DNA of 64,000 nucleotides, taken from assembly GCF_964194155.1 (NCBI RefSeq), contig NC_135895.1, positions 97,960,001 to 98,024,000 of the forward strand, read 5' to 3'. Both the position numbers and the translations under genes were made by a program. Shown one piece after another: positions 1-64,000 of the stretch (its first letter is position 1; every line of letters begins with the position of its first letter). The notes beneath the pieces are model-generated. The model did not search any database. It was not told the origin of the DNA and saw only the letters and a list, made by a program, of their open reading frames with translations. This DNA is from Cetorhinus maximus. Its lineage: Eukaryota.

Positions 1-694
1 ACACTTTCTTGTAATTTGACTTTTAATGTTTTAGCACAATTTCCCTCACTTCATTCAGCTTGCATTTTTAGAGGTCCATGCTCTTGAGGTGGATCCAAAT
101 TCATTTAGCTTGACAAGAAAATATTGCAGTTACAACCCAGAATTTTCAATTAAGTTTACTTTCCTCTTCAGAAAGCAAGGTGCTAAAATTTTAACTTGGA
201 TAGTGTTGTTTCATTGGTGTTAAAAGTGCTGGTGTTCTTTGGATCCCTTTTGTTTTATTTACAACCTAGATAGCTGTTGCATTTGGTAACAAAAGCCTGG
301 AAACTAATGTGACTGGCGCTATCACATGAATGATTGATGTGACCATATCAGATTCCTCTTTCCACTATTTGACAATAAATGGGTTAATACTTCCATTTAA
401 AATAAGAGGGAGGAATTCATTGTGCACATTATGTATTTCTCCATTGACATTTACTTAAGTAATTTCAGGCTAAATTCTTGATAAAACACATTACAAAATA
501 GTGGCTAACTAAATGGGTTGTAGAAAGTGTTTTGCATGTTGATTCATGCTGCAACAAGCCTGCTCTAATATATAATGATTTCTTCTTGATGCTAGAATTT
601 ATGAAGAATTCCATATCATTTTATGTGCTAATCTAGCATAATCCATTTTTATGTGTAGAAGTATATGCTCCTACATCTTATGGTCTTATTTTAA

Positions 695-832
695 TCAGTA
701 AGGGAATAAAGGGTTATGGGGAAAATGCAGGAAAGTGGAATTGAGGATTATCAGATTAGCCATGATCTCATTGAATGGTGGAGCAGACTCGATGGGCCGA
801 ATGGTCTACCTCTGCTCCTGCGTCTTATGGTT
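695..832 (+). mobile_element. CR1-type LINE 3' tail fragment
   Basis: GATTAGCCATGATCTCATTGAATGGTGGAGCAGACTCGATGGGCCGAATGG..CTCCTG motif, shared with other CR1 ends in the window (6740-6820, 15480-15560, and reversed at 47450-47560). Confidence 0.75.
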
Positions 833-1098
833 AGATCATCTATTATGATGTTGGTTTACGAATGGAATTTCTGCTTGATGAGCATTGCTGTAACAATTAC
901 TTCCAAACTCTTTTCTGTTATATTACGTGGTTTTGGAATCACTCAAGATTAACCATATTTGTGTGCAGATAGTGTTTAGCACAGTGGACTAGAACACATA
1001 TTTCCATGACCTCAAAAGCTCAGCAGGCATTTTGCTGTAGGTTCAGAATTGTAAAAGTTAACCTGTATTTTGAAATACCCATTTTAATCTGTTAATTC

Positions 1099-1981
1099 TG
1101 TTACGATGTGGCAGGTGGTATGTGCCTGGCGCACCAAATCCACAAGGGAAACTTGGCCACGCTATCACAACGGTTTTTCAATTTGTATTTATTACGAGAA
1201 GATTTGTGCACTGGATTCAGAAAGTCCTCTAACACCTTTTAGAGATTTTAAAATTAAATTAAAGTATTTATTAACAAAAGAAAATAATTCAAACACATAC
1301 ATAAGGTTACAGTTACTTAATATTATAATAAATCCCAAAATTCCTAATTAACTTGACTCCCAACTACACACCCCCTTTAAAGCAACAGTCCAAAATAGAT
1401 TTTAAATTTAAATAGGCAATCCAGCAAGGTTACCACAACACCCACTTGACACTGGGATTCCAAAGGCTTTTTAACACCACTTTAGTTACTGAAGCAGCAC
1501 TTCTTCTGAGTGGCCAGAGGCTTCATCCAAGTCTGTTTCACATGGTGTACCATTCAATATTTTACATGTCCACCCCCACATAGTCTTCCATCCTTTATAT
1601 ATGTTTCTCTTTCTCTTTAATGTGTAAAATCCCATTGTTCTACATATCTTTGGAAATTTACTTTTCCCATAATATAAAAATAAACTTATTGCTTTGCCTC
1701 TCGTATCTTGCGAGTTGTAAACATTACGCCATCCCTTTGAAAATCAAACAACCCCTTCACTTATCTAAAAATGCAAATTTCATTCACAGCCTATCTGTAG
1801 AACCCTCATCCCAGCTTATCCATCTCCATTTCAAAAGTCTGCTTTACACCTACTCTTTTGATAATTCCAATCTTTTAGTCTAATTATTTCTGTTTTAATT
1901 AAATCAGTCATACAAACAGAATAATCCACACTCACAACCATAAGCCTACAGTAATATGAAAAATATGATAGTTTCATGACA
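1099..1981. mobile_element. Probable solo LTR (about 880 bp)
   Basis: Termini TGTTACGA...TCATGACA (TG..CA, 6/8 inverted). Flanks ATTC/ATTG suggest a decayed 4-bp TSD. No coding capacity. Confidence 0.55.
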
Positions 1982-4911
1982 ATTGAGTGGATAGGATACA
2001 GACTTATGTTCCTTGATTTGATATTTTGTTAACTGTAATATAATCATCCTATTGCTTACTACTTCTGATTATAATTCCAATTTTTTTGAGCAGAGAAACC
2101 ATTAGATTATGAAGTAAGCAACAAATTTTGTCTTCTGCTTGAAAATTTTAAACATGTGTAGCAAAGTTACTTGCTGTCCAAGTACAATACAATATGAAAT
2201 TCTGTGTTTCAAATGACCCAATTATAGCCCCAAGAATTGTTTTGATCACTTGCTAATTTTCCAAAATCAGTACTAAATTTATCTAATTTTGACATTAAAA
2301 TGTTATACCCAAAGTTCGTGAACGAATGGCGCTGAATCAACCCATGGTTGTTACCAGTGATAGAACAGTTTTCAATTGTTTCTATGCAAATACAACAAAA
2401 TACTGTAGTTTTGGAAGTCTGCTTTCTAGATTGTTCCCCTTGTGATATTGCTATCAAATGCTATTAATTCACCAACCTAAGTCCACCTGACACGGAGCAG
2501 AAGTGCATTCCTACTCAGGCCCTGACACCAACCCCCCCCAACCCCACCTGCTGCTGGAGTGAGGAGGAGGACTAGGAAGAGAGAAGCCAACAGAGGGAAA
2601 AAATGATTTGGAGGGAATGGCAGATTTACCAAAAGAATCCAAGGCAACCTGATGATGATATTTGAGCATAAAGCACCTCAGAGTGCAACATGATGTATGT
2701 TGATAACTCTAATACCATTGCTCTGTCTGTATGTAATGATCATATTGAAATGATTGTAATATTCATTAATTGTATTGAAACACCTCATGACCCATGTGTA
2801 AAAGTTGAATCTGATTGCACTTTTTTTTATAGTGATAGTGAAATGTTTTGTAATGTTCTTTCAGATATTTTATGAATAAAGTATATTTTTTGGAAAAAAA
2901 TATTTGAACATAAAGCGAAACAGAGTGAAAGAGAGAGATGGAAATAATTACTGTGAAACAAGCAGTGGCAGTTAGAAGTAAATAATCACTAGTTTGTGAC
3001 CAATGCAAGAAATATGAACTAATGTATAGGAAACAGTGATTACCATGGGAACCATGTAATGAATACTACTCTTTTGTATTCCTTAAACTTGACTATCTTC
3101 CCATTTGTTTGTAAGCTATTTCTGCTGAACATTTTTAATTCGGTCCCTCCACCATTATAATCCTGCTTTTAAGCTGACAATTTGACAGATGTTCCTAACA
3201 AGAGGTTACATGTAAAGCTGATTATATTTTCAGCAAAGGTGCTGATACATGGCATATGGATTGTTTTTCCTTTAACTCCTGAAATATGCTGGCATTTCTC
3301 TTGTACTGGAGTTGAAGTGTCCTTTAACCCCTTGTTCGTAAATATTTGGAATCATTTTCTCACTGTTTTTGCAAGGCATCATCTAACTGTCTCAGCCTAT
3401 CTTGTCATGTAAATTGGCCAAACAGCAATTCCACTAATTAGGTAGAATGGGATTGCAAATTGAAATGTTTCAACAGATAAGAGGAAAGGCCCTTTTTCCA
3501 ATTATGAAATGCAATCCAAAACTACTGAGCCCTACTGAAATGATTAAGTTTTCCATTTTATTATCATAGTCATGATGCATAATTCATAAGAACATGCTTT
3601 GAAATGTTTCGTATGAATGTTTTTAACTTGTGTTGGCTTTGTGTTTGATGAGTATGACATAATATAAACTGCAGATACGATGAAGTAATGCATGCTACCA
3701 GATCTTTATGTAGAAACCTATCCAGGTAAGCTTGCCGGTGTCCATACACCTATGTCTACTTGATTATATCCTCCTGCTCTCTGCAGACAATACAATGGTC
3801 AGTGAAGAAAAGAAAAATCAATCCAGTTTTATGCTTGGTATACTTCATCACCGACTTTAACAAATAATACTTTGGATAATTTGGCAGCTTGTTGTAGTCA
3901 ATGCATATGTGCTTTTGTCTTTAAAACAGGGGAAAAAATCAACTGAAACGAGCTGAATCTAATTGACGTTTGAATGAATCAGTCTCTTAAATGAAAAAAT
4001 AAGTCAGCATAATTTTGGCAGTAACATTTAAATATATATTAAAGAAATGACTGCACGTTTAAATCTATATGGTTGCCAGAGTTACTTTACTACTAGTAGA
4101 AATAAATTGTCTAGTTTGGTTCAATTTTCCATTCTTATATTTTGAAAACTTTACTTGATGCTTAACAGAGAAAGTGCCTTGGTTTTGTACCATAAAAATT
4201 CTAACTATCATTATTCTTCATCTAACTATAATTTAAAGCATGGGTTAAGCAGAACAAAATAAATCTTTAGGATGAACTTCCTATTGAGTTGGTAGAAATT
4301 TAAGGAATGAAATCCAACATACAAAGTTGTGTAAATTTCTGCAGCATATCACTGCAACTATAATAGGCTATTGCAGAGAATTTTGTTTTGCTGTATTGTC
4401 ACTTCTAGGATACTTGTCATTTTTAGGACAACCGTGATTACCCTTTTTAAATGAGAGAATAAAATTCCAGAGCTTTTCATAGGAACCCTTAAAACAAGTG
4501 AAGGTTTTGCTGTTATTACTTGGCAAAATTTCCGTGATTACATGAAATTCCTGTCTTCATTTTAGTCATTGATGTTTTTATTTGCTGGCAGTCATTAAGG
4601 GTTATGTATATGAGCCGTAGGTTTATTTATGCAAACATTCTTTTGTTTCCTTTTTCAGATTACAGTTGAAGGAACTGGGGCCACCATTACAAGAAATCAC
4701 AAGACCTTTTGTGAGCTGAAACAATTTTTCATAGTTCTGAAGAAGAACAATGAAGCAAGAGCTTAGCATGTAATCAGCATTCCCAAAACTATCATACTTA
4801 TGGAGCCTAGATCTTGAGCATTTAATTGAATTTTCTTAAATTAAAAGAGGAATTGGCATTCTTCTGGAGCCTACAGTGGATATGTTTAGCATTGTCATAT
4901 AATGCAACTGA

Positions 4912-4970
4912 ATGGATGCAAATGATGTTTTAGTTGGTCTGCGTGAACACCCCTATCATATTCGCTACAG
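4912..4970 (+). CDS. GPSM2: GPSM2 coding exon 1 (MDANDVLVGLREHPYHIRY-R); the exon probably starts at 4659 as 5' UTR
   Basis: Resembles the vertebrate GPSM2 N-terminus (..HVRYRMEASC). Donor AG|GTAGG at 4971, phase 2, matching the next exon. Polypyrimidine tract plus AG acceptor at 4657-4658. Confidence 0.88.
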
Positions 4971-5733
4971 GTAGGATTTTTTTTCCATTTTTGGGATAAC
5001 TAGTAAATTGTATAAATTTGATTTGAATATTTTCATTCAATTTGTGATTTATTATGGTGATAAAGCAATAAAATATTTGCCTCATAACTTAGCAGTGTTT
5101 TTTTAAAAAAACCCTGCCTTTAAACAGAATCTTGTATCTCTAACAGTAAAAGTGTACAATTGGTCCTAAAGTACAATTCCCCCTTCTTCAATTTTTTTTC
5201 CCATTCCTCACAGTTTCTCTTCCCTTTTATTTTCCCCCATGATTTAAATATCTCCTGAAATGGCTTGGCAGAGAGAGAAACTATAAATCTATTTTGTGTA
5301 TGGCACCAATCCTATAAATTTTTGTTTTATTTTTAAGGTTGCATAATTTCAACAAAAATACAAGCTGATCTTCCACATATTAAATTTCAGTATCCCTCCA
5401 CTATGCCGCGACCGCCCACACCCAATATTTATAAAGAAAACAACCTAGGTAAACTCATGCTGTAACTACACCATCCTGTCAGTGGAGGTTTTGCAGGTGG
5501 GTGTAATTACAATATGACATTTGCATAAGCATTCCAGCATTTACTGTTTATATTTCAGATTTCCTGCATCCATTGTAATTTGCCTTTTAGAAATTTGGAC
5601 ATTAATAAGGACAATGTATGATTTTAAAATTTAAACTAATTTATCTCTGCATACTTGTCCCAGTCACCCTGTGCACATTGTGAGAGATGACTATATCCCC
5701 TTATTTTTTTTTCCATCTTGTTTTACTACCAAG

Positions 5734-7054
5734 GGCCACAGTTTCTGTAGTCTGTACTTCATCTAAAGTGTCTCATTTCTGGTAAAATCTTGTTCTTTCT
5801 AAAGACCCGGAATTGTACACATTGGCCCAGATCTTCTGGTCAATGATAATGCTGGGTGTATTGTTGCTGCTCGTGAATCTTTCTGCACCCTGCAATACTG
5901 CCCATTTTCAGCCGGGACTTCCAATCCAGGCTGCAATGAAATGGACCAGTGCAGCCTGTCCAGGGTAAGTCTGACGAGCGAAATAGAAGACAGATGAAGA
6001 GAGGATATGCCCTCTTTTTATGACACTAGCTGCCACATTCAGGTAAGTTTTTTTTTTAAGGGTTCCAAGTCTTTTAATGAATGATTGTGGGTTAGTGAAT
6101 GGATGGGTGGGCAGTTGGGTCTAGATGCCAATGGATAACCCAATAGCTCCAGCTGTAGATGAGCCCTAATATAGAATGTTCTGGGTCTGACCTCTAACTT
6201 CAGTATCATTCATAAACACATTTTACCACTTCTTGTGAAGCCACTAAATTAAATTACCCTCAACAGCACTCATGCTGTTTTACACAAATTACAGAAGAAT
6301 GCAGAAAGGTAAAGACAACCTTAGTTCAGATTATCCTGTCCCTCCCAGCTGAAATGAAAAATCAGCTCAGCATTTGGGAAGCGACGAGTTAGAAGTAGGT
6401 TGGGTCGGTTGGCAAGGGGATAGGGAGGGGTACCGAATTTGAGGGGGGTAGCTGGGAGAGAGAGTTGGGGGAGTGGGTTCTGGTGCTCAGTTAAATTAAG
6501 CTGGCTAATCTCTGAGTTAGACCAAGTGTTAATCAGCACAAAAATTACAAGGTAAGCACTACTAAGTTAGGACTGAGATGAGGAGAAATTTCTTCACCCA
6601 GAGAGTGGTGAGCCTGTGGAATTCACTACCAGTGAAAGTAGTTGAGGCCAAAACATTGTATGTTTTCAAGAAGGAGTTAGATATAGCTCTTGGGACGAAA
6701 GGGATCCAAAGATATGGGGAGAAAGTGGGAGCAGGCTATTGAGTTGGATGATCAGCTATGATCATAATGAATGGCAGAGCAGGCTCAAAGGGCCGAATGT
6801 CCCACTCCTGCTCCTATTTTCCACGTTTACCCAGGTAAGTTCTGCATATCTGGCCCAAGTCTCCAAGCCTGTGCTGAATGTCTGAGGTATTTGCAGAAGG
6901 TCCAGAGCATTGGATATTGGAAAACTTCCCAGGCAATCTCAGAATGTGTGTGTACATCAAGACTTCTGCAGGGTTCCAATGCACATCATGGACTCAAGTC
7001 CAGGTTTTGCAGCTCTGGGTATCGGAAGATTTGGGCCAATATAAAACTGTGGCC
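5734..7054. mobile_element. Nested pair of decayed non-autonomous TIR elements (Harbinger-like) with a CR1 3' fragment inside (about 6560-6825)
   Basis: Outer TIR GGCCACAGTTT at 5734 pairs with AAACTGTGGCC at 7044-7054. Inner TIR GGCCCAGATCTTC at 5824 pairs with GAAGATTTGGGCC at 7025-7037. TSDs are not clean. Confidence 0.5.
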
Positions 7055-8899
7055 TAACTAGTGATTTGTCTGTTTTGGTATTGCCTCTATTATAGTTTTA
7101 TCAACTTGTCTAAAAGAATTGCATTAATATGAACATTGATCCTCGCTTGGCACAGCGATGAACATTTCTAGTTAAGCAAATAAATTAGTGGCTTTGTTAC
7201 ATCTGCTGGCTAAGGAAAATGGTGAATTGAAACTCTACAAAGGTGAGGCAATAAACTCGGCCGCTTACGTTTGAGTGGTAAGTCTTTAGAGATTGATTTT
7301 GTCTTTCACATCCTTGATCGAGTGATATTCATCTTTCTGAAAAGCAACAAAGAAATACAGCTATAATTAGAGCCTCATTTGTTAATGCCGAGAGCTCTGA
7401 ATATACCCACTTCACTCATACTAGTATTTTGGTGCACTAATCTAAATGAGGATGGCACTAGTCATTTTTTGACAGTTTTTTTTATTCTGTCGAAGCTCCG
7501 TTCTGCATAGCTCCAATTTTTTTTTAATATTAGGTGCAATTTGTTTTCTTCAAAGAAAAACTCAATCTGTTTGATTTAATGGTGTAAACAGGTGAAGATT
7601 AACACGTAATTTGGTGTCCTTTACTCTACATGGATGCCAATGATGCTGCATTTTATGTGTGTAAATTTGAATTAATGAATTGGGATTGCAATTTGAAACA
7701 ACTACTTTTTAATTCATGTCACCTTCAAAGCAGCACTATAATCACATTGATTTAGAATTTTTTTTCAACAAAGCAAAAACAACAGGTTTGGCTGTAGATT
7801 TTGCAGTAAGGTAGCTTCACCCAACCTTGCTGAAATTTGTTTTTGCCTGCAATATCTGACACAGTAGTCTTTTGAGCTGTTGAATGATGGTTTAGAATCC
7901 ATTGTGTTGGTGGAATTGAGTGTTGTCATTCAACAGCTTGGATTGCAAACTAGCCCATGTACTTGACCCGTATTAAAATTAAACAGGAACACGCAATCAT
8001 GATTTTGAAACACTGGCTCTTTAAGCCACATTTATAGTCTTTGATTGTATGCCATGCTATTTTGGCAAAGTGCTGATTGAGATCAGTGCTTTCCTCCATG
8101 GGGGTGGCAGGTGGAATGCTATCTAGCAATTTCAGGGAATTGATACACCGAAACTAGCAGTGGGTTGCTTGGGCTGCATCATGGGGAATTGAGGGAAATG
8201 AAGGATTGGCCTGAAATTTGTGCAAGCATTCTTGGCACACTTCCAGAAGTTAGAAATGCTGCAGAAAGTCTGAGAATTGGACTCAACTTTCAAGTTTTTG
8301 GAGGGGGCCTGTTTGCAATGGAACTCTCATCCACTCAAACATGGGCCAGAGTTTTTAGCTCGGCATGCAAGCGTGCACCTGACATGCCTGAGCGTGAAAT
8401 AAAGTGTGTTGGCGTCAGCCAAGTGTGCCGATGTCAATGCGCACTTTCGCGATTTTTCGCTAGGCGGGCGCATGATGAAGATGGAGGTGCGCCCGCCATT
8501 AGTTAAGTGGCCAGTTAAGGCCCTTGAGACACCAATTGTCTCAGAGTTTACGTAGCCAGTGCGATTTTTCAGGCCGTCTCACAGACTAAACAGGCAGGTG
8601 GGCAGGCCACAGTTTCAAAAACCTCATCCATGGGCGGAATAAGAGGGGTCAGTGAGCTTGTAAATGTGAGTAGTTTGTAGTTTTGGGTATAACTTGCTGT
8701 TGGTTGCTTGCGTGAGCCAGACATCACCATTTCACTTCAGAGCTGCTTTGACAGAAATAAGAGGCTTTAGTTCAGGACTCAGTGTTGTTTTCCAGGTCCC
8801 TGGAGCATTCGTACCACTTGGGCCTTCCAGATAGCAGACAGCATTCCCTTACCCTGGTAATAGAGATTGTGGTCTCTGCTGGAGGCACATCCTCTGAGG

Positions 8900-10060
8900 A
8901 AGAAGAGTGGGCCAGAATGGGGAGAAGGCCAGATGTTCCTATTCAGCCTGCAGTGGAGCGACCTGTTGGCCCTGCGCCTCTCCTCCCACAGGAAGTCCAA
9001 GGCGGAAAGGGCTGCAGAAGACACCACTTTCCTGCTGCCAGGGTTTATAGGCGGTGATGCAGCTACCTCAATATGTCTGAGGTGCAATGCCGAAGGAGGC
9101 TCCGCCTCTCAGGGGAGACAGTGACCTCCATTTGCCAGAGGATCAGCTCCAACTGTGTGGGTGGACACCCCATGCCAGTGATGCTGGAGGCCACAGTGGC
9201 CCTCAACTTCTATGTCCCCGGCTCTTTCCAGGGCTCAGTTGGAGTGTGGAGTCCTGTATGGAGTCTCCCAATCAGCTGTCCACAGTTGCATCAAGCTGGT
9301 GACAGACACTATGTTCAGGTGTGCATTGACTTTCATTCACTACCGTACGGATGAGGCCAGCCAGGCAGAGTGAGCCAGAGGCTTTGCAGTGATTGCTGGG
9401 TTCTCCCACGTCCAGGATGCAATCTACTGCATGCATGTGGCCATCAAGGCGCCAGTGGGTGAGCCGAGTGCCTTCGTCAACAGAAAGGGCTTCTGCTCCA
9501 TGAACGTGTCTGTGTCCGCTGGATGCGGCGTCTGCACGTCTGTGCAATGTACCCTGGCAGCCCCCATGACGCTTACATCCTGCGACACTCCCAGGTGCCG
9601 AGGCGCTTCATCGCTCCAGCCCGACGGGATGGATGGCTGCTGGGTGACCAGGCTATCCCATGAAAAGGTGGCTCATGACGCCTCTCCGCCACCCAAGAAC
9701 AGAGGCCGAGCAGCAGTACAACAAGAGCCATTCCTCCGCAAGGGCGGTGGTAGAGAGAACCAAAGATCGCCTTAAGATGCGCTTCCGATGCCTGGACCAT
9801 TCGGGCCCCCGAATGGAGTGCGCCCCACGCTCCAATACCCCCCAGATTGTGTGTCACTGATAGTGGTTGCATGCTGCGCCTTCCACAACCTGGCACTGGA
9901 AAGGGGGGATGCAGTGGCTCAGGCAACAGACAATGAGCCCAGTAGTGAGTCAGAGGATGAGCACGATCAGGAGAACACTGAGGGCATAGATGCTGACCTG
10001 GGCAACCTCCAGGGAGGCAGAGACACCTGGGATGCTTTGATCCAATGCTCCTTCAGCTAG
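8900..10060 (+). pseudogene. HARBI1-like DDE transposase remnant with frameshifts
   Basis: Motifs spread across frames: RLRLSGETV, VALNFY..GSFQ, IAGFSHVQDAIYCMHVAIKAP..FVNRKGF (first catalytic D of GAIDCTH reads Y), PGSPHDAYIL, GWLLGD, YNKSH..AR.VVER...[15 protein letters not shown]. Confidence 0.88.
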
Positions 10061-10369
10061 CCTACCAAATAAGAGCCACCACCACATGCCAGGGCTACAG
10101 GCTCCATACTCAATCAACATACACCATGTGCCATTTGAATAAAGTTTAAGAAGAAACACGTCCATCATAACATCATGGCTCACCCTGCACCTGCAGAACA
10201 AATAAAGCATCCAGAGGCTAGTTGCACAAGAACACATTTAATTAAATGGTGCCTGGCATACATTCTACAAATTAGCATTGACAGGTGTTTTCCATCACAC
10301 CAATAAACAATGAATGGAAAAAAAAATATCACCCATGATCAGGCCGTGTTGTGATTAAGCTGCTTTAAG

Positions 10370-12115
10370 ATTTTGCTGGCGGGTGCTACGTCTAGGTGCT
10401 CCCTCCTTGTTGGCACTGGTATTGGAGACAGCCTGCTCACTCTGCTGTCCTGTTGGCCTTGATTACTTCGGGCATCCTTTGGCCCGTGGAGCCTGTGCTG
10501 GCCCCGCCTGGGAGGGAGTGGCCAGTGTCATGGCTGGCATCTCCCCAGTCGCCGCAGCCTCATCGGATGCCACGATCACTGGCAGAGGAGCTGCTGCCCT
10601 CATCCGGAGCACCCTGAGAGGAGCCCACAGGGATGACAGGCAGCTCATGCGCCAATGTGAGGCCGCTCTGGATCTCCCTGCTCACCATTGATGGATGGGC
10701 ACCAAGCTGGGATACTGGGTGTCCAATCCACCTGCCGCGCTGACACTGACTACCTGAGGTCATTGCTGGTGTGAGGGCATGCAGGCCTGTGCATCCCCAG
10801 GAAGCCCTGATTGAGCTCCTGGAGGAGCCTCTCCATGAGATTCACCACTCTCTCCATAGAGGAGGCAGTGCGTTCGGCCATGAGGGCCATTGCATTACTC
10901 ATGCTCTGCATGGACTCCTCCACAACGGAGACATGGCATGCATTCCCTCATGTATCTCCGCCAGATCCTCCCGCAAACCCTGCTGTATGTCCAGCATCTG
11001 CTGCCTCATGGACGACTCCAGAGGCACATGATCAGCCATCGACTGAGCATTGTCCTGGTCCCCAGCCGGCGCCTTGGCCACTATCTGCCTCCGCCTGCAC
11101 CTCAAGCATGTGTGAAGTGCCCTCACCAATGTGCACCAAGATAGTAGCCAGTGATTTAATGTCCGTCGAGGTGCTGGTATCTGTGCTGGTGGGTGTGACG
11201 CAGGTGTGTTTTGATCGGTGCTGTCCTCAGGGGTGGGCCTTCATGCTCCTCCTCCTGAAGGTTGGGTGGTGAGGGTAAAGGAGTAACAAGGACATGTCAT
11301 TAGTTGAAGTCATCACACTGTTACTGTGCATGCCTGGCAGCCTCATGAGACAGATCATCCTGCTCTCATCTTTCAATTATCAGTGGAGATCCCAGGTTCG
11401 AGGCTCACATCAATATAGAGACTACAGGGGAATAGTTGCAATTGCCGACATTCCCACCTCAGAGCACTGCACATTCACCTCCCTGTGGCACCAGAACTTC
11501 TCCGCAGCCGCTTGACCTAGGTGCATGAGCCTCCTGCTCATAATTAGTGAGGATTAGTAGGTGTGGCGGCTCCCCCCCAGTACGCAACCTCTCTGCATTG
11601 TTATGGGATGTTTTCTCCTGAAAGGGGAGAGGAGCATTGATTAGTCCACTCTCTACCTGCAGTGCCATTGCAGCCTGACCAACCTCTCCTGAGGAATAAG
11701 TCGTAAGGCTCAGCCGATTCATGACTCTGGAGCTGCAAGGCACTCGGTCCAAGCAGCTGGGGCTCACCCTCTTGCCCAGATACTGCCTCATTGACATTTG
11801 CCACTCACACTCTAACACCTCTTGAGGCCCATGGGGGGATGGGCAGCTCTGAACTGCTTTACAAAGTGACCCATGCCAACACGTTGCTCACCCTTCCCGA
11901 TTGCAGGAGATCGTTGAAGAGCTTCTGCCACTGTACCCACGTGCGCTGACTGTGGTTCCACCTCCTCCCAGGCCTTTTTGGTGAGGTGCGAAGGGGCTTC
12001 CTCCTGTCCCTGGGGACAAGGGTTTCTCTCCGCACTGCCACTTCCTTCAGGAGGGTAGCGAAGCACTCGTCTGAGAAACGCGGGGCCTACTGCCCCACAG
12101 ACTTGCCCTCCCACC
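10370..12115 (-). pseudogene. Spliced Myb/SANT-like DNA-binding gene remnant of the Harbinger element
   Basis: APRFS.E....L..EV..RRE.L...KKAWEEV...RTWVQ..K.FNDL, donor GTGAG at 11891, acceptor before 11617, then EKTSHNNAERLRTGG. This is typical of Harbinger ORF2 (NAIF1/MSANTD-like). Confidence 0.8.
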
Positions 12116-13171
12116 TACAACGCTGTCCATCACGACTTCCGTGTCCTTCGGTATCAGCCTTCCAAGGGCTGCTGAGGCCGCATTTGAATCGGCCACCGGG
12201 TTGCTATTGGACCGGGCAGACATTGAGCGCCTGCCCCTTCGCTGTGTGTTAGGCTGGGTGGACCTTAATTGGCCCACCCGTGTGTGGCAGTCGGCTTCCC
12301 AACTGCCCCTGTTGAGCCCCCCACCCCCCCGCCCCAAGGGCAAAGTCCTACCCATCTCCCATGCCAAAGAGAATGTGATGGGGGAAGGGAATTCGCAGAC
12401 TTGATACTTTATTAGTTCATTTAGTTAGCTCAAAAGCTGCTAAAGTTTTTCAGGGGTACAAGCCAAGACTTTGCCTCCACCATTCAGAAAACCATACACT
12501 TGCTTTCTATGGCATATCAGCAACACAGCAGAACCCAAGCTAGGACTAAACAAGTAACAAGCCTGTGAGTTTCTTCCCTCGTCACATTCCCTTTGACAAA
12601 GGAGATAATATTTGAGCGGATGAAGCGGGTTCCATTCCAAACAGGCCCCCTCCAAAAACTTAAAATTGGAGCAAGGTAATGTTTCAGTTTTATTGCTAAT
12701 GGAGGTTGTCAATTGGGAGGCTTCCTTGAATGTAGGAACTTATTTTATAGAAACAGCTTTAAAAGTGGAGGGTTTCTACTGTCTGTGGTTAACTTTCTTC
12801 ATTTGAGCAGAAGGATGAAAGTGGCTTTATAGAAACATGGCCATCACAAACCTGTGGGTAAAGACCTCTCACTTCCTTGCTATTAGTAGTCTGGCAGTTT
12901 TACTTGCATTTGATGGTTTAAAAATTGTTTACTTAGTGTTAAGAAACTTTGGGAGAATTAAGCTACACATAATTGTGAATGTGAGTAGTACTGGGGGTAC
13001 TCCAACCATACTGACTGGAAACTTGAAGCTGCTTTCATTTTCAGTTCCATCAATGTTTACAACGGTGGGAAAAGCAAAGACAGGAGCCACGTTAAACTGC
13101 CATTTATAATGATAATCCAAAGGAACTGACTGATGTGGCTACTCTAAAGAAGATTTCTAGCTGCTAAAATA

Positions 13172-13206
13172 AACTAAAATTGCATACAACTAAAATTGCA
13201 TACAAC
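13172..13206. repeat. 16-bp tandem duplication AACTAAAATTGCATAC
   Basis: About 2.2 exact copies, read directly. Confidence 0.9.
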
Positions 13207-13924
13207 ACCAATTTTAATAAATGTAGTTTAATTCACTGCCAGTTTTGTATTTTAAAAGTACCCATGCACTATTCCCAAGTGAAAAGGCAAGTAGGGTTTC
13301 TGCTTCTGCTTTAACGTTTATACCTGTTGTGACCAAATGCAAATTTTGCGTGTATTCAAAGTTATTAATGATCTAAATGTTTTTAGACCATAAGAGCTTC
13401 TATTTTGAACTCGTTACAAACAAAGTAATATACAATCTGCAAAAGAAAAGGCAAAATTAAATCAACAAAGACGACAAGCAAAAAATATCTGCATTATGGA
13501 GAGTTGATCTTCGGTACCTATCCGATACTAGATTTTATTGCTTTAAATACACGGTAATACAATTCCAGTTGATGAAATAGATTAAAGTGAAATGCAATGC
13601 CATTAAATGACTACTTCTATAATATTTATTGAACTTATAAAAATTGGATAAATATTTTGAAACCTCTCAATGCCAGTGACTGTGACCTAACCATTGTTAA
13701 GGGAATAGTTGCTTTCTTTGTACAACAGATTTTTTCAGATAAAATGTAGCACTAAACCTAGTCCAATCCATTTTTATGGAAAAAAGACAAATTCGTGGGA
13801 ATGCATAAAATTGTGCCTACAAGAACTAGGCGATACAGTTTAAAAATAAGGGGTCTCCCATTTAAGACTGAGATGAGAAGAAATTTTTTCTGAGTAATTA
13901 ACCTTTTGAACACTCTTCCTCCTC

Positions 13925-15465
13925 CTATCTGCCTCCTCTTTAAATACTCTCAGCGATCTAGCCTCCACAATTTTCTGGGGTAGAAAATTCCAGATCTTCA
14001 CTACCCTCCTGAGAGAAGAAATTCCTTCACACCTCAGTTTTAAATGATTGTCCCCTTATTCTGTAAATATGTCCCCTAGTTTGAGATTCCCCCACAAGTG
14101 GAAACATCTTCTCAACATCTACCCTGTCAAAGCCCCCTCAGAGTCTTGTATGTTTCAATAAAATCACCTTTCATTCTTTTAAACTCTAATGAATAAAGGC
14201 CTAACCTGTTTAGCCATTCTTGATAAGTCAACCGCTTCATCCCAGGAATCAGCCTAGTGAATCTCTTTTGAACTGCCTCCAATGCCAGTATATCCTTTCT
14301 TAAATAAAGGGACCAAAACTGTACACAGTACTCCAGATGCGGCCGCACCAACACCCTGTCCAACCCCCCAGCAATACAGGCCAAAATCCCATTTGCCTTC
14401 TTAATTACTTGCTGCACCTGCATGCTAACGTTTTGTGTTTCATGCACAAGAACACCCAGATCCCTCTGCGCTGCACTTTTTTTGGAGTCTCCATTTAAAT
14501 AATAGTCTGCCTTTTGATTCTTCCTACCAAAGTGCATGACCTCATACTTTCCTACATTGAACTCCATCTGTCAAGTGTTTGCCTACCCACTCAACCCATC
14601 TATATCCCCTTGCATATTCCTTATGTCCTCATCACAACATGCCCTCCCACCTATTTTTGTATCATCAGCAAATTTGGATAAGTTAAGCTCTGCCTCCCTG
14701 TTCCAAGTCATTAATATAGACAGTAAACAAATGATGCCCTAGGACTGATCCTTCTGGCACGTTACACCTTTCCAACCTGACTGTCTTCTTGTGTGTTAAC
14801 CAATCCTCAATCCATGCTAATACCCCCCAATACCATGAGCTCCTATTTTGTGCAATAACCTTTTATGTGGCACCTTATCGAATGTCTTCTGGAAATACAT
14901 CTACACCTACAGGTTTCCCCTTTATCAACTCTGCTTGTTATATCCTCAAAGAACTCTAGCAAATTTTTCAAACATGATTTCCCTTTCACAAAACCATATT
15001 GACTCTGTTTGATTGCATTAAGCTTTTCTAAATGTCCTGCTATTTCTTCCTTAATAATGGACTCTAGCACTTTCCCAATGACAGATGTTAGGCTGACTGG
15101 CCTATAGTTTCCTGCTTTTTGTCTCCCTCCCTTGACATGGGTGTCACATTAGTGGTTTTTCAATCCGCTGGGACCCTCCTGGAATCCAGTGAATTCTGGA
15201 ATATTTTAACCAATGCTTCCACTATCTCTGCAGCCACTTTCTTTAAAATCCTTGGATGCAGGCCATTAGGTCCTGGTGACTTGTCTGCCTTTAGTCCCGT
15301 TAGTTTGTCAATTACTTTGTCCCTCGTGATAGAGGCTGTTACGAGATCTTTCCTCCCATTTGCTCCTTGCTTATCTGATATCTTTGGGATGTTTATAGTG
15401 TCCTCCAACATGAAGACCGATGCAAAATATTGGTTTAAATTACCTGCCATTTCCCTGTTCCCCAT
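13925..15465 (-). mobile_element. CR1 LINE RT fragment, followed by a + strand CR1 3' tail at about 15470-15565
   Basis: KSPGPNGLHPRILK, QYGFVKGKSCL, VRPHLEYCVQFWS motifs. Confidence 0.9.
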
Positions 15466-16769
15466 TCAGGCAAAAATCAGATTAGCCATGATCTTATTGA
15501 ATGGTGGAGCAGGCTCGAGGGGCTGAGTAGCTTACTCCTGCTCTTAATTCATATGTTCATATATGTTTGCGTCTCAGCATGTGGGGGGAAAAGAAAAAGT
15601 TAGATGAACCTTGTCCTGCAAGAAAGAGGGAAATGTGTCCGTGTGTGTGCAGTCGTTTTGGTTGATGTACCTGTTGTGCTTGAATAACTGAGATGTGGAT
15701 GTGAAACTTGCAGCAATGTATGACGGTGAGCTGAAGTATAAGTCATGATTAGTAGAGATTGCTGGCAGGTGAGTAAAAGTAATGATGCATTGAGCTTGTA
15801 TCAGGCTAGTGGTGCAGTTGGTGGGCTAAAGCATTTGAAAATAGCTGTTTTAGCATCTCTGGCTATCTGGCCAGAAGGCGACTACCAAAAACAAGCTGCT
15901 AAGAGAGCATAATTGTTGATCTGGCTCTGCTGTGCCACTGCATAGACTTACACTCCAAGTGTCCTTCACTTTATTTTTCTGTTGAAAGGACCCCTTTTCA
16001 AATGGATTAGTAAGCACGGACTATCAAGTAAATTATAATGCTATATTAACTACATAATATGGCATGATAAGAGTATTTTAATAATGCTTTTAAGAAAACA
16101 AGTATTTATTTCCAGATATCAGTGAGATAGGCCCTTTTTCATTGCAGAGTCAGACTATCTTTTGTGTCTCCATCCTAGGTGAAACAGCAAACCACTCTGT
16201 GCTGTGCTCCTGCCTCCTCTTTTGCATTTTACATTATTTTGCAGACTTCCAGAAATGCCCTACAGATCTTTAGGGGGCTGCAGACCTCCATTTGAGAACT
16301 ACTTCTAGTGCAGCCATTGAATCTTTTTTATTAATTTAGTATTACACCACTCCCCCCACAACTTTCATTTCTTGCTATCTCTACTGAAAATGTTCCAACT
16401 ATTCAATCATCATCATTAAGGTGGAATAAGGCCTTTGGATATTTTTATTACACACAATCCTTCATACGTTTTTTGAGTAGGCAAACTCCTTTTTGTTTCC
16501 AAAGATGATCTGACTGATATGCAACTTGCTATATTAGTAATCATGGCCTTGAAATGGTATTTAACTACAATGTGGAGAAGTGCATTGATACAAAATTACA
16601 CTTAGACTGCCCAGTCACCCTAGCTTCACTGTTTGCGATAACAATTTTTTTCATATGTGTTTTCATTTTGACCTTTTCAATACAACCAATTCTTATGTTT
16701 CTACAATCTAGGGCTATTCTAATGCATCTGGTTTCATGAAACAATTTTGTAACCTCTTTGACTTTGTAG

Positions 16770-16991
16770 AATGGAAGCTTCCTGCTTGGAACTGGCCTTA
16801 GAAGGTGAACGACTCTGTAAAACAGGAGACTGTCGAGCTGGAGTATCATTTTTTGAAGCTGCAGTTCAAGTTGGAACGGAGGACCTGAAAACCCTCAGTG
16901 CCATCTACAGTCAGCTTGGAAATGCCTATTTTTATTTGCATGATTATTCCAAAGCACTGGAGTACCACCATCATGACTTGACTCTTGCAAG
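16770..16991 (+). CDS. GPSM2: GPSM2 coding exon 2 (MEASCLELALEGERLCK...HHHDLTLAR), TPR region
   Basis: Translation is near-identical to LGN. TTTGTAG acceptor, AG|GTAAG donor, 222 nt. Confidence 0.97.
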
Positions 16992-18254
16992 GTAAGCATG
17001 CATTCTGCCTCACTTTGGGTCTCCATGTATATGAAGGCCATTGCACTAATTTCTACTTGTAATCTTTGGAGAAATTTTGCAAGAACCATTCTGCTGTAAT
17101 TTCATTCCTTATTGTTCTCATGAGTATTTATATTAGAATATCAGTTTAATTTTGTCACTTGTGTCAGATGCTATGTTTTCCATCTTTCATTTGTGTCTGA
17201 TCATAAAGCAATCTTTTAAACATTCTAATTTGAGGAAAGTCCAGACAATATTACTGGAGGATCAAACTATTCTGGTATATGGCTCCTGGCTTAAAATCTT
17301 GCTGTTAACCATCAAACATTTGATCTAGTCCATTCTTTCAAGGAAAATATAGCTTTCTTAGTTTTCTGTTTAGCCCCCAGTGGGGAACATATCATCCAAT
17401 GCTTGACAAGATGAGGCTGGGAGCTTTTAACTCTCAAGACTCATCTGCACACTTCCCATTAGTTTTCCACTTGAACCTAGTAGGTATAACAAAGTGGTCT
17501 GTGGGTGCAGGTAGAATTTTGTGGAATAAGAGGCTGCTGCAGGAGACCTGAAGGACCATTCTAAGGTAGTTAATTAGGAGGGGGATTGGTAGGGCAAAAT
17601 GATTGTGATTGAGGGGGTGGGGAAGGAGAGTAAAGTCTAGGCCTGGCATGTCCCAAGATTTCCTTGTGGGGCTTGGAGGACTGCTCTTGCTCCTCTTGGC
17701 CCCCATGGAAAGAACAATTAAAATAACTTGTATTCTGGGTATTTTAGTTCTGGATCTAGGTTAGCCTTGCAGAGTGGTAACAATGTTTTCCCTGTACAGA
17801 CCTGGAGTTAAAATTTTACTCCTGCCTTGTTGATGTTATTGGAGCCTGACCAACATATTTGAAGCGACATCATGCCTTCCAGCGGGTGTCCTGCTTGCCT
17901 GCTTGAAACAGATGGTTAAAAATATATCATGCAGGGGCACAGTTAAATCGAAAGGGATAAGTCACAGGCACAATTTTTAACTGCCCACCCAGTTTCCACC
18001 AAGCAGGGAGGATTAAAGTCAGGTTTTTCTCTCTTCGGATATGAATGTATCTTTCTAGCACTTGTTTTTATTTCAGCCAATTTGGTTCATTAAACCATAA
18101 ATGGAGCCATAAATTATTTTGACTTATTGCATGTTACAATTTTGGTCACCATGCTCGAAAAGGCTTAAGGGATGAATGCCAAGAACAAAGGACTTGATAC
18201 AGAAAGCTTTGTCAGTTTTTTTTCGTTCTAATGTACTGTTCATTTAACTTTCAG

Positions 18255-18390
18255 AACAATTGGTGATCGACTGGGAGAAGCTAAAGCTAGTGGTAACCTT
18301 GGCAATACTTTCAAGGTTTTGGGGCGCTTTGATGAAGCAGTCGTTTGCTGTCAAAGACATCTGGACATTTCCAGAGAACTCTGTGATAAG
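18255..18390 (+). CDS. GPSM2: GPSM2 coding exon 3 (TIGDRLGEAKASGNLGNTFKVLGRFDEAVVCCQRHLDISRELCDK)
   Basis: TPR with LGN motif. TTTCAG acceptor, AAG|GTAGT donor, 136 nt, phases consistent. Confidence 0.96.
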
Positions 18391-18514
18391 GTAGTGGTTA
18401 GCAAAGAATTCAATATAAAAACAAAAAACTACTGCGGATGCTGGAAATCCAAAACAAAAACAGAATTACCTGGAAAAACTCAGCAGGTCTGGCAGCATCG
18501 GTGGAGAAGATAAG

Positions 18515-18553
18515 AGTTGACGTTTCGAGTCTTCGTGACCCTTCAACAGAACT
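18515..18553 (-). ncRNA. Minimal type I hammerhead ribozyme motif
   Basis: AGUU-CUGUUGA-A-GGGUC acgaa GACUC-GAAAC-GUC-AACU: stems I and II, GUC cleavage triplet, short palindromic stem III. Confidence 0.7.
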
Positions 18554-19103
18554 GAGTATAGTTAGGGGAGGGGTGAAATATAAGCTGGTTTAAGGCTGGT
18601 GGGGGGTGGGGGGTGGGGGGGGGTGGGGGAGAGAAGTTGAGGGTGGGGTGGTTGTAGGGACAAGCAAGCAGTGATAGGAGCAGAAAATCAAAAGATGTCA
18701 CAGACAATCAAAAGGTGTCACAGACAAAAGGATCAAAGAGGTGTTGAAGGTGGTGATATTATCTAAGAAAATGTGCTAATTAAGAATGGATGGCAGGACA
18801 CTCAACGTACAGCTCTAGTGGGGGCGGGGTGGAAAGACTGACAAGGTATTAGTTGTAGATTTAAAAGTAATGGAAATATGTGGGAAAAGAAAAATCTATA
18901 TAAATTATTGAAAAACACAAAAGGGAGGGGGAAGAAACGGGGTAGGGATGGGAGGATGGAGTTTAAGATCTAAATTTGTTGAATTCAATATTCAGCCCGG
19001 AAGGCTGTAAAGTGCCTAGTCCCTATAACCACCCCACCCTCAACTTCTCTCTCCCCCCCCCGCCTTAAACCATTTATATTTCACCTCTCCCCTAACTATA
19101 CTC

Positions 19104-19142
19104 AGTTCTGTTGAAGGGTCATGAAGACTCGAAACGTCGACT
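19104..19142 (+). ncRNA. Minimal type I hammerhead ribozyme motif, in sense with GPSM2 pre-mRNA
   Basis: AGUU-CUGUUGA-A-GGGUC augaa GACUC-GAAAC-GUC-GACU. Predicted cleavage after C19138. Confidence 0.7.
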
Positions 19143-19580
19143 CTTTTCTTCTCCACCGATGCTGCCAGACCTGCTGAGTTTTTCCAGGTAATTCTGTTTT
19201 TGTTAAGAATTCAATATGCTTGATCGTAATTCACTTGCTAACCATTTTTTCTGTGCCTTTTGTGATCAGTTGCTTTAGCATATTCTGCAATATTACTTTG
19301 CCAATGAAATGTTAATACATCCAATCATAATTCTAAAGACTCAGTGGGTAATTGCACTGAGCATTGGGACACTGAGTCATGGAGACCAAGAAGTTCTCAG
19401 TGCTAACTGAGCAGATCTGAACTGGGCAGTGATGGGGACACTACATTTGGGTTTATTCTATCCTGTTCATTTCCCCCACTTTTCCAGCACAGTTTCAATT
19501 ACATAGCCCTTTTCAGTGTTCTAATTTTTATGTTGTTGTTTATCCTTCATGATCAGTGCTCTGAATTCCTGCATTCCCAT

Positions 19581-20440
19581 GGGCTGAATTTTCTGGCTGG
19601 TGGTGCGGGCGTGGATCCGATCGCCGCCCGCGATCGGGTCCGTGCTGCCATTTTATGTGGGCGGGCCAATTAAGGCCTGCCCAGTGTGAATCGTGGCTCC
19701 CGAGAACAGCGGGAGTGGGCGGGCGGCGGCGGGTCTGCAATGACTGCCAGGTCCAATGGCGACCCAGCGGCCTGATTTAAAAAAAAAATTGCTGCAGCCT
19801 TTCCAAGACTGCGAATTATGGCCAGAGCACTGCTAGTGAGCAGGCCAGGCAGGAGGGTAGGGCAGGTGGGCACTGTGCCCCTTGTTTTTCCAATGATTGA
19901 TTGCCTTGCTGCCCTCCTCGAGGAGGTGGCAGCACGGTGGGAGGTCCTGGTACCCCAGGACAGGAGGACGAGGCCCCCCCCACATGACCAAACGTGCCTG
20001 GGAGGAGGTGGCAAAGGTGGTGAGCTCCCATGACGTGGTGTGACGCACCTGGATCTAAGTTTGCAAGCGCTTTAACAATTTGTTGCGTTCAGGAAGGGTG
20101 AGTACCATGTTGGCATTGGCTACTTTACCCAGCCGGTAGGCTTTCCCCCGTGCTTCCTTCTCCACCCCCTTCCCCCTCCCCAAGTCTGAGTGTATGACTG
20201 CATTGAATCAGTGACGGCATGTGTCCTTCGCTGGGTGGGCTGGCAGATATTGCCCATGCCGAGGTCAGCCTGAGAGGGTGGTGAAGAGATGAGTTCTGCC
20301 CCCCGCAGCATGTTGTACACTGAGACCCACATTACTGTTTTGGGGGCAACCTGGAGGAGCTGCACCTAGGCGCAGTGCTGGAACTCCAGGTCATGTCAAA
20401 GTCAGGGTGATGACATGCTAGGAGGGGAGCTTCAAGTTGG
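19581..20440 (+). mobile_element. Harbinger terminal fragment with the first exon of the Myb/SANT gene, truncated where a CR1 begins
   Basis: TIR GGGCTGAATTTT, subterminal palindrome, CLAALLEEVAARWEVLVP..WEEVA..RFNNLLRSGR, donor GTGAGT at 20098. Homologous to 11890-12353 reversed. Confidence 0.8.
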
Positions 20441-20444
20441 CGTG

Positions 20445-23165
20445 GCTCCTATTCAAATAATCATCTAATACCCTCTTGAATGCCTCGATTGAACCTGCCT
20501 CAACCACACTTGCCCACTCCACCAACTTGCCTATGTCCTCTTGAAGTTCCGCACCGTCGACCTCACAGTTCACAACACTCCCAAACTTCGTATCATCCGC
20601 AAATTTGAAATTGTCTCCTGCACACCAAGGACAGAATTTTCCCCCCGACGGGGGGGATGTTGATGGGCTGGCGCATGCGGGCGCACTTCCGATAGGCGGC
20701 GCCATTTTACGTTGGCGGGCCAATTAAGGCCCGCCCAGTGTGACGTCCGCAGGGGAGCACATAGTGCTATGCGCTCCCTGTGCGGGTGGGGGGGATCTCC
20801 TGAAAACAAGAGTGTGCCCTTTTGCGCATGCGCATGAAAGAGCACACTCATCTCCCTGAGACTAAGTGCTGCCTCAGGGAGATCGGCTCTACTTGCAACA
20901 ATATTAAAAATAGAAAAAAAAAATTCCCTTACATGTCCCCACATGTGACATGTTCATAATTTCCATAACAACTTTACTAAAATTTTTAAAACTCTACATG
21001 AAACCTCATCCCGCCGGTGGATGAGGTTTCATGTTTTTTCTAGTTGCTGCCGGGGCTCCTGGCCTGACCGCCAACATTATGGTTGGACGGGCAGGTCCTT
21101 TAATTGCTGAATTGACCATTGACAGGTCGGTGGGCACACAGCTAATTTTGCTGCGCCCCCGCCTTCCTGAAAATTTAAATGGGGTGGGGTGACATCGAGA
21201 GTTCCGCCCAACGTCATCCCACGTCGGTGAGTGGGCCCTGCCCCCGCTCGCCGACGGTAAATCCTGCCCCAAGACCTAGATCGTTAATATATATCATGAG
21301 AAGCAAGGACCCCAATACCGACCCCATGGGAACTCCACTACAAACCTTCCTCCAGCCTGAAAAATACCCATTGACCATTACTCTCTGCTTCCTGTTTTTC
21401 AGCCAATTTTGCATCCCTGTTGCTACTGTCCCTTTTATTCCATGAGCAATAACTTTTCTCACAAGTTTGTTGTGTGGCACTGTATCAAATGCCTTTTGAA
21501 AGTCCATGTGCAGCACACCAACAGAATTACCCTCATCGACCTTTTCTGTTACGTCTTCAAAAAAAACTCCAAGTTAGTTAAACATGATTTCCCCTTTAGA
21601 AATCCATGCTGACTCTTCCTTATCAATCCATATTTTTCTATGTGACTACCAATTCTATCCCAAATAATTGTTTATAGCGTCTTGCCCACCATTGAAGTTA
21701 AACTGACTGGTCTGTAATTGCTGGGCTTATCCTGACAACTTTTTTTGAACAAGGGTGCAATGTTTGCAATTCTTCAGTCCTCTGGCACCACCCCTGAGTC
21801 TAGGGAAGACTGAAAGATTATGGCCAGTGCCCCTGCAATTTCTGCTCACATCCTTCAATATCCTTGGATGCATCTCATCCGGTCCCGGTGCTTTGTCAAC
21901 TTTTAAGTATCGACAGTCTATTCAGCACTTCCTCCTTATCAATTTTGAAGTCTTCTAGTGACAGAGTTTCCTCATCTGTCACCATAGCCTGGGTAGCATC
22001 TACCTCCTTGGTAAAGATGGATACAAAATATTCATTTAGTACTTCAGCCATGGCCCCTCCGCCCATGTGTAAATTCCCTTTTAGGTCCCTAATTGGCCCT
22101 ACTCTTTTTACCACCCTTTTACTGTTTATATGCCTATAGAAGACTTTGGGATTCCACTTTATGTTGGCTGCCAGTCTTTTCTCATAATGCCTCTTTGCTT
22201 CTCTAATATGCTTTTTTACCTCCCCTCTGAACCTTCTGTATTCCTCTTGGTTCTCAATTGTATTTTCTAACTGACACCTGTCATAAGCGCACTTTTTCTT
22301 CTTTATCTTAATTTCATCTCCTTTTCATTTAGGGAGCTCTGGATTTATTTGCCCTACCTTTCCCTTTTGATGGGATATACTTTGACTGCCCAAACCAATT
22401 CTTTTTTGAAGGTAGCCCGTCGTTCAGCTACAGCTTTTCCCAACAGTCTTTCGTTCCAGTCTATCTGGCCCAGCTCCATTCTTGCCCCATTGAAGTCGGC
22501 TTTAGTCCGGTTATTCTTACTCTGGATTGCCTATCGTCCTTTTCTATCATCATTCTAAAACGTACAATGCAATGATCACTGTCTGCTAAATGTTCCCCCA
22601 CTGACACACTTTATCTACTTGGTCCACCTCATTTACAAGAACCAGTTCCAACAGTGTGTCTTTTCTTGTTGGATTGGGCACCTACTGCTGTAGAAAATTC
22701 TCCTGAACACGATCTAGGAACTTTTGCCCCTCTCCTTTACACTACCACTGTCCCAGTCTACATTTGGGTAATTAAAGTCACCCATTATAACTGCTCTTTA
22801 ATGCTTGCACCTCTCCGTAATTTCTCTGCAGATTTGTTCTTCTATGTCTTTCTCACTGTTTGGTGGTCTATAAACTACACCGAGCAATGTAATTGCACCC
22901 TTTTTGTTCCTTAGCTGTAGCCAAATTGATTCTGTCCTTGAACTCTCTGGGCCATCCTCTTTCTCCAGCACTGCAATGCTCTCCTTAACCAATACCTCCA
23001 CCCCTCCTCCTTTCCTTCCTTTCCTATCTTTTCTGAACACCTTGTACCCGGGAATATTTAACATCCAGTTCTGTCCTTCCTTGTGCCAGGTCTCTGTTAT
23101 CACAGCAACATCATATTTCCACATGGCAGTCTGCGTCTGTAACTCCCCAGTCTTATTTACTATTT
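20445..23165 (-). mobile_element. CR1 LINE (endonuclease + RT), interrupted by a MITE
   Basis: YDVAVITETW, VYRPPN, DFQKAFD, GVPMGSVLG, FADDTK motifs. Its 5' end lies about 50 bp from the exon 4 acceptor. Confidence 0.92.
20629..21269. mobile_element. Harbinger-family MITE, 641 bp, with 3-bp TSD CAA
   Basis: TIRs GGACAGAATTTTCC and GGTAAATCCTGCCC, with CAA on both sides. Removing the MITE plus one CAA rejoins the CR1 RT segment INDLGLG|VQETIS next to FADDT. Confidence 0.88.
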
Positions 23166-23217
23166 TGTAGCTGACTATTACTTATTTTGAATTTGTTTTT
23201 GTGTTTATAAAAAACAG

Positions 23218-23360
23218 GTAGGCGAAGCAAGAGCACTTTACAATCTTGGCAATGCATACCATGCTAATGGAAAAAGTCTGGCTTGTGCAGGAACTCAGGA
23301 TCCAGGTGATTTTCCAGAAGAGGTGTTTGTGGCTCTACAAAAGGCTTCAGGCTACTATGA
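23218..23360 (+). CDS. GPSM2: GPSM2 coding exon 4 (VGEARALYNLGNAYHANGK...ALQKASGYYE)
   Basis: TPR. ACAG acceptor, GA|GTGAGT donor, 143 nt. Confidence 0.96.
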
Positions 23361-23599
23361 GTGAGTAATTTCTCTCAAAGAATCAGAAAATTTTAAAGCA
23401 GAAAAAGAAACCATTTGGCTTATTGCTCCTGTGCTAGTTCTCTAAAGGAGCTGTCCATTTATATTAATTCATCTGCCCTTTTCTCATATACTCTTTTTTT
23501 ACATTTAAAAAAATATATATCATTCATTTTCTTTAGAAAAGCTACAATGGATTCTACTTCTCCCAATCTCTGTTAGGGTAGAAGTTCAAATCAGTTTTT

Positions 23600-25095
23600 T
23601 GCTGGATTGCCCTTTGGAGTAATCTTGGGTGACTTTAATATATATGTAGACTGGGCAAAACCAAATTAGTAATAATACTGTGGCGGGTGAATTCCTAGAG
23701 TGTGTACGAGGTGGTTTTTTAGACCAGTACCTTGAGGAACCGACTAGGGAACAGGCTATCCTAGATTTGGTATTGTGCAATGAGAAGGGGTTAATTAATA
23801 ACCTTGTGTGGCTGCTTTAGGGAACAGTAACCATAACATAATAGAATTCTTCATTAGGATGGAAAGTGAAGGAGTCAGATTTAAAACGAGGGTCCTAAAT
23901 CTAAACAAAGGAAGTTACGAAGGTATGAGGTGTAAGTTGGCTAAGATAGATTAGGGAACTTAATTAAAAGGCAATGGCTACTATTTAAGGAACAAATGCA
24001 TGCGTTGCAACAGTTATACATTCCTTTCCGGCGCAAAAATACAACAGGAAAGCCAGCCCAACCATGGCTAACAAAACAAATTAAGGATAGTATTAGATCC
24101 AAAGAGGAGTCATATAAAGTTGCTAGGCAAAGAAGCAAGCCTGAGGATTGGGAGCAGTTTAGAATTCAGTAGAGGACCAATGGATTGATTTAAGAGGGGC
24201 AAAATAGAGAATGAGAGTAAACTTGCAAGGAACATAAAAGTGGACTGTAAAAATTTCTATAAATATGTAAAAAGAAAAAGATTAGTGAAGACAAATGTAG
24301 GTCCCTTACAGTCTGAAACTGGAGAATTTATAATAGAGAACAAGGAAATGGCAGAGCAATTAAACAACTACTTTAGTTCTGTCTTCACGGAGGAAGACAC
24401 AAATAACTTCCCAGAAATGCTAGGGAACCAAAAGTCTAGTGAGATGGAGGATTGAAGGAAATTAGTATTACTAAAAAAAAATTGCTGGAAAAATTAAATG
24501 GGACTGAAAGCCGATAAATCCTCAGGGCCTGATAATCAATATCCCAGGGTACTAAAGGAGGTGGTTATGGAAATAGTGGATGCATTGGTTGTTATCTTCC
24601 AAACTTTTGTAGACTCGAGCAGTCCTGGCAGATTGGAGGTTGGCAAATGTAACTCCACTGTTTAAAAAGGAGGGAGGGAGAACACAGGGTATTACAGACC
24701 GGCTAGCCTAACATCAGTAGTAGGAAAAATGTCTATTATAAAGGATGTGTTAACAGGACATTTAGAAAATATTAATGGAATTATACAAAGTCAGCATGGA
24801 TTCATGAAAGGGAAATAATGTTTGACAAACCTACTGGAGTTTTTTGAGGATGTAACTAGCGGAATATATAAAGGAGAAATAGTGGATGTGGTGTATTTGG
24901 ATTTTCAGAAAGTTTTTGTTAAAGACCCATATAAGAGGTTATTGTGCAAACTTAAAGCACGTGGGATTGGGGATAATATATTGGCATGGATTGAGAATTG
25001 AGCAGCAGACAGGAAATGGAATAAACAGTGACAGGCGATGACGAGTGGGCAACCGCAGGGATAAGTGCTTGGGTCCCAGTTATTCACATACGTAG
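23600..25095 (+). mobile_element. CR1 LINE fragment (end of endonuclease to mid RT)
   Basis: GDFN, FYKYVKRKR..KTNVGPL, QHGFMKG, YLDFQK motifs, with stops and frameshifts. Confidence 0.9.
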
Positions 25096-25309
25096 AGGGA
25101 TTAAATATGGTTAATATTTCCAGGGTTTTTGTTCATTTATATAGTACAATGTGAAGCATTGCTCATTATGCTTAAAATGTGTTTTCTTTTTGACGTCACA
25201 TAACCTTCTCTGGAGAATTTTGATCAGCCTCAAGTTTTACTGGTTTGTCCCTAGAAAGGAATGAAGAGCTGGTAAGGAAACTAGGAGGCCTGTTTAAGGG
25301 ATCCTAGCT

Positions 25310-25470
25310 AGTGTTTTCTCTAGGCTGCGCAGGAACCCAAAAGTACCTGTGCAGGCTGCACACATGTCGGCCGCTTCAAAGTAGTGCACAGCTGCGCAAA
25401 GAAATTTAAAGAGACCACACATTTAAAGAAATTGCCCACACTTTTCTTAACAAAAAAAAGAGGGGGAACA
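25310..25470. mobile_element. Possible decayed small TIR element (hAT-like MITE)
   Basis: AGTGTTTTCTCT...AGAGGGGGAACA imperfect inverted termini, with an internal GCTGCGCA repeat. Confidence 0.3.
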
Positions 25471-25744
25471 TCTTAACCTTATAATGATCTCATATGCTGC
25501 TGCATGCACACTTTTAAGCGGCAGGTGTACAAATTGATTCTGGTGCTGGCTGACTTTCTCCAAGGATATGCGTAGTCCTAAATGAGAGCAGTGATTACTG
25601 TTATACTTTTGGTGAACCTTCAACTATTCTGTATTTCTTAACCCAATTTATCCTTGCTTTTTCTTTGCCTATGTTAAGTGAAGTCCTAATCTGAATTTAC
25701 CATCACAAATCAGTAGTATTTACCTGTAATAATTTTATTCATAG

Positions 25745-25868
25745 GGCAAATTTAGCAATAGTTAAGGAGCTTGGAGACCGAGCAGCCCAGGGACGTGCTT
25801 ACGGGAATCTAGGAAATACACATTACCTTTTGGGGAACTTCAGAAAAGCAGTGAAATCCCACAAGGAG
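25745..25868 (+). CDS. GPSM2: GPSM2 coding exon 5 (ANLAIVKELGDRAAQGRAYGNLGNTHYLLGNFRKAVKSHKE)
   Basis: TPR. CATAG acceptor, GAG|GTATG donor, 124 nt. Confidence 0.96.
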
Positions 25869-26795
25869 GTATGAAATATCAAACATTTATTTTTACCCCA
25901 ACTCTCAATTCATAATGCCAGCATGGAGATGCAAATTATTGAATTTGCATTGCTTTTCTTCATGTTTTCTATAGATAGGAGGCAGGGTAGAGCAGTTAAT
26001 CTAGATTTTCTGAATTAATGTTGTTTTGTATCCTGATTGAAAAATGGAAGTCTCAACATATCAGTTCTCATTTACTATAGGTAAATAGGTAAACTGAAGC
26101 CACCAGGTCCCACTGAACAATTTTTAAGACATCAATTCCTTTAAATGTGTGCTCATCAATCCTTTTTTTCTTATGTTGATGTCTGTTACATTTCACAATG
26201 CTTCTGTGGATGTAAACCACTTCTCAAAATATTGTTTGTCTTTGTTTGGCCTGTGAATTTGAATTATTTTGTTCTCCACATTAAATGGTTGTTATTTTTA
26301 AAACCTTGTTTTAAGCTCCAGGAAAAAGAGTTTTCCTTTATTGGTCATAGCCAGTGACTGATTATATTGTGAGTTCCACAAAGGAGCAGAGTGAGTGCAA
26401 TTCGTGCCATTCCTTTCAAATATGACCATTGGTCAAAGCCAGTTTGTGAAAATATCAAGCTGTGAACTTTCAAAGGGATGATGTTATCAAGCCAGGACTG
26501 AATAGGTGTAGTTAGCTGTCTGTGTTTAAAGCGTGCCCTTACAACTAGTCATGTTTTGATCCTTGAATCTTGTGAAATTTTAAATGAAAAATGACACACC
26601 TGGGTAATGTGCAGCTGGATGCCTCTAATTTCAATTTAAAGGTGCTACTTTTTGCTCACGATGTCAAACAAGTATAATCATGCAGTAAATAAAACTGCAA
26701 GTTGTGCTCGCTGTGCAGTGTACACTACAGTTGTCTAAATATTGAAGTTGACTACTTTGATATTTTGTTTGATTTAATTCATTTCATGCTTTCAG

Positions 26796-26911
26796 CGCTT
26801 AGAAATTGCAAAGGAGTTTGGAGACAAATCAGCTGAAAGAAGAGCATGTAGCAATCTGGGAAATGCCTATGTGTTTCTTGGTGAATTTGCATTGGCAGCT
26901 GAATATTACAA
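26796..26911 (+). CDS. GPSM2: GPSM2 coding exon 6 (RLEIAKEFGDKSAERRACSNLGNAYVFLGEFALAAEYYK)
   Basis: TPR. TTTCAG acceptor, AA|GTGAG donor, 116 nt. Confidence 0.96.
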
Positions 26912-27029
26912 GTGAGCATTTTTGAATATGAAAACCTTTGTCTTAGTTTTGAAATCAAGTAGCCAAATGTTGTGACGGCATTTTTTTGAGGGGGGTGGGG
27001 GGAACTGTAATTTCTCAAACTTTGTTGAG

Positions 27030-27460
27030 ATTTGACCTCACCAAAGTGGCTATTCATGTGTGAATCTAGATCAGCAAGGCATCATCCAAAATGAGATTTG
27101 AATGACCCTCTGTTGCTTTGGTCTAAGGTCGGTTTAGCTCCAAGACCAAAGATCAAACCAGTACCACACCACAAGATATTCACTTGGTCATTGTAGTATT
27201 AAAGCTGTATGTGATCTTGTCCTTCAATGACATCCATTCATGCATAGTCCATGGATGATAAACAGGAGGAGAAACCATGGCTCAACTATTTTTTTTCTCC
27301 TCCTCAAAATGGCAATGCAAGGGCCAATTTGAATGGGTGCTTAAATTACCTGGCTTTGTCTATTAGCTCTGCAGAGACAAGAGATTAAATCAGGGACTTT
27401 TTTTTTGTCTGTATGCCTTGGTACCGTACCACAAGGTACACTTACCATATGACCATGATA
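27030..27460 (-). repeat. Old SINE-like repeat; a related + strand head fragment may lie at about 19335-19450
   Basis: Recognised by eye only, as a decayed tRNA-like head plus body. Family not established. Confidence 0.3.
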
Positions 27461-27634
27461 TGATACCCAAGTGTGTTTTAATATGAATGTGAACTTAAGA
27501 TAGATTTACAGTTCTTGAAAAGCCTGTCAGTTCCTGTTTCTTTGATACATTGAAATACACCAAAATGCTTTAAAAATGTTTCATTTAGGTATTTTAAAAT
27601 GTTTTGACTTGTGTATCTTACTGTATTTGTTTAG

Positions 27635-27790
27635 GAGAACACTGCATCTTGCTCGACAGCTAAAGGACAGGGCTGTTGAAGCACAAGCTTGTTACAGTCT
27701 TGGAAACACTTACACTCTGCTTCAAGACTATGAAAAGGCCATTGAATACCATTTGAAACACCTTACGATAGCACAAGAGCTTGCAGATAG
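27635..27790 (+). CDS. GPSM2: GPSM2 coding exon 7 (RTLHLARQLKDRAVEAQACYSLGNTYTLLQDYEKAIEYHLKHLTIAQELADR)
   Basis: TPR. TTTAG acceptor, AG|GTAAA donor, 156 nt. Confidence 0.97.
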
Positions 27791-28353
27791 GTAAAATTCA
27801 ATATATTGTCTTTAATCTCTATATATTATTGGTGTCCGATCTAGTCTGTTTGTTATCACTGGTCATAGTCCACAGTGTATACATATATTCCAGTATATGA
27901 AGCAAAGTTTTGAAGTGCATTGCACTACTACATTCAAATGGTAGGTGTCACCATTGAAAGAAGCTGAGCTTACATTAACAGGTATTCATTATGAGAAGAA
28001 AACTTAGCTGTCAGAAGAAAGACAGCTTAGAAGAAAAATTCACTGTCAAAATAATGGTGAGGTTAATGATGCTTTCTGTTTGCAACTTCAGCTGTTGCTT
28101 GATTGAGTGCAGAAATCTAAAATTTTTCATTCAAGATGTGCAGCTCTACTATTGACTACGTGAAAATGGTATTTCACTGTCTGCCTCACCTTTGAAATGT
28201 ATTGAATGGCTAGAGACCAAGAGCTGGATAGTGGGATTAGGTTGGATAACTTTTTTTCAGCCGGCATAGACGTGGTGGGCTGAATGCCTTCCTTCTGTGT
28301 TGTAAATTTACAATGTTTCCAGTTGAGTGATAGATGCAAACTAAAATCATAAA

Positions 28354-28380
28354 CTTTTCATCCTACACTCATCAGGACAC
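28354..28380 (-). ncRNA. Truncated minimal hammerhead core at the tip of the inverted Penelope arm
   Basis: Minus strand reads GUGUC-CUGAUGA-GUGUAGGAU-GAAAAG. The core is deleted in the forward copy near 32878. Confidence 0.5.
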
Positions 28381-28473
28381 TCGCAAGAATACCAATATAA
28401 GGTGGAAAACAACTATTTATACTGTCTGTGAAGACAGTGCTGATTGTTGGCAAGTGGCATTGCCATGGAGAAT

Positions 28474-30106
28474 TTTAAAAATTCATTTTGCGGGATGTGG
28501 GCATCACTTGCTAGGCATTTATTGCTCATCCTTAATTGCCCTTGAGATGGTAGTGGTGAGCTGCCTTCTTGAACCGCTGCAGTCCCTGTGGTGTTACAGT
28601 GCTGATAGGGAGGGAGTTCCAGGATTTTGACCCAGCGACAGTGAAGGAACGGCGATATATTTCCAAGTCAGGATGGTGAGTGGCTTGGAGGAGAACTTCC
28701 AGATGGTGGTGCTCCCATGTATCTACTGCCCTTGTCCTTCTAGATGGTAGTGGTTGTGGGTTTGGAAGGTGCTATCGAAGGAGCCTTGGTGAGTTTCTGC
28801 AGTGCATCTTATAGATGGTACACATTGCTGCCATTGTGCATCGGAGGTGGAGAGAGTGAATGTTTGTGGAAGAGGCGTCAATCAAGTGGCTGCTTTGTCC
28901 TGGATGGTGTCAAGATTCTTGAGTGTTGTTGGAGCTGCACTCACCCAGACAAGTGGAGAGTATTCCATCACACTCCTGACTTGTGCCTTGTCGATGGTGG
29001 ACAGGCTTCCTAGCCTCTGACCTGCTCTTGTAGCCACAGTATTTATATGACTAGTTCAGTTTCTGGTCAATGGTAACCCTTAGGATATTGATAGTGGGGG
29101 ATTCAGTGATGGTAATGCCATTGAATGTCAAGGGTCGATGGTTAGATTTTCTCTTGTTGGAGATGGTAATTGCCTGGCACTTGTGTGGTGTGAATGTTAC
29201 TTGGCACTTGTCAGCCCAAGCCTGGATATTGTCCAGGTTTTGCTGCATTTGGATATGGACTGTTTCAGTATCTGAGGAATCGCGAATGATGCTGAACAGT
29301 GTGCAATCATCAGCAAACATCCCCACTTCTTATGATGGAAGGAAGATCATTGATGAAGTAGCTGAAGATGGTTGGGCCACGGACACTACCCTGAAGAACT
29401 CCTGCAGTGATGTCCTGGAACTGAGATGATTGACCTCCAACAACCATCTTCCTTTGTGCTAGGTATGACTCCAGCTGGCGGAGAGTTTTCCCCCCTAATT
29501 CCCATTGACTCCAGTTTTGCTGGGGCTCCTTGATGCCACACTCAGTCAAATGCTGCCTTGATGTCAAGGGCAGTCACTCTCGCCTCACCTCTGGAGTTCA
29601 GCTCTTTTGTCTATGTTTGAACCAAGGCTGTAATGAGGTCAAAAGCTGAGTGAGCCTGGGGGAACCCAAACTGAGTGTCAGCGAGCAGGTTATTGCTAAG
29701 CAAGTGCCGTTTGATAGCACTGTTGATGACCCCTTCCATCACTTTATTGATGATCGAGAGTAGACCGATGGGGCAGTAATTGGCCGGGTTGGATTTGTCC
29801 TGCTTTTTGTGTACAGGAGATACCTGGGCAATTTTCTGCATTGCTGGGTAGATGTCAGTGTTGACCTATACTGGAACAGCTTTGCTAGGGGCACGGCAAG
29901 TTCTGAAGCATGTCTTTAGTACTATTGCTGGAATATTGTCAGGGCCCATAGCCGTTGCAGTATCCAGTCCCTTCAGCCCTTCCTTGATATCACATGGAGT
30001 GAGTTGAATTGGCTGAAGACTGGCATCTGTGACGCTGGGGACCTTCGGAGGAGGCAGAGATGGATCATCCACCTGACACTTCTTCTTGCTGAAGATTATT
30101 GCAAAG
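28474..30106 (-). mobile_element. CR1/L2-group LINE 3' portion (QAWADK family) nested in the Penelope arm
   Basis: MGPDNIP, GVLQGSV.GP, MFADDCT, MQQNLDNIQAWADK. Flanks rejoin as GGAGAAT|GCACCACTGATGG. Confidence 0.88.
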
Positions 30107-30516
30107 GCACCACTGATGGTGACTGACGGTTAACTGCCAAGCATTGTTTGAAATTTAAACCAGGTAGCTTGACCCTGATTGGTCAAGGCATAGACCTGAG
30201 GAATGAGTCAGCGAATGGCTGTCACTTGTTTTGTTTAGCTGAAACAGGCACAGTGCATGTACATGTTCTTTCTGTCTGCAAAGCACAGGGCCCTGTGAAT
30301 TAATATATGTAGTTTCCAGTACATGCAAATACACCACATTGCAAGCCCAACTGACAATCTTAAATTGGTTGTCAGCGTAATTCTTAGGACACTAGACAAC
30401 ATTTGCTCAACAATCCTCAATTGCAAAATCACATCTAATGTTGGACATTGTTTTGAGTTTTGCAAGCACGGGCTGGTTGGATATGGTTTGTACCCTGCCC
30501 ATTGCAAACAGCGGCT

Positions 30517-30652
30517 CTGAAGAAGAGTCATATGGACTCGAAACGTTAACTCTGTCTTTCTCTCCACAGATGCTCTTAGACCTGCTGAGTTTTTCCGGCA
30601 TTTTTTGTTTTTGTTTCAAATTTCAGCATCCGCAGTATTTTGCCATTATCTT
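30517..30652 (+). mobile_element. 136-bp solo Penelope tail starting at a hammerhead core, with 7-bp TSD AGCGGCT
   Basis: CTGAAGA-A-GAGTC atatg GACTC-GAAAC-GTT. TSD at 30510-30516 and 30653-30659. Confidence 0.75.
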
Positions 30653-30704
30653 AGCGGCTGGGACATGTTGTTTGATATGATCTGCCAGTCTTTGGGATAT
30701 ACGC

Positions 30705-31132
30705 TTGATTGGCACCACATCCACAAACATTCACTCCCTCCACCACTGACGCACAGTAGCAGCAGTGTGTACCATCTACAAGGTGCACTGCAGGAATTCA
30801 CCAAGGCTCCTTAGACAGCACCTTCCATACCCACAACCACTACCACCTAGAAGGACAAGGGCAGGAGATAGATGGGAACACCACTATCTGGAAGTTCCCC
30901 TCCAAGTCACTCACCATCCTGACTTGGAAATATATCGCCGTTCATTCACTGTCGCTGGGTCAAAATCCTGGAACTCCCTTTCTAATAGCACTGTGAGTGT
31001 ACCTACACCACATGGACTGTAGCGGTTCAAGAAGGCAGTTCACCACCACCTTCTCAAGGACAACCAGGGATGGGTAATAAATGCTGGCCCAGCCAGCGAA
31101 GCTCACATCCTGTGAATGAGTAAAAAAAAAAA
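30705..31132 (+). mobile_element. 3' end of the QAWADK LINE family with an A-rich tail
   Basis: Homologous to 61590-62005 and to the reverse of 28474-28900. Confidence 0.85.
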
Positions 31133-33784
31133 TCACACTGGCAATGAAATTCATGTGGCACATTACTCATTTGTGTGATAGGCAGAATATCTTTTTGGCT
31201 TGATGGCAGCATCCTGTTAGTGGTGAATACCACTCGTGGTGCTACTACATAGTAGCAGTGTGAAACAGCTAGCATCACCTGTTGCTGAAATTTTTGAGAT
31301 ACCTTGCCCTCCCAGACTAAACTGAGGTAGACTGGGCACTTTTCAGGGCCAAAATGGACTCCTTCACATTTGTGAAGGCCATACAGGACTTGCATATCGA
31401 TAGCAATGCTGTGTCCATGTGCTCACTTGACATTGCTGGCCTAAACACCAATGTTCCGCTTAAGGAAGACATAGATATTTGCACTGCAGCACTATATCAT
31501 GGTGATCTAGACTCGCCATCATTGCATGAATCAGTATTCATTGAACTTGTGAACTTGGCAACTCATACAGTTGAGTTCAGTTTTAATGATACTAAGTATG
31601 TCCAAATAGATGGTGTTGCCATGGGATCCCCTCTAGGCCCAGCTCTCGCAAACATCTTTGTTGGATTCCATGAAAAGCGTGTCTTTGGAATGACACCTAA
31701 CCTCCTATCCCTTGCATATTTCTGATGTGGATGATACATTTGCTATATTTAAATCCTCAGCTGCATGTAACAATCTCCTTAAGTACCTTAATGGGCTCCA
31801 TCCTGCGCTCAAATTCACCTTTTGAAATGGAGTAGTCAAATTAACTCCCCTTCCTTGATGTACTAGTTGAAAAATCTGCCAGGGAATTCTCTACCACCTC
31901 CACCACAAGCCTATCTTCACCGGTCAATATATGCATTGGGATTCTTACGGTTCCACGTGCTATAAGATTGGTCTTATTGGCAACCTTGTAAATAGGACCC
32001 CAGCCATTTGCTCACCATGCAAGGTTGATGATGAAATAGGGCGCATCAAAGGCATCCTGCAGGATAATGGCTACATTTCGCGCTGTATGTCACGCCAACT
32101 GATGAACGGGCCTAAGGCCATCACTTTCGGCCCTGAAATGTGCCCAGTCTACCTCGGATTACTCCGGAAGAGCAACAGGTAAAGCTAGCTGTTTCACTAC
32201 TACTATGCTACTACTATGCAACAGCAACACGAGTGGTATTTGCCACTAACAAAATGCTGCAGTCAAGCCAAAAAGATGTTCTGCCTATCTCACAAATGAG
32301 TAATGTGGTATATGAATTTCAGTGCTAATGTGATGCTAGGTACGTAGGCTGTACGTCCCAAAGACTGGTGGATCATATCAAATAGCATCTCCCAGCTGCT
32401 GTTTGCAACAGGCAAGGTACAGACTGCACCCAACCAGCCCGTGCTTGCAAAACTCAAAACAGTGTCCAGCATTAGATGTGATTCTGCGATTCGACAACAT
32501 TTGCTAAATAATCCTCAATGTGCTGAGAATTGAGCTGACAACCAATTTATGATTATCAGTCGGGCTTGCAATGTAGTGCATGTACTAGAAGCTACGTATA
32601 TTAATACACAGGCCTTTGACAGAAAGAACATGTGCATACACTGTGCTTGTTTCAGCTAAACAAAATAAGTGAGAGCCATCCACTGGTCAAGGCATTGCCC
32701 TGAGGAATGAGTCAATCAGGGTCAAGCTGCTTGGTTTAAATTTCAAACAATACTTGGCAGTTAACTGTCAGTCACCATCAGTGGTTCATTCTCCATGGCA
32801 ACGCCACTTGCCAGCCAATCAGCACTCTTCACATACAGTATAAATTGTTGTTTTCCCTCTTAAATTGGTATTCTTGCCAGTGCAAGACAAAAACCTTTTT
32901 TTCAGCAATCCTCAAGTTCTGTACTATCAAACGATTATTTAAAATCATAAAGTTATGTCAAGTCATTTCAAATCCATTTTCCCTTTTAATAATGTGTAAA
33001 GTGCCAACTGCTGCCAGTCAATTTCTTTCAACACTGAAAGTTAACCATTGAAGGTGGTGTCTCGCCCCCAAGATTTTAATTGTGGTTCAAGATTTTATTT
33101 CTTTTAGTTTTCTCTCCCCTCTCTCCCTTTCCACTCGCCCTCTCTCCCTTTTCCCCCCACCCCCCACCGCCGCTTGCCCCTTTATTTCTTTTTCTATGCA
33201 TGATTTGACATTGCATCACCCATCCTATTAAAGATGTTTTAAGTTCACAATCCTTCAATCTGGTTCAGGAGATAGTTACTTGCACTCTTTGTTTAGTTTC
33301 CTAATATAGGGAACTGCACTATTTCCAGCTCACTCTTCCAGAGCAAAATATCATGGAGATTAAATGGGCAAGGCAAGAATGGAGGTCACTGCTCAGTGCT
33401 GGCTACAATAAATTCTGGGCAGGGACCTGATTTAAATAAATGTACAACCTTTCAGTAAGAATCCTGAAATGACAGCTTTTTATTTCTCACCAAGTGTAAT
33501 TAAAAGACCATACATGACCATCAGAATGCCGACACCAAAAATTGAAAGATTAAAAAAAATTGTTCATTTTTGCCAAGTAACATTACTTTCAGTTATTGGA
33601 CCACATGTTTGTAAGCATTTTGCAAGTACTAACTCCTTCTCCCCAGCCACATACAGTAAGTTAGTCATAACAAACTATGTTTTTAAATAAATTCATGTTC
33701 CATAGTTCCATCATAGCATCCGTTCAAGAATGGCCCCTTGCTTTTTTAAAAGCTAAAAATGTTAATTGTATATAATTCCACTTT

Positions 33785-34240
33785 TTGCACAGAGGTGCAC
33801 GCATGCACAAAAGAGTGCAGGCCCTGACTCGGGGACCCCCCCACCGCCCACTCAGTGCTTCCGGGCGCACCTCATGCTGGGCGGGTCTTAATTGGCCAAC
33901 CCACGTAAAATGGCAGCATGGACTCGATTGGGGGTGCCGATTGGGTCTACGCCCACCCCCTGCACAACCCCTCCAACGGGGGGGAAATTCTCCTGATTTA
34001 TGTACTCAATCTCCCTGAAGCAACTCTGTGCCTCAGGGAGATTGCTGCGCTCTTTCGCACGCATGCCCCTCCTCCCCCTGTCCGTACAGGTAGCGCTGGG
34101 TGCTACAGAACGTGCATTATGCTAGGCGGGCCTTAATTGGCCCGCCCACATAAAATGGTGGCGTGCAGCCGATTGCAGGTGACGATTGGCTCCATGCCTG
34201 CTCCCACCCAGCCCACCCGACATAGGTAAGATTCAGTCTA
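33785..34240. mobile_element. Two tandem Harbinger MITE end fragments
   Basis: Each carries the GGCGGG(T/C)CTTAATTGGCC palindrome, AAAATGG and a decayed TIR (GGAAATTCTCCTG; GGTAAGATTCAGTC). Reverse-homologous to 20629-20885. Confidence 0.7.
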
Positions 34241-34402
34241 TTATGTTTTACATATATCAGTGGCCATTTTCTTAATGCCTATAGCTCAGATAACTCCTGG
34301 GTGTGTGTATTCTTGTTTAAGAAATAATAGAACTTGAAAGTACAGAAAAATTCAAATAATATGGCCTAAACTTGGTAAATCTGCTTTTCACTTTAATTTT
34401 AG

Positions 34403-34511
34403 GATTGGTGAAGGGAGAGCTTGTTGGAGTTTAGGAAATGCTTACACAGCACTTGGAAATCATGAACAAGCTGTGTATTTTGCCGAGAAGCACTTCGAAA
34501 TTTCAAAAGAG
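34403..34511 (+). CDS. GPSM2: GPSM2 coding exon 8 (IGEGRACWSLGNAYTALGNHEQAVYFAEKHFEISKE)
   Basis: TPR. TTTTAG acceptor, GAG|GTAAA donor, 109 nt. Confidence 0.96.
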
Positions 34512-34587
34512 GTAAAAAATATATTTTATATAATCTACATAGTGACGCAGTTAAATTGTTACCATCATATATGTGAATGAAAAGGAA

Positions 34588-35020
34588 AAAAGACTTGCAT
34601 TTGTACAGCATTTTTTCAAGACCACTGAGTTTCAGAAAGCTTCACAGTCAATTAAGTGTTTTCACTGTTGTAATGTAGGAAACACAGCAGCCTCTATGGG
34701 CACAGCAAACTCCCACAAGCAGCAAAGTGATAATGACCAGATAATCTCTTTTTGTGTTGTTGATTGACGGATAAATATTGGCCAATACTTCAGGGATAAT
34801 TCCTCTGCTCTGCTTCAAAATAATGCCATGGGATCTTTTACATCCTCCCAAGCAGGCGGATGGGGCCTTGGTGATGCCTCATCATCTCATCTGTGCTCTG
34901 ATAGCACAGCGCTCTCTCAGTACTGCACTAGAATTTTGTACTCAAAGCCTGGAGTGGCACTTGAACCCAGAACCTTGTGACTCAGGTGAGAATGCTACCA
35001 ACTGAGTCACGGCTGACACT
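34588..35020 (-). mobile_element. DeuSINE-type tRNA-derived SINE (SacSINE1/AmnSINE1-related)
   Basis: The minus strand has a tRNA-like head (GACTCAGTTGG..GGTTCAAGTGCC), the Deu-domain motif TAAAAGATCCCATGGCA..TGGCCAATATTTATC, and an L2-type tail AAATGCAAGTCTTT. Confidence 0.72.
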
Positions 35021-35098
35021 CTTAAGATTGCAATTCAGCATATTTTATTAAGGTTGCATCATCCAACTGTCTATCTGGGTTAGGAATTGAGTTGAGGT

Positions 35099-35399
35099 CA
35101 GGGTGACCAACTGTCCTGTATTTTAAGGGATTGTCCCTTTTATTTTGTCTGTTTCTCCTGTGTTAAGGGATGTCTTTTCACCCTTATTTCTAGGACAGCC
35201 TGTGGGAGACTGAGCATCTTTGTTTTCTTTGTGCGCATGCGGTCTGTGGTTGTTGGCGACCAGGGGGTTATGGTCTCTAGCATTCCCCCCCCTCCATTCT
35301 TATGGGCCCCAGTAATCATCACTATTGCTCTTATCGTCCCCTCACCCGGTCCCATGTTCGAAGAGTCCCTTTTTTTATTTCATGAGAGTTGGTCCCCTG
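35099..35399. mobile_element. hAT-type MITE, 301 bp
   Basis: TIRs CAGGGTGACCAACT and AGTTGGTCCCCTG. 8-bp TSD GTTGAGGT/GCTGAGGC (6/8 match). Confidence 0.7.
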
Positions 35400-35629
35400 G
35401 CTGAGGCATGAAATGATAAGTTTTGTGTCAAGGATGCAAGTTTATTCTGAAAGTATACTATTCGGGAAGAAATTAGTTGGTTTCAAACTCTGCTGGATGC
35501 AAGTTCACTTAATATTCATGTTCTCAATTTTCACATTTGATTCAGGTTTTAAAAAATCTGCTGGCAATGCTGACAGTTCTGTAGCTATGTGTTATTTCTT
35601 TAATATTTATACCCTTAAACAAAAAAAGG

Positions 35630-36385
35630 AAGAAAAAGATTGCTGCAGAAGCTACAGATCTGAAGCCAAAACAGAAGTTACTGAAAATGGTTAGCATGGC
35701 ACAAAGCAGCAAGTCATTGTTTCAGGCATTGCCCTTCATTAGCATAATATTACAGATTGCTATTTTATAAGAATGAACATGATGAGGGAGAAATAAACCC
35801 TCAACATATGCACAGGTAAAGAAAAAGAATACCAAAATGATTCAATTGAAAAGAAGATGGTTAATTCATAGAAGTGAGAATAGCTTCAGACAAAAGGAAA
35901 CATGATGAGGGAAAAATAAAAGATGTATATGAGATCCAGAGGAAACCTGAGTAATTAAAGCTGGTTGGCTAAAATGGATGGGCAGATTTGTATTGCCTCC
36001 TGCTCTCGTAATTATTAGTCTTTAACTATTCATACGTTTTTTATTCTAATTCTCCTTGATGTTTTCTTTGGAATCATGCTATTAACATGTCTATTGGGTA
36101 TTCATCTCCTCCTGTTCTACACTGAAAGGCTTTACAGCTTATTTTCTTTATGCTTCCAACCTCCCTTTACCATGCTCCTTTTTGCAATGAAAACAAAAAA
36201 ATGCTGGAAATAATCAGGTTAGGCAACATCTTTGGACACAAAAACAGATCTTATGCTGGTTGATGACCATTCATCAGAATTTCTGATTTCCAGGATCTGA
36301 AATATTTTCCTTTGCCAAGCTGAACAACTTGTAATATTTTATGGTTCTGATGAAGGGCAATATCTGAATTGTTCACTTATTGCTT
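35630..36385. repeat. Highly decayed Penelope-tail remnants with eroded hammerhead cores on both strands
   Basis: Reverse CTAATGAAGGGC..GCCTGAAAC near 35720-35745, reverse CTGATGAATGGTC near 36265-36280, forward CTGATGAAGGGC near 36347. Confidence 0.4.
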
Positions 36386-37984
36386 TTACTACCATAGTGA
36401 GAGTGGTTCTTGCTAAACAAGTTCACGACAGGCCAAGGCCCCTCTGCAGCCAACCTCCACCACTGGGGCCTCAGTATAAACCCCTTATGCACTTTTGATA
36501 CAAACAGCGCTGCACATTACCAAGGACTGACCCCTCTACAAACGAAATGGCAGACTAGTCATCTAAAGCTCAGCAAATGAGGAGGCTATCACTTGGCTTC
36601 AGGGATTTGCAGACACTAAATAAATAAATAAAAATGGATAATACTCTAAACTTGCTTCTGCCCTGAGTTCTTGCTGAAATTATGCTTTTTGACCACATAC
36701 ACATGCTTTGAAGTCAATGGCTTATGCAGTTGATTTGAAATTAGTGATTCAGCTAAAGGCTCAGTTGCTGAAAGGGATATATATGAGGAGACAAATATGC
36801 TTATGTTTTCTATTACTTGACACTGTTCTATTGGCTGAAGAAGTATTCAAGGCGACTAACTGATTCATAAGTATGTAAATATGTGTCCTGTACTCTTAAT
36901 ATTAGCTAAAATTCTGTGCTTCAGTTCCTAAAAAATGTGTTCTTAGGAATCTGAGAGACTCTGGCAATGCTACATTATTGCCCATACCTGCCCTAAGAAG
37001 TAGTGGTGGAATTTCTCCTTGAACCAAGGCAATTTTTGTGGTGGTGAGCTATGAGCAACCAACTGAGCATGTTTATAACATCTCTAGCTACAGACCTTAT
37101 GAGATAAAGTCCATTCGGGAAAACTATTACTAGGATGTTGAATAAGAAAATTTTGCAAAAGAACCTGAAATGTAACATTTTTTTTGGAAGAAAAATTCTT
37201 TCAGGTCATGGCTTTTTATTTGTTTTTTTTTAAAAATTGTAAATCATTTTGAGAATGACTCCCAACTCTGAGAGTGACAAGCGACTTGGCTTCAAAGTAA
37301 AACATGCTATTTTTCAGATCAAAATAATTTTAAGCTTCAGCGTGACTCATTGTGATCAGCTGAAAAACAGCAGTAGTTTTTCTTTCTATTCCTGTGTACA
37401 TGGCTGTGTTCCTATGCCCCAGAATAGGAAGGCAGTAGGAAGAATCCTAAGCCTCCTGGAACTTGATCTTCAATTGTCTTAATCACTCTGCTTCTCACTG
37501 ACCCACAATTTTTAGGTCTGTCAGTTAAAGGGATATTCTTAGCCCTTCATTTTGTAACCTCCCATTGTCAAATTTATATACATTTATAGGAAATTGGTAA
37601 AATGTTGTTGCGTTCTCTGGATCAGAGTCCTCTTTATCAGGTAGGTCCTGGATTGAAAAGTCATTTTGCTAATAAATAAAATTGAATTCAGTTAAATAGG
37701 ACTGGAAAATTAAAAGTTGTCTTCTCAGCGCATTGCTGTTTTTTTCAAAATACTATTGGTTATGTACTACAGGCTTAGGCTTGGAAGGCTTTCCACGTTG
37801 AGAGATGCATGAGGTGGACAGGACACATGATTGTTTGTTTTCCTGGAGCAGGTCGCTAGCCTGAAGCCAGAGGCTATAGCTTGAAGGGCACAACTCCATC
37901 AAGCATGGCTAATTAGGAATCTCTCCAGCTCTTACCGCCTGCCATAGATGGGTTGAAAGGATTTGCAGGTTGACAATCAACCCA

Positions 37985-38098
37985 TTTGGATCTGTATTGA
38001 AAGCACCTTCCATAGCCATCAAATTCTGGATTGGGACTTGAACCTGGATCTTCTGGTTCAGAGACAGGGATGTTACTCATTGTGTTACAAGATCTCCT
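37985..38098 (-). mobile_element. tRNA-derived SINE head fragment
   Basis: The minus strand carries a B-box GGTTCAAGTCCC with a decayed A-box upstream. Confidence 0.5.
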
Positions 38099-38204
38099 TT
38101 CTATGTCAGGCCCTCATCCCTTTTAAATATCTGAAATGAAAAATAAATTTTGACATAGGCTTTAAAAAGCAGTGAGGTGGGCATTTTGTCATAAAATCTT
38201 GTAG

Positions 38205-38715
38205 CATAGAAGGCCATCTGGCCCTTCATGCTTCTGGCAGCTCTTTAAAAGAGCTATCCAATTAGTTCCTCTCCTCTGCACTTTCCCTTTGGTCTTGCAA
38301 TTTTCTCTGCTTCAAGTATTTATCCCATTCACTTTTGAAAGTTACTATTGAATCATCTTCTACTACCCTTTCAAGCAGTGCATTTCAGATCATAACTCTC
38401 AGCACAAAAGAATTGCTCCGCACCTTGCCTTGGGCACTTTTGCAATTACTTTAAACCTGTGCCCTCTGGTTATCAACCCTTCAAACAGTGGAAACAGTTT
38501 CTCCTTATTTATTTCATCAAAATCCTTCATGATTTACGAATCAGACAGATCAGAAATTCCTTCACTAAATAAATGTTGCTGTTAGGTGTTAAGAGCATAA
38601 AAAAGTGGAGCAGGCGTAGATCATATGGTCCCTAAGCCTGCTCTGCCATTGAACATGATCATGGCTGATCTTCTGCCTCAACTCCTTTCCAGCCCCTTCC
38701 CCATATTCCTTGATT
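38205..38715 (-). mobile_element. Two CR1 3'-end fragments (about 38205-38540 and 38590-38715)
   Basis: Reverse CR1 tail motifs (AGGCCATCTGGCCC; CCTGCTCTGCCATT..ATCATGGCTGATC). Confidence 0.65.
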
Positions 38716-38779
38716 CACTGAGGCAGTCCATGTCCAAATGCAGCAAGACCTGGACATTATCCAGGCTTGGGCTGACAAG

Positions 38780-41750
38780 TGGCTGCTGGGCAACAAGGGC
38801 TGTCCCCTCAAAAGGTAGCTCATGACGCCGCTCTGCCATCCAAGAACAGAGGCCGAGCAGTGGTACAGTAGCAGCCATGCCTCCACCAGGGTGGTGGTAG
38901 AGAGAACCAACAGTCTTCTAAAGATGCACTTCCGATGCCTGGACCATTCAGGGGGCACAATGCAATACCTCCCAAATCGTGAGTCACTGATAGTGGTTGC
39001 ATGCTGCACTCTCCACAACCTGGTGCTGGAAAGGTGGGACGTAGTGGAGGAAGAAGATGTTGATGCAGCTACTCTGGCAGCAGAGGATGATTCCAGTCGT
39101 GAGTCCAAGGATGAGCACGGTCAGGAGAACGCTGAGGGGATAGACACTGACCTGGGCAACCTCCAGGGAGGCAGGGACACCTGGGAGGCTTTGATTCAAC
39201 GCTCTTTCAGCTAGCCTACCAAATAAGAGCCACCACCACATTTCAGGGCTGCAGGCTCCATACCCGATACCTGACGGGAACATTTGCTTGGTGAACAACA
39301 TGCACAATGTGCCATTTCAATAACATTCAATGACAGTCAAGTCATTCATAGCATCATGGGTTACCCTGCACCTGCAGAACTAGTGAAGCACCCAGAGGCT
39401 TATTGAACACAAGCACATTTAATGGTGTGGTGCCTGGCATACATAAAACAAATTAAATGGAAAGGTGTTCTCCAACACACCTAATAATAATTAACGTAAA
39501 AATGGGGGGAAAGAAATCACCAATGATAAGCCCGTGTTGTGCTTAAGGTGTTTCAGTTGTTTGTTTGCAGGTGAATCCCCCTTGCTGGCACTGGGATTGG
39601 AGACAGCCTGCTCACTCTGCTGTCCTGTTGGCCTTGATGACCTTGGCGGGCATCCTCTGGCCCATTGAGCTTGTGCTGGCCCCTCCTGGGAGGGAGCGGC
39701 CAGTGCCATGGCTGGCATCTCCCCAGTCGCTGCAGCCTCACTGGATGCCACAGTCACTGGCAGAGGGGCGGCGGAGCTGCTGCCTTCATCCGGAGCGCCC
39801 TGAGAGGACCCCACAGGGACAACAAGCAGCTCGTGCCAATGTGAGGTGGCTTTGAACCTGCTCAGCATTGATGGACGGGCACCTAGCTGGGATACTGGGT
39901 GCCCAATCCATCTCCCACATTAACAGTGACCACCTGAGGTCTTTGCCGGTGTGAGGGCTTGCAGGCCCGAGCACATCCCCAGGAACCCCTGATTCAGCTC
40001 CTGGAGGAGCCACTCCATGAGAGTTCGACTCTCTCCATGAAGGAGGCATTGCGCTCGGCCATGAGGGTCATTGCATTGCTCATGCTCCACATGGACTGCT
40101 CCACAGCGGAGACCATGGCACGCATTCCCTCGTGTATCTCCACGAGATCCTCCTGCACACCCCGCTGGACATCATCTGCTGCCTCAGGGTCAACTCCAGA
40201 GGCACGCTAGCCAATGACTGAGCATGTTCCTGGTCCCCAGCAGTCCTCCGACTGCCGGCGCCCTGGGCACTCTCTGCCTCCGCCCGTACCTCAAGCGAGC
40301 ATGAAGTGCCCTCACCGCTGTGCACCGAGATACTATCTGACGATCTAATGCCCACTTAGGTGCTGGTATCTGCGCTGGTGCCTGCCTGGCTGAGAAGGTG
40401 TGATGCAGGCGCGTTTCTATGGTCGCTGTCCTCTTGGGTGAGTGGCGGGCCTACGGGCTCCTCACCCCGATGGGCTTCTGGTGAGCCTGAAAGGAAAAGC
40501 AAGGACATGTCATCACACTGTTACTGTGCGTGCCTGGCACCCAGATCAGGGTGCCCTCGTCTTTCTACTATCAATGGGGATTCCATGTTCGAGGCTCACA
40601 TCGATATAGAGACAGCAGTGGAATAGTTGCTATTACAGACATTCTGACCTCAGTGCACTGCACTCTTACCTCCCTGTGGCACCCCAACCTCACCGTGGCC
40701 AGTTGACCTAGGTGCATGGCGCCTCTCCAGCTCCAGGGCCTCCTCCTTGTATCTACTCGAGAGTAGAAGGTGGGGCGGTCCTCTGCCAGTCCGATGCCTT
40801 TCTGCATTGTTATGGGATGTCTTCTCCTGAAAGGACAGAGGAGCATTGATTAGTCCACCTTGTACCTGCATTGCCACTGCAGCCTGGCCAACCCCACCTG
40901 AGGAACACCTCGCAGGGCTCAGCTGATTCGTGACCTTGGAGCTGCAAGACCTCATTCCAAGCAGCCAGGGCTCACCCCCTTGCCCAGATGCTGCCTCATT
41001 GACATTTACCACTCACACTCTAAGAACTCTTGAGTTTCGTGGGGGGTGGGGGGGTGCTCCTAACTGCTGTGCAAAGTGACCCATGCCAACATGGTGCTCA
41101 CCCTTCCCGATCGCAGGAGATCATTGAAGCGCTTACGGCACTGAACCCATGTGTGCCTTACCACATCATGGGGGCTCACCCTGGATGCCACCTCCTCCCA
41201 GACATTTTTGGGGCGGGGGGGGCCTCCTTCTCCTGGGGACAAGTATATCTCTGTGCTGCAACCTCCTCCGGGAGGGCAGCGAGATACTCATCTGAAAAAC
41301 GCAGGGCCGACTGCCCCGCCGACCTACCTTCCTGCCTGCCATGTTCAGCACTGAGGTGCTCCATACCAAGGTTCCTCCGAGTCACTGGCAGCCTCGCCAC
41401 TGGCAACTTCCAGATTGTTGTAAAAACTCATCTGGTTCACTAATGTCCTTTAGGGAAGAAAATCTGCCTTCCTTACCTGGTGTGGCCTACATGTGACTAC
41501 ACTCCAGATCCATGGTTAACTTATAGTTGGGACCACTTTTGAGTTGGCCACCGCATTGCCATTGGACCTGACGAACATTGAGCTCCCGCCTTCGTCCGCC
41601 CCTTCTTGCTGATGCTGCTGTCGTGTATTACGCTGGGCGGACCTTGATTGGCCCACCTGGGTAAAAAGGCCGATTGTGGGCAGCAGCCGGGTTCCCGACC
41701 ACTCCTACCCACTCCCGCTGAGCCCACCTGACGAATGTAAAATCCTGGCC
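38780..41750 (+). mobile_element. Second Harbinger copy, 5'-deleted: transposase C-terminus, Myb/SANT gene (minus strand) and right TIR
   Basis: WLLGNKG.PL, TRVVVERT..LLKMHFRCLD, CCTLHN. Collinear with 9630-12353. TIR AAAATCCTGGCC at 41739-41750. A SINE body is inserted at about 41413-41520. Confidence 0.88.
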
Positions 41751-41795
41751 CATGTTGACTTTGTTAGATCATACTATGATTTTCGAAGTGCACTG

Positions 41796-41950
41796 GGGCG
41801 ATGGTGGTGTAGTGGTACTGTCACTGGGCTAGTAATCTAGAGACCCAAGCTAATGCTCTGGGAATATGGGTTCAAATCCCACCACGGCAGCTGCTGGAAT
41901 ATAAATTTAATTAATTAAACCTGGAGTTGAAAGCTAGTCTTGGTAATGGT
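41796..41950 (+). mobile_element. tRNA-derived SINE 5' head
   Basis: A-box TGGTGTAGTGG and B-box GGTTCAAATCCC followed by SINE body. Not a complete cloverleaf. Confidence 0.7.
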
Positions 41951-42629
41951 ATATAAAATAAGATAGATTACAGCATTTCCTCAATGACTAATGTGAGGCT
42001 AATTGGTCTATAGTTCACTGTTTCTCTTTCCTTCTCTTGAATGACATTTGCTGGCTTCCAGTCTGCTTGGATTTTTCATTTCTGTTAGTCAGAGAGGGCT
42101 TTGAAAGAAATTAGAGGAGACATTTCAATGTAGAAGGAATGGATCACCAATTCATTATTCCTGTCTTTTGAAAAATGCCTGTATTTGACTTCCTTTTGAG
42201 ACTTGATTCAGTACAATTTTCCAATTACTTTTTGACATTTCATTTTGCAGATTATTCCTCAATCTCAGTTTTCACAAAGAGTGATAAAGCCATACTGATT
42301 GATCTGTACAGAACCACATAAAACTTCTGAGTTTCCTGAACAAATTCTCCCACCCCAGTAAATATCGAGGCCATTGCTTCTGAGAAACAAATGAGTATTT
42401 CACAAATGATTATGTAAACCTGTAATAAAGAATAATATGTGGATAAATCTACATGTCTGCACCTTGAGTGATACACTTACATGGAAATACTAATCTTGAA
42501 ATTCTTGGATGTGGAACATTGTCTCATCAATGATTGTACTTTTCTTGTCATAAGTCACATATTAAGTTGTAGAAATGGAATCTATTATTTGCTGTTCAAA
42601 CACCCAGAGGTTTGCAGTGCCTTTCTAAC

Positions 42630-43529
42630 TCTGTATGAAAATGAAAGGCAGTTGCAGCTTTTGAAAAATTTAAGACATTGTTGGAGTTGCATTGCCCTAT
42701 AACATAGGTCACAGTTCATACAAGTAATCTGTGTAATTTTCTTTTAACATATTAGTGTTTTATATTTTACAGGTAGGGGATAGAAGTGGTGAACTGGCAG
42801 CTCGGATGAATCTTTCAGATCTTCAGATGGTTTTGGGCATTAGTTACAGTGCAAACAACTCCATCTTGGTCACAGGCCATGAACTGGATTCAAACTCGGA
42901 AGGTGAGTGCAAAAAAAAATTCCAGTGAAGGGAAGTTTTTTGCAGCCCCATCACCAACCTGTGCTCTCTGTTTGAGTGCAGTTCCATGCTGCGATCTTTG
43001 AAGTTGCCCTGTTACTGTTTCTATTGCAGAACTACAGATCAACATGAATTTGTGTTTGGTGTTGGATTTTTATGTTCATCAATACAGTGATTTGCCATAG
43101 TTAGAAGTACTTGAATATTTTCCCTTTTTATTTGTTTGTGCTCAGGTTAAATGTAATTATTAGCACTGGTCTGAAGTGTATCTTGGGATTCAAAATATGG
43201 GTCTGTTTAATTTCATCTGCACAGGCTTATCTTTTTAATAAACACAACAAGTAAAGTGCTTCACATGGATGAAACATCAAAGCTCAATAAAATAGTGGGG
43301 TGGGGGTGTGCGTGGGAAAGCAGTACATAGAGGAATGTAAGGATAATGAATGAAAAATGTGTATTTTGGGGAGATTATGGTTCTGTATGAAAATGAAAGA
43401 CAGTTTAAGATTTTGAAAAATTTAAGACATTGTTGGAACTGCATTGCCCTATGAAATAGGGTCACAGTTCATACAAATAATCTGTGTAATTTTCTTTTAA
43501 CATATTAGTGTTTTATATTTTACAGTAGG
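42630..43529 (+). repeat. Direct repeat of about 145 bp of the exon 9 acceptor region (42630-42772 and 43382-43525)
   Basis: Both copies read TCTGTATGAAAATGAAAG...TAATCTGTGTAATTTTCTTTTAACATATTAGTGTTTTATATTTTACAG. Confidence 0.95.
42773..42902 (+). CDS. GPSM2: GPSM2 coding exon 9 (VGDRSGELAARMNLSDLQMVLGISYSANNS...)
   Basis: End of the TPR array and start of the linker. TTACAG acceptor, G|GTGAGT donor, 130 nt. Confidence 0.95.
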
Positions 43530-44028
43530 ATCAGAATAATGCCATGGAAACTTGTATGCAATTATTACCAGGATTTTAATTTCAGCTGTGCACAATTTTT
43601 TTGCATGTATATACACAAAGAACTCTTTAGGCCGGTCAGCCATGAAGTTTAGGCAATGTGTTTAATAAAAAAAAACAGTTAATTGAACTACAAGAGCTTC
43701 GGCTACTTTATGGGCAATGGCAAAAGCCACTCCCTAGGCACACTTTTGTAAGGGATCATAAGATCAGTCTTTACACTTTGACTAAATAATGTAAACAATC
43801 ATAGTTTCCAGTTAAGAGAGATGTCATATAAATAAGTGGAGTAATAACATTTTGAGACATGCTTTTTCCCCAATAAATAGAAAATTCTCCAAGGTTTTTG
43901 CTGGGGTGAAAAAGGAGATGAGAGGCTATGTTGGGTGGTTATTGCAGTTAGTACCTCCGCTGTAATTAAAAATCAAGATTGAAGGCAGCAGCAAAAATAC
44001 TCCTATTAATCTGTTGTTATTATTTTAG

Positions 44029-44099
44029 GTGCTCGACCAAGATTAGGGCGCCGACAAAGTATGGAAAAAATGGAACTAATGAAGCTAACGCCAGATAAG
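44029..44099 (+). CDS. GPSM2: GPSM2 coding exon 10 (GARPRLGRRQSMEKMELMKLTPDK), linker phosphosite
   Basis: Matches the LGN RRHSMENMELMKLTPEK linker (phospho-Ser bound by the Dlg GK domain). TTTTAG acceptor, AAG|GTACT donor, 71 nt. Confidence 0.95.
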
Positions 44100-44139
44100 G
44101 TACTGACATTTAACTTTTCTAGCAAATATTTTAGCAACT

Positions 44140-44730
44140 TATACTGAGACTCAAAGAAGGAGACTTTGGGACAGATGACCAAGGAGTAAGTGTTTCCAGG
44201 AGTATCTTAAAGGAGGCCAGAGAAATTTGGAGGTTTAAGGAGGGAAATCGACAGCTTGGGGCCCAGACAGCTAAGGTATGACTGTCAGTGGAAGGAAATT
44301 GGGATGCACAAGTGGCAGAGTTGAAGGAGTTCTGAGGATGTAGGGCTGGAGGTGGTTATAGACATGGAGAGGGGCAAAGCTGGGGAGGGATTTGAACACA
44401 AGGGTGAGAATTTTAAATTTGAGATGTTGGTGGACTGGGAGCCAATGTAGGCCTGTGATTGGTGTGATTGGGATTTGGTGAGAGTTAGGATATGGGCAGC
44501 TGAGTTTTAGATGAGCTCAATGGAGGTTGGAGGATGGGATGTCAGCCAGAAGGGCATTGGAATCACTAAGTATGGAGGTAACAAACACATGGATGAGGTT
44601 TTCAGGAGAGATGGGCTGAGGCAGGGGCAATAAGTTGGAGGGGATATTAGGTCAGAAGCCCAGCTTAGGGCAAAATAGAATACCCAGGTTGCAAACACCC
44701 TGGTTCAGTGTGAGACAATAGCTGGTTGGG
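44140..44730 (-). mobile_element. Decayed L2-like LINE fragment
   Basis: Typical reverse L2 3' motifs (GGAGGGAAAT..CAGCTTGGGGCC, GGGAGCCAATG, GCAGCTGAGTTTTAGATGAGCT). Confidence 0.55.
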
Positions 44731-46613
44731 GTGGCAGTGTGGAAACTGTTCATCCACTACTGGAAGAGTATAAACCCCAAACATTGTTTAAAAAAAAAGG
44801 GCTGACCAGCATAACAGTAGAAATTCTATTAGTACACTGTGAATCTATCTGAATTCATTGTAATTTTCAGAAGACAATGTAGTCATCACAGGTTTCAAAA
44901 GAGAAGATCATGGTTGACCAACCTATCTGATTTCTTTATAAGTAACAGAGAATAGACCAGCGTAATGCTGCAGTTATATATTTGGATTTTCAAAAGACCT
45001 TTGATAAGCAACTGCACAGTAGGCTCATGACGAAGGCCAGAGTATGTGGAGTCGCGACATATAGCAGAACAGATAGCACGCTGTCTACAAAACAGTAGAA
45101 ATTAACAGCAGCTACTCAGACTGGTAATGGGTAGGAAGCTGGATCAGTGATGGTACTATTGTTGTTCAAAATTTACATTAATGAAATTTAGACTTGGAAA
45201 TTGGAAGTACAATTTCTAAATCTGTGGTAGACACCAAATTAGGGGCTGTAGTTAATACAAAGGACGATTGTGATGAAATGCTACTACCATTAAAAGTGCA
45301 GAATGGATGTGTAATTGGTAAATTAATTGTGACGTGGTGCATTTTGATTAGAGTGAGACCACGTATTGCTTGGGTAATAAGTCTAAATGGGATAGAGAAG
45401 CAAGCGGATCCAGGAGTACAGATAAATAAATTACTAAATGTAGTGATGCAGGTTAATATGACTGTTTGTTTATATATGTAAAAAGAAAAAGGCCAACTAG
45501 GCACTTGGATTTATTTCTAGAGGGATAGAATCGAAAAGCTGTGTTAAAATTGTATAGAACCTTGCTTGGTTGGACCACACTTGGAATACCATGCAGAGTT
45601 CTGATCGCTATAATTTAAAAAGGATATAGAGGCATTAGAGAAGGTGCAAAAAAGATTTACGAGATTGATGCCAGAGTGGAGAGGTTATCTTTTATCAGGA
45701 CAGGCTAACCAGGCTGGGGATCTCTTTCTAAAAAGCTGAGAGGTGACCTGATCGCGGTTTTTAAAACTATGAACGGGCTTGATAGGATAGAAATAGAGAA
45801 GATATTTCCACTTGTAGGGGATTCAAAAACTAGGGATCATAAATATGACATGGTCACTATTAAATCCAAAAGGGAATTCAGGTGAAACCCCTTTCCCCAA
45901 AAGATGGTACGCATGTGGAATAATCTACCACAGAGTAGTTGAGGCAAATAGCATAGATACATTTAAGGCACAGCTAGATAAGTATATGGGGGAGAAAAGA
46001 ATAGAAAGGTATGTTGATAGTGTTGGAGGGGTGAGAGGAGGCTTGTGTGGAGCATAAACACTGACATAGATCATTAAATTGCAGAATATGCATATAGTTG
46101 GGAAATTAATTTTAACACAAGTGTGAGGTGTTATACTTTGGCAAAAAAATAAGGATGTCACAAATTACTTCAAAAAAAAGAATCTAAATAGGGTAGAGGA
46201 GCAAAGATACCTGAGTAAAAGTACACAAACCAGGAAAAGGAGCAACACAGGTTAATAAAGCTATTTTTTAAAAAAAGGCAAACCAAGCACCAGGGATATA
46301 AAGCCAGAAACTTCTGGAAATTCTCAGCAGGGCAGACAGCATCTGTAGAGAGAAACAGAATTATGGTTTCTGGTCATGGTGACACTTCATTAAAGCTAGG
46401 TGTGGAGGTAACAAACACATGGATGAGGTTTTCAGGAGAGATGGGCTGAGGCAGGGGCAATAAGTTGGGGGGGATATTAGGTCAGAAGCCCAGCTTAGGG
46501 TAAAATAGGATACCCGGGTTGCAAACACCCTGGCTCAGTGTGAGACAATAGCTGGTTGGGATGGCAGTGTGGAAACTGTTCATCCACTACTGGAAGAGTA
46601 CAAACCCCAAACA
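44566..46613 (+). repeat. 218-bp direct repeat (44566-44783 and 46396-46613)
   Basis: Ungapped match at offset 1830, with about 9 substitutions counted by eye. Confidence 0.95.
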
Positions 46614-47070
46614 CTAGGGTTTATTTATCAAGGGATGGAATTGAAGAGTGGAGAAGTTATGCTAAACTTGTTACGCTAAACGCCTTGGATGCATGATCCT
46701 GGTTGCCATATTATAAAAGTGATCTGGAGGCACTAGAGAGAGTGCAAAACAGATTTACAACAATGATACCAAAACTCTGAGGTTCTACTTATCGGGAAAG
46801 GATGAACAGTCTGGGTCTCTTTTCAAGAGAGAAAGAAAGGTTGAGGAGTGATTAATAGAGGCCTTTAAAAGTATGAAAAGTCTTGATAAAGTAGGCATAG
46901 AGAGAGTGTTTCCACTTGAGGGGAAGACTAAAACTATAGGTCACGAACATAGGACAGTCACCAAGAAATCAAATGGGAAATTCGGAAGAAATTTGTTCAC
47001 CTAGCGACTGGCAAGAATGTGGAACTCACTACCTTAGGAAGTGGTTGAGGCAAATACTTTAGGTACATTT
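44870..47070 (+). mobile_element. Two tandem decayed CR1 3' halves (about 44870-46060 and 46075-47070)
   Basis: YLDFQK.FDK, DTKLG and PHLEY motifs. The 3' segment occurs twice. Confidence 0.75.
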
Positions 47071-47445
47071 CATTTCTACAGACATATATCATTCCACTGT
47101 TGCTTTCCCTCTCCTTGAGGGAATAAAATTTCTCCACTGCAGACAGCCTTCAAAGCTGTATCAGAGGACCTGTGTGTCATATTTGGAACTATTGCAGTCA
47201 TTTACTGCTTTGAGAATGTTTCAACAGTCTGCAGCGACAGTACAAGTGCCCTTTAGTAGTTGCTGGCTGGTTTTTAAGAAGTGCTGGGGGCACCTGATTT
47301 CTCAACCCTACACAGACTTGTGTCTAATAAGCAATGCGGGTCAGGCTGGCTGAATGTCATTCTTAGTATAGCGGGTTGCTTGAACCAATTCACGTTTTTG
47401 GGCGTGACTGAATTTTTCTGACTGGAGACATCCTACATTTGGTGA

Positions 47446-49805
47446 ATCATAGAAACATAGAAAATAGGAACAGGAGTAGGCCATTCGGTCCTTCGAGCCT
47501 GCTCTGCCATTCATTATGATCATGGCTGATCATTCAACTCAATAGCCTGCTCCTGCTTTCCCCCCATATCCTTTTGATCCTTTCGCCCAAGAGCTATATC
47601 TAACTCCTTCTTGAAAACATACAATATTTTGGCCTCAACTACTTTCTGTGGTAGCGAATTCCACAGGCTCTCCACTCTCTGGGTGAAGAAATTTCTTCTC
47701 CTCCTCAGTCCTAAATGGTCTACCCCGTATCCTCAGACTGTGACCCCTGGTTCTGGATGCTCCCACCATTGGAAACATCCTTCCTGCATCTACCCTGTCT
47801 AGTCATGTTAAAATTTTATAAGTTTCTATGAGAACCCCCTCATTCTTCTGAACTCCAGCGAATATGATCCTAACCGACTCAATCTCTCCTCATATGTCAG
47901 TCCCGCCATCCCAGGAATCAGTCTGGTGAACCTTCGCTGCACTCCCTCTATAGCAAGAACATCCTTCCTCAGATAAGGAGACCAAAACTGCACACAATAT
48001 TCCAAGTATGGTCTCACCAAGGCCCTGTATAATTGCAGCAAGACATCCCTGCTCCTGTACTCGAGTCCTCTGGCTATTAAGGCCAACATGCCATTTGCCT
48101 TCTTTACCGCCTGCTGCACCTGCATGCTTATCTTCAACAACTGGTGTACGAGGACACCCAGGTCTCGTTGCTCATTTCCCCGTCTCAATTCATAGCCTTT
48201 CAGATAATAATCTGCCTTCCTGTTTTTGCTACCAAAGTGGATAATTACACATTTATCCACATTTTATTGTATCTGCCATGCATTTGCCTACTCACTCAGC
48301 TTGTCCAAATCACCCTGAAGCATCTCTGCATCCTCCTCACAGCTCACCCTCCCACCCAGCTTTGTGTCATCTGCAAATTTGGAGATAATACTTTTAGTTC
48401 CCTCATCTAAATCATTAATATATATTGTGAATAGCTGGGGTCCCAGCACCGATCCCTTTGGTGCCCCACTAGTCACTGCCTGCCATTCGGAAAAAGACCC
48501 GTTTATTCCTACTCTTTGTTTCCTGTCTGCCAACCAGTTTTCTATCCATCTCAATACACTACCCCCAATCCCATGTGCTTTAATTTTACACGCTAATCTC
48601 TTATGTGGGACTTTGTCGAAAGCCTTCTGAAAGTCCAAATAAACCACATCAACTGGCTCCCCCTCATCAACTCTACTAGTTACATTCTCAACAGGAATAA
48701 ACAATTGTTGCAGTTCACCCATGTTCTCTTTGAACGTTTGCCATTGCCTATCCACCGTCATCCCTTTAAGTAATGTTTCCCAATCCATCATAGCCAACTC
48801 GCATCTCATACCATCGTAGTTTCCTTTATTAAGATTCAGGACCCTAGTCTTAGAATCAACTACATCACTCTCCATCTTGATGAATAATTCTATCATATTA
48901 TGGTCGCTCATCCCCAAGGGGCCTCGCACAACTAGATTGCCAATTATTCCTTTCTCATTACACAATACCCAGTCTAGGATGGCCTGTTCTCTAGCTGGTT
49001 CCTCAACGTATTGGTCCAGAAAGCCATCCTGTATATGATCCAGAAATTCCTCCTCTACGGTATTGTTACTAATTTGATTTGCCCAATCTATATGCAGATT
49101 AAAGTCACCCATAATTACAGATGTTCCTTTATTGCTTGTGTCTCTAATTTCCTGCTTAATGCCATTCCCAACATCACCACTACAGTTTGGGGGTCTATAT
49201 ACAACCCCCACTAACGTTTTTTGCCCCTTAGTGTTTCTCAGCTCTACCCATACAGATTCCACATCATCGGAGCTAATGTCTTTCCTCATTATTGTGTTAA
49301 TTTCCTCTTTAACTAGCAATGCAACTCCACCCCCTTACCTTTTTGTCTGTCCTTCCTAAATACTGAATATCCCTGGATGTTCAGTTCCAATCCCTGGTCA
49401 CCCTGCAGCCATGTCTCTGTAATCCTGACTGTATCATACCTGTTTACATCTATTTGCGTGGTTAATTCATCCACTTTATTGTGAATGCTCCTCGCGTTAA
49501 GGCACAAAGCCTTAAGGCTTGTCTTTTTAACATTACTTGTCCTGTTCCCACTATTTTTCACTGAGGCCCTGTTTGATTCTTGCCCTTGATTTCTCTGCCT
49601 ATCGCTTTTCTTATTCCCCCTTTCTGTCTTTTGTACTTGTCCTTGATTCCCCCTCCTCTGACTCCTTGCATAAGTTCCCATTCCCCTGCCATTTTAGTTT
49701 AAACCCTCCCCAACCACTCTAGCAAATATTCCCCCTAGGACATCAGTCCCGGTCCTGCCCAGGTGTAACCCGCCCAGTTTGTACTGGTCCCACCTCCCCC
49801 AGAAC
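47446..49805 (-). mobile_element. Relatively young CR1 LINE with an internal deletion (343-aa EN-RT ORF at 48288-49319)
   Basis: LCLNARSI, ITETW, VYRPP, MGDFN, SDH, YLDFQKAFD, FADDTK motifs. The short-repeat 3' tail CATAGAAACATAGAAA is intact. Confidence 0.95.
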
Positions 49806-50409
49806 TAAAGACTGCAGTTCTGCGACTGCAGACTTTGAGTCTCCTTGTTGAAAAATACCATCTAAAGTGGCTCATCCAGTATAGATCTATTTTGTAACAT
49901 TTCAGGCTGATTTTCTTTTGTAGTCTGGAACCTTAACCTACCCTATTAATCCCAGTGGTTGGTTCCCTGTAACTTTCACAGAGGTGTACACTAGACAGCG
50001 GAAGTACTTGCTTGAAACCACTGGTAGGGCTTTTTCAGTTCTAATGACATAGTTGGGACTCTGATTGCAATTTAAAGTAACACATGGATGGAGCTTGCAT
50101 CGTGAATGTTGTACCCATGTTTTCTGGCACTCTGATATGGACCCATAAGGAGCAGAAATGTTTTCCTTAACTGTCAAAATACTGCAGGCCCCTACCAGCG
50201 ATTGGCTGCATGTCGAGATCAGTGCAGACTACTTGGCCCCTTTGAGTGCTCAGGCAGCTAGCAGCATGAGCCAGGCTTGGACCAATGCTGCAGTCAGGTA
50301 AATGACGTAGTACCCATTTGTGTGCTGCCTGCTTCAATGGTCTGCTGGCACTGGCAGATTGCTAATTGTGACCCTCTGCCCAAAAATAGGCGATGAAGAA
50401 TTTCTAGCC

Positions 50410-51010
50410 CAATGTTCTTTGAGTCCTCCATCTTCTGTTGGGCTTCATTGGAACACTGTGGGAGGTTGAGGACCCAGAGAGTTCGGAGTGGAAGTGAGAC
50501 AGAATTCGAATTCAAATGACAGAAATTTGGGGTCATGCTTGCGGACTGGATTGAGGTGTTCAGCAAAGTAATCACCCACAGTTGTGGAGACCACATCATG
50601 AGCAGGGAATGCAGTATACTAAATGGCATAAGTACAAGTAAATCGCTGTTTCATCTGGAAGAAGTGATTGTGGGAAGGGAGAAAGTGAAAGGGTAGGTGT
50701 TCTATCTCCTATGCTTATACAGGAAGGTGCTGTGGAAAGGGAAGCAGGTGTTGGGAGTGATTGAAGAGTGGACAAAATGTGTTTGTTGGGGGATGATCTG
50801 CTGAATGTTTGGGCTGTTGAGCTGGAAAAGGAACCCTACTGCAGTTCTGGGTGGGAGGGGAAAAGGTGAAAGCAGAAGTGTAAAATGAAATGAATATGGT
50901 CAAGGACCCTGTCAACCATGGAGGAGAGGAATTCTACATTGAGGAAAAAGGAAGACATTTTGGTAGCACTAGTGTGTAAACTGGCATGATCAGAACAAAT
51001 GAGATGGTGA
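50410..51010 (-). mobile_element. Decayed Penelope-like GIY-YIG-region fragment
   Basis: Homologous to 52420-53130. Confidence 0.6.
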
Positions 51011-51421
51011 ATACTTGACTGCAGCTTCCCTAGGTCACTACTACTGATAGTAAACATGCCAGATGTATTCAATTGCTGAGATAATCATTTAAGATTGGAA
51101 AGTATACTCATGTCAGTGCAGTGTCATAATTGAAGATAGGACTTTCAAATGCATCAAGTGAGTCTCCCCTGGATGTCTGTCTGAGGCTGCAAGTTAACTT
51201 GCAAAATGCAGAATATTGCCTCTTAGTGAAGGCAATCTGTTTTGCCATCTTTCTTCTAATCCTTCTGGAGAGGCTGGGGTGGTGATGGACAGGATAAACT
51301 CCTCTTCAATTCAAGCTGTTACTTGGTCCCCTCCCCCCAGCCCCCCATTCCAGCGCTCATCAAATGTTCAGCAGCTATATTTTTGAGGAATTTTATTGTT
51401 GAAGTTATTTGTTTTGCTCAG

Positions 51422-51610
51422 GTTCAAAACTGGAACAGTGACATTCTTGTGAAACAGAAACCTGCACTTTGGAAGCCAACAGCCAAGTTGCTGTTTGTAA
51501 ATCGATTCAGGGGCAAAAAGCATAAAAGTAACAATTCATCTGCAAAAGTTCTTAAGGATACCAGTAATTCTGTGGTCATAAATGATGCTAGAGTCCACAT
51601 TCCACAAAAG
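51422..51610 (+). CDS. GPSM2: GPSM2 coding exon 11 (VQNWNSDILVKQKP...AKLLFVNRFRGKK...IPQK)
   Basis: GPSM2-type linker sequence. CTCAG acceptor, AAG|GTAAG donor, 189 nt. Confidence 0.94.
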
Positions 51611-51984
51611 GTAAGCTTTGTTACAATACTTCTTCGTTGTTTACATCTTGTTTGACAAATGATACAAACCCTTTAAGACAATCATGAATCCAAATATAGA
51701 ATAGAACAAATTGCCCAACTCATGTGTTTTGCTTCCCCTCTACCTCCCCATTTCCAAATCTTGGCTGCATGGCCTCTCCTTAGGATGGGAAAAGTCAATA
51801 GAGGAGTTATTTATGAGGAAAAGAAAACAAAAAATGTACCTCAATGGAACATATTAAAGTGGCTTTGCTTGTAATAAATATGTTCCTGCAGAACTAAATG
51901 ATGTGTTCTCCTGAAGGGCCATTCATGTAATAAATGGATGTGCTTGGAAGCTAACAAGGTTTAAGTGGATACCGATAAATAGAT

Positions 51985-53192
51985 ATAAAAACTGAAGGTG
52001 CTGGAAATACTCAGCGGGTCTGGCAGTATCTGTGGAGAGAGAAACAGTTTCCAGTTGAATGTGACTCTTCTTCAGAACTGAAGAAAGAAGATAGAAATGT
52101 GATGGGTTTTATGCTGTTGAGGGGTGGGTAGAAAGAGCTAACGGGTAGAGGGAAGAAGAGATTAAATGACACAAATGTCACGGAGCAAAACGCAAAGGGA
52201 GTGGTAAGGTTGCAATAAAGAAACAAAGCATTTGTGCAGAGTGAGTGTGAATAGCAGGATAATGAACATCTGTGCCTGAAAGCAGAAGCATGAAAAAACA
52301 AAATTAAGACCAGCACATGGCAAAAAAAACAGAATTAAAATGGGGGATAGAGTACATGGTCTGAAATATTTGAACTCAATACTGAGTCCAGAAGGCTGTA
52401 AAGTGCCCTAATCAGAAGATGAGGTGCTGTTCCTTGAGCTTGCGTTGAGTTTCACTGGTACACTGCAGCAGGTTGAGGACAGAAATGTGGGGGTGAGAGC
52501 GAGGTGGTGAATTAAAATGGCAAGCAACCAGAAGCTCAAGGCTACGCTGGGTTGGGGTGGGAGTGGGTGGTGGTGTGCTAAGCAGAGGTGTTCCGCAAAG
52601 TGGTCTCACTTGTGTAGAGGGGACTGCATTGTGAGCAGTGAATACGGTATACTAAATTGAAAGAAGTGCAAGTAAAATGCTGCTTCACCTGGAAGGAGTA
52701 TTTAGTGTCTTGGACAATGAGAGAGGAGGTAAAAGGGCAGGTGTTACAACTCCTCCAATTGTATGGGAAGGGGACGAGGTGTTGGGGGTGATTGGAAAGT
52801 GGACCAGGTGTTGTGGAGAAAACAATACCTTTGGACTGCTGACAGGGGAGGGGAGGGAAGATGTGTTTGGTGGTGGCGTCGTGCTGGACATGGCAGAAAT
52901 GATGGAGGACGATCCATTGAATGGGGAGGCTGGTGGGGTAGAAAGTGAGGACAAGGGGAACACAATAGCAGTTCTGGGAGGGAAGGGAAGAGAGATCAGA
53001 AATGCGGGAAATGGGTCAGACACGGTTGAGGGTCCCATCAACCATGGCTGGGGTGGTGGGAATCCTCAGTTGAGGGAAAAGGAAGTCATATTTGAAGTGC
53101 TATTGTGGAGGTTTGAGTCATCAGAATAGATGTGATGGAGGCAGAGGAACTGGGAGAATGCTTTTGGATGTTTTTATTTCAGATTTACAGCT
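51985..53192 (-). mobile_element. Penelope-like element 3' portion with a short inverted tail
   Basis: VACHFNSPP.SH..SVL.LL.C.SE.QRKL.EQHLIF. Eroded hammerhead at 52045-52080 (CTGAAGAAGAGTC on the minus strand). Inverted tail TTTTTATTTCAGATTTACAGC near 53170. Confidence 0.78.
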
Positions 53193-53289
53193 TGTGCATG
53201 ATACATAGGTACTTGGTTATACAAATAAATCAGGCTGGTTTTGGACAACATACATCAGCTCTAAAGATTGTTTGTTGCCATACCTTGGT

Positions 53290-54380
53290 AATTCAAGGAT
53301 CATCCCAATGACCAGGAGTCAGATTGCCCCTGCTCCGTAAAGAAGAGTGTCCGTCATTCGAATCCAAAGGCCTTGGAGCCATGGTTCCTCATCTGACAGG
53401 ACTGTTATGCTGGTACCTGAATCTAATTTAAAATATGTTAGATGAGCATTTACCAGGATTTCAGCATTCCAAAATGAGGAACCACATTCCTTGATCTCAC
53501 CCAAGAAGCATAGCTGTGTGCTACCTTGGTTTTCAGTCTTGATCTCGTGAATTACCTTTGGGATGTCTGAGGTGCTGGGGTTTTGACTTGCACAATTTAG
53601 CAAAGTGTCCCTGTCGGTTGCAGTGGAAGCATTGGGCAGTGCTTGCAGGATGCTGATCTTTCCTGATGAGGGCGCTTCGCAACCAGCGCTGGCAAAGTCG
53701 CTCTGCTGGGCAGTTCAGGAATTGCTTTTCCTTACTTGGATTGTCCCTGTGTCTTTGTGACCTGATAAGCTGGACGGAGGGTTGGTTTCCGCCCCAAGTA
53801 GTGTTCTCTCTCCTTAAGATGATCCTGTGTTGTTCATATAACTCAAAGTCTAATTAGCTGCATTACCTTGTCTAGGGTAAGATCGTTCTTAGCTTGTAGG
53901 AGATGCAACACCCAACATGATTCTGTCTCTGATGAGCTTAGACTTTAAATTGCCATATTCACATCCTTCTGTCAGCCTGTAGAGATCGTTTATGAAGGAA
54001 TTGACAGGTTCTCCAGGTAGCTGGATTCTCCTATTAAATTTGGTTCTCTCCAATATTTTGTTGGATCTCGGGTTGAAATAAAAGTTGAAGGATTTTAAAA
54101 TATCCTCCAATTTGGTAGGGCAGTTAGAGATGGGCAATAAATGCTGGCTTAGCCAGTGATGTCCACATCCCATGAATTAATTTAAAAAATGACCCATTGA
54201 TAGCTTGTCATTCAATAATGTCATCTTTAATTGTAAAGAAGTGTATTGACTTGTTCTGCTTCTGATTTTTTTTTTTATTTAGACCTACAGCAATGCTGTA
54301 TCTTAAAAATCTTTTTCTCCAAAGACTCCAATTCTGTGACTGGTCTGGGCCATGGGTGAATCCAATGGAGATGGAAGCGT
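53290..54380 (-). mobile_element. Ty3/Gypsy LTR-retrotransposon gag + protease fragment, with a SINE/LINE tail inserted at about 54112-54190
   Basis: ERTKFNRRIQLPGEPV..FI.DL..L...CEYG..IRDRI gag motif, CFHCNRQGHFAKLC zinc knuckle, FKLDSG protease motif. Confidence 0.85.
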
Positions 54381-54529
54381 GGAATTGTGATCAGTTTTGA
54401 AGATTTTTTTTAAAGTGTTGGAATATATTTTCCCTGATGTGTATATGGTACAGATTGTGGATAACTGTCATGTAGAACTTTCTAAATGCAGTGCTTATTT
54501 TAAATACAATTTACAATATTTGTTTTCAG

Positions 54530-54686
54530 AGAATCAATTCCAGTGTGCTGGGAGATGAAGGGTTTTTTGACTTGTTGAGTCGGTTCCAGAGCAATCGGAT
54601 GGATGATCAACGATGCTCATTCACAAAGAGTCAGAATAGGCTGACAAGGGCTGCACCAGTCTCATCAACCCCACCTAATACATTAG
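54530..54686 (+). CDS. GPSM2: GPSM2 coding exon 12, GoLoco 1 (EGFFDLLSRFQSNRMDDQRC)
   Basis: GoLoco DQR triad. TTTTCAG acceptor, G|GTAAG donor, 157 nt. Confidence 0.96.
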
Positions 54687-55737
54687 GTAAGTATTTTTTG
54701 AATTTTCCTGACTTTATGTAGGAATTACATTCTCTAATTGCACCCATATATCATTGTCCCCTTTAGTTTAAATTTCTTTTAGGCATTTTTACTTTTATTT
54801 TGCTCACATTTTTGGCCAGTTCTTTAGCTAAATGGGGTTTCTAGTACTTTTTGCTGGAACCAGTCTTGCTAACAAGCTATTCCTTAGCAGAATGTGTGTC
54901 ACTACAGAATCCCTCTATTTATACTGCTTGAAGGAAAGAGGCAAAGAATAGAGGGATGTCGAACAAGTTGGACTCCACCTTCCTTCGAATCTAACAGACT
55001 TTGCACTCCCACCTATAATAATAGCCAAGTGTGGCATTACCTAACAATGTTATTTGAATGCACAGATTCACTATGGAGACTATGTTAGGAGTTGTAAGAT
55101 GCTGCAAACTGATAGTAGCTGACGTTACTTCAGCAGAAGAGTGCTATGTTTTTTGATTAGTCAGGATTTCACAAAGTCCAAAGCTTCAGTGACGGCATGA
55201 GTGTAAGCTGCTGCATAAAGTGGTGCTACATCTCTTTAACCTTGAGCTACTTACTTCCATCATTGAGCAATTGGCCTATTGCCATTAGCGCAAACAGCAG
55301 AACATCCAGTGCTCAATGCTAGTAACCTAAAAGCCAGCATTTATTGCCCATCTCTAACTGCCCTACCAAATTGAAGGCCAACCTCCAGCAGAACTCCCAT
55401 GCATACTTTAGTCCCAGGACTTTCTGTTACCAACCTACACCAAAGTTCTTTGGACTTCAAAGTGCAGTGGGCGGAAACAGTTGATAAAGTAACGACAAAG
55501 TGCAGTGGGTCCCTACAGGGAGGGAACATGCACACTCCACCATGCAAACAAACTATTCTTCTGCGTTTGTCGTAGCTTGGTTGAAAGACCTTTTAAAAAT
55601 GGTGTGTTTTCATGTTGTAGGAACTTGATCGAAAAACAGTTAATGTCCACTTATTAGATTTTCACCAATCTTGATAAGTGATATTCTTATTAGACTTGTG
55701 ACCTTTTCAAGCTCAAGTAAGTAACTCAACTTCATTT

Positions 55738-55773
55738 GAGCCTGAAAGGCCATTGGAGCCTGAAAGGCCATTG
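55738..55773. repeat. 18-bp tandem duplication GAGCCTGAAAGGCCATTG
   Basis: Two exact copies, read directly. Confidence 0.9.
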
Positions 55774-55899
55774 TTTGCTTAGCAAACAGAAAGGCATCCA
55801 GCAGGGATGGAATTCTAGCTAGACTGCTAAAGCATGGAATGTCCCAACTACTGCGACAACTTCATGACTTCCTCCTCCTTTGTTGGAGGGGAGGATCTG

Positions 55900-57450
55900 T
55901 TCCACAGGACATATTTGATGCAAAAATCATCATGTTATACAAAACAAAGGCAACAAAGGAAATTTCAGAAACTACAGAGGCATCTAATTGGGAAGGCCTT
56001 TGCTAGCGTCATGCTTAAATTTGCAGTCCAAATGTATCCAGAAGCACAATGTGGTTTCCATGCTGGCAGATCTACAGTGGACATGATCTTCTCTATACGC
56101 CAGTTGCAAGCGAAGTGCTGGGAACAGGATGTACCTCTTTATCTTGCTTTTGTAGAACTCATTAAAGCATTCAACACTATCAGCAGGGCAGGACTCTACA
56201 AGATTTTGGAGAAAGCTGGCTGTCCACCAAAGCACCTCAGTCTCATCTCTCCTTTCATGACAGCATGCACTGTATGGCACAGTTTGATGGCATCACTTCC
56301 AACATCTCAGGGCAAGAAATGGAGTGAAACAGGGTTGTGCATGTGCCCCCACCTTATTTGGTATTTTCTTCTCCATACTCCTGACCTTTGCCTTTCCTGC
56401 ACTTATGGAAGTTTACCTGCATACTAGGGTCAGACAGCAAGCTCTACATTCTGTCCATAGTGAAAGTGAATACAAAAATACAGCATGTCGTGATCAGAGA
56501 ACTCCTCTATTCTTACGATGCTGTGCTAGCCACTTGCATGAGCTCAGCTACAAAGACTCATGGATTGTCTCTCCCATGCCTGTAACTTGTGTTCTCACAA
56601 TAAGTGTTATGGGACAGCGTGTCACATCTCCATCCTTGATCACATTAAACAACACCCTGCTGGAAGTGGTTGGCAAATTCTGTTACCTTGGGTCCATGGT
56701 GATGCAGAACTTGACGCATGCACAGGAAAGAAGCAACCACTGTGACCAACTCCTGAATCTTGCATGGAAAAACAAGATGACGACAAGATGCTCGTTTATG
56801 AGGCCTGTGTTCTCAGCACCTTTGGTGTACGGCTGTGAAACATGAGCAACTTGCAGCTAACAATAAAGGAAGCCTAACAATTTTCATCTTCGTTGTTTGC
56901 AGTGTAATCTTTACATCTTATGAAAGGACCAAATCATAAATGCAACAGCCCTCTCAAAGACACATCTCCCAAGTATGCTAATGCTCATCAAGTGGAGGTG
57001 TCTTTGCTGGCGTGGGCACCATTGCAGGATGGAAGACTAACACATTCTCAAAGATTTTCTGTGTGGTGAGGTAACTGGAGCCAGAAGACCAGCAGGACGC
57101 CCAAAGCTCCACGTCAATGATGTTTGCAAATGTGACATGAAGGCCCTAAATGTTGATTTTCACACCTGGGAGATAGTAGCCAATGACAAGAGGGAAATAG
57201 CAACATCACCTCTGGGCTGGCATGTGCCACCATGCGATCAGTGGCGACAGCAGCTTGGCAACAAGCCCCAACACTAAAGGCAATAACCCACGAGGACACC
57301 TGATAACCACCTTCTATTTGGAACTTGTAGCAGAACTTGCCTCTCACGGATTGGTCTTTTCAGCCATCAGTGAAGGTGCACCATATGAAACTATCTCATC
57401 CTCAATGGCTTTGCTGCATGTTCATCACCTTGCGTAGATGGAAGGATGCT
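55900..57450 (+). mobile_element. RTE-clade LINE fragment
   Basis: YPEAQCGFHAGRSTVDMIFSIRQLQ.KC.EQ, GVKQGC..APTLF, FCYLGS, LVYGCET motifs. Confidence 0.9.
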
Positions 57451-57742
57451 GATTCGCTTATTAGATCGGTGTCTTTTCAAAATGGTCTTGAGTTTACTAT
57501 AACATTAAGTTAGTATTTTCCCTGAATTTAGAAAGCACTTCTAAATGGGGATTACTTGTTAAAAGCTGTCTTGCTTTACTGCAGTTCAGATTTGTTCTGT
57601 AACAATACTGTTGCTATATAATAGGTCAAGGTTACTGGCTCTATAACCTAATTTCAAACCTGACAGGGAAAAAGAGTGTAGTTTGTAGGTTTTGTGTTTA
57701 AAATAATTACATCTCCAATATGTTTTCCCATTCCTACTTCAG

Positions 57743-57948
57743 TAGCTTCACCACAGACAGAGGAGTTTTTGGATCTGCTTGCAAGTTCTCAGAGCCGTCG
57801 ATTAGATGATCAGCGTGCAAGCATTAGCAATCTTCCAGGCCTGCGGCTTAACCAGCATAATAGCCACTCTATTCTTAGTCACCTGATCACCAATGGAGGC
57901 AGCAAGGACCCAGACGATTCTTTCTTTGATATGCTGGTAAAATGTCAG
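57743..57948 (+). CDS. GPSM2: GPSM2 coding exon 13, GoLoco 2 and start of GoLoco 3 (EEFLDLLASSQSRRLDDQRA...FFDMLVKCQ); the gene continues past the window
   Basis: GoLoco motifs. CAG|TAG tandem acceptor, CAG|GTAAGT donor, phase 1 start matches exon 12. Confidence 0.93.
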
Positions 57949-58294
57949 GTAAGTCAAATTTTTATAACTTGCATGTTTATTAACTTCATTTTTTAAAATA
58001 TGTGAAGTTTCTGAATGTGAAATTCCACTCTGTTGCAACAGCTGTCAACAGATATAGAAAAATGAGACACTAAGTGGAAGTGATTTAGGACCCAGAGCAA
58101 GAAAACACTGAGGATTGAGAGACACGACTGCACTACTAGAGTTGGTGATGAAGCAGAGATCATGTCCACATTTTAAAATAAGTTAGATAGGTAGTTGAAG
58201 AAATAGGGGAATAAAGGAATATGGGAATATAATGGGCACATCAGATTAGGACTGCAGATCATATGGAAAATAAATACTTACATGGCCTGTTTAC

Positions 58295-61030
58295 ATATGA
58301 GCATACGAATTAGGAGCTGGAGTAGGCCATTTGGCCCAGTGACTCTGTTCCGCTATTTGATGAGATGGTTGGTGTGAGTGTGGCCTCAACTCTACTTTCC
58401 TGTCTACCCTCTCTAAGCTGTGACTCCTTGTTAATCAAGAATCTATCTATCTTGGTCTTAAAAATTTTCAACAACCCTGCCTCCACTGCACACTAAATTT
58501 CTCCTCGTGTCCATCTTAAATGGGAGACCCCTAATTTTTAAACTGTGTCCCTGAGTTCTAGTATCTCCCACAGGGGGAAACATTATCCTCTCTGCATCGA
58601 CCCTGTCAAGTTCCTCAGGATCTTATGTTTCAAAAGATCCCCTCTTATTCTTCTAAACTCCAATGGGTCTAGGTCCAACCTGCTCAACCTTTCCTCATAA
58701 GATAGCTCCTTCATCCCAGAAATCAGTTGACTGAACGTTCTAAACTTTGAACTGCTTCTAATGCAATTATATATGCCCTAAGTAAGGATACCAAAACTGT
58801 ACACAGTACTCTAGATGTGGTCTCACCAATGACTGGTTGGTACGACTGTCCTACTTTTAAAACAAAAACAAAAATACCTGGAAAAACTCAGCAGGTCTGG
58901 CAGCATCTGTGGAAGGGAGCACGGTTAACGTTTCGAGTCCACATGACTCTTCAACAGGACTAAGGAAAAATAGAAAAGGGGTGAAATATAAGCTGGTTTA
59001 AGGTGGGAGGGTGCGGTTGGGACAAGAGAGCTGGATAGAGGGCCAGTGATAGGTGGAGACAACCAAAAGATGTCACAGACAAAAGGACAAAGAGGTGTTG
59101 AAGGTGGTTATATTAACTAAAGGAATGTGTTAATTAAGGGTAGAAAGCAGGACAAGCAAGGTACAGATAGCCCTAGTGGGGGTGGGGTGGGGTGAAGGAA
59201 TCGAAAAAGGCTAAGAGGTAGAGATAAAACAATGGATGGAAATACATTTAAAAATAATGGAAATAGGTGGGAAAAGAAAAATCTATATAAATTATTGGAA
59301 AAAACAAAAAGGAAGGGGAAAAATCAGAAAGGGGGTGGGGATGGAGGAGAGAGTTCATGATCTAAAATTGTTGAACTCAATATTCAGCCCGAAAGGCTGT
59401 AAAGTACCAAGTCGGAAGATGAGGTGCTGTTCCTCCAGTTTGCGTTGAGCTTCACTGGAACAATGCAGCAAGCCAAGGACGGACATGTGGGCATGAGAGC
59501 AGGGTGGAGTGTTGAAATGGCAAGCGACAGGGAGGTCTGGGCAATGCTTGCTCCCTACTTTTAAACTCTCTTCCCCTTGCAATAAGTGCCAACATTTCAT
59601 TTATCTTCCTAATTACTTGCAGTACCTGCATACCAAGTTTTTGTGATTTGTGTACCAGGACAAACAGATCCCTCTGTACTTCAGAGTTCTGCAAAATCTC
59701 TCCATTTAAATAATATATTGCTTTACTGTTCTTCTTGCCAAAGTGGACAAGTTCACATTTTCCTATATTTGTACTCCAACTGCCAAAATTGGTGCACTTC
59801 ACCTATCTATATCCCTTTGCGGACCACTTATGTCCTCTTCAGAACCTACTTTCCTATCTTTGTGTCATCAACAAATTTGGCAACCAAATTTTCCAAGTTG
59901 TTGATATAGATTGTAAGGAATTGAGCCCTGGCTCTGATCCCTGTGGCACTCCACTTGCCAACCTAAAAATGACCCATTTATCCCTGCCCTATGCTTCCTG
60001 TTAGCTAACCATTCCTCTATCTATGCTAATATGTTATTCCGTACCTCATGAGCTCTTACCTTGTGAAGTAACCTTTGATTTGGCACCTTATCAAATGCCT
60101 TTTGGAAATCTAAGTACAGCACATCTACAGGTTCCCCTTTATCCATGTTGCTTGTTACTTCCTCAAAGAACTTGAAGAAATTAGTCGAACACAAATTCCC
60201 TTCCACAAAACCATGTTGACTCTGCTTGATTTCATTAAGATTTTCTAATTGCCCTTCCATAACATGCTTAGTAATAGATTCTAGCATTTTCCCTTTGTCA
60301 GATGTGAGGGTAACTAGCATGTAGTTTCCTGTCACCCTCCTTTCTTGAATAGAGGAGTTATATTCACTATTTTCCAATCCGATCTGACCTTTCCAGATCT
60401 AGGGAATGCTGGAAAATTACAGCTAATGCATCTACTGTCTCTGCAGCCACTTCTTTGAAGACTCTAGGATGCTGATCATCAGGCCCTGGGGGCTAATTAG
60501 ACTTTAGTTCTAATAGTTTTCTCAGTACCCTTTCCCTGGTGATTGTAATTGTTTTGAGTTCCTCTTTTTCCCTTTCACCCCTTGATTTGCATGTATTTCT
60601 GGGATGTTATTTGTGCCGTCACAGCAGACACAAAATATTTGTTCGCACTCCCACAGTTTCCTCATTTTCCATTATTAATTCCCCATCCTCACTCTCTAGA
60701 GGACGAATGCTCCCTTTGATTACTTTTTTCCATTTTAAGTACTTGTAGAAACTCTTACCATCTGTTTTTATATTTCTAGCTAGTTTTCTCTCATACTATA
60801 ATTACTCCCTTTTTTTTGTTAGTCATTATTTACTGGTTTTCGACTCCTGTCCAATTTTCTACCACTAATTTTTCACAGAACTGTTTTTTCAATTTCATAC
60901 TATCTTTAACTTCCTTCGTTAGCCACGGATGGTGCATCCTTCTGCTAGAGTCTTTCTTTCTCACTGGAATGTATCTTTGCTCAGTTTTATGAAATATCTC
61001 CTTAAATAGAAGATACTTCATATCTCCTAT
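58295..61030 (-). mobile_element. CR1 LINE fragment with a nested Penelope insertion
   Basis: QHGFV.G, YLDFQKAFDKVP, QRDL.VLVH motifs. Tail at 58295-58340. Confidence 0.88.
58862..59553 (-). mobile_element. 5'-truncated Penelope-like element with 12-bp TSD CCTACTTTTAAA
   Basis: TSD at 58850-58861 and 59554-59565. ORF end QRKLEEQHLIFRLGTLQP.GLNIEFNNF. Hammerhead-like motif at 58923-58961. Same family as 18417-19204. Confidence 0.88.
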
Positions 61031-61039
61031 TCATGTCCT

Positions 61040-62005
61040 AGGCCCAACCATCTTCAGCTGCTTCATCAATGATCTTCCATCTATCATAAGGTCAGAAGTG
61101 GGGATGTTTGCTGAACGATGTTTGCTGAATGATGCACAATGTTCAGCACCATTTGCGACTCCTCAGATACTGAAGCAGTCCATGTCCAAATGCAGCAAGA
61201 CCTGGACAATATCCAGGCTTGGGCTGACAACTGGCAAGAAACATTCATGCAATACAAGTGCCAGGCAACACTAATTCCAACAAGAGAGAATCTAACCATT
61301 GCCCCTTGACATTCAATGGCATTACCATTGCTGAATCCCCCAATATCAACATCTTGGAGGTTACCATTGACCAAAAACTGAGCTGGACTAACCATATAAA
61401 TACTGTGGCTACAAGAGCAGGTCAGAGGCTAGGAATCTTCCGGCGAGTAGTTCACTTCCTGACTCTCCAAAGCCTGTCCACCATCTACAAAGCACAAGTT
61501 AAGGGTATGATGGAATACTCTCCACTTGTCTGGATGAGTGCAGCTCCAACAACACTCAAGAAGCTTGACACCATCCAGGACAAAGCAGCCTGCTTGATTG
61601 GCACCCCATCCACAAACATTCACTCCCTCCTCCACTGGTGCACAGTGGCAGCAGTGTCTACCATCTATGAGATGCACTACAGGAACTCACCAAGGCTCCT
61701 TACACAGCACCTTCCAAACCCACATCCACTACCATCTGGAAGGACAAGGGCAGGAGTCCCATTGGAACATCACCACCCGGAAGTTCCCCTCTAAGCCACT
61801 CACTACCCTGAATTGGAAATATATTGCTGTTCCTTCACAGTCGCCATATCAAAATCCTGGAACTCCTGCCCTAACAGCATTGTGGGTGTACCTACACCAC
61901 GTGGACTGCAGCGGTTCAAGAAGGCAGCTCGCCACCACCTTCTCAAGGGCAATTAGGGATGAGCAATAAATGCTGACCTAGCCAGTGACGTCCACATCCC
62001 GTATG
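61040..62005 (+). mobile_element. QAWADK-family LINE 3' portion
   Basis: FINDL, MQQDLDNIQAWAD, IYKAQV..MMEYSPLVW motifs. Tail GGGCAATTAGGGATG.GCAATAAATGCTG. Confidence 0.88.
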
Positions 62006-62129
62006 TAAGCGTTCTGACTGGTAGTACTTGCAAAACCTGTTTAACATGTACTGTTTGGTTCTAGAGAAAATAACTAACACCTGTCGATTTGCCTTCTTTG
62101 GAACATTAGAAATATATCAACATTTAGCC

Positions 62130-64000
62130 ATTCAGTCCATTGTGTCTGTGCCAGCCTCAAAATGTTACAGTCTAATCCCACCTTCCAGCTCTTGGGCTGT
62201 AGCCTTGTAGGTTATGGCATTTCAGTTGTATATCCAAGCATTTTTTAAATGCAATGAGTGTTTCTGCCTCTTTCAGGCAGTGTGTTCCAAACCCCCATCA
62301 CCTTCTGGGTGGAAAGTAATTACGCCAATTCTGCTTAATCCTTAGAGCAATTACTTTAAATCTATGCTGCTGGTTACTGATGTCTTTGTAATGGAAATAG
62401 GTCCTTCCAATTCACTCTATCTAGGCTCCTCATAATTTTATATACCTCAATTAAATTGCCTCTCAGCCCCCTCTGTTCCAGAGAAAACGAGCCTGGCCTA
62501 TCCAATCTTTGATCATAGCTAAAATTCTCCATCAGTGACAATTTTGTAAATCTCCTCTGCCCTTTCTAGTGCAATCATGTTTTACCTGTAAAGCGGTAAC
62601 CAGGATTATTATATACAGTACCCTATGCTGGAACTATATAAAACACTTGTTAGACTGCAGCTAATCTCCCTGCTCTTATACTGGGCAAGGGAAAATTAAA
62701 AGGAACTTACCCTATACTCCTTCTTCACCATCTATCTGGCCTGCTATCTTCAGGGATCTGTGGACTTGCATTCCAAGGATCTTGTTTCTTCACACTTCTC
62801 CATATCCTACATACATTGTGTGTTCCCTTACTTTGTTTGCCCTTCCCAGCCTAAATGCATTGCCTCTCACTTCTCCCGATTGAATTCAGTTTGCCATTTT
62901 ACTTCCCACTTGACCAGTTAATTAATATCTTCCTGCAGTCTACAGCTTTCTTTCCCACTTCAATCACATGGCCAATTTTCATACCATCTGAAAACTTCTT
63001 ATTCATGGTCCCACATTTAAGTCTAAATCATTGATGTATACCATGAACAGTAAGGGATCCCTAGTACTGAGCCCTGCAGAATCCCACTGGAAACAGCCTT
63101 TCAGACACACAAACGCCTGTCGACTATCACCCTTTGCTCTCTGCTACTGAGCCAATTTTGGAACCAAATTGACACTTTACCATGCATCCCATGAGCTTTT
63201 ACATTTCTGACCAGTCTGCCGTGTGGGACCTTGTCAAAAACTTTGCTAACATACATGTGACTACAGTAAATATGCTACCCTCATAATCCCCTCTTACCAT
63301 GTACCTGTGTTACCACCTCAAAGAAATTGAATCAGGAGAGTCAGAAGGGACCTTTTTTAACAAATTCATGATGATCGACCTTGATTAATCTGTGCCTTTC
63401 TAAATGACAAATTGCCTACTATTGAGGTTAGACTGACTGACCTGTAATTACTCAGGCTGTCCCTTCCTCTATTTTTAACCAAGGGACAGCGTTAGCAGCT
63501 CTCCAGTCCTTTGGCATCATGCCTGTAGCCAGAGAGGACTGGAAAATGATGGTCAGAGCCACTGCTATTCTTCCCTTGCTGCTTTTCACAGCTTGAGATG
63601 CATTTTATCTAGGCCTGCTGATTTTATCCACTTTCAAGAATGTGAAACACCTTGATATTCCTTCCCTCATTGTAGTTAAGGAAGAGTATGAAAGAGTAAA
63701 CAATGCCTGCTTCGCACCCCCCCCCTCTTTTCTGAGAACGGAGGTAGTTTTCATTATTAAGAACCATACCAACCTCTTGTGCCTCTACACACAAGTTACC
63801 CTTTTGGTTTCTAATTGACCCTAATCTTAACTTACTTATCCTTTTGCTTTTTATGGATTTATAAAACGTCTGAGTTTTCCTTGATTCTACATTCACCAGG
63901 GAGACAATGTACGCTCCAGGAATCTCTTCTGTGGCCACAGAATCACCTGTCTACTTCCCTAACTATTGAATCTCTGATCACTATTGCTTTCCTCACCTTC
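62130..64000 (-). mobile_element. Old CR1 LINE fragment running off the window
   Basis: FYKSIKSKR..LGSI.NQKG.L, reverse FDKVPH and QGSVL motifs, many disruptions. Confidence 0.8.

What the first reader, a model, noticed from the sequence alone, without database searches (positions are those of the whole stretch)
18404..19217. Two-headed hammerhead element: inverted-repeat Penelope derivative 26 bp downstream of a GPSM2 splice donor
Seen: a 788-bp insert with a perfect 13-bp TSD and inverted arms of about 190-200 bp. Each arm carries a 39-nt hammerhead motif with a GUC triplet, so there is one on each strand, and the copy at 19104-19142 is in the GPSM2 pre-mRNA sense. Established: Penelope-like elements carry minimal type I hammerheads with palindromic stem III, thought to cleave as dimers, and often integrate with inverted terminal segments. 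Inference: in the pre-mRNA the upstream antisense arm is transcribed first and could pair with and silence the sense ribozyme. The long hairpin beside the exon 3 donor could also be an ADAR substrate or affect splicing.
Basis: partly seen in the sequence, partly recalled or inferred. Interest (0 to 1): 0.7.

Follow-up and report, generated by a model that had tools for sequence, protein, structure and literature searches.

The report
Ordinary back-to-back Penelope stub in GPSM2
This 788-base mirror-image insert beside a GPSM2 splice site is one of many thousands of similar stubs of a Penelope-type jumping gene in this genome; its hammerhead motif lacks a normally fixed core letter and is predicted to be buried in a hairpin, so it likely neither cuts nor regulates the gene.

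Summary
The anatomy is real: 788-bp insert, 13-bp direct repeats, inverted arms about 96% alike, one hammerhead motif per strand, 26 nt past a GPSM2-type donor. It is the textbook insertion form of a Penelope-like element (Neptune type): a 5'-truncated 3' end plus an inverted shorter copy, a 36-nt tail on one side only. The family has at least 54,749 arms here; 44 of 100 sampled arms sit in such two-headed units, modal TSD 14 bp, 43 of 44 pairing a tailed with a tail-less end. Copies show no excess of ends at the scissile bond (2.2% loss against 1.9% control) but pile up at the motif's 5' edge. Three runs of two related species lack the insert and also most of the "TSD", so gain or loss is unresolved. 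No RNA data. The scan has reported both the inverted form and the U6 core before, in this and other genomes. Ordinary locus; modest family-level interest.

The parts
18256..18390 (+). GPSM2-type TPR-coding exon (host gene); donor AAG|GTAGTG at 18390/18391; intron runs to 23217
   Evidence: exon and donor are shared with related species B and C
18404..18416 (+). left copy of the 13-bp target-site duplication
   Evidence: family TSDs 9-16 bp, mode 14
18417..19021 (-). long arm: 5'-truncated 3' end of a Neptune-type Penelope-like element (end of ORF, 3' UTR/pLTR, hammerhead, tail)
   Evidence: 81-90% identical over its length to other copies that continue into GIY-YIG and RT coding sequence
18417..18452 (-). 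36-nt tail, present on this arm only
18515..18553 (-). minimal hammerhead motif, core CUGUUGA (U6), antisense to GPSM2
18963..19021 (-). last codons of the GIY-YIG endonuclease (LGTLQPSGLNIEFNKFRS, stop)
19019..19021 (.). inner head-to-head junction with 3-nt microhomology (GTC) shared by both arms
   Evidence: 54 of 61 family copies read TTCCGACTAGGCACT at this point
19019..19204 (+). short arm: inverted, tail-less 3' 186 nt of the same element, in GPSM2 sense
19073..19107 (+). TATA-like (19073-19081) and initiator-like TCAGTT (19102-19107) motifs; inferred start of the element's RNA
   Evidence: sequence; 18 of 50 sampled 5' ends fall at 19103-19109; motif names recalled
19104..19142 (+). 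minimal hammerhead motif: stem I 4 bp (one G-U), core CUGUUGA + extra A, stem II 5 bp, GAAA, palindromic ACGU, C17 = 19138
19205..19217 (+). right copy of the 13-bp target-site duplication

Best explanation
The insert is a dead-on-arrival stub of a very abundant Neptune-type Penelope-like retrotransposon, likely made when the element's enzyme cut both target strands 13 bp apart and copied the RNA's 3' end from each nick, and it is likely neutral for GPSM2. Shown: two 5'-truncated 3' ends of one family sit head to head between direct repeats, one with the 36-nt tail and one without, joined at a 3-nt microhomology, as in most two-headed copies sampled. Inferred: the two nicks primed at the two internal start sites that bound the tail, and the two cDNAs were joined at the microhomology. 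Predicted: in the pre-mRNA the arms form a 186-bp hairpin that buries the sense hammerhead and a donor-like site at 19188 and leaves the true donor outside it. Inferred: the motif does not cut here, because it needs a same-sense partner, lacks A6 and is paired away.
For: Copy number: 23,065 exact hammerhead-pattern matches, 54,749 of a 33-mer behind it, controls 0. Form: 44 of 100 consecutive arms on contig 1 have an inverted partner end and a TSD of 9 nt or more within the fetched flank, 29 distinct TSDs (one is element-derived and probably false), 43 of 44 tail+/tail-; unit lengths 93-945 nt there and up to 3.1 kb. Coding relatives: RVT_1 E 1.2e-5 (25.6 bits, below the 29.6 cut-off) and GIY-YIG 24.1 bits (above 22.6) with a CxxxxCxxC linker. 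Literature: inverted 5'-truncated copy and one-sided 30-40-bp tail (PMC8557442, passages; PMC3846280, passages); paired min-HHRs on opposite strands 100-700 bp apart, no monomer cleavage (PMC4209133, parts 1-2 of 4); both strands cut and extended, two RT start sites bounding the tail, ribozyme mutants still insert (PMC11167929, parts 1-2 of 4). A6C lowers cleavage in Mg2+ by orders of magnitude (PMC7151607, passages; PMC3088659, passages). No excess of copy ends at the scissile bond: 16,190 of 16,553 (2.2% lost) against 16,242 of 16,553 (1.9% lost) for two internal bases. The donor sequence GTAGTGGTTA is the same in relatives without the insert.
Against: Neutrality is argued from abundance, not measured. 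The hairpin starts 62 nt from a donor with only 6 of 11 consensus matches, and the short arm carries a 9-of-11 donor-like site. The core minus position 6 is conserved across subfamilies, with pair-keeping changes in stems I and II, so the motif is probably under selection in the element. The A6 data are for C6 in other ribozymes; U6 is untested. The empty allele in B and C lacks 12 nt of the expected target, so the TSD is not confirmed by an empty site, and loss in B and C is as possible as gain here. The arms differ at 6 of 144 sites and share only minority, not private, variants, so a single RNA template is not shown.
Confidence: 0.8

Rival explanations
1. The hairpin changes GPSM2 processing: it is edited by ADAR and shifts use of the weak donor at 18391 or exposes an 82-nt cryptic exon (acceptor-like CAG at 19105, donor-like GT at 19188) that would frameshift the mRNA.
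For: 186-bp near-perfect duplex predicted 62 nt from the donor; native donor 6/11, element donor-like site 9/11 consensus matches; branch/pyrimidine/AG-like run before 19106. Two related species lack the insert together with flanking bases, which could be a later loss.
Against: Both element sites are predicted paired at 0.99 and the native donor lies outside the arm duplex. About 15,000 two-headed units (28-29 per 100 arms x 54,749) would put some tens within 30 bp of a donor by chance, if the genome has about 200,000 introns (assumed). Some editing is likely for any such duplex and would not show function.
Confidence: 0.1
2. The sense hammerhead is a slow but working ribozyme that cuts the GPSM2 intron after C19138 as an intermolecular dimer or with help from the element's protein, and the upstream arm acts as its off-switch.
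For: All core positions but 6 are intact, ACGU palindrome, C17, stems kept; PLE hammerheads cut as dimers at low rates and with protein help (PMC4209133, PMC11167929); C6 variants cut in Mn2+ (PMC7151607).
Against: U6 core; no same-strand partner in the unit; the antisense arm is made first and pairs at -76 kcal/mol over the motif alone; the motif folds no better than shuffles (z 0.27); no cut-site excess among about 16,500 copies (1 of the 4 losses among the first 100 listed was a junction at the cut).
Confidence: 0.06
3. The unit is a non-autonomous element in its own right (MITE- or retrozyme-like) that moves as a fixed two-headed cassette.
For: Inverted arms, TSD, many relatives.
Against: Unit lengths and inner junctions differ from copy to copy; none of the other loci repeats this 599+186 arrangement; no head-to-tail tandem of the short unit here.
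Confidence: 0.03

Closest known systems
EN+ Penelope-like element insertions with inverted 5'-truncated copy and one-sided tail (PMC8557442 Fig. 2 legend; Adineta Pen2a, PMC3846280)
   Same: Head-to-head 3' ends, tail of 30-40 bp at one end, TSD round the whole unit, hammerhead in the pLTR, RT plus C-terminal GIY-YIG in longer copies, Zn-finger-like linker as in Neptune.
   Different: Only 59 nt of ORF remain; TSD 13-14 bp against 8-10 bp in the rotifer examples; clade placed by motif, no tree built.
Minimal hammerheads (min-HHR) of metazoan PLEs (Cervera and De la Pena 2014, PMC4209133)
   Same: Type I, short stem I, extra base after A9, G10.1-C11.1, palindromic stub of stem III; pairs on opposite strands 100-700 bp apart already noted there.
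   Different: Position 6 is U here and U or C in over 99% of the family's matching copies; no such core was found in the parts and supplements I could search.
Poseidon element of Anolis (PAc), in vitro (PMC11167929)
   Same: Two RT start sites that bound the tail, cutting and extension of both strands, AT-rich target; explains one tailed and one tail-less end.
   Different: Other clade; in PAc the ORF starts inside the hammerhead, here the long frame starts about 40 nt behind the tail.
Natural C6 hammerhead of phage Bcep176 (PMC3088659, PMC7151607)
   Same: Natural loss of A6 with the rest of the core kept.
   Different: Single phage ribozyme with a full stem III, C6 not U6; activity measured there, not here.

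Membership tests
EN+ Penelope-like element (Neptune type) | RT followed by C-terminal GIY-YIG endonuclease in the family | tested here: met
   (GIY-YIG above cut-off; RVT_1 significant but below cut-off); the insert holds the last codons
EN+ Penelope-like element (Neptune type) | CX2-5CxxC linker before the endonuclease | tested here: met
   CPRRRCNTC in copies L015, L016, L061; feature from PMC8557442
EN+ Penelope-like element (Neptune type) | RT phylogeny places it in Neptune | not tested
   no tree built
EN+ Penelope-like element (Neptune type) | Inverted 5'-truncated copy with 30-40-bp tail at one end | tested here: met
   36-nt tail on left arm only; 43 of 44 arms
EN+ Penelope-like element (Neptune type) | TSD present once at the empty site | tested here: inconclusive
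   direct repeat fits the family's 9-16-bp range, but B and C hold only its last 4 nt; no empty allele of this species seen
Minimal PLE hammerhead | Core CUGAnGA with A6 | tested here: not met
   CUGUUGA in both arms; A6 in 154, U6 in 13,528 of 23,065
Minimal PLE hammerhead | GAAA, A15.1-U16.1, H17, extra base after A9, G10.1-C11.1, palindromic 15.2-16.2 | tested here: met
Minimal PLE hammerhead | Stems I and II with pair-keeping variation | tested here: met
   A/G opposite U at 19139 and G/A opposite U at 19117 across subfamilies; read by eye, no covariation statistic
Minimal PLE hammerhead | Same-sense partner for dimer formation in cis | tested here: not met
   the second copy is antisense; the next + strand motif in the window is 11 kb on and of another subfamily
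Minimal PLE hammerhead | Self-cleavage | not testable with these tools
   indirect test negative: no excess of copy ends at the scissile bond
Rfam hammerhead families | Covariance-model match | tested here: not met
   0 hits at gathering score in 64 kb; no hammerhead among 9 hits at E<=10
Non-LTR retrozyme or MITE | Fixed unit copied as a whole, or head-to-tail tandem | tested here: not met
   variable lengths and junctions

The most novel reading that the evidence does not exclude
This Penelope family spread to tens of thousands of copies after replacing the near-invariant A6 by U or C, and its insertions end at the motif's 5' edge, not at the cut site: the hammerhead fold is kept for a non-cleaving job at the start of the RNA (packaging or template handling), while each insertion is copied twice from the two start sites that bound the tail.
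Probability: 0.3. Interest if true: 0.55.

Novelty: new member of a known kind. Interest (0 to 1): 0.2.

Why it matters
The locus itself matters little: it is one of an estimated 15,000 or more two-headed stubs. Two family-level points have value. The strict pairing of one tailed with one tail-less end supports priming from both nicks at two start sites, which links the in vitro result for the anole element to the long-known inverted PLE structure. And a successful family with a U6/C6 core and no cut-site footprint is a natural test of whether PLE hammerheads need to cut at all; searches that demand CUGAnGA, and Rfam, miss these motifs.

Tried and rejected
Rfam: no hammerhead at either threshold; the 9 weak hits are G/C-tract miRNA look-alikes far below their cut-offs. 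Run X1 gave no contig on the right flank, which proves nothing; the capture run X23 does not cover the flank. Cut-site footprint: the step just inside the cut lost 4.5% (17,016 to 16,242), but all 7 such losses among the first 100 listed were point changes in full-length motifs, not ends. Single-template test: arms share two minority variants held together by 10 of 81 other close copies, none private: inconclusive. A native PLE intron using the 19188 donor: no conserved acceptor before the ORF seen; dropped. The bacterial promoter scan does not apply to a eukaryote and was ignored. Lunse, Weinberg and Breaker 2016 (RNA Biol 14:1499), the most likely place for position-6 variants, is not held; I saw only its citation. 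One of the three supplement files of PMC4209133 could not be searched, and its alignments may be pictures. Paper searches for U6/C6 cores in PLE hammerheads, for shark Neptune elements and for shark intron hairpins and ADAR found no description; listings only.

Full report
Observation. The window has AAGAATTCAATAT at 18404-18416 and 19205-19217 round a 788-bp insert. The right 186 nt (19019-19204) are the reverse complement of about 18453-18661, with 8 substitutions, a 22-nt gap in a C-tract and a 1-nt gap. Each arm has a hammerhead-like motif (19104-19142 on +, 18553-18515 on -) with GUC and C17 at 19138. The exon 18256-18390 matches GPSM2 at 40 of 45 residues (the PDB hits hold no GPSM1 TPR chain, so the paralogue call rests partly on recall). 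The intron runs 18391-23217.

What it is. The left 605 bp, read on the minus strand, are one continuous 3' end of a retroelement. They begin in the last codons of a GIY-YIG endonuclease and run through the 3' UTR, the hammerhead and a 36-nt tail. Longer copies carry an RT and a CxxxxCxxC linker before the endonuclease, the Neptune-type layout described in PMC8557442 (passages read). The right arm is the last 186 nt of the same element, inverted and without the tail. The arms meet at a 3-nt microhomology, 19019-19021.

How common. An exact hammerhead pattern occurs 23,065 times, a related subfamily pattern 17,422 times, a 33-mer behind the motif 54,749 times; reversed controls gave 0. I took the first 100 hits (first 4.4 Mb of contig 1) as a sample not chosen on the hammerhead. 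44 of 100 have an inverted partner end and a direct repeat of 9 nt or more inside the fetched flank (700-1,450 nt, so a lower bound); 29 distinct repeats, one of them element-derived and probably false; mode 14 bp; 43 of 44 pair a tailed with a tail-less end. Scaled up this is about 15,000 units. It is in print: an inverted 5'-truncated copy and a one-sided 30-40-bp tail (PMC8557442, PMC3846280, passages), and hammerhead pairs on opposite strands 100-700 bp apart (PMC4209133, parts 1-2 of 4 read). The anole enzyme cuts and extends both strands and starts at two sites that bound the tail (PMC11167929, parts 1-2 of 4 read). I infer priming from both nicks, one at each start site, then joining at the microhomology. 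One RNA for both arms is not shown: they differ at 6 of 144 sites and share two minority variants that 10 of 81 other close copies also hold.

The ribozyme. Stem I (4 bp, one G-U), an extra A after A9, stem II (5 bp), GAAA, the ACGU palindrome and C17 are in place. Across 130 of 136 copies with the region intact, variation falls mostly on positions 6 and 7, loop II, position 17 and pair-keeping stem sites (many of these loci were chosen by a core pattern, so constancy there is partly forced; the unbiased set shows the same). But position 6 is U. Of 23,065 copies 154 have A6, 13,528 U6, and the remaining 9,383 are C or G, all C among the first 100 listed. In the unbiased sample 1 of 65 readable cores has A6. 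A6C cuts poorly in Mg2+ and better in Mn2+ (PMC7151607, PMC3088659, passages); U6 is untested. Minimal PLE hammerheads do not cut as monomers and cut weakly as dimers (PMC4209133). Here the only near partner is antisense and is transcribed first; folding puts 19100-19145 in the arm duplex with probability 0.99. Rfam does not see the motif.

Does the family's motif cut in vivo? Here, extending a pattern across the scissile bond loses 2.2% of copies (16,553 to 16,190), against 1.9% for two internal bases (16,553 to 16,242), which leaves room for about 1% of arms ending there, near the background of about 0.6% per base. The step just inside lost 4.5%, but the 7 cases checked were substitutions. 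In contrast 18 of the 50 5' ends that fall in 19075-19158 lie at 19103-19109 (binomial p 5e-8, window chosen after the fact), 29 nt behind a TATA-like run and on an initiator-like TCAGTT (names recalled). The simplest reading is run-off at the start of an uncut RNA. This bounds cleavage of templates; it does not exclude rare cleavage, which another note on this genome proposes and which I did not test.

History at this site. Contigs of species B (runs X5, X9) and C (X15) join the exon directly to the right flank: 18371-18400, one T, then 19214 onward (X5 record 444 = 18400 and 442 = 19214; X15 463 and 465). A contig of species A (X1, possibly the source sample) runs from the flank into the element. 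So the insert is absent in B and C, but so are 12 nt of the expected target. Flanks differ by 28 of 1,082 bases from B and the arms by about 4% from each other, so the insertion is about as old as the split. Gain in A beside an independent small indel and imprecise loss in the B/C line both fit.

Effect on GPSM2. The native donor has 6 of 11 consensus matches and is the same in B and C; the short arm adds a 9-of-11 donor-like site at 19188 and an acceptor-like site at 19105, both predicted paired. Some editing of so long a duplex is plausible from general knowledge, but nothing here shows it or any splicing change. With about 15,000 units and an assumed 200,000 introns, some tens should lie within 30 bp of a donor by chance.

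Verdict. Real, correctly described, ordinary as a locus: a new copy of a known kind. The family-wide loss of A6 and the lack of a cut-site footprint are the interesting parts; I found no paper on them, but the most relevant one was not available. The scan has noted the inverted form in 879 findings and the U6 core several times, also in this genome.

Noticed in passing
window 18406-18416 and 18981-18991: Eleven bases of the TSD (GAATTCAATAT) also occur inside the element, antisense to the ORF end; since relatives lack these bases, part of the 'target' may be element-derived filler or a look-alike target. Unexplained.
   Followed up: partly
window 58859-59413, 30516-30641, 52044, 52340-52407: Older Penelope copies of related subfamilies (71-81% identical); 58957 has a U6 core, 30517 an A6 core.
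   Followed up: partly
window about 18025: Species B (run X5) has about 1.19 kb of extra sequence here that the window lacks (record 820 to 2008).
   Followed up: no
L081, G000:C3:194284000-194300000: Tandem array with 3.73-kb period of an A6-core Penelope subfamily; each unit also holds a frame that looks like the 3' end of an unrelated LINE (recalled resemblance).
   Followed up: no
L033, L046, L080, L156: Two-headed units cluster or nest within 1-2 kb of each other, each with its own TSD, which hints at repeated insertion near earlier copies.
   Followed up: no
listing: The older AGAGTC subfamily mixes U6, A6 and a recurrent G6 core (CUGGUGA), so position 6 has taken all four bases in this genome's Penelope hammerheads.
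   Followed up: no
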